This document shows, in pieces, positions 1 to 64,000 of a stretch of 64,000 bases of DNA. This DNA comes from Octopus sinensis. Its lineage: Eukaryota. The position numbers were made by a program, and so were the translations under genes. The notes under the pieces were generated by a model, which was given only the letters and a program-made list of their open reading frames with translations, made no database searches and was not told where the DNA came from. Location of the stretch: the NCBI RefSeq assembly GCF_006345805.1, contig NC_043003.1, positions 103,044,001-103,108,000 on the forward strand. The letters run 5' to 3'. Positions within the stretch are counted from its first letter, which is position 1. Every line of letters starts with the position of its first letter.

Positions 1-105
1 ACCTTAAGTGCCAAGAACCCTTTTAAGTTTCCTAGCTGTCCCTAATAACACTGTTTTCTGCATCTGTGCTAAACTGGCTATTATGCCTATTTCCTATTTC
101 CATCT
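1..105 (-). mobile_element. 3' coding end of an RLE-type (R4/Dong-like) non-LTR retrotransposon, fragment
   Basis: Minus strand reads ...QMQKTVLLGTARKLKRVLGT*, the typical C-terminal 'QK..LLGTA.ILR' motif of R4/Dong-type proteins. Confidence 0.6.
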
Positions 106-286
106 GTTCAGATCTTTAACGGTAGCTTCCAACATCCGTTTTCTCCAGCCCCTTCTTTTAGGTCCACTTTCCAAGTCGCATTGTATCACTATCCTGTTTT
201 CTTTGCTGGCCCACTTCCTCCTCCTGATGCTGTATTAGGATGACAACTGTATTATTATTATTATTATCATTATTATTATTATTATT

Positions 287-1348
287 CAGTAGTTTTATTT
301 TTATAGCGTGCTTTCACTTCACTACCGAGCGCAGCTCTGTGTGCCTTGGGTATGTGCTGTGATTTGTTGTGATGCTCTGATGGTTATTGTATGGAAAGTG
401 TTCTGCGTAGGATGTGTGCAGTGCCTAGTAGTGCAATTTTCTGTATGTTATATGTGTTTGTAAGTCCTGGTGTTTTTGTTATGTATTTGTCTGAATATTT
501 TTTTATCATGCCTAATGCACCTACTATGATAGGAATTGTTTCTGTTTTCAGGTTCCACATTCTAGTTACCTCTATTTCCAGGTCTTTGTATTTTGAGAGT
601 TTCTCCATTCTTTTAGAGACACGTTGTCATCTGCCGGTATTGATACATCAATTAGAAAGCATTTTTTTTCTTCATGATCTCTGACAACTATATCTGGTCT
701 GTTGGCCTTAATTTCTCTATCTGTGTGTATCGGCATATCCCAGAGTATGGTTGCTTTCTCGTTTTCTGTGACCTTTTCTGGTGTGTGCCTATACCATCTT
801 TTTTCTGTTGTTATTCCATAATGTTGGCATAGCTTCCAATGTATGTAGGTTCCAACTCTGTCATGTCTGTGAATATATTCCTTCTTAGCCAGGACTGGGC
901 AGCTAGAGATAATATGATTTATTGTTTCTTGTCCATCTCCACATATTCTGCAGTTACTTGTAATATTTCTTTTCATTACATGTTTTTGGTAATTTCTGGT
1001 GGGGAGGCTTTGGTCTTGTGCTGCAATCCCTCTGTTTCTGCTTTGAGTCCTGAGCTTCTCAACCATTGCTGGGATTTTTCTTTGTCTATTTCTTTTGCGT
1101 TTAGTTTAGTGCAGTATTTACCATGAAGGGGCTTTTCTTGCCATCGTTTTATCATGGCTCGTTGCTGTTCTATTTTTAGTTTGGATTTCATTTGTTTTAT
1201 AGCTTTTGTTGTTTCTTCATCATCTTCTTCTTCTTCTTTGTGTTTATTAGGGGGTATGATTTCTTGTTTGTATTTGTCAGCTTCCTCAAATACTGAGAAC
1301 AGTTTTTTGTTTTGCTCGTGTTTTGCTGCTATCTGGATCAGTTTTCCT

Positions 1349-1350
<2 letters not shown>
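287..1350 (-). mobile_element. 5'-truncated R4/Dong-clade LINE (CCHC zinc knuckle + RLE endonuclease + 3' UTR) inserted in a (TAA)n tract
   Basis: Frameshifted ORFs 976-1191, 572-1066 and 384-608 give WQEKPLHG, CRICGDGQETINHIISSC (CCHC), RPDIVV..CFLIDVSIP..K (PD-D/ExK) and QKIALLGTAHILRRTL. (TTA)n flanks both ends (251-286, 1351-1400). Confidence 0.9.
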
Positions 1351-1433
<83 letters not shown>

Positions 1434-1479
1434 CGTTGTCATCGTCGTCGTCGTTGTTGTTGTTATCATTATTATTCGT

Positions 1480-2990
1480 GAACCGTGTTTTCTACTCCAC
1501 ACCAACTTGCTTCTTGCGTGTATTAACGAAATATGTTACTCACGTTGCAAAAACAATTTGTCCAGTGGAGAGAAGTACTTGATGATGGTTGTCAGGACAG
1601 AGATGTGGAAAATATAGACAAAATTTTTGAGATTCGTTGAGCAACTTAAAGAATTTGTAACATTGGAGATGAATTTTTTTTTATTTCAGATGCTAGTCTT
1701 ACGTGATCGAAATTTTGTAGCCAATACTATTGTTGATTTGATGCAATCGCTATGAGACAGTGCAGAATAAAGGAAACCAGCTTGATACATGTTGGGGAAA
1801 TAGTTTCAAGAAAGTTGACCATATTGATTGTAGAGAAGAAGAAGAAAGAGCAGAGTTAAGGAAAAGAACAGGAAATGCGTTGCTAGAGTTGCACCTGAGG
1901 CTGTTCTCATATCAATAAAAAAAAATTCAAAGTAGCTACTTAGTGACCTAGGATTATTTGCATACTGAAACCAATCATTCTTTAGAAACAGGTAAGTCGG
2001 TTAACAACTTTTGAATTTTAGAGAAAGCTGAAGAGACAGCAAAAACTTTTACCGAAAATTATTCAGATTTTGTTAATTTTCTCAGACAAAATCATAATTG
2101 GAAACAGGTGAGTTTCATAAGTGAAAATAGGTAAAGGACACCATGACGTATCTCGTTGTTACTCGTCTTGAATTCAGACATTTCGAGATGTATAGATTTT
2201 TCAGATATTTATTTGAAAATAATAGCTGAAACTTGTGCAGGTGAATGAGGTTTTACCAAAGCAAGTGTTGTCAAAAATTGATTGGGTTTTAAGGATAGGT
2301 TTTAAGAGTGACAATCTTTGTCGGTCAATTTCGATGTGACTACTGACAAATTTACGGCAAAGGATGTTCACACAGAGATCAATATAAAATTAAGTATTTG
2401 CTTAATGCCGTGGCCTAAATATGTATTTACACATGTGATATGTGAACTGTAGTGTAACTATTTTGTAGTTAGACCTTTTAATAAAGTATTTTTTTGTTTG
2501 GAAAATAATATTTTTCCATAATGTAATTTTGTCATATTTTGATAAGAGTGGAGATCCATTTGTTCGGTATAGCATCCGGGCCAATGAGTACTGGTGATGG
2601 TGGTGCTGGCAGGACATAGACTAATATTTTTAAAGAATTCTCACGTAAGAACTATGCCCTAACAAGGAGAGAACCTTGTCAGATTAGCGAATAGAGGCAC
2701 TGCAAGATGTCTGCATAGATTTGAAGATTGTGATCCGATTCTGAGAAGATATGCGCAGTTTTCAGCGATATTTCCCTATTGTGAAGACAGTGGATGGTGT
2801 ACTTGAAGACTCTCTCGAGTCTAGCGTGACTTTCACCAGGGAAGGAGAACTGCTGGGAAAAGTGGATAACACAGCAGCAAAAAGATGGCAGAAGCGAGAG
2901 GCTGTGCTAGAGGCTGTGCTAGAGGAAAATCGCGGGCTTTGGGCACTCTGATTTGCGAAGGTTGTGAGTACATGCTAAATTTTTTTCGCT
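1480..2990 (+). mobile_element. Highly decayed LINE remnant, possibly L1/Tx1-like
   Basis: No intact ORF. Only faint resemblance to the RT N-terminal 'NFRPISLLN.D.K' region near 2310-2365. Confidence 0.3.
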
Positions 2991-3000
2991 ACTCTCTTTG

Positions 3001-3041
3001 CAGTAGTAGTAGTAGTAGTGGTGGTGGTGGTGGTGGTGGTG

Positions 3042-3076
<35 letters not shown>

Positions 3077-3354
3077 TGTAGTATTTGTTGTTGTTGTTGT
3101 TGTAACAACAGCAGCAGCAGAAGTCGCTGGCCAGTTATTTCTATGAATTATAACACTGTAAAGCCAGTCAAAATCAAAGTACCATTTCCAAGTAAGACAG
3201 CTTAGAGTAGTGGTGGTGGTGATAATAATAATAGCATTATTATTAGTAGTAGTAGTAGTAGTAGCAGTAGTAGTAGTAGTGGTGGTGGTGGTGGTGGTGG
3301 TGGTGGTGGTGGTGGTGGTGGTAGTAGTAGTAGTAAGTAGTAGTAGTAGCAATG

Positions 3355-3398
<44 letters not shown>

Positions 3399-3405
3399 GG
3401 TGGTG

Positions 3406-3445
<40 letters not shown>

Positions 3446-3495
3446 TAGTAGTAGTAGTGGTGGTGGTGGTGGTGGTGGTGGTGGTGGTGGTGGTG

Positions 3496-3550
<55 letters not shown>

Positions 3551-3567
3551 TAGTAGCAGCAGCAGCA
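3001..3567. repeat. Compound (GTA)n/(GGT)n/(GCA)n trinucleotide microsatellite
   Basis: Directly visible alternating agt/ggt tracts. Confidence 0.95.
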
Positions 3568-3670
3568 ATTTTAGTGACATATCTTATCTACATCTCTTTT
3601 ACGAATGCAATTGATAAACATAAACACGACTGCGCATTGAGACGCGTGCATCACACCACCACCACCTTCC

Positions 3671-3671
<1 letters not shown>

Positions 3672-3709
<38 letters not shown>

Positions 3710-3710
3710 T

Positions 3711-3767
<57 letters not shown>

Positions 3768-3991
3768 AAAGCTCATTTGGAAATGTCAGAAATAATTAAA
3801 GATGTATGGCGGATGTGTTGTCATGTTTTGCTGATCCCGGATTTCCATTCTCTCTCAGTTCACCTTTCCTGCCGTTTGCAACCTCCTCACCACCTGACGC
3901 TCTTCACTCCGCACGAGTTATCATACCTGTTACTGTGACTTTATATTCTCGGCAGCAGCCAACGATAATGCAGAAATATGACATATACATG

Positions 3992-4026
<35 letters not shown>

Positions 4027-5080
4027 AACATATGTACAACTGTACGTGTATGTATGTATGTATGTATGTCTTTGCGTATGTGTATCTCTGTGTGTGTACG
4101 TGTGTAGACGTGGATGAACATACGGTGTATCTGGCGTACTTTATCTCCATCGACACTTTTGTAACGTAGCTGCTTACTTTGCAAGAAAAAGCAAAGAGCA
4201 ATATGATAGTCGCAAGATTACAATCTACAAAAGAAAAAGATTCATGATAAAAAATAAGGCATCATTGAAAAAAAATCATCAAAAATTATAAAAATACAAA
4301 TGTAAGCCGATTATTGTTGTTGTTGTTGTTGTTATTATTATTAATATTATTGTGATGAGCATCATCATCACCATCATCTATACTACTACTCTACTACTAC
4401 TATTACTACTACTACTACTACTACTACTACCACACTACTACTACTACTACTACTACAAAGCTCATTTGGAAATGTCAGAAATAATTAAAGATGTATGGCG
4501 GATGTGTTGTCATGTTTTGCTGATCCCGGATTTCCATTCTCTCTCAGTTCACCTTTCCTGCCGTTTGCAACCTCCTCACCACCTGACGCTCTTCACTCCG
4601 CACGAGTTATCATACCTGTTACTGTGACTTTATATTCTCGGCAGCAGCCAACGATAATGCAGAAATATGACATATACATGCACACACACACACACCACAC
4701 ACACACACACACTCACACAACATATGTACAACTGTACGTGTATGTATGTATGTATGTATGTCTTTGCGTATGTGTATCTCTGTGTTGTACGTGTGTAGAC
4801 GTGGATGAACATACGGTGTATCTGGCGTACTTTATCTCCATCGACACTTTTGTAACGTAGCTGCTTACTTTGCAAGAAAAAGCAAAGAGCAATATGATAG
4901 TCGCAAGATTACATCTACAAAAGAAAAAGATTCATGATAAAAAATAAGGCATCATTGAAAAAAAATCATCAAAAATTATAAAAATACAAATGTAAGCCGA
5001 TTATTGTTGTTGTTGTTGTTGTTATTATTATTAATATTATTGTGATGAGCATCATCATCACCATCATCTATACTACTACT
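3672..5080. repeat. Near-perfect tandem duplication, ~689-bp unit, bounded by (CTA)n tracts
   Basis: The ATG at 3806 recurs at 4495. In the non-repetitive parts the two copies differ only by 1-nt indels. Confidence 0.9.
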
Positions 5081-5091
5081 CTTACTGCTGC

Positions 5092-5135
<44 letters not shown>

Positions 5136-5204
5136 TGTGCTTTGAATTCGTTTATTTATCACCTTTTGGTTTTAGTCGTGTATAAATATACACATACATA
5201 TATC

Positions 5205-5266
<62 letters not shown>

Positions 5267-5470
5267 AAGATACATAGATAGGTAGACAGACAGACAGACA
5301 GACAGATAAATAGATAGATATGTATGTGTGTATATATATATGCATGCATGCATATATCATAGATATACATATATGTATGTATGTATGTAAATATGTATGT
5401 ATGTGTGTATGTAAGTATGTATGTAGTGCGTATGTATGTAGGTATGTATGTATGAATGTATGTATGTATG

Positions 5471-5501
<31 letters not shown>

Positions 5502-5637
5502 GTATGTATGTAGTGCGTATGTATGTAGGTATGTATGTATGTATGAATGTATGTATGTATGTATGATGTATGTATGTATGTATGTATGTATGTATGTATG
5601 TGTGTATGTATGTATGTATGTATGTGGTATGTATGTA
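5205..5637. repeat. (GATA)n/(GACA)n/(TATG)n tetranucleotide microsatellites
   Basis: Directly visible. Confidence 0.95.
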
Positions 5638-6159
5638 GGACACAATGATAATCTAAAGAACTAATAAAAATCATTACAAAAATGCAGCAGATTATTTTCT
5701 CAGTCTTCGTATTAAAAATCTCTGAAGCAAGCAACATCAGATTGGTTGATGTCATTAGGGAATCTTCTTTCAGCCGTGACTCGACTAAATCTTTTTCTAA
5801 AGATTGTCGCCATTTTATTTTATTTATTTTGTCTCTTTTGAAGACGAGAAACAAAACAAGTTTAAATCAATAACACGAAAGATGGAAAAAACATATAACG
5901 AGAAACATAAGATGAAATAATGAGTTTCTTATTATATATTCCCTTCCGGGTCTACTGAAGTTCAACGCGAGGTGTATATACTGCTGTTGTTAGTGACGTC
6001 CATTGTTACATCTGTAATTAAGTATAAAGATTTAATCATGTTTTTTGCATTAACGTTTGTCACAATGAATAATCATTCAACTTTTCAAGTGAATATTTTA
6101 TCTACACAGGGAGTATATATGAGTATATTGTATGTACGTAACTATATCTTTATATAGTA

Positions 6160-6227
<68 letters not shown>

Positions 6228-6262
6228 CTCTCTATATATATCTACCTATCAACCTATCTACT

Positions 6263-6308
<46 letters not shown>

Positions 6309-6629
6309 CACAAATAAGAAAATGGAGAAACAAATTCAGCTCGTTCATCAACTTAGGGATATTACAATTTTACATTATTTATTCATTATACAAATGAGAA
6401 CATCAAAAGCAAACAAAACATTATATAAATCAATAGGTAATATAGCATATTAGATAATTGATATCCCATAGTGGGTTACATTCATAACCCCTATCTTACT
6501 TTGTACTATATATATATATACATGTATGTATGGACACACACACATACATACATAGATACATACATACGTACGTACGTACGTACATACATACATACATACA
6601 TACATACATACATACATACATACATAAGA

Positions 6630-7260
6630 CCAAAGGTGCAGAAGGATAGAGCAAGGAATCCATGAATCAGGTACTCCAAATCAGTCGGAAGGAAGAAGAC
6701 GGTCCGTGTGAGCGTACAGTAAATAGTCAAATCGAATACTCGAACATTGAAAATAACAAACAAGGGAATGTGCACGTGGAATGTATGAGTTTAATACTCG
6801 GCAAAAAGGGGGAGTCTTTTGACGTTCCGAGTATAGCTCTTCATCAAAAAGGAAAACGGGAAGTGAAGAGAAGGAAAAATGTCACTAACAGCACGTGTGT
6901 AGTTATATTCATGAAGTGACCGGTAGTGGAAAGAGATAGAAGTTTTGGAGTGTACAGGAGAGTGCGATGATTGCCGGTTTGTGTGTGTGTGTGTGAGTGT
7001 AGTAATATCTGTGTGCGTGTGTTTGTGTTTATGCGAGTGATGTATGTATAAGGGTATGAGTCCACAAGCGTGTTAGTGGCTGGTATTTGATTTGGTCGAG
7101 AGAGGCGAGAGACCAGATGAAAAGTGTGTGAGTGGGTGGGTGTGTCTGTGTGTGCGTTTGAGTGTGTGTACACCCCCATAGTCCTTCGTGACCGAAGCGA
7201 GGTTTCTCCTCTCTCTCTTTACATACCCATAAAACATGAGTACCTCATAACCTCGCAGAT
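6630..7260 (-). mobile_element. 3' UTR/pLTR remnant of a Penelope-like element with a decayed HHR (6816-6850)
   Basis: Minus strand ttTGATGA-agagc tata ctc-GGAA-cg-TC-aaaag resembles the end of the PLE at 44260-45680. Confidence 0.5.
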
Positions 7261-7272
7261 TATATACATATA

Positions 7273-8625
7273 TATACAGTGTACATTTAAACACATAAGA
7301 AGCATCCATCATAGGACTCCATGCCCGCTAGAGAGAACAGTTAAATTCCATACCACTATTAGGGATAAAATTTCGAAGGGAATGAAAAATATAAACATTT
7401 ACCATCTAACTCCTGGTCCAATGGTTTCAGACTCTTTTAGCAAATAAAATAATTTGCTAGGCGAAATCTTCTTCAGCAGGTACACATTAGATTAAATATA
7501 TATACACGAAGAAATCCAGTATATGCTCCATGCGTATACATTCTAATTTTTCAAATCCATCGCGCAAGCTCAGCTCCTTATCAGCAGTAAGCAAAAATGC
7601 CGGTTTTTCAATTCGAAAATTATCCAGAAAAATATGATCAATAATTAATAATATCAAAGGGTAATCAGAAATATTAGAAATTTCCATTACCAGTGGCCTG
7701 GCGTGTAAAAAGATTTGTCAATAGACGATGTTATTCATATAAATACAGTGTACATTTAAACACATTTAAACACATCATAGAACTCCTTGCATGCTAGAGA
7801 GAACAGTTAAATTCCAAACCACTATTAGGGATAAATTATTAATTATCGATCATATTTTTCTGGATAATTTTCGAACTGAAACGCGGGCATTTTCATTTAC
7901 TGCCGATAAGAAGCTGAGCTTGCGCGGTAGATTTGAAAAATTAGAATGTATAAGCACGGGGCATATATTGGATTGCCTCGTGAATATATATTTAATCTAA
8001 GGTGTACTTGCTGAAGAAGACTTCGCCTAGCAAATTATTTTATTTGCTAAAAAAAAGTCTGAAGCCATTGGTCCAGGAGTTAGATGGTAAATGTTTTTAT
8101 TTTTCATTCCCTTCGAAATTTTATCCCTAATAGTGGTTTGGAATTTAACTGTTCTCTCTAGCGAGCAAGGAGTCCTATGATAGATGCCTTTTATGTGTTT
8201 AAATGTACACTGTATTTATACGAATAATATATAATCTATTGACTAAATTTTTTACACGCCAGGCCACTGGTAATGGAAATTTCTAATATTTCTGATTACC
8301 CTTTGATATTATCAATTATTGATCATATTTTTCTGGATAATTTTCGAATTGAAAAACCGGCATTTTTACTTACTGCCGATAAGGAGCTGAGCTTGCGGGG
8401 TAGATTTGAAAAATTAGATTGTATAAGCACGGAGCATATACTGGATTTCTTCGTGTATATATATTTAATCTAAGGTGTACCTGCTGAAGAAGACTTCGCC
8501 TAACAAATTATTTTATTTGCTAAAAGAGTCTGAAACCATTGGTCCAGGAGTTAGATGGTAAATGTTTATATTTTTCATTCCCTTCGAAATTGTATCTCTA
8601 ATAGTGGTATGGAAATTAACTGTTC
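7273..8625. repeat. Non-coding ~473-bp HHR-containing repeat: ~1.2 units on the minus strand (7273-7836) joined to ~1.7 units on the plus strand (7837-8625); retrozyme/pLTR-like
   Basis: Core CTGAAGA recurs at 8011 and 8484 (period 473). An inverted copy lies at 7412-7480. Peptide-level repeats in ORFs 7487-7687(-), 7791-8000(+) and 8273-8473(+) confirm the homology. Confidence 0.9.
8480..8548 (+). ncRNA. Type I hammerhead ribozyme, intact core, GUC cleavage site after 8544
   Basis: cctg-CTGAAGA-agact(..hairpin..)agtct-GAAA-ccattgg-TC-cagg: stem I cctg/cagg, stem II agact/agtct, stem III A-cca/tgg-T. Confidence 0.85.
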
Positions 8626-8629
8626 TGCA

Positions 8630-8975
8630 GATTAGGGACTATATAGGGTTCCTGAACTCTTTACCGCATCTAAGATTTCCTAAAACGATATGCTAGTTCG
8701 CGGCCAAGGTAGCATCAACGAACATGGCACTCTGATATTTTTGCTTGTCATACCAAGAGTTGGTCTTACCTAACTTCTTCTAGGTAGGTTCTGTGCTGTT
8801 CCGGGATTTACTCCTGAATAACGAGCAGATCTGATTTGCATAATTTTCTATGCTGGCCTTGTACATAGCCCTGGCTCCTTTGTAGGCTCTAATCTTGTCC
8901 CGTTGAGTGTAGCCAGAGAGCTGCATGAGGTGGATGAAGTGTTGAATGTGTTTTCCAATTCCGTTGGGTCGCACA
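8630..8975 (-). mobile_element. Penelope-like element fragment (RT thumb/linker region)
   Basis: HIQHFIHLMQLSGY..RAYKGARAMY..LFRSK..SWYDKQKYQSAMFVDAT resembles the 'SGY..RPLYR..WY..SVLFVP.TP' region of invertebrate PLE proteins. Confidence 0.55.
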
Positions 8976-9191
8976 TGCGAACGTGCACACACAAATATAT
9001 ATGTCAATATATATATATACATATATATATATTATTATATAATATATATATATATATAATATATATATATATTATTCTATTATATATAATATATATATAT
9101 ACATAATATATATATATATATATACATATATACAATACATATATATATATAATATAATATATATATATATATATACATACATATATATTAT

Positions 9192-9271
<80 letters not shown>

Positions 9272-9378
9272 CATATATACATACATATATATATATTATA
9301 CATACATATATATATATATATATATGTATAGAGACAGGAGAGAAGAACGAGATGTATGTATTTATATATATATATATG

Positions 9379-9793
9379 TATGTAACATATGACATAATTA
9401 TAAACAGGGCAAATTTTAGCCAGTTTTCTGCAGACAAGAAAAATAATGAAAAACCTTAATCGATTTTCGAACCTTACTAGATTCTTATCAGAGGTGTCTA
9501 CATCATTCTGACAATCACCAGAGAAACAAACAGCTAATCTGTTTATATACTCAACAAATTCAGCAGTTACTCTATGAAGGAGTTCCTAATTTGCCTACTA
9601 AAATTGTTGAACACTATAAATACCAGCTGCCTGTCAACGAGGATCTTAGTCCACACAGTATCAAGGTATGATATAATACATATGTAACATATGGTATAAT
9701 TATATAAACGGCAAATTTTAGCCATTTCTCCGCAAAATGAAAAAAATGATGAACTACCTTAATCGATTTTGGAAACTTACTGGGTTCTCATCA
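9379..9793 (-). repeat. ~302-nt direct repeat (1.4 units) between (TA)n tracts, each copy with a mutated HHR
   Basis: tatgtaacatatg..aaattttagcc..accttaatcgatttt recurs at 9379 and 9681. Minus-strand HHR folds lie at 9453-9495 and 9756-9792. Confidence 0.75.
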
Positions 9794-9794
9794 C

Positions 9795-9849
<55 letters not shown>

Positions 9850-9987
9850 TGTGTATGTGTGTGAGTGTGTATGTGTGTGAGTGTGTGAGTGTGTGTGTCT
9901 GTGCGAGTGTATATGTGTGTTTGTGTGTGTGAGTGTGTATGTGTGTGTGTGTATGTGTGTGTGTGTGAGTGTGTGTGTGTGTGTGTG

Positions 9988-10057
<70 letters not shown>

Positions 10058-10065
10058 TTTGCCAG

Positions 10066-11630
10066 CACTCCTCCTCAAATCATGTAAGCATGCCCTGGCA
10101 AAACCCCTCCAGATTCTCTTCCAGAGCTTTCTTGCAAAAATAATGAATAATATGCCCAATCCATAAAGTGGGAAGCAGAGCAGATGCCAAAAACTATAGG
10201 CCTATCTCTCTGACTTCACACATCAGCAAAGTCATGGAACGGATATTCAGAGGGAAAATAATCGCATTCCTTGAAGAAAATATCTTGCTGAGTGATACCC
10301 AGCATGGCTTTCGACCAGGTAGGAGCTGTTTGACCCAGCTCTTACAATAAATATTATGACTGGGTGTTGATGCAGTTACTCAACAAATCAAATATGGATG
10401 TAATCTACCTTGATTTTGCAAAAGTTTTGACAAGGTGGATCATGGTATATGCCACAAACTGCGTCACCTTGGCATAGCTGGAAAACTTGGAGAGTGGTTA
10501 CATGCCTTTCTGAAAGATTGAAATCATGCAATAGTGGCTAATGAAAACACAAATAGTGAGCGGTGTTCCACAAGGTACTGTCTTGGGACCACTGCTTTTT
10601 ATAGTGGCCCTCTCAGATGTGCCCTCAAGAACCCGTGTAGCCACCCTTGCAAGCTACGTAGACGATACGAAAGTGTCACATAAAATACAGAACCCCTGCG
10701 ATGTTGCACACCTGCAAGAGGAGTTGGACTCAATCTACAGATGGGCTGAGGATAATAATATGCAGTTTAATGCTGAAAAATTCCAAGCCCTATGCTACCA
10801 GTGTCCAAAACTGAATATGAAACTTACAGGGTACACTGGTCCACAGGGAATTTCAATTCCAGAGCCTAAATCAGTGAGGGAGCTGGGTATCGACATGAGT
10901 GATGATACCTCTTTCCAAGTGCACATTACCAGGATGGCGACAAAGTGCAGATGACTGGCTGGCTGGATCCTGAGAACATTCAGAACCAGAGATAAGGAAA
11001 CCATGATGGTCCTCTAGAGGACATTCGTCCTCAGCTGCCTAGATTACGGGTCACAACTATGATCACCCAATAGTGTGAAATTAACAGCGGACCTTGAAGC
11101 AATCCAGAAAAGATTCACAGAGAAGATCGTCCCTTTGCAACTGCTCAGCTACTGGAAAAGGCTGAAATAGCTAAAACTCTACTCACTGGAGAAACGGCGG
11201 GAGAGGTATGCAGTAATATACATCTGGAAGATCCTGGAAGGAATTGTGCCAAATTTTGGCATTGGAAGTTACACCAATGCTAGAACGGGACGACACTGCA
11301 TACTGCCAAAGATCCCAGCAACGCCATCGTGCTTCAGGACCAGTTACTTCAACAACCTGGGTTTCAAGGGCCCACATTTTTTTAATATTCTCCTAAAGAG
11401 CCTGAGGAACCTGCACAAAATAGATGTAGGTGTTTTAAAATCAAAGCTGGACCTCTTCCTGTCAAGAGTCCCAGATGAACCTACATCACGGCAAGATGTG
11501 CTAATGAGGGTAGCTATATCAATCTCCATGCTTCACCAAGTGCTACATATTGGAGGAGGCTCGCAGTAATAACAGTGTAGCAAAACGGCGGAGCATCAGT
11601 ATTGCCGCAGCTCTGAGCTGAAGCTACAGA
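10066..11630 (+). mobile_element. 5'-truncated CR1-clade LINE, RT domain with stops and frameshifts
   Basis: NYRPISLTSHISKVMER, QHGFRPGRSCLTQL, YLDFAK, SGVPQGTVLGPLLF, YVDDTK, WAEDNNMQFN. (TA)n on both sides. Confidence 0.9.
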
Positions 11631-11631
11631 A

Positions 11632-11724
<93 letters not shown>

Positions 11725-12779
11725 TGTGTGTCGGTGCTTGAGAAAATAAATAAAATTTCCGTTAAAAGTTTGCAGTTTTATTTTGATTAAAATGCCAGTG
11801 ACTTCAGATCAAAACCAGTAGGCCTACATTTAGCGTCTTTGACTGTCATTCATTCCCACTCATAGAATACATAGAAATTATAAGATTGTAATTAACCACA
11901 CCTACAAAATTAAAAACATGTGTATTTGCTATTACTATTGTAGCTTACATTAAAAGCAACCAAATTAATCTGATATCAGCGCTAGACATGTTGATTAAGT
12001 TTTCATCAAGCGCTATTTGTAACCATATGTAGTGCTTCTTTCCTGAGCTTCTTCCGTCGTTTTATATACATTCCAATATTTTATGGGAAACCGCAATAGA
12101 ATTTTCGGAAAAATCAAATAAGAGATACATATAGTACTTCCCGAAACTCCAATCAGTAAGTCTAGCTGTAACAGCATTTATTAAAAAGAAAATAATGTAA
12201 ACCGAAAATTATCGGAACTTCACAAAATGTTATATGAAAAGAACATAAGACTTCCTAAAGCCTCAATCACTTTGTCTAGCTCTAACATCATTTAATATGG
12301 CTGGCTTTAGTAACAAGTGATTTATGTTATAATAGTAAATGTACATGTGTCAGTGGTACAGGAGATTTAGTTGAGGTTTCTTTTTTGCCATTAATTTAAT
12401 AATAAAGTATCTTAGCTTAACAGAAACTGGTAAGATACTCTATGCACAATTTGATATCCGGTGATTATTCGAGGTCAAACTGATCGAAATATACTGTAGA
12501 TGTAATTATTTATTAAGAAACGTTCGGCCACTAACGATAAAGTTAGTGGTCTGAGAGGATATAATTGTATTAACAATAATTCAATACTCTTAATAAACGG
12601 CATGAATATAATGTATATACGTATTTATATGTGTGGATATATACATAGCTATATATATTTATGTGTGTGTGTGTGTGTGTGTTTAGAGATACCTCCGAAC
12701 ATGTAAAATATATTACACATTTGCAGTAAGACAGGATTTTAGTAAAAATCACAAATAATTGTGACCTTTCTTTTATCTA

Positions 12780-13022
12780 TATCTTTTATCTTTTGCTTCT
12801 TTAGATCATTAGACTGCGGCTACGCTGGGGCACTGCCTTGAATTTTTAGCAGAGTGAATCGATCCCAGCACTTATTTTTTAAGACTGGTACTTATTCTAT
12901 CGATTTAGTTTGCCGAACTGTAAGTTATGGGGACGTAAACACAACAACTCCAGTTGTCAAGTGGTGATGAGGGGAAAACACAAACACAAAGACACACATG
13001 CATTTATATATATATATATTAT

Positions 13023-13061
<39 letters not shown>

Positions 13062-13192
13062 ATATATATATATATATATTATATATATGTATACGACGGG
13101 TTTCTTTCTGTTTCCGTCTACCAAATCCACTAACAAGGCTTTGGTCGGTCCGAGGCCATAGTAGAAGACACTTGCCCAAGGTGCCCCGCAGG
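12780..13192 (-). mobile_element. tRNA-derived SINE family A (5'-truncated, internal (TA)n expansion)
   Basis: Reverse-complement similarity to the full copy at 31933-32338. Confidence 0.8.
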
Positions 13193-13875
13193 TATATTTT
13201 ATATGAGTTATCTGATTCAAAATAATCTTTGATAATTGTTTTCCACGCTACCTGAAATGTGACTTGGTTTTTCTTTCAGATGATGGTAAAGGTGGTATTT
13301 ACTTCTGTCGCTGTTATTTTTTAATAAGCTCACTGGCTATTTACGATACCAGTCCCGGAACTGGCACTGAGATTCTATGTATATCACCGACGAAGGAACC
13401 GCTTTTATGTCTAGCCATGGGTGTCTGCCTTTGACAAGGCTAAAGAAGGCCGAAATCAGGTGAACTGGCAGTCTCAGCGGCGGTAGCAAACGATTATCTT
13501 CTGCCAGCGATATAAACACGAATGCTTATATGCATCACAAGTCCATAGAAGAGGTTCTCTCACTTTAAGTGGGGATACATATTACCTTTTGCTAGCAATA
13601 CTTCTTCTATCGCAATAAATTGTTTTGTAATATTTACACTTTAGAACAAGCAATCAGTTGCGGTTAAATTTCTAATTTTCAAAGCTTAGTCGGACTCCCT
13701 TCATTACTTCTAATGGGTTCAATCTCAAAAGAGGTGAGGATTTAGTGGGTTATCAGCTTTTGAAGTGTCCATAAAAAATATGTGCGCACACATTTGCACA
13801 CATTCTCATATACAGCCAAACACACAGAAACAGACACACACATATGCATATACATAACAAACACACACACACACA

Positions 13876-13912
<37 letters not shown>

Positions 13913-14328
13913 TATATGTATGTATGTATGTATATATACACACACACACACATATATACACTGACATACATACATGCATATTGCGTTCTGTTCATGTTGG
14001 AGTATATGCATATAATTGTGGAGTTTCACAGATTTTTACACCAAAATTGGTCCATGGGGTTGTGAATTCGTAAGTTTGTACAAATTTTTCTGTGAATCAT
14101 GTGATGTCATTAATATTTGCAATGCACATATATCTGTGTAATAAGGGAATCCAGAATAAGTTATTGGGGTCGTGTGTTTTTTATGTATAATGTTCATATA
14201 ATGCATCGGTGTGCTCTCATCCAAGTTGGAGATGTGTACTAACGTTCTTATGTGGTAAGCCTGATAATTGAGAAATGTCTTTATACATGAAACCGTTGGT
14301 GGCCTTATTAACCCACAAAGAATATTTA

Positions 14329-15160
14329 CGAGAGAGCACCCAAAAGTAACTGCAAACGTTCTCTGTGGGACAAGCCCGTTGTAGTTCAGGCTTCCGCTGC
14401 TAGAACCCGCTTATTGCCACCCTTCAGGCATCAGTATGTCGACCAGCGTTGTCGAGTGAAGTTGTACTGTCACATGCTGCGTCTTTATTTTGCAGTGCTC
14501 CTCCCCTGTTCGTCGATTTTTGCGATGGCTAAAACGAAGGAACAGCGTGCTTCCGTGAAATTCTGTTTTCTGCTGGTAAAAACAGTTGTCATGTTTCAAA
14601 CAGCTTACAAGAGCGCTGCCATAAGCAAAACTCAAGATTACTAGTGGTTTTCATGCTTTAGGAATGGTCACTTGTCGCTTGAAGACCAACCTCTTTCAGG
14701 ACGGCCGTCGACCTCTCGAAAGAATTAAAACGTCGTGAAAATTCATCAACTGATCCTGGAGGACCGTCACCGAACAATTAGTGAACTTGTTCATATGACT
14801 GGTGTGTCCTGGAGCCCTTGCCAATGAAAGGTGATCGAGGAATTGCGAATGAAAAAAGTTGCGGCAAAATATGTGCCTCGTTTACTCACGGAAGATCAAA
14901 AGCAATCAGGACTGTCCTCATTGGGGACAAAAGCTGGTGCTACGGAAATGCAGATGTAGAAGAGGTGAAAAAAGTGATGGAGGCGTTAAAAGGTATCACT
15001 AAGCAAGAGTTCCGGCACTGTTCCGAATAGTAGAAAGCGCGGATGGACCGATGCATTGTTCCTAATGGAAAATGCTTTGAAGGTAATAAACATGTAAACA
15101 TATAAAATTAAGTGGGTGAAATAACACCGCAAAATTCTGGTTCTTTCGGGTGCCCCCTTG
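14329..15160 (+). mobile_element. Internally deleted mariner DNA transposon with TIRs and TA TSD
   Basis: Imperfect TIRs (ta)cgagagagcacccaaaag / ctttcgggtgcccccttg(ta). Transposase remnants EQRASVKFCF and GDKSWCYG..VMEALKGITKQEF..CSE. Confidence 0.8.
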
Positions 15161-15162
15161 TA

Positions 15163-15224
<62 letters not shown>

Positions 15225-15276
15225 ATATATACAGGATAAACGTTACAAAGAGGCCTTAAAATGGTTAATAATTTCT

Positions 15277-15470
15277 TAAGGCAACGAGATGGCATTCCGG
15301 GAAAATGCTTAGCAGCATTTTGTCCGTCCTTACGTTTGAAGTTTAGATTCCACCGCGATCATCCTTTCGGAGTTGATAAAATAAATAGCAGTTGAACGCT
15401 GGGGTTGACGTAATAGACTTATCCATCTTCCCCGAATTGGCTGGCCTTGTGCCAAAATTTAAAATCAAGA
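15277..15470 (+). mobile_element. SINE family B, diverged copy
   Basis: Similar to 60893-61125 (aaatgcttagc..tcatcctttcgg..gataaaata). Confidence 0.65.
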
Positions 15471-15499
15471 TTTAGTAATATTCATCTATATCATTATAT

Positions 15500-16506
15500 T
15501 GATAGTCTTTCCAAATTTCCACTCAAGGAAAATACTTGTGTTACATAAAATGTTAAGAAATCAGCGAAGCCTGCAATTAAACGTCTCCAAAACGCAGATG
15601 CAATAGTCATTAAAGAAGCAGGTAAAGGGGGAGTACTCTTTTCATAATGGATGCTAAATGTTATTGGCATTTAACTGAAGAAAAGGATATGAATTTTTAA
15701 TCTGAAATACCTGCAAATATAACTCACGGCATTTATAAAGCAGCTCAGTAATCTGGTTTCAAATCATCATAACTCATCATTAATGAAAGTGACTGCCTTA
15801 ATAATTTTGAACCAAAACCCAGCAACTTTTATGGCTTACCATAAATACATAATCAAAGGAAATGCAAAATGTAGTAAAGGAACACGGCACAGTATGCATA
15901 AAATTACAACAACCAAATTGTCTAAAGGATAAACCTGTCATAGCTGGTCGGGCATATCCTACCGATCACCCAAGTAATTTTGTTGACATCATTTTGAAAC
16001 TATCATATACCACATACTGAAGCTCATCCGAGATTATATTGGTTCCTCGACTCATCTACCAAAAAACAACTGAGTCGAATTCGTTGCTGGTTAGCTCCGA
16101 TGTTTTGAAACTACAAATATATTCCACAATTAGTCACAATGAAATATTGGATGGAAAAACAGATCGGTGATCGCCATTAGAGTCACCATAGATTTGATAT
16201 CAGTTGCTGTCAGTCTTATCCTTGAGAATAACGTTCTTTTTCTAAAAATTATCTTCAGGTAAGTGACACGGTGATGGGGAATAAATTTGCTCCATTTTAA
16301 GCAAACTTGGAAAGAACTTGTATGAAAAGAAAAACTATGGCCCTGACTTTAGAAGATATATAGAGGGTGCATGGAAGAGATGTTTATCTAAATTTGAATG
16401 TCACAAAGATGAACAGTACAAAATTACCGTTCCTCGATATAATGATGGTAATTAAAAGTAATACCAGTATCACATGGGATATATATATCCCATGTGTGTA
16501 TGCGTG

Positions 16507-16545
<39 letters not shown>

Positions 16546-16606
16546 ATGCGTGTGTATATATATATATATACACGCATACACACACGCATACACACACACA
16601 CAAACA

Positions 16607-16690
<84 letters not shown>

Positions 16691-17480
16691 CATTATAAAG
16701 ACTCAGATATACATCAGTAATTGAACTTTAAATCATGCCAACACATACAAAATGTAAAATCCTATAGTCTAACTCGGAAAATTTGTTCTATTCTTGATGA
16801 TATAGTTACTAAGGAAAAACTACTCACAACACTTAAGGGGTGTCTACTAAGACAAAAATATCCACTCTTACTTATAGAAAATGGATTACAACTTAGACCA
16901 ACCCAAGAAAGAGGAACACAAGTCTAGAATACTATACGTTTTCTAGTGAGTCACATTCTGTGGCATCAAAATATTTTTAATGTTGCCAAATCAAACTTGT
17001 TTACCACCAGACCAAGTAACGAACTAAAATATCTATTACCTGTCATACACTTGTTCAAAGTAAAAGGCAGCCAAAAATCTTGAAGCAATTATTGATAAGA
17101 TAAAGGCAAAGTTTGACCTGAACAACGATGGTAAAACATGCATGGTATTCAAATGCAATGACAATCGGTGATCAGTTCATACATACTTGTCAGCATACCA
17201 ACACAAAACCGGATGAAAATATTTCCAAATACTAATATGTACTGCAAAAGTAGAAATCTCATCTACATCATCAAATGCCCGTATTGTGAAATATATATAT
17301 ATATTGGTTAGACGGGAAACTCATTATCAGAACGCACGCGTGTAGACTGGTAACAAGTTCGGGACAGTAATCACCAGATCCCATTAAGTAATCATTTATA
17401 AACACGCAATAAGAAAATGTTTTTCATATTCCCATTTTACACTGAGAAACTTAAACCCATTCTGAATGGACAATAATATG
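15500..17480 (+). mobile_element. Decayed Neptune-type Penelope-like element (RT + GIY-YIG), with a microsatellite expanded inside the RT (16480-16690)
   Basis: AIVIKEAGKG, PSNFYGLP, KLPFLDIMM..WDIY, NFKSC, MYCKSRNLIYIIKCPYC..IG. Collinear with the element at 25.1-29.0 kb. Confidence 0.75.
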
Positions 17481-18154
17481 AAGAAAGATGCCAGTATTGA
17501 TATAAATTTGATTTTGCTCAAAAATGATATTGGCAGTATTACGAAAGTATAAATAAACCGAATTTGCACTTAATTTCATTTAAAAACATTGTCAGGTAGG
17601 CTATGGTCTGTAGCATTAGATGTTTTTCAAAACCTGAATGTAGTTGAACCCTCTGTTAGGGTCTCTGATTGGTTAATTTTTTTCTATGAGTAAGGACAGT
17701 CAATGTCAACTATGTTACTGTGTTCAGCTGTTGGAGTCTATCGAAGGCATTTAAAGGGGAAATTAATTCATTTCACTGCAGTCACCAATTTACCTGTAAA
17801 CTCTTATAAAACATGAACGTATTCTAATATGTAATATTCTAAAATTGTAAATATACAAAAGAATAAAATGTAAAAATTGGACTGCGTTGGAATTTAATTG
17901 GCTTACATTCATGTGTGTATGTGTAAATGTATGTATGTATGCGTTAAGCACATGTAGCTGTGTGTATGCATTTATGTATATAAGTATATTTATATCTATC
18001 TATCCATACATATTGATGTGTCTCGCAATAATTTGAATAATGGGAGCCAGTAATTGATAATCTCCGATCGTATACCGACCAGTGAAAATCAGGGGATATT
18101 AGAAGAGAGTGTCCGTTTCGTTTTATCAGCAGTCTTATTTAGTACAATGTCTTG

Positions 18155-18190
18155 TATGTATGTATGCGTGCATGTGTCTGTCTGTCTGCC

Positions 18191-18233
<43 letters not shown>

Positions 18234-18915
18234 ATGTATGTATGTATGTATGTATGTATGTATGTATGTATGTATGTGTGTATGTGTGTGTGTATGTGTG
18301 TGTATGTGTGTATGTATGTATGTATGTATTTATGCGTGTATGTGTGTATGTATGTATCTATGTATATATGTGTGTATGTGTGTCTGTCTGTATATATGTG
18401 TGTATGTGTGTCTGTATGTATGTATATATGTATGTATGTGTGTGTGTATGTGTGTAGTATGTATGTATGTATGTATTATGGTATGTGTGTATGTAGTATG
18501 TATGTATGTATTTATGTGTGTATGTGTGTCTGTCTGTATGTATGTATATATGTGTGTATGTGTGTCTGTCTGTATGTATGTGTGTGTGTATGTGTGTATG
18601 TATGTATGTATGTATGTATGTGTGTATGTGTGTATGTATGTATGTATGTGTGTGTATGTATGAATGTGTGTATGTGTGTCTGTCTGTCTGTATGTATGTA
18701 TATATGTATGTGTGTCTGTATGTATGTATGTGTATGTATGTACGTATGTATGTATGTGTGTATGTATGTATGTATGTATGTATGTGTGTATGTATGTATG
18801 TATGTATGAAATATGTATGTATGTATGTATGTATTATGTATGTATGTATGTGTGTGTGTATGTATGTATGTATGTATGTATGTATGTATGTATGTATGTA
18901 TGTATGTATGTACGT
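18155..18915. repeat. Long degenerate (TATG)n/(TCTG)n/(TG)n microsatellite mosaic
   Basis: Directly visible. It explains the spurious 'YVCM' ORFs. Confidence 0.95.
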
Positions 18916-20357
18916 GTTTGTAACATGTTAGCCCGCGTACACAAACGCTCTTCCTGGAAAATATATTCAGAGAGAACTATAAGTGATTTTGAAACGTGAC
19001 AATCCTTATTCCGCTCAACTGTTATAACGACACATAATACATAGCAAGATAATTCTTTATTTCATTATCAAAGGACGCTTTTCTGGTTTCAACGCAAACT
19101 TCAACAATGACCCTTTCTTTTTATTGGCCAATGCTACTTGTCTGGTCCTACCTAATACAATGAGTCCGCACAGTTCTTGAGGAGGACAATTAGTAATTTA
19201 ATTGGTGTGGTTTGGCTGTTCTTTCAGGCAGGTCGAATGATCACGTTCAGACTCCCTCGGTAACTCACACGTCATTAAGCATTCATAACTACTAGCATGA
19301 TTGATTTCATTCATAATCTATCGATTTATATCGAACATGCTACTATAGAAACTTTAGAAAATATTCACGTCTGCTGATGACTATCGATTTTTCCTTCCTT
19401 CCTACCTTCCACCTTTCCTTCTGTCCTTTCTTATTTATATATTCATTTATTTATTTGTTCCAATGGGTAACACTTGTGAAGCAAATTCTCTAGAAGAGGA
19501 AAAAAATCCTCTAAATTATTTGTAATTTGGTATTTAGCTTCAAGATAATTTCTACAAGAATTTGCTGTAATATAATTAACATATTTTTAATTGTTTCCTT
19601 AATTCATTAAGGCGTTTTATTTTGTGATAGCTTGAAAGCTTAATTTGTATTAATATTGTTTTTATTTTACGATAGTAGATTACACAAATGATTGATCTAG
19701 ATTCATTGCGAATTATCTTTTTCCCCTTGAGCATCTGTTGAACCAAGGTTTAAATACAACACGATGATATTTAAATTTTCACAGTAATTTAAAACTCTTA
19801 ATCAAGCGACTGACTGCTTTACGTAGTCGCCTGGCCGGCAAGAAATCGCAGTCAAGCACCCTTCAAATCAAACTTTACCCCTTACAGAAAGAAATGACAC
19901 ATTCGCTATGGTAGTATTAGATAACCCATAAAAGATGGGATAGTCATATCTAGTAATCTTGTGATCATACGACAAGATCCCGACTGATTTAGGGTTAAAC
20001 AAGGATCCAGGAAAGGGAAAATAATGAACGAAGTAAATCAAGAAAAACTATGCCACTTTGTTCAATAGCTTTTTCTCTCTGAAAAAGCAAAATTTTCGGC
20101 ATATACAACGGAAAGGAAAATTTGAAAATGCTTCATATGATGCAATATGTCTGTTACATCGGCCAGAGACTGGTATTAAATGTGAAGTGATGGAGATCGA
20201 GGAATTCGGTACTCACACGATGTATATATATATATATAATATATATATAATATATATATATTACATACATAATTTTTCTGAATCTTCAGATTTTTCAATA
20301 TGCTAGACCACTGGTTTTAAATTGATATTGATCAAATTGATATTCAATTTTCACCCT

Positions 20358-20391
<34 letters not shown>

Positions 20392-20731
20392 AACTTTATT
20401 TCATCAAAAAATTTAGACCAAGTTTGAACACCCTGGGCCAGGAATATTAAAACAAAACATTGGTCTTCCGAAAAAGAAAAACGAAATTCTACCACAACCA
20501 CTACGACTGCTCCCACTAGCACTACTACTACAACCACCGTGGTCACTACCATTACTGCTACGTTCAGCAGCCCCCTATTACTACCACTGCTGCTACGGCC
20601 ACAGTGAGAGAATTAAAATACTGGAGGTGGGGGGAATTACAATTTCTCAGATCCTTAAACTGTCACTCCCGCTGGCAGTGGTATGTCTTAGGGAAGGAAG
20701 AATTTATAGAAAGATTTTTTTTCTCTGCGAG

Positions 20732-21038
20732 CAGATCTGATTTTGATTCGTCAAAAAATTGATGACGTTTTACCTCCGTGGTCAAGCTTGTCGCCCTGCT
20801 TGGTTGGTTTCCTTAGAAGATACAGTTATGGGTCAGATCTGATTTTGATTCGTTAAAAAATTGATGACGTTTTTCTTCCGTGTCAAACTAGTCGTTCTGC
20901 TTGGTTAGCCACCTTACAGGATACAGTTATGGGTCAGATCTGATTTTGATTCGTTAAAAAAAATTGATGACGTTTTTCTTCTGTGGTCAAGCTTGTCGTT
21001 CTGCTTGGTTGGTTTCCTAACAGGATACAGTTATGGGT
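20732..21038. repeat. Minisatellite, 3 copies of a ~102-bp unit
   Basis: cagatctgattttgattcg at 20732, 20834 and 20935. Each unit ends in gatacagttatgggt. Confidence 0.9.
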
Positions 21039-21554
21039 CTTTTCCTTATCTTCGTTGAAGCTTGGTTTTGATTGGTTTGGAATTATATGACGTCAGTGAA
21101 CAGTGCCAGAGACCACGGCTACTGCTGCTGTCACAGCCACAGCTTAGCTGATATAACCCCAACCACCACAAAGATTACCAAAATTACGACCAACAGACGA
21201 CAACCAAGAATCACTGCTGTTGCTTCCATTGGAACACAAGGTAAAATCTATAATGAACTTCTCCACTACACTCGACAAAACAGTAAGGAACGACTATGGA
21301 TTTTTTCTATTATACTCTTTATAATATATTTGATAAGGTTCTCCTTTTTAAGAACATGGATTCTATTGAATGTATATAGCATGGATTCTATTGAATGTAT
21401 GTAACAATTATGAACTGTTCCATTATACTTTTTATTATAAAAAAATTTTTTTGATAAGGTTCGTTATTTCAAGAAACGAAACATGTAAAATTAAAATTTA
21501 TCTAATATAGTGGCGTTTTCAAACTTCTTTTTTACAAATATATATATATATATA

Positions 21555-23447
21555 CTTTATTTAAAAGCAGCAGAAATTCAACAAAACCTGTTACTCTGAG
21601 TTTCACGTTCCCGTTCGTCGGACAGTTTTTGTTAAAATAGAACCGATATGCCAATTCTATCAAGACTAGTATAAACGCTACACCTTTAAAAATGGACTTG
21701 TTTGATTGGTCCTTTCAAATAACGGTAATTTCGAGCGATAAACAAAAATGAGCTCAATATAAAATATAAAAATATATATAAAATTATAAAAGTCGAGGAA
21801 AAACCTTACATCGAATCTTTGGCTAAAATACATAGTCATTAATAAAGAAAATATAATTAATACATGGAAATTGAAATTAAAATATTAAAATGCATTAAAA
21901 TGTTTCACAACAGTACATACTCATACTAAACTATACATATATACATCAACATACACAGATAGATGTGCGTAGACCACATACATATACAGACATATAAATA
22001 CAAAACTAAAATATACACACAAATGCATGTACACATATGTATACGCAATCTAGATCTAGCTTCCATGCAAAATCACTGTATCCATATAGACTATAAGCTA
22101 AATTCATGGATGGGAAGGGGCGTTCTTATTTACAACATAAAGCTAAAGACATAGGTAAGGGAGGGGGAGGGGGGACGTAAAGTTACAGGGCTCTATACAA
22201 GTAATGAATAGGGGGAGAAAAAACGAAAGAACGGAAGAGAGAGAAAAAAGAAAAAGAGAAAAGGGAAAAAAGAAGGAAAGGAAAGAAGAAAAAATTATAA
22301 CATTCTGGCTATACGTTACGAGTTTTTGTATACTAATATGTAAGCACATATACTGACACATATATGAAGACAAGTACGCAAACACACAAGCCCAAGTGGA
22401 TACATGCATACACATACATTTGTGTATGTATGTGCTTAAGTACAAACATACGCTCACTTACACATATACAAAGACGTATGCTTACAAATACATATTCATG
22501 CCAATACACATATTCACGTAGAAATGCCTAGGATCTGACAACATTGTTTTTTTTTTTAAAAATGGTGAGTGCATAATAATAAAAATTAGACGAAAGACAT
22601 GCAAAATATAACACCCTATATCGGATTATCTATAAATTAAATTACCAAAGTGAGCCTATACAATATAATAAAATAAAATAAACTAAGTCGAAGGTTTTTC
22701 CTAAGGAATATGTAGAAATATAAACAAATTATAAACAAAATATATGCACAAGACTTTGCTATGCGGAATGAAACCTGCATAGCGCGAAACAAATCCATCG
22801 ATGTGATTTAAAGACTAGTCCAAGAATCAAAAATTCAAAAAGACAAAATATACGCTATCCATATGGGATATTTATGTTCGACATTTTAAATTTGGTTGCG
22901 TGCCTGCATGAGTTCAAAAGTTCGCTTCTTTGATTCAAAGAATTATTGTCTTTGAATAAAATGTAAAATTTTTCTAACAAACAAAGATTGCATTTAAAAG
23001 TTTTCTTGTGTGCCCCAGCCTGTATGGTCTCTCTATCTAGAAGGCTCCATGTCACGTTGAAAGGTGGGGCTTCTTTTTCTTTTAGTTCCCAGACATATTT
23101 TGCCAGGATGTTCTTCTTCCTATTTTCTGGGTATCTAAATGAATTTTTATGCGAATAAAATCGCGTTCTAAACAAATTTTCCGAAGCCCTTGTATAGGTC
23201 TTATATTCAGATGAGCCTTCTATTTGTACCTTGGCTCTATAAACGACCCCTTTTACCAAACATTTCCCTTCCAACGGACAGGAGGATTAACTTTACAATT
23301 GCATTTCTTAAGGGGATCGGCACCATGCTTAATATCAATTAAATTCCTATTGTGCTGGCTAATGTAAGAGGCGAAATTCCTGCAACAAGAATAGCTAATC
23401 TTAAGGGTTCTTCTATAAAATATTCTATAAAATTTATGGTCCTGCTT
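21555..23447 (-). mobile_element. 5'-truncated Penelope-like element: GIY-YIG endonuclease, long 3' UTR, terminal HHR; (TA)n on both sides
   Basis: ORF 22855-23274: GKCLVKGVVYRA..RTRFYSHKNSFR..LAKYVWELK..CNLCLLEK..LNQRSELLNSCRH. HHR at 21588-21625. Confidence 0.85.
21588..21625 (-). ncRNA. Minimal type I hammerhead ribozyme (U4C core variant)
   Basis: ctgt-CCGACGA-acg ggaa cgt-GAAA-ctc a gag-TA-acag. Confidence 0.75.
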
Positions 23448-23475
23448 ATATATATATATATATATATATATATCT

Positions 23476-23523
<48 letters not shown>

Positions 23524-23689
23524 ATATAATATATATATATATGGATAGATAGATAGATATATTTATATAGATAGATAGATATATTTATAGATATATTTTA
23601 ATTGTATTTAAATACTGTAAAATTGTAAAGATTGCAAATAATAAAACGTGAAAATCAGACATAAAAGTTCATTGATTAATATATATATA

Positions 23690-23950
23690 TGAAATTGAGA
23701 ATATGTGTCTGTATGTGTGCATCACTAAAACTCAAGAACTACCCAACCAATTTCAAACAAATTTTACACATGCCTTAATTAGGGTCCATGCAGTGTCATG
23801 GGTGAAAAAATGTCAACATCTTGCCTAATGCGATCCCGGAGAAATTTCTTATCTCTTACACTATTTCAGTATTACGTGTCAAAAGTGAAACAATAACATT
23901 TCTACTGTAACGTGAGATAATAATTTCAGTATTAATACCTTCACTATGTA
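23690..23950 (+). mobile_element. Possible non-autonomous Helentron/HINE-like fragment
   Basis: tgtctgtatgtgtg...aactcaagaactacccaaccaatttcaaacaaattttacaca resembles the conserved core of DINE-1/HINE-type elements. Recognition only. Confidence 0.4.
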
Positions 23951-24062
23951 TATAATATATACATAGTGCAACTATTAATACTGAAACTATTATCTCTCAT
24001 ATATATATGCATGTATGTACATACATACATACATACATACATACATACATACATACATACAT

Positions 24063-24140
<78 letters not shown>

Positions 24141-24934
24141 ATAATGGATCGTGGATAAGGCCAAAACAACGCGAAGTAAATGCAAGGTAAATCACAGGTA
24201 AACAAATGTGAATTAATGCAGACTTGCCTTGCGTTCAATATTTTGGGGCTATAACCCCATTTTCAAGAAATAGACGAATGTTGCCGATGTGCGTGTGTGA
24301 GAGCGTATATATATATAAATGTATGTATGTATATGTGTATATATACATCTGCACATGTATATGTATGTATATATGTATGTGTATATATATAGATATAGAT
24401 ATAGATGTATCATTATGTATACATATCTATGTATAGATGTATATGTATATATACATGCATATATATATATATAGATAGATAGATTTATAAGTATATATAT
24501 GTACATATGTATGTATATTATATGTATACACATATATATGCATGTATATATGTGTATATATATATGTACATATATATATATGTATATATATAGAAGTATA
24601 TGTGCAGATGTATATATGCACATATATATATAGATGTACATGTATAGATGTATATATATATATTTATATGTATATATATATATATGTATATATATACATG
24701 TATATATATGTGTGTGTATATATATGTATATATATATATATATTTATATAAACATTTATGTATATATATATACACATTTATGTATTTATATATATGTATG
24801 CATGTGTACATATATATGTAAGTATATATATAAAGTAGCATATTTATCGATATACATGTATAGATGCTTATGTATATATGTGTAAATATATATATATGTA
24901 CTCTTTCGCCACCACTTTCTCTCATTCTTCTGTT

Positions 24935-25056
24935 GGCCTGCTCGCTTAGCCAGTGAGGTGGCGTCATTTGAAGGCTAAAACAATGCGAAGCGCATTGTGA
25001 CCAGCAATGTGTAGCAACATCTGATAGCCTGGACGGTCAAGGTGATCACGGTGATA
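24935..25056 (+). mobile_element. Short interspersed repeat (second copy at 56382-56496)
   Basis: ctgctcgcttagccag..ggtggcgtcatt..aaaacaatgcgaa..cgcattgtgaccagcaatgtgta occurs twice in the window. Confidence 0.7.
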
Positions 25057-25066
25057 TATATCTATC

Positions 25067-25129
<63 letters not shown>

Positions 25130-28100
25130 CACATATAAAGCTATTACAGAAGAACCTGAAACACAAAGACACCTCAGGGAGAGAATGGCACTGGAAAAAA
25201 TGAAAATGGAAATAGAACTTCTGAAATTGAGGGCCCAAACGAATGAGGATAAAATAAAATCCACCGATGAAGATATCAACGAAGAAATTCGCAAAATGAC
25301 CCAAGGCCCAGATCAGAGAAGTTCTCCAAACTATGGAAAGAGGACTGTGAAAAAGAAGAACTAAATCTCTCCAACGCTGGGAGAAAAGCGCCACTTGGTT
25401 CTCAGACTATGAAGCCGTCTTTCAAACAGAGCACGCCTCCAACAACCCTTTCCAGAAAATAAGAAAACCAAAACAACACCCAAACACCGATACACACCTG
25501 TCTAAAAATCGGAACCTTCACTACTATCAAAAAAAGAATACAGGACCTAACCCTAACTCTGTAAGCAGCCAGCGATACAATATCAGGAATACCCCACTTC
25601 AAGCAGAGAAGGATAAATCAACACCCACAGCATAGACACTGCAACCTCATCCCCACCCAAAGGAGTTACCAACGAAATCTTCGTCCCATTAACCGGTTAA
25701 ACAACCATGCACAACAAACCCACACCACTTGCAATGATTACCAACGAAGGCCTCCTAGAACACCACACCCGATATGGGATATCGGGATGCTCTCCTCAAT
25801 ACTGCTCCAAGAACACACACCATAAATCACAACAGGAGACCCCTAATCAACAAAGAACAACTATATACTAGCTACCGTCCCAACCACCGCATTCATTTTT
25901 TAGACCCAATACGCAAACACAGAGACACAAGATAGCACCAAACAAGCAGGAGGAACCAAAAGTAATAAAAATTATTAATCTAACTCACAAGGAACTAACA
26001 GCAAACCAAATAAACATACTTTCCAAAGGACTCAAGTTTACACCCACCCCACAAACACCCCAACTACAATGAAATGAAAGAAGACATCGCAGAATTCTGC
26101 AGAAAATTAAGACTTACGGAGCTGAGCTATACGATAAAACAACGAGGACGAATCGTTAGCCAGAAATAGGAGTAACTACACCCCCTCGAAAGGTAAGAAT
26201 AAAACACTTGATGATTTCTGTGACCACATATCAAATTACCCATATCAACATATGCACAAACAAAAACACAAACCAAACTTCAGCAAAAAAGAATGGGCTG
26301 AGTTGAACAAATTAAAACTAGATAAAACAATAACAATCAAAGAGGCCGATAAAGGGAGTGCTGTTGTCTTAATGGATACGACATTTTACATAACTTTGGT
26401 ACTTTCTATGCTGGAAGACACAACATACTATGAAAAGGCACAAAACTACAGTCAACAAAAATAATGAGGGAACTAAAATCCATATTAAACCCATACAAAG
26501 CAGGGCTCACCGACAAAGAATATGATTATATGACCAATTTCACAAGTAAAACTAGCCAATTCTACGGTATACCTAAGATCCACAAAAGTGAAAAAATAAG
26601 CAACGCATGCAAGATAGCTACAGACAAAATAATTAAAGTCCCTAATCCTAATGACCTCAAATTGAGACCCATAATAGCAGGTCCCGCATGAAAACCCACC
26701 GCCTCAGTAACTTTTTAGACAGCCCTGTTAAAACCACTCCTCAAACATGTCAAAAGCTATATAAGGGACGACTTAGATATGCTCAATCACCTACCGAATA
26801 CTATAAACAAAAACACCATACTGGTATCCTTCGATGTAGTCAACCTCTACTCCAATATCCCCCACAACCTAGGACTAGAGGCAATCCAATTCTGGCTAGA
26901 GAATCACGCCAACGAACTACCACACCGCATCAAAAAAGAATTTGTGATAGAAGGGGTAAATTCATCCTGGAAAATAACTTCTTCGCCTTCAATGACAACT
27001 TCTACCGACAAAAATCGGGGACTGCGATGGGTACACGAATGGCCCCCTCCTTTGCCAACCTAGTCATAGGATACCTAGAGATCAGTCTGTATCGTAAGGT
27101 TCTAGAAAGATATGGCAGCCCTTTCTCCATCTACATAGAAAACAACTGGAAGAGATATCTAGATGACTGTTTCATCCTTTGGCATAAAAATATAGAAAAA
27201 CTCATAGAATTCCAGAAAATTTTAAACGGACTGGACGTAAACATCCAATTCACGATGGAATATAGCCAACAACAACTCCCCTTCCTCGATATCCTCATTA
27301 AGAAAGCTAATAATATAATAGAAACAGACATATACTATAAGCCTACAGACTCTAAGCAATATCTTCCATTCAATTCATGCCACCCCAGACACACCAGGAT
27401 GAATATCCCCTTCAATCTAGCAAAAAGGATATGCACTATAGTCTCTAACGCAAACACCAGAGACACACGACTACAAGAACTAAAAGATACCCTAATCACC
27501 AGGAACTATCCACCTTCACTTATTGACAATGCATTCAACGTGCCCTTCAACTTAACATCAAGGAACTGAGACATCCCAAATCAAAGAAAAACTTACAACC
27601 AAAAGCCTTACCATACATCTCCACACACAACCCTCTCAATAACGAAGCCTTCGACACCATCCTCCACAACATACCCCTCCTAAAAAAAGACCACAGAATG
27701 AACACAATCCTCCAAACACACACGATCATAAAAAGCAAAAGACAGCCTAGATCCATGAAAAGTCTCCTACACAAGCCCGAATTCACTCTTCAACACAGAA
27801 GCCGACAGTAAAAAAATGTGGAAGACCCAATTGCGGGATATGCGACTATCTAATCGAGGTTCTGAGTTCTCCTTCAAACAGGGACAACGTTTTACAGTGA
27901 AAAGCAACTTCACATGTGCTTCGGAGAACCTAATATACTCACTAACCTGCTCCGGGTGTCAAGAGCAGTACATAGGCCAAACAAAAAAAAATGGTTTGCG
28001 TAAACGAATGGCCCTGCACAGATCCCAGATAAAAATTCCCCAAAACAGAAAAATAGCTTTTAGCCAACACATAGATACTTGCGCCAACAAAAAAACACCA

Positions 28101-29021
28101 AACTTCAGAATTTTCCCCCTCTACCAATTTAGGGACGATACAACCTCGAGACAACGAATAAGTAAAGAAAATCTCTTTATTACAAAATACAAGCCACTTC
28201 TTAACGGGTCTACGACAAACAATTAATATACCTCAGCTTTAGAATAAAAGAAAAAAATATATATACACACACAAATACTACACTCCATAGAATCCATTAC
28301 TAATCAGCCCCTTCATAGCTATATTTACACCCATTCATATTCTCTTCTCTGTTTTCTTTCTTCTTCTTCTTCTTCTCTTCTTCTTCACCATCATCGTTAT
28401 CATCATCATCGGCATCATCATCATCGCCACCATCATCACCACCATCTTCTTCTCCTCCTTCTTCTCTTCTTCTTCTTCTTCATCATCATCGTTATCATCA
28501 TCATCGTCGTCATAATCATCACCACCATCACCATCATCGTCATCTTCTCCTTCTCCTTCTCTTCTTCTTCTTCTTCTTCTTCTCTCCACCCCTACCCCTT
28601 AAGTTTGTCACTAATGTTTTTTAGTATAACACCTACGCTAATTCTATAAACAAGCCTGTCAATATAAATATTCTCCTGAATTGAACTGAGACTGCCAGCC
28701 GCCACTGACCATTCAAAATACGACCATCAGGGCACTCCCCGATTCTCCCACCCCCCTTTCCTCACCAGCCTTCCCTCTACTACCCTACCAAGAACTCACA
28801 ACTACCTCGAACACACAAGTGCAAACAAGGGAGTCAGAGAAAGGCAGAATGCCACTTAATCTGAACACTACATAGAAATATTCTTTTAAAAAAACTTTTC
28901 TTCTAATTTTTCTAATTTAATTATTAATCGTTACAGTTGAAAAGGTCTCAAAATGACCGAAACCGGTACTGAAATGTTCACTATAAAATTATTTTAGCAT
29001 TTTCTATTTTTTACTTGTTTT

Positions 29022-29027
<6 letters not shown>
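25130..29027 (+). mobile_element. Near full-length Neptune-type Penelope-like element (RT + Cys-rich linker + C-terminal GIY-YIG), frameshifted, flanked by (TA)n
   Basis: LSKGLKFTPTP, IKEADKGSAVVLM, FYGIPKIHK, LRPIIAGP, SFDVVNLYSNIPH, GTAMGTRMAPSFANL, WKRYLDDCF, LPFLD, SCHP, NFTCASENLIYSLTCSGCQEQYIGQT..RKRM..H. Terminal HHR at 28934-28971. Confidence 0.95.
28934..28971 (+). ncRNA. Minimal type I hammerhead ribozyme with U3-A8 core variant
   Basis: cag-TTGAAAA-ggtc tcaaaat gacc-GAAA-ccgg-TA-ctg. Confidence 0.7.
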
Positions 29028-29062
<35 letters not shown>

Positions 29063-29229
29063 CACGCAGGAACACACACATATGCATAACGAGACATAGC
29101 ATCAAATAAATACAAACAACATGTATCCATGTATATAAACACATATATGTACATACACAAATATATGATTATTCATATATACATAGCCATGTACACAGAT
29201 AATTGGACATATATGAGTAAAAATTTAGA

Positions 29230-29630
29230 CACTTTATAAAAATTTTCTAAAGACATATTTAGAATAGTGTGTACAATATGGAACACTCACACGTCTTTCG
29301 TTAAGCAATTTCTTTTTTGATGTTACTATCTGGTATAATTCATCTATACATATGCGTCTAGCGTCATTAAGTTTATACGATGTAGCATGACTGAGTATTT
29401 TCCAATTTATTGTGTATAATTTCCCACTATCCTTCAATTTTCAAATTGACATAAACGAGTTTGGATTATATTTTTTTAGATCTATGGAAATATATTTCGA
29501 TAGTTGTTGATGACACTTAATTATTTTGTCCGTTCTAATATTTCATTGTTTTTAATTGTAATTGATATGTAAATGAATAGTTAACGCTCACGCTCAAAAT
29601 ACACAGAATTTCGTCTATCTTTAAACACGG
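29230..29630 (-). mobile_element. Decayed PLE GIY-YIG fragment
   Basis: ORF 29234-29437: YTINWKILSHATSY..RICIDELYQI..LLNERR..CTH, homologous to 22855-23274. Confidence 0.6.
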
Positions 29631-29656
29631 CCTATAAAGAGAATTATATATAAGGA

Positions 29657-29889
29657 AGGCGGCGAGCTGGCAGAGACGTTAGCACGCCGGGCGAAGAGCT
29701 TCGCGGTATTTCGCCCGCCGCTACGTTCTGAGTTCAAATTCCGCCGAGGTCGACTTTGCCTTTCATCCTTTCAGGGTCGATAAATTAAGTACCAGTTATG
29801 CACTGGTATTTAATATAATCGACTAAATTCGTTTGTCTGTCCTTGTTTGTCCCCTCTGTGTTTAGCTCCTTGTGGGTAGTAAAGAAATA
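29657..29889 (+). mobile_element. tRNA-derived SINE family B with a long target-site duplication
   Basis: aggcggcgagctggcaga..gagttcaaattcc (A/B boxes). tataaagagaattatatataagg is repeated on both sides (~29633-29655 and ~29890-29912). Confidence 0.85.
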
Positions 29890-30162
29890 TATAAAGAGAA
29901 TTATATATAAGGGAAATGTTTATGTATAAAAATAATGCATATAAGTCGAAACAAATTGTTGATATTTGGATGTTTTAATAATCGTTTATGTTATCTTATG
30001 TTATATCATAGATCGGATTGTCAATTCTATCTCACTATTTTATCTTACCTGTGTAATTTGCATTATACCTATATTTATATGTTATTGAACTGACGTACCA
30101 GTGAACTGGATGTTTCACACACACACACACCTGATGGAATTTTTTCCTTAGTTTGTTAATTG

Positions 30163-30205
<43 letters not shown>

Positions 30206-30306
30206 GTGTGTGCGTGCGTGTGTGCGTGTGTGTGCGTGTGCGTGTGTGTGTGTGCATGTATATATATGCATGTATATATATGTGTATATATACATATATA
30301 TGTGAA

Positions 30307-30580
30307 GGTGTATGGCTCAGTGAGTAGAGCGTCGAGCTTATGATCGTGAGGTTGAGAGTTCGCTTCCCGGACCGGGCTGCAAGTTGTGTTCTTGAGCAAG
30401 ACACTTTATTTCACGTTCTCTCAGCTGTAGAAATGAGTTGCAACGTCACTGGTGCCAAGCAGTATCGGCCTTTGCCTTTCCCTTGGGTAACATCAGTGGC
30501 GTGGAAAGGGGAGGCTGGTATGCATGGGTGACTGCTGGTCTTCCATAAGCAGCCTCGCCCGGACTTGTGCCTCGAAGGGT
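30307..30580 (+). mobile_element. tRNA-derived SINE family C
   Basis: tggctcagtgagtagagcg..gagttcgcttcccgg (A/B boxes), then gtgttcttgagcaagacact. Related minus-strand copies at 51790-51990 and 61140-61420. Confidence 0.75.
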
Positions 30581-30589
30581 AAAAAGAAC

Positions 30590-32960
30590 ATATAAAAATT
30601 GGAAAATATTTATATATTCTAAAGTTATAAAGGTATACATATAGACACACATGATCCCTGCTGTACCCTTTCCATGTTACAAAGACCGCACTTGCCACTA
30701 CCGTTGGTATAAGGGTTACACTTGGCTAAGCATTTCCAGTAAATACTGTAGTTGACACCTTGTTCTTTTAAGAACCATATATAACTGGATAATTTAGTAG
30801 CCTTTCGTTTATTCCAATGTCTGAAGCTTAAGGTGTAATTGTTAAATCTAGCTTTAAAATTTCCCTCTGTGAGACCCACATATTACTAGGATGAAACTGT
30901 ATTATTAGCGTTGGTAGAATTTATAGTAGCTTCATAAATAATGACCTCCAGTTAGTGGGCACAGGTCTTTATTCCTGTATGACAGTCGGCTTCGTGGTGT
31001 TGTGTTGTATTGTGTGTGATTATGCTTTTAAAATTTGGGGTAGAACTAAAACTAATTTTTAGGTTATGTCTATTAAAGTTTTCTCTATATTTGTGATGTA
31101 CTGGAAAATGTCTATCTATAAGTGACAAGAAATATTTACCTATATTAAAGGTCACTTCGTGGGAGTAAAGGGGTTTAAACCAGATAATTTTCCTGTGTCT
31201 ATGTTTCCTTTTCTTTATTTCTGGTCTAATATTAGAAGTGTAAACTATTTCCTCTGTAAATCCACTAGCTTTGAGAGCATTGTTATACTGGGGCAGCATT
31301 ATTAAATATGTTTATATTGGAGGAGAGGCTAGAAATTCTCCTAATATTATTAACTAAATTCTTAAACACTATGTGGTGGAGTGACAGAAACCTACATTAA
31401 TATAACTAAGTCTATTCTTGGGCTTTCTATAGGGTTTGTAAATATTCTCTTGCAAATCTAGAGATACGTCAAGGAAATTGACAACCGTCAGGTTGGTATC
31501 TATCGTTTTCTTAAGATCAAATGCTTTCATAAGTTGGATAATATCCTTCCTTAAACGATCTTGCGCTGATCCATTGGTATTCTTAGTTAAAGCTAGATCG
31601 CTGTTCCTATAAATAGCAAAATATACACCAGGAAAGACTTTTCCTAACGTGTCGATCAGGAATAGCCCAATGAGATCACATATGTCTGCTCCAACATATG
31701 ACCCCATGCTCACATCGAAAGAATCCTCTGTGTCTGCTGTTTTGACCCTCTCTGCCTTCTCGCTGAGGAGTAAGGTCTTTCTAGCATGGAGGATTATATC
31801 CTTATCTTGTTCACTAATCTCTGTATAATCGCCTGCAAAAGTGAGAGGTTTTTTTAGAAATAAATGCATAGCAATCTACAATATCGAATTGTGTAAATCT
31901 GGCTTTATTCTTATTTATAATTGCTTTAAACCAGGCGCAGGAGTGGCTGTGTGGTAAGTAGCTTGCTAACCAACCACATGGTTCCGGGTTCAGTCCCACT
32001 GCGTGGCATCTTGGGCAAGTGTCTTCTGCTATAGCCCCGGGCCGACCAATGCCTTGTGAGTGGATTTGGTAGACGGAAACTGAAAGAAGCCTGTCGTATA
32101 TATGTATATATATGTATGTGTGTGTGTGTTTGTGTGTCTGTGTTTGTCCCCCTAGCATTGCTTGACAACCGATGCTGGTGTGTTTACGTCCCCGTCACTT
32201 AGCGGTTCGGCAAAAGAGACCGATAGAATAAGTGCTGGGCTTACAAAGAATAAGTCCCGGGGTCGATTTGCTCGACTAAAGGCGGTGCTCCAGCATGGCC
32301 GCAGTCAAATGACTGAAACAAGTAAAAGAGTAAAAGAGTTAACAACTTCTATATTATTGGACCATTGCTGCCTCTTTAACTTTAACATTACTTATCTTTT
32401 TAAATATCTTACTAATTATACCAATTTCTGATATTGTAGGGTTAATTACTCTGCATTTACCATCAGGTAAGAAGTTATTTTTATGCTTCTTAATAGTTAC
32501 AAAGACCTCTTTTTTTTAGAAGGATTACTATTTTTATCTAATTTAAACCTAGTGGCGATGACACTAGCTTCTTTATTAATGTCCTTATAAACTTGCGGTC
32601 TAGCCTTACGTAGCAGTTGTATGTGCTGTTGTCTACAACGTATAAGTTCTTTGTTTTATTAGAAAAAAGTGCCGTTTTGGAGGAATCTTTTATGTTTTTA
32701 ACGTCTTTTTTCGGTTTCTGTTAAAAAGTGTTAAAGGACTTACGAAATTTGGTCTTGTTTATAAGCTTCAGTAGATCTGTTTTGAAGTCTTCTAAGTCCT
32801 TGATTTTGGGAGGGAATTTCTTTGATTTAATTTCATGGTATATGTTCTCCGTGATAGACTCTTCCTTGTTTTAATGGAAGGCATTCAATCTCATACGTTT
32901 GATAAGATCAGTAATTTTTTCCAATAGATTTTTAAAGTATAGTTCCTTGGATGGTGTAGG
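30590..32960 (-). mobile_element. Decayed Penelope-like element (RT + GIY-YIG), interrupted by SINE A at 31933-32338
   Basis: FTQFDIVDCY, FDVSMGSYVGADICDLIG, VVNFLDVSLDL..YKPYRKP, RKIIWFKP, GLTEGNFKARFNN..ATKLSSYIW..CGLC. Confidence 0.9.
31933..32338 (+). mobile_element. Full-length tRNA-derived SINE family A
   Basis: ggcgcaggagtggctgtgtggtaag (A box), gggttcagtccc (B box), internal (TG)n, tail gtaaaagagtaaaagag. It splits the PLE reading EVVN|WFKAI. Confidence 0.9.
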
Positions 32961-32984
32961 TTGTTTATAAATTATCTTTACAAT

Positions 32985-33715
32985 TTATTGTATTTTCATG
33001 TTGATGAATAGATGATAGTCAGTTGGGGCTAAATCAGGAGAATAGGGAGAGTGATCAACTAGATTAAATCCACGGTCATGCACAGCAACCACTGAAACTA
33101 AGAACTTGTGTGCTAGAGCATTGTCCTGATGAGACAAAAGCCCTTTCGTCAGTTTTCCTGGACGTTTGGTCTTAATAGAATTTCGTAACTGCTTCAGCAA
33201 GTTGGCATAGTACTCTATATTGATGGTGTGGCGGTCCTTTTGAAGATAATAATCACAAAAATCAATAATAACAATAATCTTTTTCATCCCCCAAAACTGA
33301 TGCCGTTACTTTCCTGCAGATGAAACGACTTTGGCAGGTTAAGAGAGGTGTTTTCACTGCATGGATTGCCTCTTTGTCTTTGGCTCAAAGTGATGAGGCC
33401 AACACTAATTCTGGATTAGGAAACGTTCAAGGAAACCAGCTGGAGCTCTCTCAAACAATGTCAGATTCTCCTGTGGTGTGATCAGCCTGGTGCGTCTTTG
33501 ATCAGGTGTCAGATGTGACACCCACCGAGCAGAAAGCTTCGTCATGCCAAGTCCATTTTGCAGAATATTCTCAACTCTCTCACGGGATATAATAGCATTG
33601 GCTATTTCATTTATAGTCATCCATGCGGTAAACACTTTAAATGTTTTCAGTGGTGAAAATTGTAGGACGTCCAGACCTTGTGTCATCTTCAAGATTATCC
33701 CTTACCCTCCTAAGT
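32985..33715 (-). mobile_element. Decayed mariner transposase
   Basis: LGMTKLSARWVSHLT (WVPHEL-like), HQDNA.AH, HSPYSPDLAPTDYHLF. Confidence 0.9.
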
Positions 33716-33729
33716 TCAGAGTGACTACC

Positions 33730-34330
33730 TGTAACTGTTCAGCAGCATATTGCTGGACTATTTAGAGGAAAGGTGGACAAGAAGTGTGGGCATGGACAAC
33801 ATCCTTGAAACACGGTGAAATCGCAGTTAACTCACACAGAATGAGGCGTCCTTGCGAACATTATGAGCAAATCTACAAAAGATATGTGACCAGAACTAAA
33901 TGGTGTTCCTACAAACTTTGTTGCCTGCCAAACTTGTTTATTTCTCTTTGGTACTTGAAGCGAGTTTGAAGAATTTTTAGCTTTGTGAACAAGATAGTGG
34001 TAGCACTACCTTTGGACATTATAGAGTATAGGGCTCATGACTCTGATGAATGCAAGAATGTTTTTGGTCACGAAGGCATACTCACGACAACCGCGATATA
34101 TCGAATGTATATCTGGTTTCGATACGATGATAATCTTTTTGGATCAGTCCAAAGCGCTCGATAGAGTCGACCATCTGATGGCTGTGCTCAGCTAGTTTCG
34201 GTCCGATATTTAAGGGTTTTATCAAGAATTTCATAGTAAAGTGGTATCCGCTCGACTGCAATGGTGGTAAATGATCACAAAATGGAAACGCTTGGTATAG
34301 AGCGCTTGTTTCTTTAAGAGTATCCTTCTT
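33730..34330 (+). mobile_element. Decayed L1/Tx1-like RT fragment
   Basis: Plus strand near 34125-34180 reads IIFLDQSKALDRVDH. Confidence 0.5.
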
Positions 34331-34971
34331 ATGCCCTTCTGTCTTGGTTTTGTATGAAATAGTTTGCCTAACTATATGAAAACCTTTGTAACCAATAAAA
34401 GGATTCATTTGAGCGAAAGAGAGAATGCCATGAAGTTCTTTCTTCCAGTTCTTTAAGTTCTGGTTCCGAATCCTGCCGAGGTGAACTTTGCCTTTCATCT
34501 TTTCGGAATCGATAAAATAAAGTACCAGCCCGCCACTTTTATTGCTCGTAACATTAACACAAAACAAGAAATGTTGCGGGAAAACCACAACAATTATAAG
34601 CTACACTTCCCAGTGATTTTTTTCCTCAGCATCAAGTTAGTAGATTCGTTGTCATAGAAGCAGTGAGGATGTTGTTGCGGTTTACGGCTATACAAAACAT
34701 TGCATTTGACTCCACAATTCGAGAATGAGAAACCTCTTTGAAGTCGACCGACGCAACATACAGAAAAGTCTGCCATCATTTGCGGATTTTCATTATCATT
34801 GCAATGAGTATATTGTCTTTGGTGCATTCTGAGTATTAGCTGCATTGCTTTTGTTCAACAGACAACAGTTTATTTTACCTCATATGTTTCCATATTTTCT
34901 CAGTTAAAATACTCATCAGTAATTTCCACAGCAAACAATCGAAGCTATAATCTTCTATTGCATGGTTTTTT

Positions 34972-35041
34972 TCGTTATGGTGTAGTGGTTAAGAGCGCGG
35001 GCTACTAACCCCAAGATTCCGAGTTCGATTCCAGGCAGTGA

Positions 35042-35100
<59 letters not shown>

Positions 35101-35315
35101 GCAACAACAACAACAACAACAACAATAATAACACCGAAAAATACCTTAGGAATGAGAACCCAGGTTCGAAATTTCCCCAAGACACCTGATGAAGGCTGGA
35201 GGGTATATCAGCCGAAACGTTGTGTTAAGAACAAACAAGATGAGGACAAATATACGTCAAATGTAAATAATGCAAATAATGTACATAATTCCTCATCTCT
35301 TAAATATAGAACTGT
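34972..35315 (+). mobile_element. SINE-like element: tRNA-like head + (AAT)n + hammerhead-containing tail
   Basis: Head 34972-35043 with A box tggtgtagtgg and B box gagttcgattcc. (AAT/AAC)n at 35046-35131. HHR at 35182-35225. Confidence 0.8.
35182..35225 (+). ncRNA. Minimal type I hammerhead ribozyme, intact core, GUU site
   Basis: acac-CTGATGA-a-ggctg(gagggtatat)cagcc-GAAA-cg-TT-gtgt. Confidence 0.85.
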
Positions 35316-36099
35316 ATCTCAGTAATGTTTGCAGTTTAACATTCTCTAATACACCGTCAAATTTTCATGATATAGCTACGAATTTGTCAATTTATCTCAA
35401 ATAAAATGGCTTCATACCTTTTGAATTAGATTTTTTTAGTCACTTCAAAATATTTCCCTTTTCATCTTCTAAATTTTCAGTTATAACAGCTTTTTCCCTG
35501 GCCATATCATTTGCATAAGTTTTCCGTAGAATATGAAGTGACAACAATTCCATCTCCATCGTTTATATTGTTCGTGCCTCTTCCGTTTCCCTATCAACTT
35601 CTTTTCATTTCATCCAATCCATACCCTTTCCAGTTAACCCTTCAATCTCATTCGTTCCATGATCGACTCCCATCGCCTCATCATTGTTTTGTCTTTGTAT
35701 GATTTCTATTTCAACAAGTGTTAGCCAACTTGGTTCATTAACCTATTTTCTATCAACTCAAACATAGCATTGTTTTTCAAGTGCGTGAGCGTCCTTCCTC
35801 CGGCACCGCTGCCTTCTACACTCTAAGCTTCCGAATTTCATTCCATTAAAACTATATCATCCACTCGTAGCACTTTACTGAAGTCGAGCAGTTATTGAAT
35901 GACGGTCGGGTAGTGTTTGCTCTTGCGCAGTATACCCGTAAAACGCGTCAATTTCCCCGGCGGTGCCCTCACCATTTATATCGCTATTGTTCAGTAGTTC
36001 ATTGTTAAGCATCGTATATCAATTACTTACTTCATGATGCCACCTCATCCTGAGATCATGGAGCCACTGAAAATGTTTGCCGTAGCTGAAAACTTCAAC

Positions 36100-37440
36100 A
36101 TCCTCAGTGTTAATGACACACAGAACACACAAATTTAATGGAGAACAATATGGGTACAAACTAGAAGAAAAATATTATCTGTTTTTCATGGAAGAACAAG
36201 ATATATTTTCAAAGTCAGAAAAAGTGAACAATTTACTTATTAAGACAGTTACGATGTGCGACCATGAAACTGGAATAGAGTTTAGCGAAGCAAAATGTGC
36301 GATTTTAGTTGTGAATAGAAGCAAAAGAGCTAATTTTAAGGGAATAGTTTTATTGGAATAACGGAATTTTAGAACCTGAAAACAAAGTATGAAAGTATCT
36401 CGGTATACAGGGTTCGATGACAGACATATAAGGAAATGAAAGAAAAAATTACAGCATATTTTAATGGATTAAAGTTTGTGCTGGGGTCCAAATTTGATTT
36501 AACAAATTAATAAATGCGATAACCGCACGGGTAGCTGCTGTCGTGCGTTATAGTGCTGGAATAGTGAGTTGGACAAAAGATAAAATAGCTGCATTAGGCA
36601 GAAATATGAGAAAGACTTTAAATGTTAACCATGTATACATGATACGGAATGTTGAAAGGAGAGGTCTTGTGTGAAAGAAAAGCAAAGATATGTAAACCTC
36701 GTATAAACCTAGCAAAAGGAAGATTAACTACTTAAACATGCTCTAATAGAATTGAGACTCACCAGTATTTAACTTGAAGAGTAGAAATGTATAACAAAAT
36801 AGCATGATTTATGAAAGAAAGAGAGAACTAGAAGAAATGCAGTTACACGGATAGTTCCACAGATACACCAAGAGTGAGAAAACTCATTAACCATCGTAGG
36901 CATGGATTTGGAAGGAAGAATTAAAGAGAGAAATAGCAAGTTTTGCTGGTTGTAGTTGAAGATCAAACATTGAATTCTAATTCAGGGAATGAGAATATTT
37001 ATTGTACTACTTCAACAAATAATTGCAGTCTGTTAGGGCTGAATGGAAAATATTGATCATAATGCAGCACGTTGTAAAATGTGGGCTCAGAAAACAATTC
37101 GAACAATGGGATGATATTGGGTGTGTCTCAGTTTCACTGGTCTCTTCGTAAAAAAGTGGATAAACACTTTAGATGCGTGGTATAACCATGTACCAGAAAA
37201 GGATCTAAAGGAAATTGGAAGCCTTTAGCTTCCGGACTGATCGAATAATTGAACACTGCCAAGCAGACATCATTATACACGATATACAGAAAAACAATAT
37301 AAGAATTCCTTGTAATACACATTGTAAACCATTGCAGGCAAGGAAATGAAAAACAAAAAATATCCAAATATGTTGTTGACTTGAAAGTAAAGGTATCAAA
37401 AATATGAAGATACCAAGTAGAGAAAGTGAAAGTCCTACAA
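36100..37440 (+). mobile_element. Old decayed R4/Dong-like LINE (RT C-terminus to RLE)
   Basis: YLFFMEEQDIFSKSE..TGIEFSEAKCAIL (decayed 'HLLFMDDLKL..GMEFG..KCA'), followed by AIT..AAVVRYSAGIVSW and WYNHVPEK. Confidence 0.7.
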
Positions 37441-37490
37441 GCTATTATCCCGCAAAGATTTTCCGTTTCCCTCCGATTAATATATATATA

Positions 37491-37565
<75 letters not shown>

Positions 37566-37653
37566 GTTGCGGTTTTAAACTCAACCTGTCTGTAAGAGAT
37601 TTTATCTCGGACGAATATCGCAGTATCATTTCTGTCGACAGTGTATATAAGCT

Positions 37654-37984
37654 ATCTTTTATGTTTTATCTTTTACTTATTTCGGTCATTTTGTCTGCGA
37701 CCATGGTGGGGCACCGCCTTGAAGGCTTTTAATCGAACAAATCAGCCCCAGGAGTTACTTTTTAAAGGTTAGTACTTATTCTATCGGTATTTTACCGAAC
37801 CGCTAAGTTACGAGGATGTGAACACACCAACACCGGTTTCAAGTGGTGTAGAGTGAAAAACACAGGCAGCACGACACACACATACATACAGACATACATA
37901 CATACAGACAGACAGACAGACAGACAGACAGATAGATAAATAGATAGATAGGTAGGTATATATATTCATAAATACATACATATA

Positions 37985-38046
<62 letters not shown>

Positions 38047-38205
38047 ACGGGCTTCTTTAAGTTTCCATCCACTAAATCGACCCACAAGGCTTTGGTCGAC
38101 CTGAGACTAATAGTAAGTAGAAGACATTTAACGAAAGTGTCGTGCAGTGGGACTGAACTCGGAACCATGTGGTTGGGAAGCAAACTTTTTACCACACAAC
38201 ACATA
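37654..38205 (-). mobile_element. SINE family A, diverged full-length copy
   Basis: Reverse-complement match to 31933-32338. Confidence 0.85.
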
Positions 38206-38572
38206 AATGCCTCTTGTGATTTAATACTGCTTTAATTGCGTGCACTGGATTTCTATTCAGCCCGGCGGCTGTCCGTAATGGCAGTGAGGTATTATTGCTC
38301 TTTTTTATATATAGGAGGGGACAGGTATCGTCTAGATGCGTAGCTGGCTGCGTGTACAGCTAGAAAGCATCTAACGTTCCCGCAAGCCGCTGCCAGGACG
38401 GCATTACGTGTTCCTATGATATATATTGTATTTTTAACACAGTACGTCCGTAAGAGATTTTATCTTGAACGGAACCTGCAGTATCTTGCCTGTCAATTGT
38501 GTATATACATTAAGCATGATACATAACTCGCTATTTAATTTTAATGCAACATCAATTGCATACTGTAGTGAT

Positions 38573-38611
<39 letters not shown>

Positions 38612-38659
38612 TATTACTACTACTAAGGCAGCGAGCTGGCAGAATCGTTAGCTCACCGG

Positions 38660-38822
38660 TGTCTTGTAGTGCTATTTTCTGCATGTTATATATACTTGTT
38701 AGTGTTTTTGTTACGTATTAGCCTGAATATTTCTTATCATACCTAGTGCGCCTTTTATGACAGGAATTGTTTCTGTTTTTAGACTCCACAGTTAACTCTA
38801 TTTCTAGGTCTTTGTAGTTTGA
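38660..38822 (-). mobile_element. Diverged 3' fragment of the Dong-like family
   Basis: Aligns by eye to 420-597 (aggaattgtttctgttttt..ctctatttc.aggtctttgta). Confidence 0.7.
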
Positions 38823-38989
38823 AATAAGAATCTTTCAAGGAGAGTTTTTATTCCTACTTTTGTACTCATATAAAAATGAAGAGCATCGATATCACTTTTA
38901 GGCAAAGAGATATTAATATAAAGCGGTCTTTTACTTAAAAGAATAAGAATCTTTCAAGGAGAGTTTTTATTCCTACTTTGACTCTATTA

Positions 38990-40050
38990 ATGTATCTTTT
39001 GAATGAAGCCATTGGCTATAAATACAGATGTCTCTTTGTAAACTATGGATGGTTTAAAACTATTCACAAAGAACAACTTCGGTACAGCGACATCGGTACA
39101 GAGTTGAATATATGCGCAGCTTATGCTACACTAAGGGTGACAAATTAATATTGATGACATTATGTTAGAAACAGATACTGAAAGCAATAAATTAGACCAC
39201 AAACCGCATAGAATAATTAAGAGTGGATTAAAAGGATAAGATACTGAACGTAGAAATGGAAAAGAAAACCATGAAAGATTCTTGTAAAAAATGTCACGTT
39301 AACATTAAGAAAATAAACCCAGAAGAGTTAAGGGTGTAACTATAGATCCTAGCTATGAAGTATAGTGTAAATAATATAAAGGGGATCTTCAAACTATACT
39401 ATAATAAAAAGATGGAGAGAGAAAGCTGGGAATCAATGCTTAGCCACAAACAATTACAAAAGTAAAACAATAGTACAAAAAGCAAACATCATTTACAGGC
39501 TGTGCAAATAAACAGTTGATTCCAAACATTCTGGATTCCCAAACCTCGTAAAGAGGGAATATGTCGACGATTATGACTGGAGTTTGCATTTATATTCACT
39601 AGGTAACTTGCCAATACTTCGACCCGAAAACTAAAGCAAAATGGTATAATTGTGAACCAGTTTCAGCGTATAACAGGGAACTGGCTACGATAATCTGGGA
39701 GAAGGATTCCAAACTAGCGAACAGATTGTTGCAAATCGGCCAAATATCAATAAAAGCACATTGAAATTCTATGTAATTTGATAGACACTTGGATGAATTT
39801 TGATCGTAACATTGCAGGAAAATATGTCAAACAGAAATTTTTTGAAACGAAAATAAGTAGAATGTTATGTATGAGAGAGAAACCTGTATCAATAGTAATA
39901 GGCACTCTCGGTATGATAATGAAGAACATGGACAAAAACATAAAACCCATTTTATTGCTTACGTCTTTGGATACAGTTCAAAGAATAGCTTTGCTATGCA
40001 GAATACTGCCTTACACAAAGTATTTCAAACACAATAAAGCAACTAAGAAA
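38990..40050 (+). mobile_element. Old decayed Dong-like LINE
   Basis: ORF 39778-40080 PVSIVIGTLGMIMKNMDKNI..VQRIALL matches the C-terminus of 384-608. Confidence 0.6.
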
Positions 40051-40546
40051 CTTTTGCATAGTTATTTCCCAATACTTTAAACTGAACGCACACAACAAAC
40101 ATGAAACACAATCACTATCCAACAAAATAAAACAGTTAGTTTAGTGCTACCATGTTTACTAAACGTGTTAAACCAGACTGAATACTGATGTGTTGTGGGA
40201 GGACAATCAACAATTGTACGTTGCAGGTGATAAGTAACTAGAAATACTGCTACAGAGAATACACGTATTTACTAGACGGATGTGTGTTGGATTTGGATTA
40301 GAAAAAATGTGCGAAGATAACCTTGAAGAAACGGAAGTAATTTTAGAGCACTTATTTAAGACGTGTAAGAGGATCAGTCTAAACACAAACACGGAAATAA
40401 ATAGAATACAATGAACTGACAGAATAAAACACATGCAAATGAAGGAAAAGGCTATGAAATAATATTATAAATGTGTTAGATTTATTCTTAGAATAGAGAC
40501 AAGTATGAAAAACAAAGTAATAGGTATCAACACCTAATAAGTTAGG

Positions 40547-41781
40547 TTAGAAATAATATATTTCTAAATCTCTCAGAGAGATTTATACAGTAGCAGCACG
40601 ATGAAGTGATAGCATGTTGTCAACTTAATATGACAGTCACACAAACATGAAGTGTCCCCAGAAACAAGAGGTGGAACAGGAGGTAGAACGGGAGCAGCAG
40701 GAGGAGAAGGTAGAGCAAGGTATGGTGGGGAAAGGCCAGGTAAAGGAAATAATGCAAGCAGTAGAAGCGAAAGACCCAGTCGGAAAGAGAAAGAAAAGAA
40801 GGCGGAAAATACATTATCGCCTCCAAAAAGCCCGCAGAAAAAGAGAAAAGGTAATTTGGAGGAGATGCAGATAGATGGCACAGAAATAACAAAAAAGAAA
40901 ATTGCAGAAGAGAGAAAAAAATGAAAACGAAAATATGCAGAAAGGAGCAGCGAGGAGCGGCAGTAAGATGGACACCCAAGTACCAGGAACATGGGGAGAG
41001 AGTGGAGATGAAAAGTGGGAAGAAGTGGCGAAAAGAAGAAATGTGAGGAGGATGGTGGAATACAAGAAGAGTATAGAGATAGAGAGGAGGATTACTAAGA
41101 TGAAAATGTTACAAGAGTTAAGATAACGGGAAGTGAATATACATAGGATGACAGAGCGGTTTTGCTGGAGAGTGACAGAGCGGATAAATTGGAAAAGCTG
41201 TTTGGTGAGCGGATTGAATTGACAAACCTGTGGTTTCGATGTGACGATCTGCCACCAGTGGTGCCATCTGAAGGCATTGTGCAATACTTTGTAGATGAAT
41301 ATAATAGTAAGTAAAACTGCAAAATTTAAATGTGCTTAAAAACAAAAAGAACCATAAACTGTTACACGAACATGAATTGCATAAACAGTTAAATGACACG
41401 GTTTGCGTATGGGGTGCAAACAAAACATTTCATTTTTCTCATTATATCACTATATTCATATTCATTCGATTTTCGTTTTATGTACCCCACTGTATAGTGT
41501 TGTCTGTCTTTGTTCGTCCCTTCTTTCTAAGAGCTTTATGCTTATAATAAAGAAAAAGCTAGCAAGCCATGTTACTCCAGACTGATGATGAGCAATGACT
41601 CCGAAACTAGTCTCTGGGCGCGGGTTTTGCTGGGTGGAGGTGATTGTCTCCCCTTTGAAAACATAAGGACACAGGAAATATGTCAAGTCCAACAGGAAAC
41701 GGTGTTTCTTAGGGCTAAATAACAGTAGCATTCTTCCCTTTTATGGGGCTGTCACATTAAGTTGACAACATGCTATCACTT
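40547..41781 (+). mobile_element. Non-autonomous HHR-bearing element with a 12-bp TSD and 33-bp inverted repeats (PLE-derived?)
   Basis: taataagttagg at 40535-40546 and 41782-41793. Inverted repeat 40604-40636 / 41749-41781 with 1 mismatch. HHR at 41577-41617. Confidence 0.8.
41577..41617 (+). ncRNA. Minimal type I hammerhead ribozyme, intact core, GUC site
   Basis: ccaga-CTGATGA-t gag caatga ctc c-GAAA-ctag-TC-tctgg. Confidence 0.85.
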
Positions 41782-42406
41782 TAATAAGTTAGGATTATAA
41801 TATTTTACAATGGGCGTTGCATAAATCGGCAAAACGAGGCAGAAATATACAAGAGAAACAACTATAAAACTGTCTAGTAACGAATAATTAGAAAATTAAT
41901 TTAAATAGGAACAAAATCTGGAAAAACCATTACGAGATAAAAGTTTATGACTAGAGCTGTGAGAATAATTTTTTTATAATTGAAACCGTTATAATTTAAA
42001 TTTAAAATAGAAATACAGAATGCCATAATACAATTATGGCAAGAAAAGCTCCGAAAGAGCCAATACTCGGCAAAAAACTAACAAAAACGGCGCTGAGAAG
42101 AATCAGCACATTAACTGGGAAGCGATTCTCAAAGAAGGTAGACAAGGAAAGAGTCATAATTGCACAGGATCAAAGGCTTCTGACTAAAAACCACCAAAGA
42201 CATGTAAGGAAACAAACTACATGAACTGCAGAATATGTGGAAATGAGAAACAGTAGTCCACATTGTCTCTGGTTCCCCAGTTTCAACCAAGAAGAACACA
42301 CCTACAACATGATAAGGTTGAGGGCTTGCGTACACCGGACGTAATATCAGAGTTACGAAATAACAAAATACGAACGGAGAGGCAGAATACACACATACAC
42401 ACGCAC

Positions 42407-42493
<87 letters not shown>

Positions 42494-42504
42494 ATATATA
42501 TATA

Positions 42505-42535
<31 letters not shown>

Positions 42536-43107
42536 CCAGAAAAAGTCACAGAGAATGACAATAGGAACATTCTCTGGTATATTCCAATATTCATAGAGAG
42601 AGGAAATAAGGTAACTCTACTAGCTATCGTTGTGCCTCCTAACTGGAGATGATAATATATCTCTTATCGGAATGGATAAAATTTTCTAATATAATAATCT
42701 AAAAATAGGGATAATCGATATGAAGTGGCTGCAAACAAAGGAATCCCGTTATAATCGATGTCTTTGAAAATGATCTAAAAACGTGCAAACACATAAGCAA
42801 ACCCAAAGGACTTGAAAATATACACAACGTATGGACCCTGAATACATATTTTGTCCCTATACAATACTTAAGTTATAAAAAAGGCCAAAACAAACGTTAT
42901 TACATGCGTTCGGTAGAGCAGATAAAACACGCAATAACTGAAACAATGCTGACAACAACAATAATAGTAATTCTTTCAATTATAGACACAAAGAGAATAA
43001 TAATTCTTTCTTCGATAGGCACAATGCCTAGAATTGTGGGGTGAGGGGGGGAGTTAGTCTCGATTACGTCGACCCCTGCAGTGCTAACGATTCTGCCAGC
43101 TCGCCAC

Positions 43108-43153
<46 letters not shown>

Positions 43154-43167
43154 TAATAATAATAATG

Positions 43168-43206
<39 letters not shown>

Positions 43207-43347
43207 TAATAATAATAATATAATATAATAATAATAATAATGATGATAATAATAACAACAACAACAACAACAACAATAATAATAATAATAATAATAATAG
43301 TAATAATAATAATAATGATGATGATGATGATGATGATGATGACGATG

Positions 43348-43397
<50 letters not shown>

Positions 43398-43415
43398 TAT
43401 AATAATAATAGTAAT

Positions 43416-43730
43416 AACTCTCAAAATACAAAGACCTGGAAATAGAGGTAACTAGAATGTGGAATCTGAAAACAGAAACAATTCCTATCATAGTAGGTGC
43501 ATTAGGCATGATAAAAAAATATTCAGACAAATACATAACAAAAACACCAGGACTTACAAACACATATAACATACAGAAAATTGCACTACTAGGCACTGCA
43601 CACATCCTACGCAGAACACTTTCCATACAATAACCATCAGAGCATCACAACAAATCACAGCACATACCCAAGGCACACAGAGCTGTGCTCGGTAGTGAAG
43701 TGAAAGCACGCTATAAAAATAAAACTACTG
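43416..43730 (+). mobile_element. Short, young 3' copy of the Dong-like LINE in a (TAA)n tract
   Basis: Nearly identical to the reverse complement of 287-601. Preceded by ~300 bp of (AAT)n and followed by aataatgata. Confidence 0.9.
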
Positions 43731-43929
43731 AATAATGATAGTAATAATAGTAATGGTTTCTTTTTTAGCCACAAGGCTCTATTATATACTACGTATATAA
43801 TGTTGAAGTGTGTTAAACATTAAAAAAAAATTATATTCATAAAGTTCAATGAGCTCTTTCAAACGTTCGTGGTAATCATCAAATTTCAAAATGTATTAAC
43901 TGACAGTTGACGACTGTAGTAAAATGACA

Positions 43930-44120
43930 GACTTCTTTTTTATACCTTTCAGAAAGTTCCGACAAGCCGAAGTTTTCGAATACGGTTTTGACCAATCAGC
44001 CTGCAGCTCAAACGTCGGACAGAATTTCACAAATAAAGATATGTACTGCAAAAGCAGAAATTTTATCTACTGCATTAAATGCCATAATTGTGAGGAACTA
44101 TATATTGGCAAGATATAAAG
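43930..44120 (+). mobile_element. Neptune-type GIY-YIG fragment
   Basis: DMYCKSRNFIYCIKCHNCEELYIG. Confidence 0.65.
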
Positions 44121-44259
44121 AGTTGAAACGCTGTTTGATTTATTCTTTCAGCGTACAATTTTCACCAACTTTGACATCACCCCTTCCTTCCTTATTCATA
44201 AATTTAAAAGTATTATTATAGTAGAAAAAATGCAAAACCCAGCAACAGCAGCGGATCAT

Positions 44260-45882
<1,623 letters not shown>

Positions 45883-45883
45883 A

Positions 45884-45974
<91 letters not shown>

Positions 45975-46386
45975 CACCACAGGTGTAGAAGTACTTTCTC
46001 GTATCAATGTATGTGCGAATCGTGTGTGGTTTGTTTAGGTATGTGTGTGTGTATGTATATGTGAATATGTGTATGCGTGTGAGATGTCGCGCACAATATT
46101 CATTTTTTATTTTTATTTCGCCCTCTCTGTTTCTTTCTTTCTTATGTATTTGCTTATTGAATGACATAACAACCGAACGTCTGAATCTTTTGAATTATCC
46201 ACGTGACATTATTACAATTTCTTTTAGAACATTCCATAAGGAAATATATTTATTTATTTATTTATTTATCAACAGTTATATAAGCAGACAGATTTTCAAC
46301 CTGTAACTAGTCTAGTAAGTGCCAACGCACGAAACCCCCGGACCTTGAGTCACTCAGTTACTTCTGCTAAATATTAATAACACACA

Positions 46387-46465
<79 letters not shown>

Positions 46466-46699
46466 TCAAAATGTGACCGCGTGTGTACCGTTGGCGATTT
46501 TTTTACCTCCGTCTTTCCTTCCTTTTCCTCCTTCTTCCCTTCCTTCCTGAGCGTCCAATAACACTATACTTGTTCCACGTCCTCGCGTTGTTGTGTTTTC
46601 TCTTTGCGTTTTCATGTTTGGATTAACTATATATATATATATACCTATGTATGTCTGTGTGTGAATATATGCATACATACACACATACACACACATACA

Positions 46700-46733
<34 letters not shown>

Positions 46734-46824
46734 CATACATACATACATACATACATACATACATACATACATACATACATACATACATACAACATTACAT
46801 TCATACATACATACATATATACAA

Positions 46825-47155
46825 GATCTGAGAGTTTCGTACGTTGCCACTTATCAGACTAGTTGCTAGCCTCAAATCTCATCTGTGAACGCATGGAAAA
46901 CGAACCTCCACCAAATATTCTGCCTGTATGTTTGTGCACACCTTTGAATGCAGTGTATGCCAAAAGGTTTGCAAATCCAACGGAGGCTTCAAAAGACATT
47001 TTAAGATCCACAAAACAAAGAGCAGAACTTATCTGCAGCTCTTGGTGGTCCAAATCAGAGGTGCAATCTATGTGGCTACATCAGATGCCATGATGGTGCT
47101 AAGGTGTAGGTACAGGAGGTGGTCAAACTCTGCATAAGGAGTAGACAACCACCAT
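46825..47155 (+). mobile_element. 3' end of an RTE-like LINE with a C2H2 finger
   Basis: FECSVCQKVCKSNGGFKRHFKIH in an isolated fragment within (TACA)n/(TATG)n repeats. Confidence 0.5.
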
Positions 47156-47481
47156 GTATGCATGTGTCTATCTTTGCATGTATGATGAGATGGACGTGTC
47201 TCATGTCCAAGAAACGGAAAGTAGAACTGAGTTAAACTATCATTAACATTTAACTCAAACTAAATGAGATGAGTCCTACTTTCATTCGTGTGTCCATTAG
47301 TGTGTGTATGTGTATGTATGTATGTACGTGTGTGTGTGTGTGTGTGTGTGCTATATATATATATATATATAATGCTTATTTAGATACTATATGTATAATT
47401 CATAAAATTATTTTGCATATAATATATTGCAAGTAGGAATATGTACTTACATATACGTACATCTACCTATACCTACCTATA

Positions 47482-47553
<72 letters not shown>

Positions 47554-47710
47554 TATATATATATATATATAATATATACGTATGTGTGTGTGTGTGTGTA
47601 TCATTTTATCTCTTTCTCTCTCTTTCTCTATTTCCAATTTACTTTCACTTCAGTATGAAGTCTATGTCTAGCATACGAACGGTGAAATATCTCATTGATT
47701 TCCGACAGAT

Positions 47711-48014
47711 AATGGTGGTGGTGGTGGTGGTGGTGTGGTTGTGGTGTGGTGGTGTGGTGGTGGTGGTGGTGGTTGTGGTGGTGGTGGTGGTGGTGGTGGT
47801 GGTGTTGGTGTTGGTGGTGGTGGTGGTGGTGGTGGTGGTGGTGGTGGTGATGGTGGTGGTGATGGTGGTGGTGGTGGTTGTGGTGTTGGTGGTGGCTATG
47901 GTAGAGGTGGTGTGATAGAGGAGGAGCGCTGTTCGTTACGTGTGAACAAGAAGAGATGGTCTCCTATTATAATATCAGTACTAGTGTCTCTACTGAAGAT
48001 ATGTAAGAAGACTG

Positions 48015-48084
<70 letters not shown>

Positions 48085-48088
48085 CAAC

Positions 48089-48126
<38 letters not shown>

Positions 48127-48178
48127 TAATAATAATAATAATAACAACAACAGTAATAATAATAATAATAATAATAAC

Positions 48179-48213
<35 letters not shown>

Positions 48214-48221
48214 CAACAACA

Positions 48222-48267
<46 letters not shown>

Positions 48268-48294
48268 TAATAATAATAATAATAACAACAACAG

Positions 48295-48325
<31 letters not shown>

Positions 48326-48370
48326 AACAGTAATAATAATCATAGTAATAGTAAAGGTAATAATAATATG
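47711..48370. repeat. (GGT)n and (AAT)n microsatellites
   Basis: Directly visible. Confidence 0.95.
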
Positions 48371-48563
48371 CAGCCTTTTATAAGAATATCACGAACAACC
48401 CTTATGCCATAACAGAAATAGTTGAACATTTTCTAAAGATATTTGTGTGCCTCTGTGTGCGCATGTGTATGTGTATGTGTGTGTGCACATCTGCATATAT
48501 TTGTGTGTATATTTGTATATATATACATAAGTGTGTATGTATGTGTGTGTGTGCGTTTTCAAT

Positions 48564-48597
<34 letters not shown>

Positions 48598-48629
48598 ATA
48601 TATATATATGCATATATATATATATATGC

Positions 48630-48662
<33 letters not shown>

Positions 48663-49339
48663 ATATATATATAATATATATATATATATGCATATATATA
48701 TATGAGATGACGTTAAATTTCAATATCTTTGAATTTTCCCGCAAAATGGCGAAAAAGTGAATAGAATTCATTAAAGAAATTGTTTAATTAATTCATTTGT
48801 TGAAACACATTTCACCTTACTTTATTGAATATAACATCAAGAAAATTACTCTCTAATATATTTTGTTGTTGTTGTTGTTGTTAATGCTGCTGTTTAGCCC
48901 TGGGTCAAACATGAGGAAGTAGATTAATGATCAAAGGTGTTTCACGTATTTTTGAACGTCACCCCTTTTTGTACTTCTGAAACTCCTTTAAATGCAAAGG
49001 GGTTCTTACTCTTCTAATTAAGTCTAATTCTTGCTATTTTTCTCGAGGTAAAGTTTGATTTCAGTGGAGATATGTTGGTAGTTCATTTTACGTGGGCATG
49101 TACATGTTCTCTCGTTGGCTCTTTCTGGTGAATTTATCAGAAAACACTGGTGACAAAGACCGCTGTCTCGATTTCAGATCGAAGCTTCTTTACGTCACTT
49201 AAACCTGTTAAGTTTATTGACAAAATAATGTCATAACTTCCTATCGGTGTCTCTAATAAAGTAGTGTCAGACTTAACAGAGTCTTATTTTTGGATGTTCA
49301 CACATTCTTATATTTAGATACACAGATGCAGCGTATATT

Positions 49340-49650
49340 GCAGGTCCGGTTATGTAGTTAAGAAGTCATCTTTGCAACCATGTGATTTCGGGTTCGGTCA
49401 CACTGGATGGCATATTGGATCAGTGTCTTCAACTATATCCCCGGACTGGCCAATACCTGTGAGTATAGACAGAAACTCAATGCAATCCCGCTGAATGTGT
49501 GCGTGTGAGAGAGAGAGAGAGAGAGAGAGAGTCCGCCTGACAATCAGCATTGCAATTTTTTTACGTTCCCTAACTTAAAAGTACGTCACCCTAATAAAAC
49601 AGTTCGCTAAAATAAGCACTAGACTTAAGAATAAGTACCGGGATCGATTC
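49340..49650 (+). mobile_element. SINE family A, old diverged copy
   Basis: Similar to 31933-32338. Confidence 0.6.
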
Positions 49651-50139
49651 ATTCGATATGCATGTTCATACATGCATATAGATTCACATAAAAAGAGCGC
49701 ATATATTTGTATGTTAATATATATACACAGATACGCAAAGACAAAGCACAAAAGCATTCACACGCATAAGGATAAAGATAAAAGCACTTCGACGCATCCG
49801 CTGTTAGCTTTCTCTACAAGACTGCGATCTGCAGCGGGGAAGTAAATAATGTTCATTGAAGCCAGAGTAACGCAACAAATGACGCATATGAAGCTGGTGT
49901 TCTTTAGAATAGCAGTTAATTACTATTATGGTTACTCAGAATTGTTATTCGATACAATAGTTTCAATGTCCTTTCTTCTTCGTGGAAGGGTAGGTGGGGA
50001 TAAAATAATGTACCAAAGCGATCTTTTCACTAAATTTGAGACCTTGGGGCTTTACAAGAAGTAGACCATTCTTTTAGAAAGTTCATCTTAGACAAATACA
50101 ATACAAAGATATAAATATGCGTGTGTGTGTGTCTAGCTA

Positions 50140-50171
<32 letters not shown>

Positions 50172-50173
<2 letters not shown>

Positions 50174-50372
50174 GGAGTAAACACATAGATGTGAAACAAG
50201 GTGGAAAAAAGAGTACTCAAATACCAGAGGTAGAGTAATATGCTTTATTTAAAAGCAGCAGAAATTCAACAAAACCTGTTACTCGGAGTTTTATTAACAA
50301 AACTGCCCGACGAACGGGAACGTGAAACTCCGAGTAACAGGTTTTGTTGAATTTCTGCTGCTTTTAAATAAA

Positions 50373-50373
<1 letters not shown>
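50172..50373. mobile_element. Solo inverted pLTR fragment of the PLE family seen at 21555, with an HHR at 50303-50340
   Basis: Perfect 49-bp inverted repeat 50243-50291 / 50325-50373. Near-identical to 21555-21635. (TA)n on both sides. Confidence 0.85.
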
Positions 50374-50408
<35 letters not shown>

Positions 50409-50811
50409 ATAGAGGTTATGAGAGGTGTCAATAAAAACCCTGCATATACGGGGTGATAATTCATACAGATATAGGTATATGCGTGTGTACATATACATAA
50501 GAGTACGTGTTGTATATGTAGGTGTTGATATGTATAAATATCTATATACATGTTTAATATATGCATGTATACATCTTCACATATATATTCTTCTACTACT
50601 AAGCACTGACCTGTCCTCTAACCAACCTGACCTATATTTCCAAATTCTTCATTCCACCATTTTACTACCCCTATCCCCTCTCTCTGCTCCTCACTCAGAC
50701 TCTATCACTACACATTTAATATCCCTACATATCTCATGTCTATTTTCATTCCTCCACTCTCTATTTCATATCTTATCTAGAATAACTATTGCATAACCAT
50801 TTTCTCACACC

Positions 50812-50859
50812 GTCTCCGATGAAGGTATATATAAAATATCTCGGAAACATCTGTAAGAC
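50812..50859 (+). ncRNA. Hammerhead-like motif (U4C core, imperfect stem III) at the end of a pyrimidine-rich PLE-like tail
   Basis: gtct-CCGATGA-aggtatat..atatctcg-GAAA-catctg-TA-agac. Confidence 0.6.
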
Positions 50860-50930
50860 CTTCTATCTATAAACGTTCTAAAATCTTTCACCTCCTTGGA
50901 TTTTTATCTCATTCTGAAAATTTATATATA

Positions 50931-50988
<58 letters not shown>

Positions 50989-51049
50989 TATATATATAAA
51001 ATAGAGAGATACAAATGACAATCCAATAATTATGAAATAACATTAACCA

Positions 51050-51275
51050 AGGCGGCGACCTGGCAGAGACGTTAGCAAACCGGGCAAAATGCTGAGCGGT
51101 ATTTCGTCTTCCGCTACGTTCTGAGTTCAAATTCCGCCGAGGTCGACTTTGCCTTTCATCCTTTCGGGGTCGATAAATTAAGTACCAGTACGCACTGGGG
51201 TCGATATAATCGACTTAATCCGTTTGTCTGTCCTTGTTTGTCCCCTCTGTGTTTAGTCCCTTGTGGGTAGTACAG

Positions 51276-51280
<5 letters not shown>
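51050..51280 (+). mobile_element. SINE family B
   Basis: Near-identical to 29657-29889 and 60893-61125. Confidence 0.9.
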
Positions 51281-51310
<30 letters not shown>

Positions 51311-52014
51311 ATATATATATATATATATATAACTACAAATTGTCCTTCATACTGCTAAGAGGGGAAAACATCTCTCTATGATTCATCCACTGATGCACCT
51401 GAGGAAATAAATCAATGATGATGATCGAACGGATGCCCACGGATAACACGGACTATACTGTAATAATCCGAAGGATACTAGCTCTGATTCTAAAATCATG
51501 TGATTTGTGGAAACGCGTAGCTATGTATTAAATATTTATAAATTCCATTCTAGAATCATTATTTTTATTATATTTATTCTACATTATATCGGTATAACCA
51601 TGATGCAACACCGAAAAAACTGACTTGCTAGTCCGTATCATTAGACGGTGGCCAGCATAATGAAGTGGGAGCTTTATTTAGATACCCCTAACGTTACCAT
51701 AAAGGAATTTAAAAGATATATATGTGTGTGTATGAATGTATTTATATTTGCATATTTATGTACATGTAAAACTGAATCAAATATCTTCCTGAATCATAGG
51801 TTCATAAGCGGATGTTCCGGATTCTAAGGCGTATATGTCCTCCGATGGATGGGACGCCGGTTCGTAGCAGGATGACTCAATGTAGCCAGCTGAGTGAACT
51901 GGAGCAAGATGAAATGGAGTGTTTTGCTCAAGAACACAAAACATTGCCCGGTCCCAGAGTTGATACCACAGTCTTGTGACCATCAGTGCCAAATATATAA
52001 TATCTATATATATA

Positions 52015-52071
<57 letters not shown>

Positions 52072-52077
52072 TATATA

Positions 52078-52852
52078 CAGGGTACGGTGAATATATTGTC
52101 GTCTAAATTACGCAAAAATCATTTTAACAGATATATTTACCAAAATTGCATAAAAATATCTTGAAATACTAAAGAATATCTTCATTCAATAAAATTGCCA
52201 TTGGCTTCAGCCACGGCCTCCAGACGACTTCGGAATCTCCTGCAACTCTTCCGGTCGGTCTCATTGTTTAAATTGGTAAATGCTGCCATAATCCTTGCCT
52301 TCAGTTCATTTGTTGGTCTCTCACTCAAATGCGCACCACAAATAATAATTGAGTTGCAGTCTGGATTCTCTTGCTTGTGTGGCATGGTGCAGTCCTGTTG
52401 CCAGACATAGGGCCTTCCAGCAGTCACTCTTGAACCAGGGCAGTACTGCCTCCTCCAGGCATTTGCTGTAGGCCTCCGTGTTGAGTCAGAGACCGTGTGG
52501 TGAGATGAATCGAGGTATAACGTCGCCATCACTAGTGATCATTCCAAACACCATGACGTTGACTGGATGTTTGATTTTTATCACTCTCGTTTACATGTTT
52601 TGGTGGCACGGCAAGCCAAAGGTTGTTTGGTGTCTTCACCACCTGTTTGACTGGAGCTTCCGACGCGAATGCCAAACAGAACAGCGGCTTGTTTCCAAAT
52701 TTCTGACAGAGGGAATTCTGTCATGGTGCAGTTTTTCTCATAAACGGTGTCCAACTGACCCTACTATACTGTGTAGTCGACAAAATCAAAAACAAACAAT
52801 GAGTATGCGCGAAATTAAAAATATAACATGGCGACAATTTACCCATCGCATA

Positions 52853-52855
<3 letters not shown>
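52078..52855 (-). mobile_element. Deleted Tc1/mariner-superfamily (DD37D/maT-like) transposon with TIRs in (TA)n
   Basis: Imperfect TIRs cagggtacggtgaatatattgtcg / cgacaatttacccatcgcatactg. GRPYVWQQD..NELKARIMAAF..KSCRRFRSRLEAVAEANGNFIE. Confidence 0.8.
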
Positions 52856-52886
<31 letters not shown>

Positions 52887-53559
52887 GACGGTCTTCTTTC
52901 ACACTCCATTTAGCAAACCCACTCATAAGGCTTTCATTATCCCGAAGCTATAGTAGAAACCAACTGCCCAATGTGCCACATGGTGGGATTGAACTCATAT
53001 ATTTGGGAAGCAAACTTCTTTCCACACAGCACGCCAGCTGCTATATGCTCATATAGATGCATTATGTGTGTGCTCTTGTGAATGTGTGTATGTGTGCTTG
53101 AGTGAATGTGTGTGTGTGTGTGTGTAAAAGGATATGTACATAAATAACTAATAGGATACACATAAAATATTTACTGGGACAATGAGGTGTCTATTGACTC
53201 TTAATATGTTCTCGCACTTTTGAACGTAGATCTCTGATCGCAGTTGTTTTGTTTTGTTGTTTTGGGGTTTTTTGTCATCAGAGAACACCTTTCATTTTAG
53301 ACGATATGTGTTCATACTAGACGTAGTCCATCAGAGTAAAGGGACTTTGAGACGCTGCGGTGTTTCGATCTCGTTATGTCACTCCTCAATCTGAGCTGCC
53401 CTGGCCCGATCGAATCGATACATTTGCAAATAAAACAACACAAATATGTATAAACATTTTTTCTAATTCTAATTATATGGTATTTTAAAATAAGTGTATT
53501 GTTTTCCCCTATTTCTACTATTTTTACGAATAATTTTGAACATTATTATTTTAAAACTA

Positions 53560-55500
53560 GTTTTCTTCTGCAGATATTGTAGCTGCATTAATCAATATTA
53601 TCAACATTGATGTTCTTAGTTTCCTCACGTCCATTGATAAGTAAGCTTAAAGCCGACTGTAGTGCCTCACTGACGCTCGCGAATATAATTAGATCAATTT
53701 CAACTTACCGAAGGACCGCCTTTCACAGCTGAAATTGGTGTGTTCACAATGGTGTGAACATTATCAGAATAGCAAGTCTCAGTTTTGGAAAGACATGTTC
53801 ACAACCATACTTAGAAATTTAAATGCTTCGGCGACTTTTCGGAAGCTTCTTACAATCCATGATTTTTTCATAAAGTTTTAAATCCGTCTATTACAGTTAT
53901 CGGCTGAAACAATATTTCTTATAGATGTTTATGTTACCAATGTTATTACTTTCATTTTAGTCAAATGGTAATCCTCTAGTATCTATTAAAAATCCAAATT
54001 TTCAATCCACGTCATGAAAACGGACAAATCTTTCTGCCATTTCATTATGAAGATGATCGATAGTTTTTTTTTACTATTCTCATCATTTCTTCTGTTGCGG
54101 TTAACCCTTAAATCATTATGTTTTTCGTGAACCATTTATTTCTTCTTTATGGGATTTTCTTCTACTTGTATGTCCCATTCATCATATACTTTCATCCAGA
54201 CTTCAAGTGATCCACTCGTCAATCATATTCAGCTGCTTAAAAAGTAACAACATTTAAATTGCAAACCACAACATAAAAGAGTTCTCTATTCGTTTTTAAG
54301 CGCGAAAACTCCCAGTATAATTTTATTCCAAAATCAAGAAGTTAAAAATTAAAATTTGATTTAGCAGCTGCCTTGCCTCGCCTCTTACATTAACACTTTG
54401 ATTTTGTTCAATGCTTTACAAATGTTCTGCTATAATATCAAAGAATTCATAAACTGGTTTCCCAGAGTCTGTCCTGGAACGCCATCAAGTTTCAGATTCA
54501 GATTTGACGACTATTAGGACGATATGTTTCAACTTCTCCAAACAGAAATTGTGCTAGGGTAGAAAGAATAAAGCGACTTCATTGTACCAAGAATAAAGTT
54601 GCTATCAATACATCGTGAAACACCAACCAGGCTAATATGATTGCTGCTTAAGGTTTGCATGTTTTCATAAATTCTCCAGGGACATACATTTTATAACAGT
54701 GGAATTGTAATGGCCTTGATATCAGTAAGCTTCTAACGAAATTTCGTATATTCAGAAATTGTTCTAAATTTTTACAAATTGTTCAATACTGTTTCGTTTC
54801 AATTTCTGAAATATCTATATAACGTATCTTTTTTCTCTTAATACGTTCTGGGAGATTCGAACGTGAATAAATGACCGCTGGTGTATTTCGTTATCGAAGA
54901 ACACTTGATTCCTTTAGACTATGTGTGTTCATAGCAGACGTGATTCACCGGTGTAAGGGGAATTTAAGACACCGCAGAGTTTTGACCCAACTGTGTGTTT
55001 CCTTAGAGAAAGCTCCCTGCCGGACCGATCAATCTAACGAGAGTACGAGCTCTTGTTTATCGAAATCCGTAAACAGATTTCTTGCTGATCGAATCTGGCA
55101 GATCATATCGAGATTGAACAGATACGTTATTGTTTGGATTCTCACATTCTGCCTGTACCTCATAAATTATAATCAGTTTGACAAAGTTTGTATTAGCAAA
55201 TAATTAGTTTACTGAATCTAATAAGTATTCCTGTTAGACTCATTGGTCTGTTAAGATAGCTTGAAGAGACACATACTTAGATCAAAACACAGCTGCGTTT
55301 TAAAGTCAACTTACACAGGGGAATCACGTGCGTTATGAACACACATTATCTAAAGAGAGGAGACGTTTTCCGGCGACGAAATACAACGGCGATCGGCATA
55401 TTCACGTAGGAATCTGCCAGAACATATTAATTAATACTCAGGATTTTATAATACCAATATTAAGATTTCTATTTAAATCAAATATATTGTACATACTTTT
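53560..55500 (-). mobile_element. Decayed hAT transposase (Tip100/ZMYM-like)
   Basis: Minus-strand remnants VVKSESET.W.SR, KPVYEFFD, RGEARQLLNQIL, IDHLHNEMAERF and the dimerisation-domain-like VFPKLRLAILIM..SCERRSFGKLK. Boundaries are uncertain. Confidence 0.6.
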
Positions 55501-56232
55501 AAATCGCCAATTCATTAGGGAGTAGTTGTTAGAAATCCAACTTTTACTTCAGTAATCGAAGTCCGAAGAAAACTCAGCAAATTATATGAATAAGATATAA
55601 TGATACTTTTGACGCAAGCCGCCATACTGAATTTCGTGATCGGTCTCCATTGACTCATAACACATTACGCCAGTTATAATATCACGGAATGCTTCTTGTG
55701 TCACAGTTCTACGATAAAAAAATTCTAATTACGTCTTTCTTTAATTAGATTTCTTTCTAAAAGAAAAATGTCGTCTGTTTCGTGTTTTTATTCATTTTTT
55801 CACTTGAGAGAATTCATCTAAAAATATTCAAAGCGAAGATGACATTTCACGGATATTTCGTCATAGTCATTTAACACGTGATGTTGGAGTGCATTGTTCA
55901 TTAAATTCACACAGTGCTATTGTACTTTGTAGGTGGCTACTATAGAAGTGCCAAAAATACGATAATGACATTTTGTCCTACAAAGGTAAATTCGAATCCT
56001 GGAGCCAGATAAATTGCATTTTTTTTCTAAAATGCTTTCATAAACATGGACTTTTCATAAACATGGACTTTTTCAGATTCCATACTTCTCAATTTTGTAC
56101 ATAAGTCACGAAGGGGAATTTACGGCACAAATTGGCATCGATTGATTCACGAAATGTTATCTACATCATAAATCTGGGCTTTGTTTCTTATGTCTCAAGT
56201 ATATATAATTTCCTAATCATGTATATACATAT

Positions 56233-56268
<36 letters not shown>

Positions 56269-56320
56269 GTTTATGTATATATATATGGGTTTATGTATGT
56301 ATACACACACACACATATTG

Positions 56321-56378
<58 letters not shown>

Positions 56379-56589
56379 GGTCTGCTCGCTTAGCCAGCGG
56401 GGTGGCGTCATTCGAAATTTAAAACAATGCGAACGCATTGTGACCAGCAATGTGTAACAACATTTGATGGTCTGGTCGGTCACGTGATCACGTGATATAT
56501 GTATGTACGTTCGTATGTATGTAAGTATGTATGTACGTATGTATGTATGTATGTATGTATGTATATATGTGTATATTCATGATAGATAG

Positions 56590-56756
56590 ATATGTTTCTT
56601 TATTAGCCACACAGGGCTGCACACAGATAGAACAAATTACAAGGTAGAGCTTTTTTTTTGAAGGTATTAAAAAAAAAAAAAAAAAAAAGGAAGGGGGAGG
56701 TTCGATCAAAAGGGATCGTAAAAGGAGAGAAAGAGGACAAAAATAAGGGGGGTAAA
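56590..56756 (-). mobile_element. Probable LINE 3' end with polyA signal, truncated by the gap
   Basis: Minus strand: pyrimidine-rich UTR, then ccctgtgtggctAATAAAgaaac. Confidence 0.4.
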
Positions 56757-56856
56757 NNNNNNNNNNNNNNNNNNNNNNNNNNNNNNNNNNNNNNNNNNNN
56801 NNNNNNNNNNNNNNNNNNNNNNNNNNNNNNNNNNNNNNNNNNNNNNNNNNNNNNNN
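56757..56856. other. Assembly gap (100 N)
   Basis: Run of N. Confidence 1.
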
Positions 56857-57162
56857 TAAATGAAAGAATGTAGTTGAATGACGATTTAACAAAATTCCTT
56901 ATTCTCGACATATGTTTCGAAGACTGCATATTCCTAATTTCGAAGGAATAAGGGGTGTATTATGCCGCCTTCTCATCAGGAAAGACAAGGAAATTATGTC
57001 AGCATCATGATGAACAAAAACTTTTAGATTACTGCCCACACGGAGTTATTATCGCTATGGACTCCGTGTGGAATTAGGAATTAGGAATATGCAGCCTTCG
57101 AAACATATGTCGAGAATAAAGGAATTTTGTTAAATCGTCGTTCAACTCCATTCTTTCATTTA
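56857..57162. mobile_element. Inverted pLTR-like structure with an HHR on the minus strand (56903-56983)
   Basis: ~85-bp inverted arms 56857-56940 / 57077-57162. Minus strand tttc-CTGATGA-gaaggcggcata..tatgcagtcttc-GAAA-catatg-TC-gaga. Confidence 0.8.
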
Positions 57163-57330
57163 TTTGTACTAAAAAAACACACAAATTTCCACACGAAAGC
57201 ACGTGATCTCTGCCCTTGGCATGTAGCTTCAACCGTGTTTTTCTGACGTGAATTTGCTACCCGAGTATCGGTTAACCGAATTATCCATACTAGGATAATT
57301 CATTCAACTACTTATATATATATATCTATA

Positions 57331-58222
57331 TTGTCTTGTTTTCCATTTGTTTCTTTCATTGTTGCAAAAAAGTTCATATTCCATGTATTCGTATTTCGTA
57401 TCTCATGTTTTCGTTTTTTAATGTTGTTTTTGTTCCGTGACGTCCTATGCCCACATATGCATATGTATATACGTATAGATGTAAGTATGTACATTTACGT
57501 ATGTATATATGCATATATATATATATTATTTATATCATTATATGATTGAACGCTACGAATTCCTTTTCCAAGTAGGTTTAATCTTAATAATTCTGATGCG
57601 ACACTATTCTATCCTATTACTCTTTCGTTTTCTCTCTTCCTTTCTCTTATTCTTTTACCTCCCCTTCTTCCCCTCTCGCTTTTTTTCTCTTATCATTTCT
57701 CCAAATCTTTTCCTCTCCCCTTCACAGTTCTCTGCCTGTCACTCCCTCTCCCTCACTATTTTGCTTTCGAGGCTCACACTAACTTTTCCTAACTTGTGCG
57801 TCTTTCTTTCTGTCTGTTGCAGCTGGAGGAATGAGACGCATTCTTGTCTGTCTCCTGTCCAAGCTTGTTTCTCCGTGTTAGCCATCTCACCTCGTTTAGG
57901 CTTAGCAGCCGTCGCTGTTTGTTTTTACTGTCCTCTTTTTGTTACCAATTTTGACCCTCCACAAAATGTCAAATTTTATTTAGTTTGTTTTGCGGAAGCA
58001 ACTGTTTTATCGAAGGCGTATTTTGTCTTTGAATTGCTCGAAATACGGATTAGAAAGCAGCCGACTGATGAAGGGTCGTTCGTTATGTTACTTGTCTTGT
58101 TTCCCATTAGTTTCTTTCGTTATTGCAAAAAAAAACAGTTCATATTCCATGTATTTGCATTTCGTATTTCATGTTTTCGTTTTTTATGTTGTTTACGTTT
58201 CGTGACGTCCTGTGCCCACATA
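57331..58222 (+). mobile_element. Non-coding element with ~130-bp terminal direct repeats between (TA)n tracts
   Basis: ttgtcttgttt..gttcatattccatgtatt..cgtgacgtcct.tgcccacata at 57331-57456 and 58092-58222. Confidence 0.7.
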
Positions 58223-58848
58223 TACAATATATATATATATATATATATAATATATATATATTATATATATATATATATATATAATATATATATATATATT
58301 CTATATATATATATATAAGAACCTAAATCCTTCAAAGGGATTTTTTATTATAATACGTTCTAGTGGAGAGTATATTGCTTTTTTTTTTTTTTTTTAATTA
58401 GTTAACTCTATAATTCTTAGTATTAAATAGGGGTTTTTTTCATTAACTTATCTGTTGGTTGATTGTCTATTTTCCTTTTTCTTTTGTATAGACGGTAATT
58501 GCAAATGTCGTTAACAAATATTTACATATTGTGTATTGTCATTTGAATTAATGCTTAAGTGGCTTTATATATTTTTCTGTTTTTGATCTATCTGGCGTTC
58601 GGTTAATTATTATTTAATTGTTTGCTCCTTTTCGGGATATTGTAAAGGTCTTCATATTTTTGTTGGCAGAACTCATTCATTCCAATAATGAATTCCCAAA
58701 CAAAACCTAATTTGTGATTTCAAAACGATAATATTTCGTTTTGTTTTGAATTAATTAGACTTGGAAACAACTTGAAGAGTTTTTGTTGGACATATGCACC
58801 AACTTGGAATAAACTAACGTCTACGCTTCTATTTTACTTTTCTTTATT

Positions 58849-58925
<77 letters not shown>

Positions 58926-59284
58926 GTGTGTGTCTATGTGTGGGTGTATGCATGTATATATGTATGTAAGTATACGACGGACTTTTTTCAGTTTCCGCCT
59001 ACGAAATCCACCCACAAGGTTATAGCAACAGACACTCGCTCCAGATGTAGAAGAACCCGAAATCATGCAGTTAGGAAGCTTCTTACCACACAGCAATAAC
59101 TGTGTCTGTAGGCTTGATGATGTCACAAGTATAGGACAGTGTATGAAGGGTCTCGCCACTTATTTCTGCCATTTGTCACTATATATGTGTGTCTGAGTGT
59201 ATGTGCGTGAGATGTTTTTATGTATGTGTGTATATATATTTGTGTGAAAGTGCAAAATCCGATATATATATATATATATGTGTG

Positions 59285-59331
<47 letters not shown>

Positions 59332-59333
<2 letters not shown>

Positions 59334-59665
59334 CGCAGGAGTGGCCTGTGTGGTAAGTAGCTTGCTAATCAACCATATGTTCCGGTTCAGTCCCACTGGT
59401 GGCATCTGGGCAAGTGTCTTCTGCTATAGCCTCGGGTCGACCAATGCCTTGTGAGTGGATTTGGTAGACGGAAACTGAAAGAAGCCCGTCGTATATATGT
59501 ATATATATATGTGTGTGTATGTGTCTGTGTCTGTGTTTGTCCCCCTAGCATTGCTTGACACCGATGCTGGGTGTTTACGTCCCCGTCACTTAGCGTTCGG
59601 CAAAAGAGACCGATGAATGTCTGGCGGGTTAGCATGGCGCGTCAAATACTGAAACAAGTAAAGAG
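59332..59665 (+). mobile_element. SINE family A with small deletions
   Basis: Highly similar to 31933-32338. Confidence 0.85.
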
Positions 59666-60042
59666 TATATGTATATATATATATATATATTATATATATA
59701 TATATATATGTATGTATGGCATTATGTAAGGTGTGTCTCTGTGTCTGCAAGTGTAAGTGTGTGTACATGCATATATTCATACTTATATAGACACATATCT
59801 AAGCATACATTTATACCGAATACACGGAGATGCATCCGGTTCGACTAGCACACAATTGATCGCGAATATTCAGCACAAAATAAACTCGCTCGCATACACA
59901 CATGTGTATATGCAAGCGCCCACACACCCACACTTATACACACTCATACAGATGCTCAAGTATAATTATGCACTTATGCATGTACACTCAGTTAAGCATG
60001 GATGCTAATGTATTTGTATATATATATATCTATATATATATA

Positions 60043-60073
<31 letters not shown>

Positions 60074-60892
60074 ATATACCAAAGCTATATATGAAAGCTT
60101 TCATATATGTACACACAAACTCATACATGCACACATTCACACACGCACATACTCACACACACACATGCACTCAGACATACACACACACAGCCACAGTTTC
60201 AGGTAGAGAGATTATGTAAGACGCTCGATAGGAAATAAGCCCATAAGTGATCCATACGTGAAAATAAAAATATATAGCGTCCATATTTATACAGCTTGTC
60301 TCCATGAAGTCTATCGCAATTTTTTGAACTTACTCTTTCTGAGTTATCATTTTTAGTAATTGCGGTATTTCGCTTCAGAAGACATGAAAAGCTAGGAAGA
60401 GGATGGTGGATGATGTCGGATGAGGGTGAATATATAAATAAGAGAAATAACAATGCCATAAACCCCATAAAGTAATGATAATTGTAACAACAATAATAAC
60501 AACAATGATAACAATTTATAAAATGAAGAAAGAAAAGCAATAGCAACGGTCAAGGACAACATCTATGGGAATGACAACGACAATAATAACTAAAATAACA
60601 TCAACAGAAAATTACAAAATACAAAAACATCATAGAATAACGACAACCGTAATAACGCCAACAATGAGAATAAAATTATAAAATCCTCAATTGTAGCGGT
60701 GAAGAGCCACAACAGCAGCAAGTAAACAGGAATAAAAAGCAGAAATCTAACATCAGAGAACAAGAACAGTCATGAAAATAACAAGAAGTGGGATTCATAA
60801 GGCCAGAGTTTAATCCGGTTTCTATGGCGTATAAAGTGACTGACTTTACAACGCCCTCGCCTGCACAGGACGCCGATACGTTGCAGGGTTTA

Positions 60893-61125
60893 AGGCGGCG
60901 AGCTGGCAGAAACGTTAGCACGCCGGGCGAAATGCGTAGCCGTATTTCGTCTGCCATTACGTTCTGAGTTCAAATTCCGCCGAGGTCGACTTTGCCTTTC
61001 ATCCTTTCGGGGTCGATAAATTAAGTACCAGTTACGCACTGGCGTCGATATAATCGACTTAATCCGTTTGTCTGTCTTTGTTTGTCTTCTCTGTGTTTAG
61101 CCCCTTTTGGGTAGTAAAGAAATAG
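60893..61125 (+). mobile_element. SINE family B inserted in a family C-like SINE, with TSD-like gttgcagggtt
   Basis: gttgcagggtt(t)aa occurs just before (~60880) and just after (~61130) the element. Confidence 0.85.
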
Positions 61126-61574
61126 GTATGTTGCAGGGTTAACTTCCCAGTTATTGTTTGAACTCATTTACAGCCGAGTGGACTGGAGCGAGGTAAAAAA
61201 CTTTTCTTAATTCAAGAATACGGTGCACCATTCGGTTTGGGAATCGAAACCACGATTTTACTATTGTCAGTTCCGTACTGTTACCGTGGCTGAGTGAACT
61301 GGAGCAGTGTGAAATGTGATGTTTTACTCATCAAGAACACAATGCACTGCCCATTCTGGGAATCGAAACCACAATCTTATTATTGTGAATTCCACACTGT
61401 AACCACAAGGCCACGCACATTCACAGTAGCAAGAAATGAAAATAAAAAATAAGAGCGAGGAACAGTTATTAAAATAATGACAGCAACAGCTTAAATCTGT
61501 CATGAGCCCAAAGACCGGAACTGAATTACCAGTGTAGTAGCAATAATAACAATACAACAGGTAATAACAATAAC

Positions 61575-62165
61575 ATTGGTTTTCAAATGTTGGTACAAGG
61601 CCAGCAATTTTTGAGGGGAGGGTAAAAGTCGATTATATCGACCTCAGCACTTCACTGGTACGTATTTTATCGACCCCGAAAGGATGAGAGGCAAAGTTGA
61701 ACTTGAACTCAGAAGATAAGGACGGACGAAACACCGCTAAGCATTTTGTCCGGCTTCCATCAATTCGCTGTCTTTGTAATAACATTTCTACTTTAAGTAC
61801 AAGGCCTGAAATTTTGGAGGAGGAGGAGAAGGAGGAGGTAAATCGATTACATCGACCCCCAGTTCTTGATTGGCACTTATTTTATCGACCCTGAAAGAAT
61901 GAACGGCAAAGTTGATCACGGTGGAATTTGAACTCGTAATGTAAAGACCGATGAAATGCAGCTAAGCATTTTGTCCGGCATGGTAACGGTTCTACCAGCT
62001 AGCTACCCTTGTAATAACAATAATAATGGTTTCCAATTTTCTCACAAAGCCAGCAATTCTGAGGAAGGGTAAGTCGATCACGGTGATCAACTGTTACTTA
62101 TTTTATCTAACTTGAAAGGCTGAAAGGCAAAATCAGCTTCGGTGGAAATCGAACTCAAAGTAAAA
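61575..62165 (-). mobile_element. Three tandem diverged SINE B-related copies
   Basis: Repeated acaaggcc..tcgacc..ttttatcgaccc.gaaag..ggcaaagttga..gaactc motifs. Confidence 0.7.
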
Positions 62166-62324
62166 ACGACAAACACACACACGCACACACAGACTCAAAT
62201 ATGGACACATACACACACAGGAATGCATATGAAAGATTTTCTTTCGGCTCTTCAACGCGTTATCGTTATACGATTAACGCATTTATTTTCACAATCCTAT
62301 TCATTTTTACTGAATTCGCTGTAG

Positions 62325-63350
62325 GGTTGCGTATTTTAGGACAGACAAATATGTGATCCGTAGTATGGCCTGTTTCTTCATATTCACAGGTGGTTGGGCC
62401 GGTTTTATAGCTCCATCAAACTGTAGCAAGTGTCTATTGTCTCGTCCTCTTTCTCAGGCCATTGGGTGACTTCCACTGGTTTCACGATGCTTCTGAGCCA
62501 GTAGGGTGGACTTCAGCAGTGGGGGTTCGTATGTCATTTGGAGAAGTGTCGTTCTCAAGTTTTTCCATCCAGAGCTAGAGTTTGGTTTCTCCCTGAGATA
62601 TTGTTAGGAACTGACAGAGCTGAGGAAGTTTCTCCTTGTCATTAGGCCAGGTATTGACGTCTGTGGACATCGATATTCGACAAGTCACTTTCCGTGTGAT
62701 ATCAGCGAAGACAATGCCAGCGAAGAAGTGCAGGTTGTTTATGTTGGTGGATTTCGATCAACCAGTGATCAGGCGGCCAGTGTTGTTCAATACTGGGTCA
62801 AGTTTCTTGATCCAGACAGAATATAAAGGGATCAAGGTAGAAGTACTCATGCCACGCTTCTTATCACGTAATAGTAGATATTACCTGCAAATTCTACCAA
62901 ACGCTTCGAAGCTGAGTTGCAAAATTTGAAGGATGACAAATCTACTAGGAGTTACTTGCAGTATACCTGCAATACTCAAAATATACATAGACCCAGTAAA
63001 GGAATTAAAATTACACACAAACATACTGAGAGCAATCACAGGTACCATATCTGGCCAGCGGAAAACAGTAACATCAAAGGGATACAAACTGTTTCATTTG
63101 TTTGGATTTCCAGTTTCTTTACAATAATCTAGACAAACGGAAACAATTGTTTTTAAAAGGAAATTACTTTCAAACACCCAAATGTATTCACGACAAACGA
63201 TGTTTGAAACAACAAACGTCCTTCCTGTGAAAAAGAAAAAAAAGTAAAGCGAAGGATTAAGATAACTGCTAAAGTGTAGGCTTGTGGAGGGAGCATAGTA
63301 GGAGAAATAAGGAACAAAAGCAAAGACCAGTGTGGTGGAAGGGCTTGGAT
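62325..63350 (-). mobile_element. Decayed Vingi/Ingi-like LINE 3' half
   Basis: Minus strand KKLDPVLNNTGRLITGWSKSTNINNLHFFAGIVFADITR, plus a terminal C..GHTTDHIFVCP zinc-knuckle remnant. Confidence 0.6.
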
Positions 63351-64000
63351 GCAGTTAGCTGCATTCATGAGCAGAACTTCGTAGTTGCAATAGGAAAGAC
63401 AGAGTAAAACGATGGCGCATCTATGGGATAGAAGTATAAGTCAGTTAAAGAGTGATTCTTTGATAATACGAGAGCTTTTTATTTTGGAAACGGATAGTGA
63501 TAGCAGCAGCAGCAGCAGTAGTAGCAGCAGCACCGTTCCATGTGAGGGAAAAGTATCCCATAATGCACTTGTTCTCCACGTATTTTATGAAATATGGAAT
63601 ATAATAATGATAATCCTTTCTACTATAGGCATTGGTGGGGGAGCTTAGTCGGTTACATTGACCCCAGTGTGTAACTGGTACTTATTTCATCGACCCCGAA
63701 AATATGAAAGACAAAGTTAGGCGAAACGCCACTAAGCATTTTGCCTGGCGTACTAACGATTCTGCTAGCTCGACGCCTTAATAATGACAATGATAATGAA
63801 AATTGTTGTATACAATGCTATGGTGTACTACAACTCATCAGAAAAAAAGGAGCCAAAAATCGCGTAAATAGTACATAGAATATAATAGAATAAGTCCTTA
63901 AAAAAGGTGAGAACATCACTGAAAAAAAGCAACTCTTCAAATATGTCAAAAAGAGTATGGTCAATATATTAAGAATTGGCTTGGCATTTCAGTTCAGTAC

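Follow-up and report, generated by a model that had tools for sequence, protein, structure and literature searches.

A decayed insertion of a high-copy hammerhead repeat with a Penelope-like integration footprint in octopus DNA

What kind of element leaves a non-coding tandem repeat with a hammerhead ribozyme in its units and an inverted block fused to it, how was it inserted, and could the locus be a source of circular RNA? The window, i.e. the whole stretch of 64,000 nt that was analysed, holds such a locus, which reads as a decayed insertion of a high-copy non-coding hammerhead repeat. The insert is 1.4 kb long and non-coding, with about three copies of a 471-nt unit, 1.7 units on the plus strand and 1.2 on the minus strand. 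Newly found are an 8-bp target-site duplication, junction contigs, a high-copy family and a readable integration footprint. An earlier note had described a 473-nt tandem repeat at 7273-8625 fused to an inverted block of 1.2 units. Self-alignment bears out this layout, while the unit measures 471 nt from cut to cut and the insert covers 7257/7263-8626 and is flanked by an 8-bp direct repeat that had been overlooked.

The insertion and its units

The insert and its two borders have the following parts:
7255..7262, plus strand: left copy of the 8-bp target-site duplication, GCAGATTA, of which the final 6 nt also fit the unit
7257..7333, minus strand: segment D, the first 60-83 nt of a further unit, with a TA-rich run at its end
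7334..7800, minus strand: unit A, full length, 467 nt, of the same variant as unit C
7800..7835, minus strand: segment E, the last 36 nt of a B-type unit, with the head-to-head inversion joint at about 7835
7835..8155, plus strand: unit B, 5'-truncated, 321 nt, nearest to the family-majority letters
8156..8626, plus strand: unit C, full length, 471 nt, 32% GC
8627..8634, plus strand: right copy of the duplication, an 8-bp direct repeat; junction spanned by contigs of X17 and X18

The plus side consists of one full unit (C) and one 5'-truncated unit (B), and the direct repeat (7835-8155 against 8308-8626) aligns at 91.6% over 321 nt; the inverted block (7334-7835 against 8120-8626) aligns at 92.9% over 507 nt. 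The monomer from cut to cut, 8074-8544, is 471 nt with a range of 466-473 per copy. The figure of 473 gives the offset as measured upstream of a 2-nt insertion that unit B carries, and the unit period on the minus strand is 466-469. The array is absent from the Tandem Repeats Finder output. The longest stop-free frame of the unit has 76 codons, the unit contains no tRNA, and no ORF with RT plus GIY-YIG lies inside 7257-8626.

The target-site duplication is longer than 4 bp, as in non-LTR retrozymes. An 8-mer shared with the left flank was found in 3 of 8907 random 18-nt segments of the window, and a wide search of 100 by 110 flanking positions gave one other shared 8-mer. The right junction (8562/8563-8950) is crossed by one contig of each DNA-like sequencing run, with 3 and 0 differences over about 390 nt.

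Hammerhead motifs and the repeat family

The hammerheads of the three units are:
7412..7480, minus strand: type I hammerhead of A, with GAC for GUC at 7418-7416, private to A
8007..8077, plus strand: type I hammerhead of B, with GAAG for GAAA at 8061-8064; GUC intact, predicted cut after 8073
8457..8570, plus strand: type I hammerhead of C, core intact, predicted cut after 8544

All three units that cover the site carry the motif, one of them with an intact core. The descriptor scan places the core of C at 8484-8490 (CUGAAGA), 8532-8535 (GAAA) and 8542-8544 (GUC), and the strict descriptor matched none of 300 two-base block shuffles of 7273-8625. The scan and the fold thus recover what had been read from the letters, namely a type I hammerhead in each unit, a canonical core in C and a long stem II with an inner hairpin, and the scan confirms both broken cores as the earlier note gave them. 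In the fold of C, stem I is long and bulged, and stem II, at 41 nt and with an inner 8-bp hairpin (8501-8508/8515-8522), differs from the stem II of about 4 bp described for canonical metazoan hammerheads (PMC4209133). Stem III, of 3 bp with a 3-nt loop, is near-palindromic and absent from the minimum-energy fold, and the stability of 8455-8575 is about that of shuffled sequences (z -0.86, 40/200). Two copies of stem III form a self-duplex with 8 of 9 pairs, and dimer pairing through stem III is the arrangement described for metazoan hammerheads in PMC4209133. Rfam gave no match at the gathering score in the whole 64,000-nt window, and no hammerhead family is among its six chance-level matches up to E 10 in 6600-9000. 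The family-majority letter at 8503 repairs the sole broken pair of the inner hairpin of C, and the core is unchanged among the 40 family variants listed (153 further ones are on record).

The long stem II is not unique in the window, since a second type I hammerhead of this form, with a palindromic minimal stem III and a sequence unrelated to the 471-nt unit, lies at 56979-56907 on the minus strand, in a 73% inverted repeat (56857-57162) beside an N gap. Minimal Penelope-type core motifs, some of them degenerate, were also observed at 35186-35221 and 41582-41609 on the plus strand, and by eye at about 6810-6850 (minus) and about 58060 (plus). Four other regions of the window with a hammerhead or a Penelope end are not truly similar to the unit, the best E value being 0.007 in a TA run.

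The family was studied in contigs of four sequencing runs, out of 24 listed, aligned to 8156-8950. Two of the runs are DNA-like (kind unrecorded) and come from one study under two organism codes; the window may itself derive from one of these two. The other two runs are RNA-like by guess. The DNA-like runs gave 2347 and 3494 aligned contigs. Since the summed depth over the unit far exceeds that of a locus-specific bin (77-10,084x over seven unit bins, and about 2,000-2,900x over the hammerhead, as depth and not copy number), the unit must occur in many copies. In 22 and 26 contigs of the DNA-like runs, the sequence in the loose end before 8157 is the end of the unit itself, which marks head-to-tail joints. 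Four contigs continue from around 8202-8227 to the unit middle or the hammerhead with no ORF between, and the fraction of aligned DNA contigs that run into unlike sequence is 0.02. Several long contigs have 14-22 gap letters mid-unit, and therefore shorter subfamilies of about 455 nt exist. Behind 8220 the loose ends are TA-rich in 17 and 28 contigs and resemble the end of segment D.

One open frame was considered as a gene:
8273..8473, plus strand: 66-codon open frame with no homologue, treated as chance

We rejected it as it has no homologue among proteins of 36-116 aa, constraint having been judged by inspection. The view of a non-coding, multi-copy hammerhead repeat arranged head to tail therefore stands, given thousands of related contigs, the joints at unit ends and the absence of an ORF or homologue. 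By sequence criteria the family is a high-copy non-coding non-LTR retrozyme. Pattern scans gave no match in metagenome contigs and none in viral contigs; one locus, L001, matched over 24 nt only and was taken as chance. Depth peaks at 8183-8236 and 8561-8587, at about 8,000-10,000x the locus bin, mark the segments that are commonest across subfamilies. The two 3' ends follow shortly downstream of these segments, which may serve the enzyme as recognition sites.

Each unit also contains a 75-nt segment that looks like an intron:
7328..7402, minus strand: intron-like segment, 75 nt, with the same motif order as the plus copy
8087..8161, plus strand: intron-like segment with ATG, GT donor, branch-like hexamer, pyrimidine tract and TAG

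The segment starts 14 nt past the cut site in each unit and overlaps the outer extension of stem I. The pattern, which was fixed after the sequence had been seen, occurs by chance in 39 of 2000 shuffles, or in 5 of 2000 with the ATG. No spliced joint 8557-8162 is among the joints listed (15 of 44), and the listed RNA-like pieces across the donor (5 of 16) are all unspliced. Introns adjoining helix I are known in pLTRs (PMC4209133).

How the insertion was probably made

The 3' ends of both blocks point outward and the blocks meet head to head at about 7835. Unit C ends 82 nt past its own cut site, 6 nt before the intron-like acceptor, and segment D, the 3' end of the inverted block, ends 138-159 nt past the cut site of A, a stagger of 56-77 nt. 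At these distances, neither block starts at a cleaved end. Over 319 sites A and C differ at 16, B and C at 25 and A and B at 27, and the 36 nt of segment E have no difference to B, one to A and four to C. The list of majority sites is limited to those at which C departs; of its 14 sites that A, B and C all cover, seven have the majority letter in B only, five a departure in C only, and two a departure in all three. Both blocks read B-type and then A/C-type, with one site on the E side. As the order of variants through A, E, B and C is the same in both blocks, the simplest reading is a mixed multimer copied twice. On balance we think that the template was probably one uncleaved RNA of mixed units, at least about 870 nt long and with two ribozymes left uncut; from a monomeric circle, identical units would be expected. 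A twin-priming inversion of the L1 type splits one RNA into two abutting stretches, one found in the inverted part and the other in the direct part. We dropped this mechanism as both blocks here cover the same B-type tail plus A/C-type unit.

We consider it likely that the locus is one decayed non-LTR retrozyme insertion, probably derived from a Penelope pLTR, that was moved in trans by a Penelope-like RT-endonuclease. A tandem source array would have been transcribed as a multimer, and the presumed enzyme would have nicked both strands 8 bp apart, which is the length of the duplication that we observe. With both target ends as primers, reverse transcription would have begun within an RNA that was neither cut nor spliced, at points 82 and about 140-160 nt beyond the cut site, and the two 5'-truncated cDNAs would then have joined in the head-to-head layout that is seen. 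Later point mutations presumably inactivated at least the ribozyme of A, which would have been lost after the insertion since A and C are sister copies and the GAC is in A only. In intact arrays, by analogy, dimers formed through the palindromic stem III are most likely the form in which the ribozyme cleaves best, and monomers of 455-471 nt could be released and then circularised by a host ligase.

The Penelope-type integration that the earlier note had proposed is matched by the head-to-head inverted, 5'-truncated block and the 8-bp duplication. In the known Penelope layout, a truncated inverted copy adjoins two direct repeats and there is a duplication of 8-10 bp (PMC3846280; PMC8557442), as described for Adineta Pen2a/Pen3a (PMC3846280), and the 8 bp found here fall into this class. 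The octopus insert further resembles Penelope-like elements in its unequal 3' ends downstream of the hammerhead, and its intron-like segment may correspond to their intron touching helix I (PMC3846280, PMC11167929, PMC4209133). The Penelope enzyme of Anolis (PAc) is reported to extend both strands and to use unprocessed RNA (PMC11167929), and its RT start at +111-118 with a ribozyme cut at +26 in the same report gives 85-92 nt past the cut by subtraction. Unlike Penelope-like elements, the octopus insert has no RT-GIY-YIG ORF, and its hammerhead has a formed stem III and a long stem I in place of the minimal type. The intron-like segment is 3' of helix I, whereas it is 5' in the D. virilis Penelope as described in PMC4209133. 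The insertion appears to work like that of Penelope, but the locus is not an autonomous Penelope-like element, as the RT-GIY-YIG ORF is absent.

The idea that animal retrozymes originate from Penelope was suggested in 2020 (PMC7229834) and argued for vertebrates by Li, Clavereau and Pollet 2026 (bioRxiv 10.64898/2026.07.22.740005). The octopus unit shares with the metazoan non-LTR retrozymes of PMC7229834 an AT-rich, non-coding tandem unit with one type I hammerhead each, a thousands-fold depth, a duplication above 4 bp and a short stem III that suits dimers. The units reported there are 220-245 nt in coral, 350-390 nt in mussel and 330/350 nt in axolotl, and the 471-nt unit is 21 nt above the range of 150-450 bp given in that paper. 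It also differs from the retrozymes described there by an intron-like segment and an inverted Penelope footprint. The same origin is proposed for the vertebrate retrozymes, whose range of 51-972 bp includes the octopus unit (Li 2026). The case made for them rests, in the text of that preprint, on co-occurrence and pLTR homology in Xenopus, and ours on the insertion footprint; no partner pLTR was found for the octopus unit. The same preprint calls a retrozyme active if two consecutive units have complete hammerheads, and this locus, though not the family, falls outside that definition, as B has GAAG and A has GAC.

Some features speak against the preferred reading of a retrozyme moved by a Penelope-like enzyme. 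The stagger of 56-77 nt is larger than the optional 3'-end tail of Penelope, which is 30-40 nt, and the circular folds given below are weak. The left duplication shares 6 nt with unit-like sequence, and homology to Penelope proteins across the empty site is plausible by eye and not significant on the left flank, so that the empty site is a candidate one.

The likeness of A and C could also result from later gene conversion between the inverted arms, with which the total changes per copy fit as well. This would be needed if a single monomeric circle had been reverse transcribed by rolling circle, as in the published model of Cervera and de la Pena 2020 (PMC7229834), so that the units were identical at first and A and C were homogenised afterwards. 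The inverted arms are 93-95% complementary, and the departures from the common ancestor are similar among the copies (about 17 in A, 15 in C and 12 in B, shared changes counted), both of which suit this model. The A-C differences are also denser in the first 153 nt (14/148) than in the rest (16/319), but this excess lies largely within two indel clusters. The conversion tract would have to be at least 320 nt, and it would have to coexist with the same order in both blocks, B-type before A/C-type (one site on the E side), and with sequence in each block that is absent from the other. We therefore regard the copying of a monomeric circle as unlikely here.

Another possibility is that there is no independent non-coding element and that the unit is simply a pLTR, belonging to an autonomous Penelope element and multiplied through partial-tandem insertion. 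The hammerhead, the ATG, the intron-like segment and the staggered 3' ends all fit the anatomy of a pLTR, the depth along the unit varies about 100-fold, and a Penelope remnant adjoins the insert:
8708..8989, minus strand: older decayed Penelope-like remnant of RT thumb and linker, outside the unit, 37-48% to P0002, P0006 and P0009

P0006 has weak RT and GIY-YIG matches and P0009 a GIY-YIG match; the HMMER search with the flank fragment gave 14 matches, and P0001, P0003, P0004 and P0007 were set aside as repeat-rich look-alikes. However, this remnant is outside the duplication and on the opposite strand. There is no ORF between the units at the locus, the unit junctions are fixed in many contigs, very few of the aligned DNA contigs (0.02) continue into unlike sequence, and the trough in depth falls at the position of the 14-22-nt gaps of the shorter subfamilies. 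These points make the pLTR-only explanation quite improbable in our view. A rarer coding partner may exist; 627 loose ends and 29 joints are on record beyond those listed.

That a satellite-like repeat spread at the DNA level, with the inversion due to repair or template switching and the hammerhead a relic, is very improbable, although two of the three cores are broken and eight of nine Xenopus retrozyme dimers showed no cleavage in vitro in the preprint of 2026 (bioRxiv 10.64898/2026.07.22.740005), since the insert as a whole lies between the two duplication copies, each block lacks its 5' part and has its 3' end outward, the family majority keeps the core and a sister family compensates the inner hairpin.

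RNA-like signal, meaning and neighbouring repeats

The suggestion that the locus is a source of circular RNA is not supported. The locus is probably a poor source, since one of three cores is intact and a read-through transcript is predicted to pair the intact hammerhead of C with the antisense copy in A; the transcript over 7255-8634 folds as one long hairpin of -836 kcal/mol. In a transcript begun inside B, the core of C could at best be usable on both sites. The circular monomers are weakly more stable than shuffled ones (z -2.0, -0.3 and -1.2 for three monomers, and -1.9 for the antisense), with about 61% of positions paired and 1, 14 and 5 of 40 shuffles folding as well.

The two RNA-like runs, X1 and X8, are only guessed to be RNA and may contain DNA. 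They gave 38 and 32 aligned contigs, which by their nature show neither strand, ends nor circles. At 8472, where the RNA-like signal is deepest (216 and 336), it stems from a relative whose alignment is confined to about 8452-8493, and an identical loose end is found behind 8493 in both runs. In the sister family the inner helix is TAGCGAGT/ACTCGCTA, compared with TAGCAAAT/ATTTGCTA in A and B, so that two A-U pairs have become G-C pairs. These compensatory changes, at two pairs and in one contig per run, support the branched stem II as a structure that may have been kept. Four more RNA-like runs of the same label have next to no unit words and carry no weight either way, nor do those stretches of the flank that are uncovered in the RNA-like runs. 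Other hammerhead families with a long stem II appear as loose ends at 8452-8493, 8540 and 8551, and one of them dominates X1 and X8.

A wider conjecture, which we hold to be rather doubtful as a whole, is that animal retrozymes are mobilised in the Penelope-like way from uncut, unspliced multimers with circles as a by-product, that a working intron overlapping helix I competes with self-cleavage (giving a 471-nt or a 396-nt RNA, possibly both circular), and that a branched hammerhead with a long stem II is kept by compensatory change across abundantly transcribed families.

The earlier note knew of no description of such a family. Our literature search likewise found no cephalopod retrozyme and no such footprint in a retrozyme; it ran outside Repbase, Dfam and most subscription papers. 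The class of element and its link to Penelope, on the other hand, are already published. The word octopus is absent from the main text of PMC4209133, PMC5680766 and PMC7936874, and no mollusc is named among the 35 genomes in the text consulted of Li 2026 (bioRxiv 10.64898/2026.07.22.740005). The supplement of PMC7229834 may list further molluscs, and a repeat catalogue may already have an unclassified entry for this family.

According to the 2020 model of how non-LTR retrozymes move, tandem cDNA is made from a circle (PMC7229834), while the purified Penelope enzyme works on unprocessed RNA with an internal start (PMC11167929). Since this family has thousands of copies with footprints that can be read, the position of 3' ends against the cut site could be compared across the genome, and young insertions could be checked for identical or mixed units. 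If the host is a cephalopod, retrozymes extend to a further animal group, and a hammerhead form missed by Rfam is added. This copy itself is decayed; what makes it useful is the readable footprint, together with the branched stem II and a possibly transcribed sister family.

Several other repeats were seen in the window. At 8694-8860 each of the two RNA-like runs has a contig of which two short stretches match the Penelope remnant, while the sequence that separates and surrounds them is unlike it. The plus strand at 26138-28226 encodes a Penelope-like element that is frameshifted and gives weak Pfam matches to RT and GIY-YIG, and Penelope-like fragments were recognised by eye near 22855-23597, 30952-31875 and 44225-44800. 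Fragments of non-LTR retrotransposons are located at 384-1491 (minus) and 10535-11569 (plus); the former has many marine-invertebrate relatives, and the named relatives of a neighbouring retroelement protein, at 53-60%, belong to other marine invertebrates. A sequence of about 600 nt occurs twice in tandem at 3624-4261 and 4292-4908, as seen from its repeated translations.

Follow-up and report, generated by a model that had tools for sequence, protein, structure and literature searches.

The 64,000-nt stretch of Octopus sinensis DNA analysed here (the window; NC_043003.1, positions 103,044,001 to 103,108,000) contains a ~340-bp repeat that ends in a hammerhead and hairpin of the Penelope-like element (PLE) type and is probably a non-autonomous element with a Pol III head, mobilised by a PLE. 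From 5' to 3', the copy consists of a tRNA-like head, an (AAT)n/(AAC)n microsatellite, a minimal type I hammerhead ribozyme, and a hairpin tail ending at 35314-35317 (Table 1). An initial annotation had described the locus as a tRNA-headed SINE with its own PLE-type hammerhead, and re-examination of the sequence found every part that it named in its place. Its start, 34972, is replaced by 34976, where loose read ends show that the family sequence of this copy begins. The head and the body each occur once in the 64-kb window, as neighbours in the same orientation, and no second copy of either was found within it.

Table 1. Features of the window copy (positions in the window)
Feature	Position	Strand	Basis
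tRNA-derived head, 5'-clipped in the window copy	34976-35045	+	Ser-like by ARAGORN; boundary from loose ends
A box	34978-34988	+	sequence motif
Anticodon-like loop	35002-35008	+	sequence
B box	35023-35032	+	sequence motif
Internal (AAT)n then (AAC)n microsatellite	35046-35133	+	repeat scan
Linker with small hairpin and B-box-like motif	35134-35180	+	folding, sequence; high depth in 4/4 runs
Minimal type I hammerhead, PLE type	35181-35226	+	motif search; core design as in RT+GIY-YIG elements
3' hairpin, 9-bp arms (35238-46/35290-98), A/C-rich loop	35238-35298	+	folding, z -2.89
Optional ~30-nt terminal tail, between short and long ends	35287-35317	+	read ends

The element belongs to a dispersed family of high copy number. 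Fourteen runs of five organisms share at least 59% of the words of the stretch. The region 34700-35600 was compared with four of the 24 listed runs, three of DNA and one of RNA (X24); six RNA runs (insect, feces, sludge, seawater) that share few words with the stretch were left out. Contigs aligning to the stretch number 34,171, 22,520, and 57,997 in the three DNA runs. Summed depth reaches 0.6-3 million over the head and 1.8-8.6 million over the ribozyme, against 7-131 in most bins of the flanks, or 10^4-10^5 times the flank level for both parts; summed depth is not copy number, and division by 31 for word overlap still gives thousands, a crude lower bound. The ribozyme is two to three times deeper than the head (head/ribozyme ratio 0.32-0.45), so many ribozyme ends may be headless or belong to longer PLEs. 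Most contigs are 90-99% identical to the window copy, and the partial-frequency variants seen within the element, four in 40 of the 105 variant rows, each fall at a CpG. The same insertion is found in organism D at ~94-95% identity (records 17 and 24), indicating that the window copy predates that split. Like SINEs, the family is shorter than 1 kb, interspersed, and non-tandem, with unlike flanks at both ends in all three DNA runs. In each DNA run, 626-705 records pass from the long 3' end into dissimilar flanks, which exceeds the minimum of 100 copies for a SINE.

The head bears the A box, B box, and anticodon-like loop that the initial annotation had recognised. It is not called by ARAGORN at default threshold or by Rfam. 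At 90% of the threshold, ARAGORN reports tRNA-Ser(act) at 34971-35043, one of three calls in the window; the other two fall in (AT)n tracts. A paired A and B box occurs twice in the window and 0.36 times on average in 100 shuffled sequences; by themselves, the boxes carry little weight. A cloverleaf was not recovered by MFE folding of the head (z 0.13). Judged by its sequence, the head appears to be a worn tRNA.

The 5' boundary of the family is marked by loose ends ahead of 34976 and 34982/3 in all four runs. Specifically, 303, 285, and 382 records of the three DNA runs carry extra letters upstream of 34976, and the window copy lacks ~14 nt that other copies have at the 5' side of the head. 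The consensus before 34976 ends in TATGCCCACGGGCA, an inverted repeat with a 2-nt spacer that is missing from the window copy, and the RNA-run consensus ahead of 34983 has an inverted arm measuring 16 nt or more. These statements on loose ends rest on 24 of 1232 rows. Speculatively, the 5' palindrome may reflect snap-back priming of the second strand by the finished cDNA.

The microsatellite consists of (AAT)18 at 35046-35100, the (AAT)n tract of the initial annotation, followed by (CAA)11 at 35102-35133. Read mapping skips this tract, so the linkage of head and body rests on the window locus and on junction contigs. Pieces starting at 35139-35146, beside the microsatellite, make up 17 of the 24 listed, and the mapping skip ends there too. 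The motif at 35163-35172 in the linker, previously taken for a second B box, is present; it is at most a putative B box, because the last C of the consensus is missing and no A box lies in range.

The hammerhead is intact, as proposed, with a CUGAUGA core, GAAA, and a palindromic stem III. Specifically, stem I is formed by 35181-85 and 35222-26 (5 bp), the CUGAUGA core lies at 35186-92 and is accompanied by one extra A, stem II has 6 bp, GAAA lies at 35214-17, stem III is a bare palindrome, and cleavage is predicted after 35221. A hammerhead motif of such quality occurs once in the window, compared with a mean of 0.01 in 100 shuffles, and the Rfam hammerhead models do not match the ribozyme of the element. 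Rfam at gathering or E-value thresholds returned nothing relevant to the element as a whole. The ribozyme has the traits described for the minimal hammerheads of PLEs (excerpts of PMC4209133), namely an extra base after A9, G10.1-C11.1, and a palindromic 15.2-16.2, and it lies near the 3' end, as in non-autonomous PLEs. To judge from the letters, stem III should pair only between two molecules. Because monomers of such minimal hammerheads are reported inactive in vitro (PMC4209133, in part) and an anole PLE ribozyme required protein (PMC11167929, in part), folding of the ribozyme would depend on a second molecule or on a protein. Of 3690 RNA reads, 264 lack 3 nt of stem III.

A search with the ribozyme core found 48 loci in a metagenome scan and two in a genome scan. 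These 50 loci have the ribozyme core in common with the element and nothing more; the head sequence matched none of them. As an architecture control, a simple rule found a stem I of at least 3 bp in 19 of the 48 metagenome loci, 16 of which have a palindromic stem III. The PLE proteins of the window match three of the 50 loci by tblastn. The same core and stem II design as in the element is found in the RT+GIY-YIG elements L038, L015, and L028, and L015 ends in (TA)n 84 nt past its core. In PLEs of metagenome contigs, the core is located at L036 1621, L038 3001, L028 1254-1283, and L015 328-357, either between successive ORFs or ahead of a (TA)n end. The core-and-stem-II pattern also occurs inside long open frames of GC-rich bacterial contigs (L044 3001-3035, L049 1361-1395, and L050 1501-1538), where it is probably due to chance or unrelated. 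In viral contigs, three of four element patterns gave nothing and the fourth gave a 20-nt chance match (L051); phages and plasmids contain no match to the element.

The window has a GC content of 30-42% (2-kb steps), is dense in microsatellites, and contains broken retroelements. It includes a PLE with RT and GIY-YIG at ~26138-28226, and the top three named relatives of this RT are two of Octopus bimaculoides (59%) and one of O. vulgaris (66%), with Argonauta next, in keeping with an octopod host as far as a transposon protein can guide. Two PLE remnants in the window have their own hammerhead-like motifs, with (AT)n 62 and 97 nt beyond. One is a broken PLE at 25137-29060 (+), whose 3' region contains microsatellites and whose hammerhead, at 28934-28971, is a variant showing the U3-A8 core swap; its (AT)n starts 62 nt past the GAAAC of this variant. 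The other is a decayed GIY-YIG-like remnant at 44225-45680 (+), with a degenerate hammerhead-like motif near 45555-45590 at its end, the same stem III palindrome as the element, and a long (AT)n tract from 45680. The tail of the element matches none of five PLE-flanking regions of the window, and an autonomous partner was not found.

Several other repeats were observed in the window. A second CUGAUGA...GAAAC motif with a 3-bp stem II, at 41577-41616 (+), resembles a worn minimal hammerhead. Direct repeats at 57331-57535 and 58092-58299 (+; 83% identity) both end in (TA)n, and a hammerhead-like half core at 58065, ahead of the second, possibly marks a partial-tandem PLE end. Unrelated dispersed repeats of ~250 bp, 72-92% alike and presumably SINE-like, lie at 29656-29909, 51049-51300, 60892-61124, 61576-62003, 63645-63718, and 34453-34528. 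An inverted pair of 339 bp (263-601 and 43416-43754; 98% identity) spans 43 kb, and its first member adjoins a zf-RVT-bearing ORF remnant at 572-1105. The segments 3687-5120 and 7257-8626 contain a tandem duplication of 700 bp that is recent (97%), together with a nested block of inverted repeats (90-93%).

The 3' end of the family is sharp and occurs in two classes. The 3' hairpin folds better than expected, with one of 200 shuffles equally good, and depth collapses beyond 35319. The long end lies at 35314, 35316, or 35317, where 705, 657, and 626 records of the three DNA runs continue into unrelated AT-rich sequence (agreement ~0.4). No poly(A), repeat tail, or return to the head follows 35314-35317 in the loose ends shown, in agreement with the earlier reading that the copy has no poly(A) or LINE-like tail; the simple-repeat 3' tail of SINEs is likewise missing. 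A target site duplication of at least 5 nt was looked for at the element junctions and is absent, also as annotated. The short class exits at 35272 in 161, 159, and 141 records of the DNA runs and in 1223 RNA reads; the window copy has a 9-nt duplication near 35265, around which alignment may have smeared this class. Its loose part in the DNA runs consists of 5-7 family letters and then noise (median 255 letters). When the duplication is allowed for, short-class copies stop ~30 nt early, in the hairpin loop. The two ends lie ~87 and ~56-60 nt downstream of the predicted cut.

An optional tail of 30-40 bp is a PLE feature unlike LINE TPRT (PMC8557442, in part), and the two 3'-end classes correspond to it, with the reservation set by the 9-nt duplication of the reference copy. 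According to the accessible part of PMC11167929, RT of the anole PLE starts internally at two sites that bracket the tail; one site falls in an AC-rich stem-loop, 85-92 nt beyond the cut (111-118 versus 26), compared with 87 nt for the long end of the octopus family. The same excerpts report AT-rich targets in vitro, insertion by ribozyme mutants, so that cleavage is dispensable, and no RNA-seq ends at the ribozyme cut.

Joints within contigs define a further similarity to PLE insertions, in which an inverted 5'-truncated copy stands at the 5' end, unlike in LINE TPRT (PMC8557442, in part). We examined 15 of 169 joints, each present in one to three contigs, and 12 of 85 rows in a table of further joints; some loci may be common to runs X1 and X3. 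Five of the 15 join opposite strands, and four of these start at the 5' end of the head, running from 34976 to 35189, 35274, and 35281 and from 34983 to 35255. In the joints to 35274 and 35281, the shorter sides of 43 and 36 letters both reach 35316-17, the long end. These two joints are inverted terminal-tail copies attached to the head, i.e. inverted 5'-truncated copies beside the 5' end as in PLEs. Deletions join head to body elsewhere in the genome in one of the 15 joints (35012-35163) and in two of the further rows (34993-35269, which keeps some ribozyme letters, and 35009-35232). Skips within the body account for nine of the 15 joints, mostly across the ribozyme, and four of the 12 further rows step back within the 3' part as partial tandems. 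Unit-length head-to-tail tandems were found in none of the 15 joints examined (169 in all); inverted copies, another of the arrangements proposed for checking, are present. One opposite-strand joint, 35208-35269, stands out by its depth in X1 (748) and X3 (1045), suggesting that a sub-form with an internal inversion has been amplified.

RNA run X24 is a cDNA library, of which ~6% was read, with 9110 reads aligned; such libraries miss small circles. Depth is equal in both directions, 73% of the reads run on into the flanks, and no read-end pile-up is observed. These reads are passenger transcription, which neither shows nor excludes Pol III RNA.

From the observed composition, abundance, end classes, and inverted pieces, we infer the following cycle. 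Pol III would initiate at the internal A and B boxes and, because the element contains no T4 run, would read through it into the flank. A PLE protein would recognise the hammerhead/hairpin module of the uncut RNA and nick AT-rich DNA. Internal priming of RT would take place at one of two sites separated by ~30 nt, which would yield the long and the short copies, and a poly(A) or LINE tail would thus be unnecessary. A second priming on the other strand would join an inverted 3' piece to the head in some insertions. The ribozyme was likely inherited with the PLE end and would be silent as a monomer. Because copies run well past the cut and a cut RNA would part the promoter from the priming site, cleavage should be unable to set the 3' end. 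Self-cleavage as the end-forming step, one of the two options originally offered, is rejected: copies run ~87 nt past the cut, the short class ~56-60 nt past it, and RNA ends do not pile up. The end structure of the family and the PLE-type ribozyme support the other option, in which PLE machinery takes the place of LINE machinery in mobilisation.

Other explanations of the locus are less probable. The head and body could be separate elements, the one a simple tRNA-(AAT)n SINE and the other a fragment of a PLE pseudo-LTR with frequent insertion into AAT tracts, which would agree with the excess depth of the ribozyme, with the preference of the anole PLE for cutting at 5'-ATT-3' (PMC11167929, in part), and with the failure of mapping to cross the microsatellite. 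We consider this unlikely, because AAT is absent from the 3' side of the window copy, head-tail junctions recur at other loci (four inverted, three deletion), and the two parts, each single in 64 kb, adjoin and are co-oriented; the clustering of piece starts where the mapping skip ends points weakly the same way. It is similarly improbable that the element is a non-autonomous PLE that captured its tRNA-like head, now a relic, and owes its transcription to Pol II read-through or to a copy upstream. Such a relic would fit the X24 reads, which ride in longer transcripts, and A and B boxes are an indication rather than proof of Pol III use (PMC3531059, in part); the 303, 285, and 382 records that start together at 34976, fitting an RNA start there, and the absence of an internal T4 run count against it.

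Retrozymes and Sm-alpha invite the reading that the ribozyme cuts multimers into monomers or circles used as templates, and the core of the window copy is intact, the schistosome precedent exists (PMC6765202, in part), and the partial tandems in the 3' part could be its trace. The initial label of a retrozyme hybrid is nevertheless a poor fit and the reading quite unlikely, since the family consists of dispersed monomers, the window holds a single hammerhead unit of the element rather than the tandem units of a retrozyme, none of the examined joints places a head in tandem behind the 3' end, the sequences flanking the 3' side differ among copies, whose ends lie away from 35221, X24 shows no RNA end pile-up, and minimal hammerhead monomers were uncleaved in vitro (PMC4209133, in part). 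An ordinary LINE-mobilised SINE with a PLE fragment as passenger would account for the tRNA head, the size, and the high dispersed copy number, and octopus LINEs are abundant (PMC13282606). The sharp end lacking poly(A) or a simple repeat, the two end classes, and the inverted terminal pieces make it very unlikely. The terminal hairpin, subterminal inverted repeat, and inner microsatellite may resemble those of DINE-1/HINE. A Helitron-type non-autonomous element would also fit the palindromic extension at one end, the 9-bp inverted repeat near the other, and the absence of a TSD, and is most improbable in view of the co-oriented tRNA head and hammerhead, the bimodal ends, and the inverted terminal pieces.

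The SINE-like elements Sm-alpha and Sj-alpha are said to have been described originally by Ferbeyre 1998 and Laha 2000, and octopus tRNA-derived SINEs OK, OR1, and OR2 were reportedly described by Ohshima and Okada 1994. The schistosome elements combine a tRNA-derived promoter with a hammerhead (excerpts of PMC6765202, PMC2770079, and PMC8490949). Thus, the combination that the initial annotation called unusual is present, but a tRNA-SINE with a hammerhead has a precedent in Sm-alpha/Sj-alpha (PMC6765202 and PMC2770079, in part). In both cases a tRNA-derived Pol III promoter and a type I hammerhead are joined in a short high-copy retroposon. Sm-alpha, as far as those excerpts go, is related to tRNA-Gln, has a canonical cleaving ribozyme, is often tandem, and loses the promoter position on cleavage. 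Unlike Sm-alpha, the octopus family consists of dispersed monomers with a minimal PLE-type ribozyme, ends past the cut, and PLE insertion marks; its bare palindromic stem III and the lack of an Rfam match set it apart from a canonical, monomer-competent hammerhead. The excerpts of PMC6765202, PMC2770079, and PMC8490949 name no PLE partner for Sm-alpha.

Metazoan non-LTR retrozymes are likewise non-coding, with a type I hammerhead and a proposed PLE dependence (PMC7761336 and bioRxiv 10.64898/2026.07.22.740005, in part). They are tandem repeats making circular RNA (PMC7761336, in part), whereas the octopus family is dispersed with a tRNA head; the words 'tRNA' and 'promoter' are absent from the retrozyme preprint bioRxiv 10.64898/2026.07.22.740005. 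MRC1 (PMC8557442, in part) and the short non-autonomous Heliconius Penelope (10.1101/596502, in part) resemble the element in being ORF-less with a PLE-type 3' end and insertion structure; a Pol III head is undescribed for them in these excerpts, and they usually match an autonomous family, whereas no such match was found for the octopus element. SINEBase defines SINEs by LINE RT dependence and a simple-repeat tail (PMC3531059, in part). The element is short, dispersed, high-copy, and headed by a tRNA-related sequence like tRNA-derived SINEs, but LINE RT dependence and the simple-repeat tail were not seen. TRIMp3 elements (Cassandra, Helenus, Ajax) similarly pair a small-RNA-derived Pol III promoter with parasitism of a non-LINE retrotransposon (PMC10886601, in part). 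They depend on LTR elements (LTRs, PBS, PPT, 4-5 bp TSD), and the octopus element would be the PLE counterpart; 'Penelope' is absent from PMC10886601.

Full-text literature searches found no description of a tRNA-headed element mobilised by a PLE, nor of an octopus SINE with a hammerhead; they did not extend to subscription papers, Repbase, Dfam, or the SINEBase supplement, so that the family may already be named. The accessible parts of PMC4758252, PMC4824008, PMC6962438, and 10.1101/596502 contain nothing on it. The 2026 repeat annotation of O. vulgaris assigns 11.6% to SINEs and 6.83% to PLEs, and 'ribozyme' is absent from its text and supplement (PMC13282606).

On balance, we lean towards regarding the tRNA-headed PLE dependant as a third kind of Pol III-driven parasite, after LINE-dependent SINEs and LTR-dependent TRIMp3. 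It would number thousands to more than 10^5 copies in the genomes of octopods, where it has probably been listed among the unclassified SINEs. Sm-alpha could belong to this kind without having been recognised as such. SINEs are defined as LINE parasites, and a PLE-marked tRNA-headed family would extend the SINE strategy to a third retroelement class. If this is true, a 180-nt PLE end suffices for mobilisation in trans and would provide a minimal template for the cycle of PLEs, which is poorly understood. The family also bears on the role of the PLE hammerhead, as the ribozyme is kept in a highly successful family whose copies seemingly derive from uncut RNA. Finally, thousands of ribozyme motifs would ride in octopus transcripts, and part of the 'unclassified SINE' fraction would be misassigned.

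Follow-up and report, generated by a model that had tools for sequence, protein, structure and literature searches.

The closest described systems are Penelope-like elements and the hammerhead-bearing repeats that may depend on them, and they are compared here through excerpts of the cited papers. In these excerpts, Penelope insertions contain an inverted, 5′-truncated copy, an optional tail and a target duplication of 8–10 bp (PMC8557442; PMC3846280; PMC2377424). The published tail is 30–40 bp long, and terminal repeats have been shown to carry unrelated DNA in trans (PMC3846280). In vitro work on Poseidon of Anolis carolinensis (PAc) shows that the element's protein nicks both strands of AT-rich DNA and extends them, with reverse transcription beginning at a pair of internal RNA sites, one on each side of the genomic tail; insertion does not depend on hammerhead cleavage (PMC11167929).

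Features listed for Penelope-type hammerheads include a palindromic helix III and one additional base that separates positions 9 and 10.1 (PMC4209133). Hammerheads of type I are also carried by animal non-LTR retrozymes, non-coding tandem arrays of 150–450-bp units that are expressed as circles and whose mobilization by Penelope-like elements has been proposed (PMC7229834). Chlamys-2_cBra, an algal Penelope-like element of 5.3 kb from Chara braunii that is complete with reverse transcriptase (RT), combines a gag-like zinc-knuckle gene with a 3′ hammerhead (PMC8557442). For octopuses, the excerpted parts of a paper on Octopus vulgaris repeats count 31 recently active Penelope-like families and leave them undescribed (PMC13282606).

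Here, we analyze an insertion in a 64-kb window of Octopus sinensis DNA (64,000 nucleotides; all coordinates are window positions). Its left inverted truncated copy, its tail on one arm and its short target duplication are those of Pen2a_Av and the cargo mobilized by Pen3a (PMC3846280), of the scheme in PMC8557442 and of D. virilis Penelope (PMC2377424). As in Penelope-like insertions, a hammerhead lies near the 3′ end and unrelated sequence, there carried in trans, precedes the terminal repeat. In contrast to such insertions, the copy in the window has neither RT nor GIY-YIG endonuclease, its tail measures 57 bp (versus the published 30–40 bp) and forms two hairpins, and an upstream gag-like gene is present in several divergent copies.

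Results

The insertion lies between 12-bp duplications in a decayed LINE

The insertion consists of 1235 bp between two identical 12-mers, at 40535–40546 and 41782–41793 of the forward strand. The left and right copies of the 12-mer, TAATAAGTTAGG, agree at all 12 positions and are its only two occurrences on both strands of the 64 kb, with a chance per site of about 3e-7 at the local base composition. These results bear out the 12-bp target site duplication that an initial annotation, made from the sequence alone, had proposed.

The target of the insertion was a LINE, of which decayed fragments remain on both sides in the forward orientation. By tblastx, the left flank (39591–40534) matches window positions 426–847 at 38–39% identity (E = 2.5e-11). 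The LINE continues in the right flank (41794–42294), where 41980–42294 matches window positions 881–1200 at 44–56% identity (E = 5.6e-10), and the other LINE fragment matched by this flank contains a zf-RVT domain (Pfam, E = 5.4e-6). No Pfam match was obtained on the flanks of the insertion themselves. The initial annotation had described an old Dong-like LINE split by the insertion; tblastx supports a LINE on both flanks, and the name Dong/R4, read by eye from motifs, is our assumption. We likewise take the LINE reading to be continuous across the duplicated site, again judging the motifs by eye.

Contigs of four out of 24 listed public runs were aligned to 39900–42350 at 80% likeness; in one of them, X16, parts of both flanks were uncovered. 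None of the joints listed for the contigs of the four runs was an empty-site joint. In run X6, contigs reach 30 and 27 letters into the element before they stop, slightly short of the 31 letters required, which suggests that the site is filled in that run.

Both ends of the insertion belong to one 3′ module

The 33-bp asymmetric inverted repeat noted earlier proved accurate: 40604–40636 is the reverse complement of 41749–41781 at 32 of 33 positions, and the repeat is flush with the right end and lies 57 bp inward of the left end. In this copy, an inverted arm of 90 bp, made up of the outermost 57 bp (40547–40603) and the left repeat (40604–40636), both reading on the minus strand, is followed by a 5′-truncated forward copy of 1145 bp. 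The perfect repeat stops at 40636 and protein homology begins at 40638, which places the head-to-head junction at 40636/40637 with, we infer, at most about one shared base. Two adjoining perfect hairpins (40548–40566 and 40567–40583, together 40548–40583), with stems of 8 bp and 7 bp and 3-nt loops, occupy much of the outermost 57 bp; they were absent from the initial annotation. Neither a poly(A) nor a simple-repeat end was found at 41781.

Sequence related to the two ends is very abundant. In all four runs, summed depth reached roughly 1,100–8,200 times that of single-copy contigs over 41540–41785 (three bins) and 1,200–3,300 times over 40556–40637, versus 1–26 times over the interior. Summed contig depth does not equal copy number; the contrast between ends and interior exceeds 100-fold. 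At the right, the summed depth in all four runs defines a high-copy, pseudo-LTR-like 3′ module on the forward strand at 41557–41781. Depth climbs toward the 3′ end in three of the four runs, as expected from 5′ truncation, with no steady rise in X16. Most copies of the module have other sequence upstream of 41557, which is alike in all four runs (agreement 0.56–0.67) and has no match in the window.

Loose ends of the contigs show where copies stop. Before 40547/40548 they are heterogeneous and AT-rich in all four runs (agreement 0.43–0.49), and this mixture argues for a fixed terminus of the family at that point. Behind 41783, the loose-end consensus agrees with the reverse-complemented left 57 bp in 28 of 30 letters; some copies continue into the tail, and the low agreement there (0.49–0.51) shows that others end at 41781. 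Moreover, 40602 and 41782 are joined on opposite strands in three of four runs, by a joint whose shorter side (43–55 letters) is longer than the repeat. The loose-end match and this joint together indicate that the 57 bp are the natural 3′ tail of the family, optional among copies and carried on the inverted arm here. The right 225 bp and the left 57 bp are thus one 3′ module, and reverse transcription likely has a second start site at 41781, where the tail is lacking. The description of the ends and interior in the initial annotation is amended on two points: the outermost 57 bp form a 3′ tail that belongs to the element itself, and a gag-like remnant makes up the interior (see below).

Inverted arms differ in length among copies

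At least 14 distinct junctions between an inverted arm and the forward module were found, 6 among the best 15 of 128 joints and 8 more among the best 12 of 37 further entries; the joints listed are the best-supported ones. Unknown letters separate the two sides in four of the first six, and run X16 yielded none of the 14. Across these listed junctions, arms measure 27–82 bp and forward parts 59–223 bp. The arm stops before the left repeat in 11 of the 14, and none keeps the whole 33 bp. The initial annotation had suggested comparing copies to distinguish fixed terminal inverted repeats (TIRs) from variable inverted segments, and on this comparison the segments are variable. With arm lengths that differ among copies, the repeat is not a fixed TIR; the 3′ end is instead present a second time, in inverted orientation.

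The depth of each listed junction in run X1 was 45–90, versus 39–51 for the single-copy flanks. Because even the best-supported joints lie near single-copy depth, no junction type seems to have been amplified. Such a pattern is expected if an arm is made anew at every insertion, and differs from what fixed terminal repeats or the amplification of deletion derivatives would produce. A further joint at single depth, 40548–41562, fits a head-to-tail pair and is the sole joint of its kind among the entries listed. An exact 21-nt stretch of the repeat had no match in metagenome, viral and prokaryote collections.

A hammerhead motif with an extended helix I

A type I hammerhead motif with an extended helix I lies on the forward strand at 41561–41631. 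Every core letter is present (41577–41617), including a GUC that ends at 41612, after which cleavage is predicted. A descriptor written after the motif had been seen matched twice in the window (at 41577 and 35181) and never in 300 simulated 64-kb sequences. The hammerhead had been called intact, a description that holds for the core letters and fails beyond them: no Rfam hammerhead family was found at the gathering score or among the four matches with E ≤ 10, the 56-nt hammerhead piece has no folding advantage over shuffled sequences (z = +1.4), and helix II has an irregular base that can be read either as a U-C mismatch or as one extra U and a bulged C. For 41561–41631, the free fold (−17.5 kcal/mol) beats the hammerhead-constrained one (−15.0). 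Helix III has two pairs around a palindrome.

Helix I comprises about 18 pairs (41561–41631), which in this copy are 13 Watson-Crick pairs, 3 G-U pairs and 2 mismatches. With the majority letters of other copies all 18 are Watson-Crick, in a register chosen by eye that makes the count lean toward the claim, and at a loose-end consensus agreement of 0.67. The helix starts no more than 4 nt from the high-copy boundary. No position of the core is among the best 40 of 572 substitution entries, from which known majority differences are also missing. An extra U at 41589 creates an ATG at 41588–41590. This extra U and the palindromic helix III are shared with Penelope-type hammerheads, whereas in its long helix I and its short helix II the motif is closer to canonical animal hammerheads (PMC4209133).

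The interior is the remnant of a gag-like gene

The forward copy opens within a zinc knuckle, directly after the inverted arm, and continues as the broken 3′ part of a gag-like gene (40638–41314, forward strand), identified by phmmer, by tblastn and by zf-CCHC domains in its relatives. In order, the remnant contains the final two residues (His and Cys) of a CCHC knuckle, a K/E-rich linker and a C-terminal domain of about 75 amino acids. The frame changes near 40793, 40921 and 41102, and there is an in-frame stop at 41144. Other copies differ by single-base indels at the same three positions; the one at 40793 is a minority variant (84 of 385 depth in X1). The interior had been described as a K/E/G-rich frame at 40652–41126 with no RT or transposase. 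The second part of that description stands, as Pfam identified no RT, GIY-YIG endonuclease or transposase in the frames scanned from the insertion, and the single frame gives way to the frameshifted remnant.

An unindexed phmmer search with 41099–41311 returned 3 proteins among 1.84 billion, all from Octopus bimaculoides (E = 1.5e-9 to 3.6e-7), and a profile of these three found 8 relatives, of which 7 are O. bimaculoides proteins and the eighth is from O. sinensis. By tblastn, all 8 align to 40638–41293 in two alternating frames. Four have a zf-CCHC domain, one of them above the Pfam curated cut-off; a gag-like or LINE ORF1-type protein would have a CX2CX4HX4C knuckle together with RNA-binding, RRM-like domains, and the copy in the window retains H-x4-C alone. 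The stop of the gene at 41314 is close to where the relatives end (all three phmmer matches and also P0005). No RT family was found in the 8 relatives, for which the homologue search covered 113–499 residues; fused forms may exist beyond this range. Word-indexed protein searches with two stop-free pieces confirmed 0 of 19 and 0 of 6 candidates, with none from Atlas, and the gag profile confirmed none of 587 pattern matches in metagenome collections and none of 600 in viral contigs.

In a relative, the C-terminal domain is modeled as beta-alpha-beta-beta-alpha-beta (pLDDT 83–87). The best matches of the model, of middling quality, are generic ferredoxin-like folds (up to Z = 5.9, rmsd 3.1, 68 residues aligned); an RRM matches at Z = 4.7 (rmsd 2.8, 63 aligned), and an RRM-like domain is a lead. 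Structure searches with the model of a gag relative, whose N-terminal half is of low confidence, gave no match at E ≤ 0.001 in Foldseek and none at Z ≥ 8 in VIA. In P0002, the C-terminal domain is found again at the N-terminus (E = 1.8e-9 to 6.3e-7); this protein may be a gene model that joins two tandem copies, or the repeat may be truly internal. On account of P0002 we considered a protein circularly permuted around the hammerhead and dropped the idea, as the gag profile has no match in spacer, module or tail.

Between gene and module lies an AT-rich spacer (41315–41560, forward strand; 246 bp, 31% G+C) that has AATAAA just 5′ of the module and is likely a 3′ untranslated region; apart from one chance-level entry, it matches no Pfam family. 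Divergent contigs chain gag end, spacer and hammerhead by overlap (5 records), with no single contig spanning gag to hammerhead, and these chained copies indicate that the link between gene and hammerhead is not unique to this locus. The gag-like subfamily is low-copy.

Discussion

We conclude that the insertion is probably a 5′-truncated, decayed copy of a low-copy, gag-bearing subfamily whose hammerhead 3′ end is common to a very abundant repeat, and that it was likely inserted in trans by a Penelope-like RT and endonuclease. Three features of non-autonomous Penelope derivatives are present: the 3′ end recurs at the left, inverted and variably truncated, a tail occurs at one end, and the 3′ module contains a type I hammerhead motif. 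An open reading frame for RT and GIY-YIG endonuclease, which marks autonomous endonuclease-bearing Penelope-like elements, was not found by Pfam in the frames scanned of this copy, and for this reason we file it as a non-autonomous derivative with a putative partner. The 64-kb window contains no match to an RT/GIY-YIG partner with the same 3′ module. That the insertion is a non-autonomous Penelope derivative with an inverted segment, as the initial annotation had it, is supported by the variable arms of the 14 listed junctions and by the right end, which in other copies runs into the left 57 bp.

How might such a copy be built? Reverse transcription could be primed at each of two nicks made in AT-rich DNA at a distance of 12 nt. 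One cDNA would start at the end of the tail (40547) and extend for 90 nt; the other would start 57 nt further in (41781), extend for 1145 nt and stop inside the zinc knuckle. Head-to-head joining of the two at 40636/40637 would follow, and the 12 bp would be duplicated during repair. The hammerhead would cut the precursor RNA after 41612, probably only as a dimer or with the help of protein, since helix III has so few pairs. Another possible route to such inverted arms, self-priming on an antisense template, is the one favored in PMC3846280.

One alternative keeps the insertion mechanism and makes the element autonomous, with the gag-like gene as ORF1 of two and the ATG within the hammerhead as the start of an RT-endonuclease gene. 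In the anole Poseidon the start codon lies across the hammerhead core, and so does the ATG at 41588 here; a stop-free run of 43–44 codons follows this ATG, and Chlamys-2_cBra of Chara provides a precedent for a gag-like ORF1 with a 3′ hammerhead. However, the frame from 41588 stops before the end of the element and again in the tail, is unmatched by the window's own Penelope fragments and has no meaningful Pfam match. These objections are weak in a decayed copy, and a two-gene element is nonetheless unlikely. With it and the derivative mobilized in trans counted together, a Penelope-type insertion of some kind is very probable. A quite improbable alternative is mobilization by a LINE, for example of L1/Tx1 type, with twin priming as the source of the inversion and the hammerhead module as a retrozyme-like passenger. 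A 12-bp duplication would suit any target-primed insertion, and the language-model neighbors of the protein include CCHC and ZCCHC3-like RNA-binding clusters, at 0.87–0.89 and thus below the 0.9 bar, which we treat only as a lead. In twin priming, the inverted segment derives from template sequence that lies upstream of the forward part and does not overlap it. In this copy, by contrast, the duplicated segment is the 3′ end, with the start of the arm 57 nt past the end of the forward part; 41781, moreover, lacks a poly(A) or simple repeat. L1-Tx1 families were recently active in O. vulgaris (PMC13282606), but tandem or inverted pseudo-LTRs and tails are, according to the section of PMC8557442 on this point, not seen in non-LTR insertion.

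Slightly less probable still is a non-autonomous Helitron2/Helentron on the minus strand, which would have its 5′ repeat at 41781, its subterminal 3′ repeat at 40636–40604, terminal hairpins, and a captured gag and hammerhead. The order of an asymmetric inverted repeat and then hairpins does resemble this class, hairpins being present where subterminal ones are expected, and some such elements have duplications of 7–19 bp (PMC3627910). Yet the repeats given in the excerpts of that paper are 8–15 bp long with the 3′ one 20–30 bp from the end, versus 33 and 57 here, 11 of the 14 listed arms are without the repeat, no junction type is amplified, and the right end runs into the same tail in other copies. 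A MITE or other DNA transposon with TIRs could account for a 33-bp inverted repeat and a duplicated target, but comparison of copies has already largely refuted it and we give it almost no credence: the left repeat is 57 bp inside rather than terminal and is whole in none of the 14 listed junctions, and depth at the ends exceeds that of the interior more than 100-fold, with junctions at single depth in place of amplified deletion derivatives.

If the insertion is indeed a Penelope derivative, which relatives does it most resemble? PAc has the same AUG at hammerhead position 9, created by an extra U, and similar AT-rich targets; like the window element, it has a tail bounded by two ends that both lie 3′ of the hammerhead (PMC11167929). 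PAc is autonomous and was tested in vitro, whereas the window element is known from sequence; the two ends of the latter are 169 and 226 nt downstream of its predicted cut, and its helix II is shorter. Chlamys-2_cBra shares the combination of a gag-like zinc-knuckle gene and a 3′ hammerhead; compared by description, it differs in being algal and complete, whereas the element in the window is from an animal and has gag directly before the hammerhead module (PMC8557442). Animal retrozymes have the same type I hammerhead, long helix I, weak palindromic helix III and high abundance (PMC7229834). The copy in the window differs from them in being non-tandem and in having a coding remnant and inverted arms.

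The end architecture of the insertion is thus already known for Penelope-like elements. For the gene, our literature search by keyword, which in part missed the hyphenated form "zinc-knuckle," returned no gag-like gene with a 3′ hammerhead in an animal or in octopus, and the family may already be catalogued in the O. vulgaris library, Repbase or Dfam. Given that PMC3846280 describes carriage in trans, capture of the gag-like gene stays as likely as ownership, and we put the odds at about even between a gene of the subfamily's own and a once-captured piece of another retroelement's ORF1. It is possible, if doubtful, that Octopus has a gag-only satellite lineage of Penelope-like elements, with a hammerhead-ended RNA, a zinc-knuckle protein of its own, no RT and head-to-tail pairs, that borrows its enzyme through the abundant 3′ module.

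HeT-A of Drosophila is a gag-only, non-autonomous retroelement of the telomeric LINE type that has no hammerhead. By analogy, the octopus copy is like HeT-A in having a gag-like gene without RT and in presumably being mobilized in trans; a gag-only satellite, if true, would be the Penelope counterpart of such elements.

Copies of this form are easily misfiled as MITEs or Helitrons. Animal Penelope-like elements with an endonuclease have been described as single-ORF, and a multi-copy subfamily with gag before the hammerhead would either extend the Chara design to animals or reveal a gag-only parasite. Finally, the model of two start sites has so far been shown in vitro for one lizard element, and the very many natural copies in octopus, with two sharp 3′ ends 57 nt apart, are a large set on which to test it.

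Penelope-like and LINE remnants in the window

A decayed Penelope-like element lies on the forward strand at 26138-28226, where a reverse transcriptase domain (RVT_1, E 0.002) is followed by a GIY-YIG domain (E 2e-4); no similarity was found between this element and the 3′ module of the insertion at 40535-41793. Further Penelope-like remnants, recognised by eye, are present at 22855-23286, 30952-31875 and 44225-45136. A better preserved LINE 3′ fragment occupies 263-1491 on the reverse strand (zf-RVT, E 5e-6), and a second copy of it, 339 bp long with 98% identity, is located at 43416-43754.

The window also contains a second hammerhead motif (35181-35227, forward strand). It belongs to the minimal Penelope type, is unrelated to the motif of the insertion and is directly preceded by an (AAT)n/(CAA)n tract. 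Its first core box is followed by an extra base, helix II is longer, loop III is absent and the cleavage triplet is GUU rather than GUC.

Other copies and the approach to the hammerhead

Among contigs from four public sequencing runs, a joint between 40548 and 41562, linking the end of the tail with the point where the outer helix of the hammerhead begins, was found on single-depth contigs in three of the four, as would be expected of a head-to-tail pair starting at the ribozyme. In a 580-nt contig (X1 record 3) that matches 40652-40991, the matching part is preceded by a further 234 nt; these probably represent, in another copy, the upstream portion of the gag gene that is absent here. In P0002, an Octopus protein relative of the gag-like gene, the first 50 residues correspond to a further copy of the C-terminal domain of the family, reflecting either an internal repeat or two tandem copies joined by the gene model.

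Within the spacer, 25 bp at 41500-41524 match a repeat family of the window (29656-29909, 51049-51300 and 60892-61124) at 88%. This match may be a SINE fragment or may have arisen by chance, and it may inflate the contig depth of the 41458-41539 bin. Directly 5′ of the hammerhead, 41500-41562 contains a pyrimidine-rich tract, two AG dinucleotides and AATAAA. In D. virilis Penelope, helix I is described as the point where an intron ends (PMC4209133); any parallel with 41500-41562 is a lead only.
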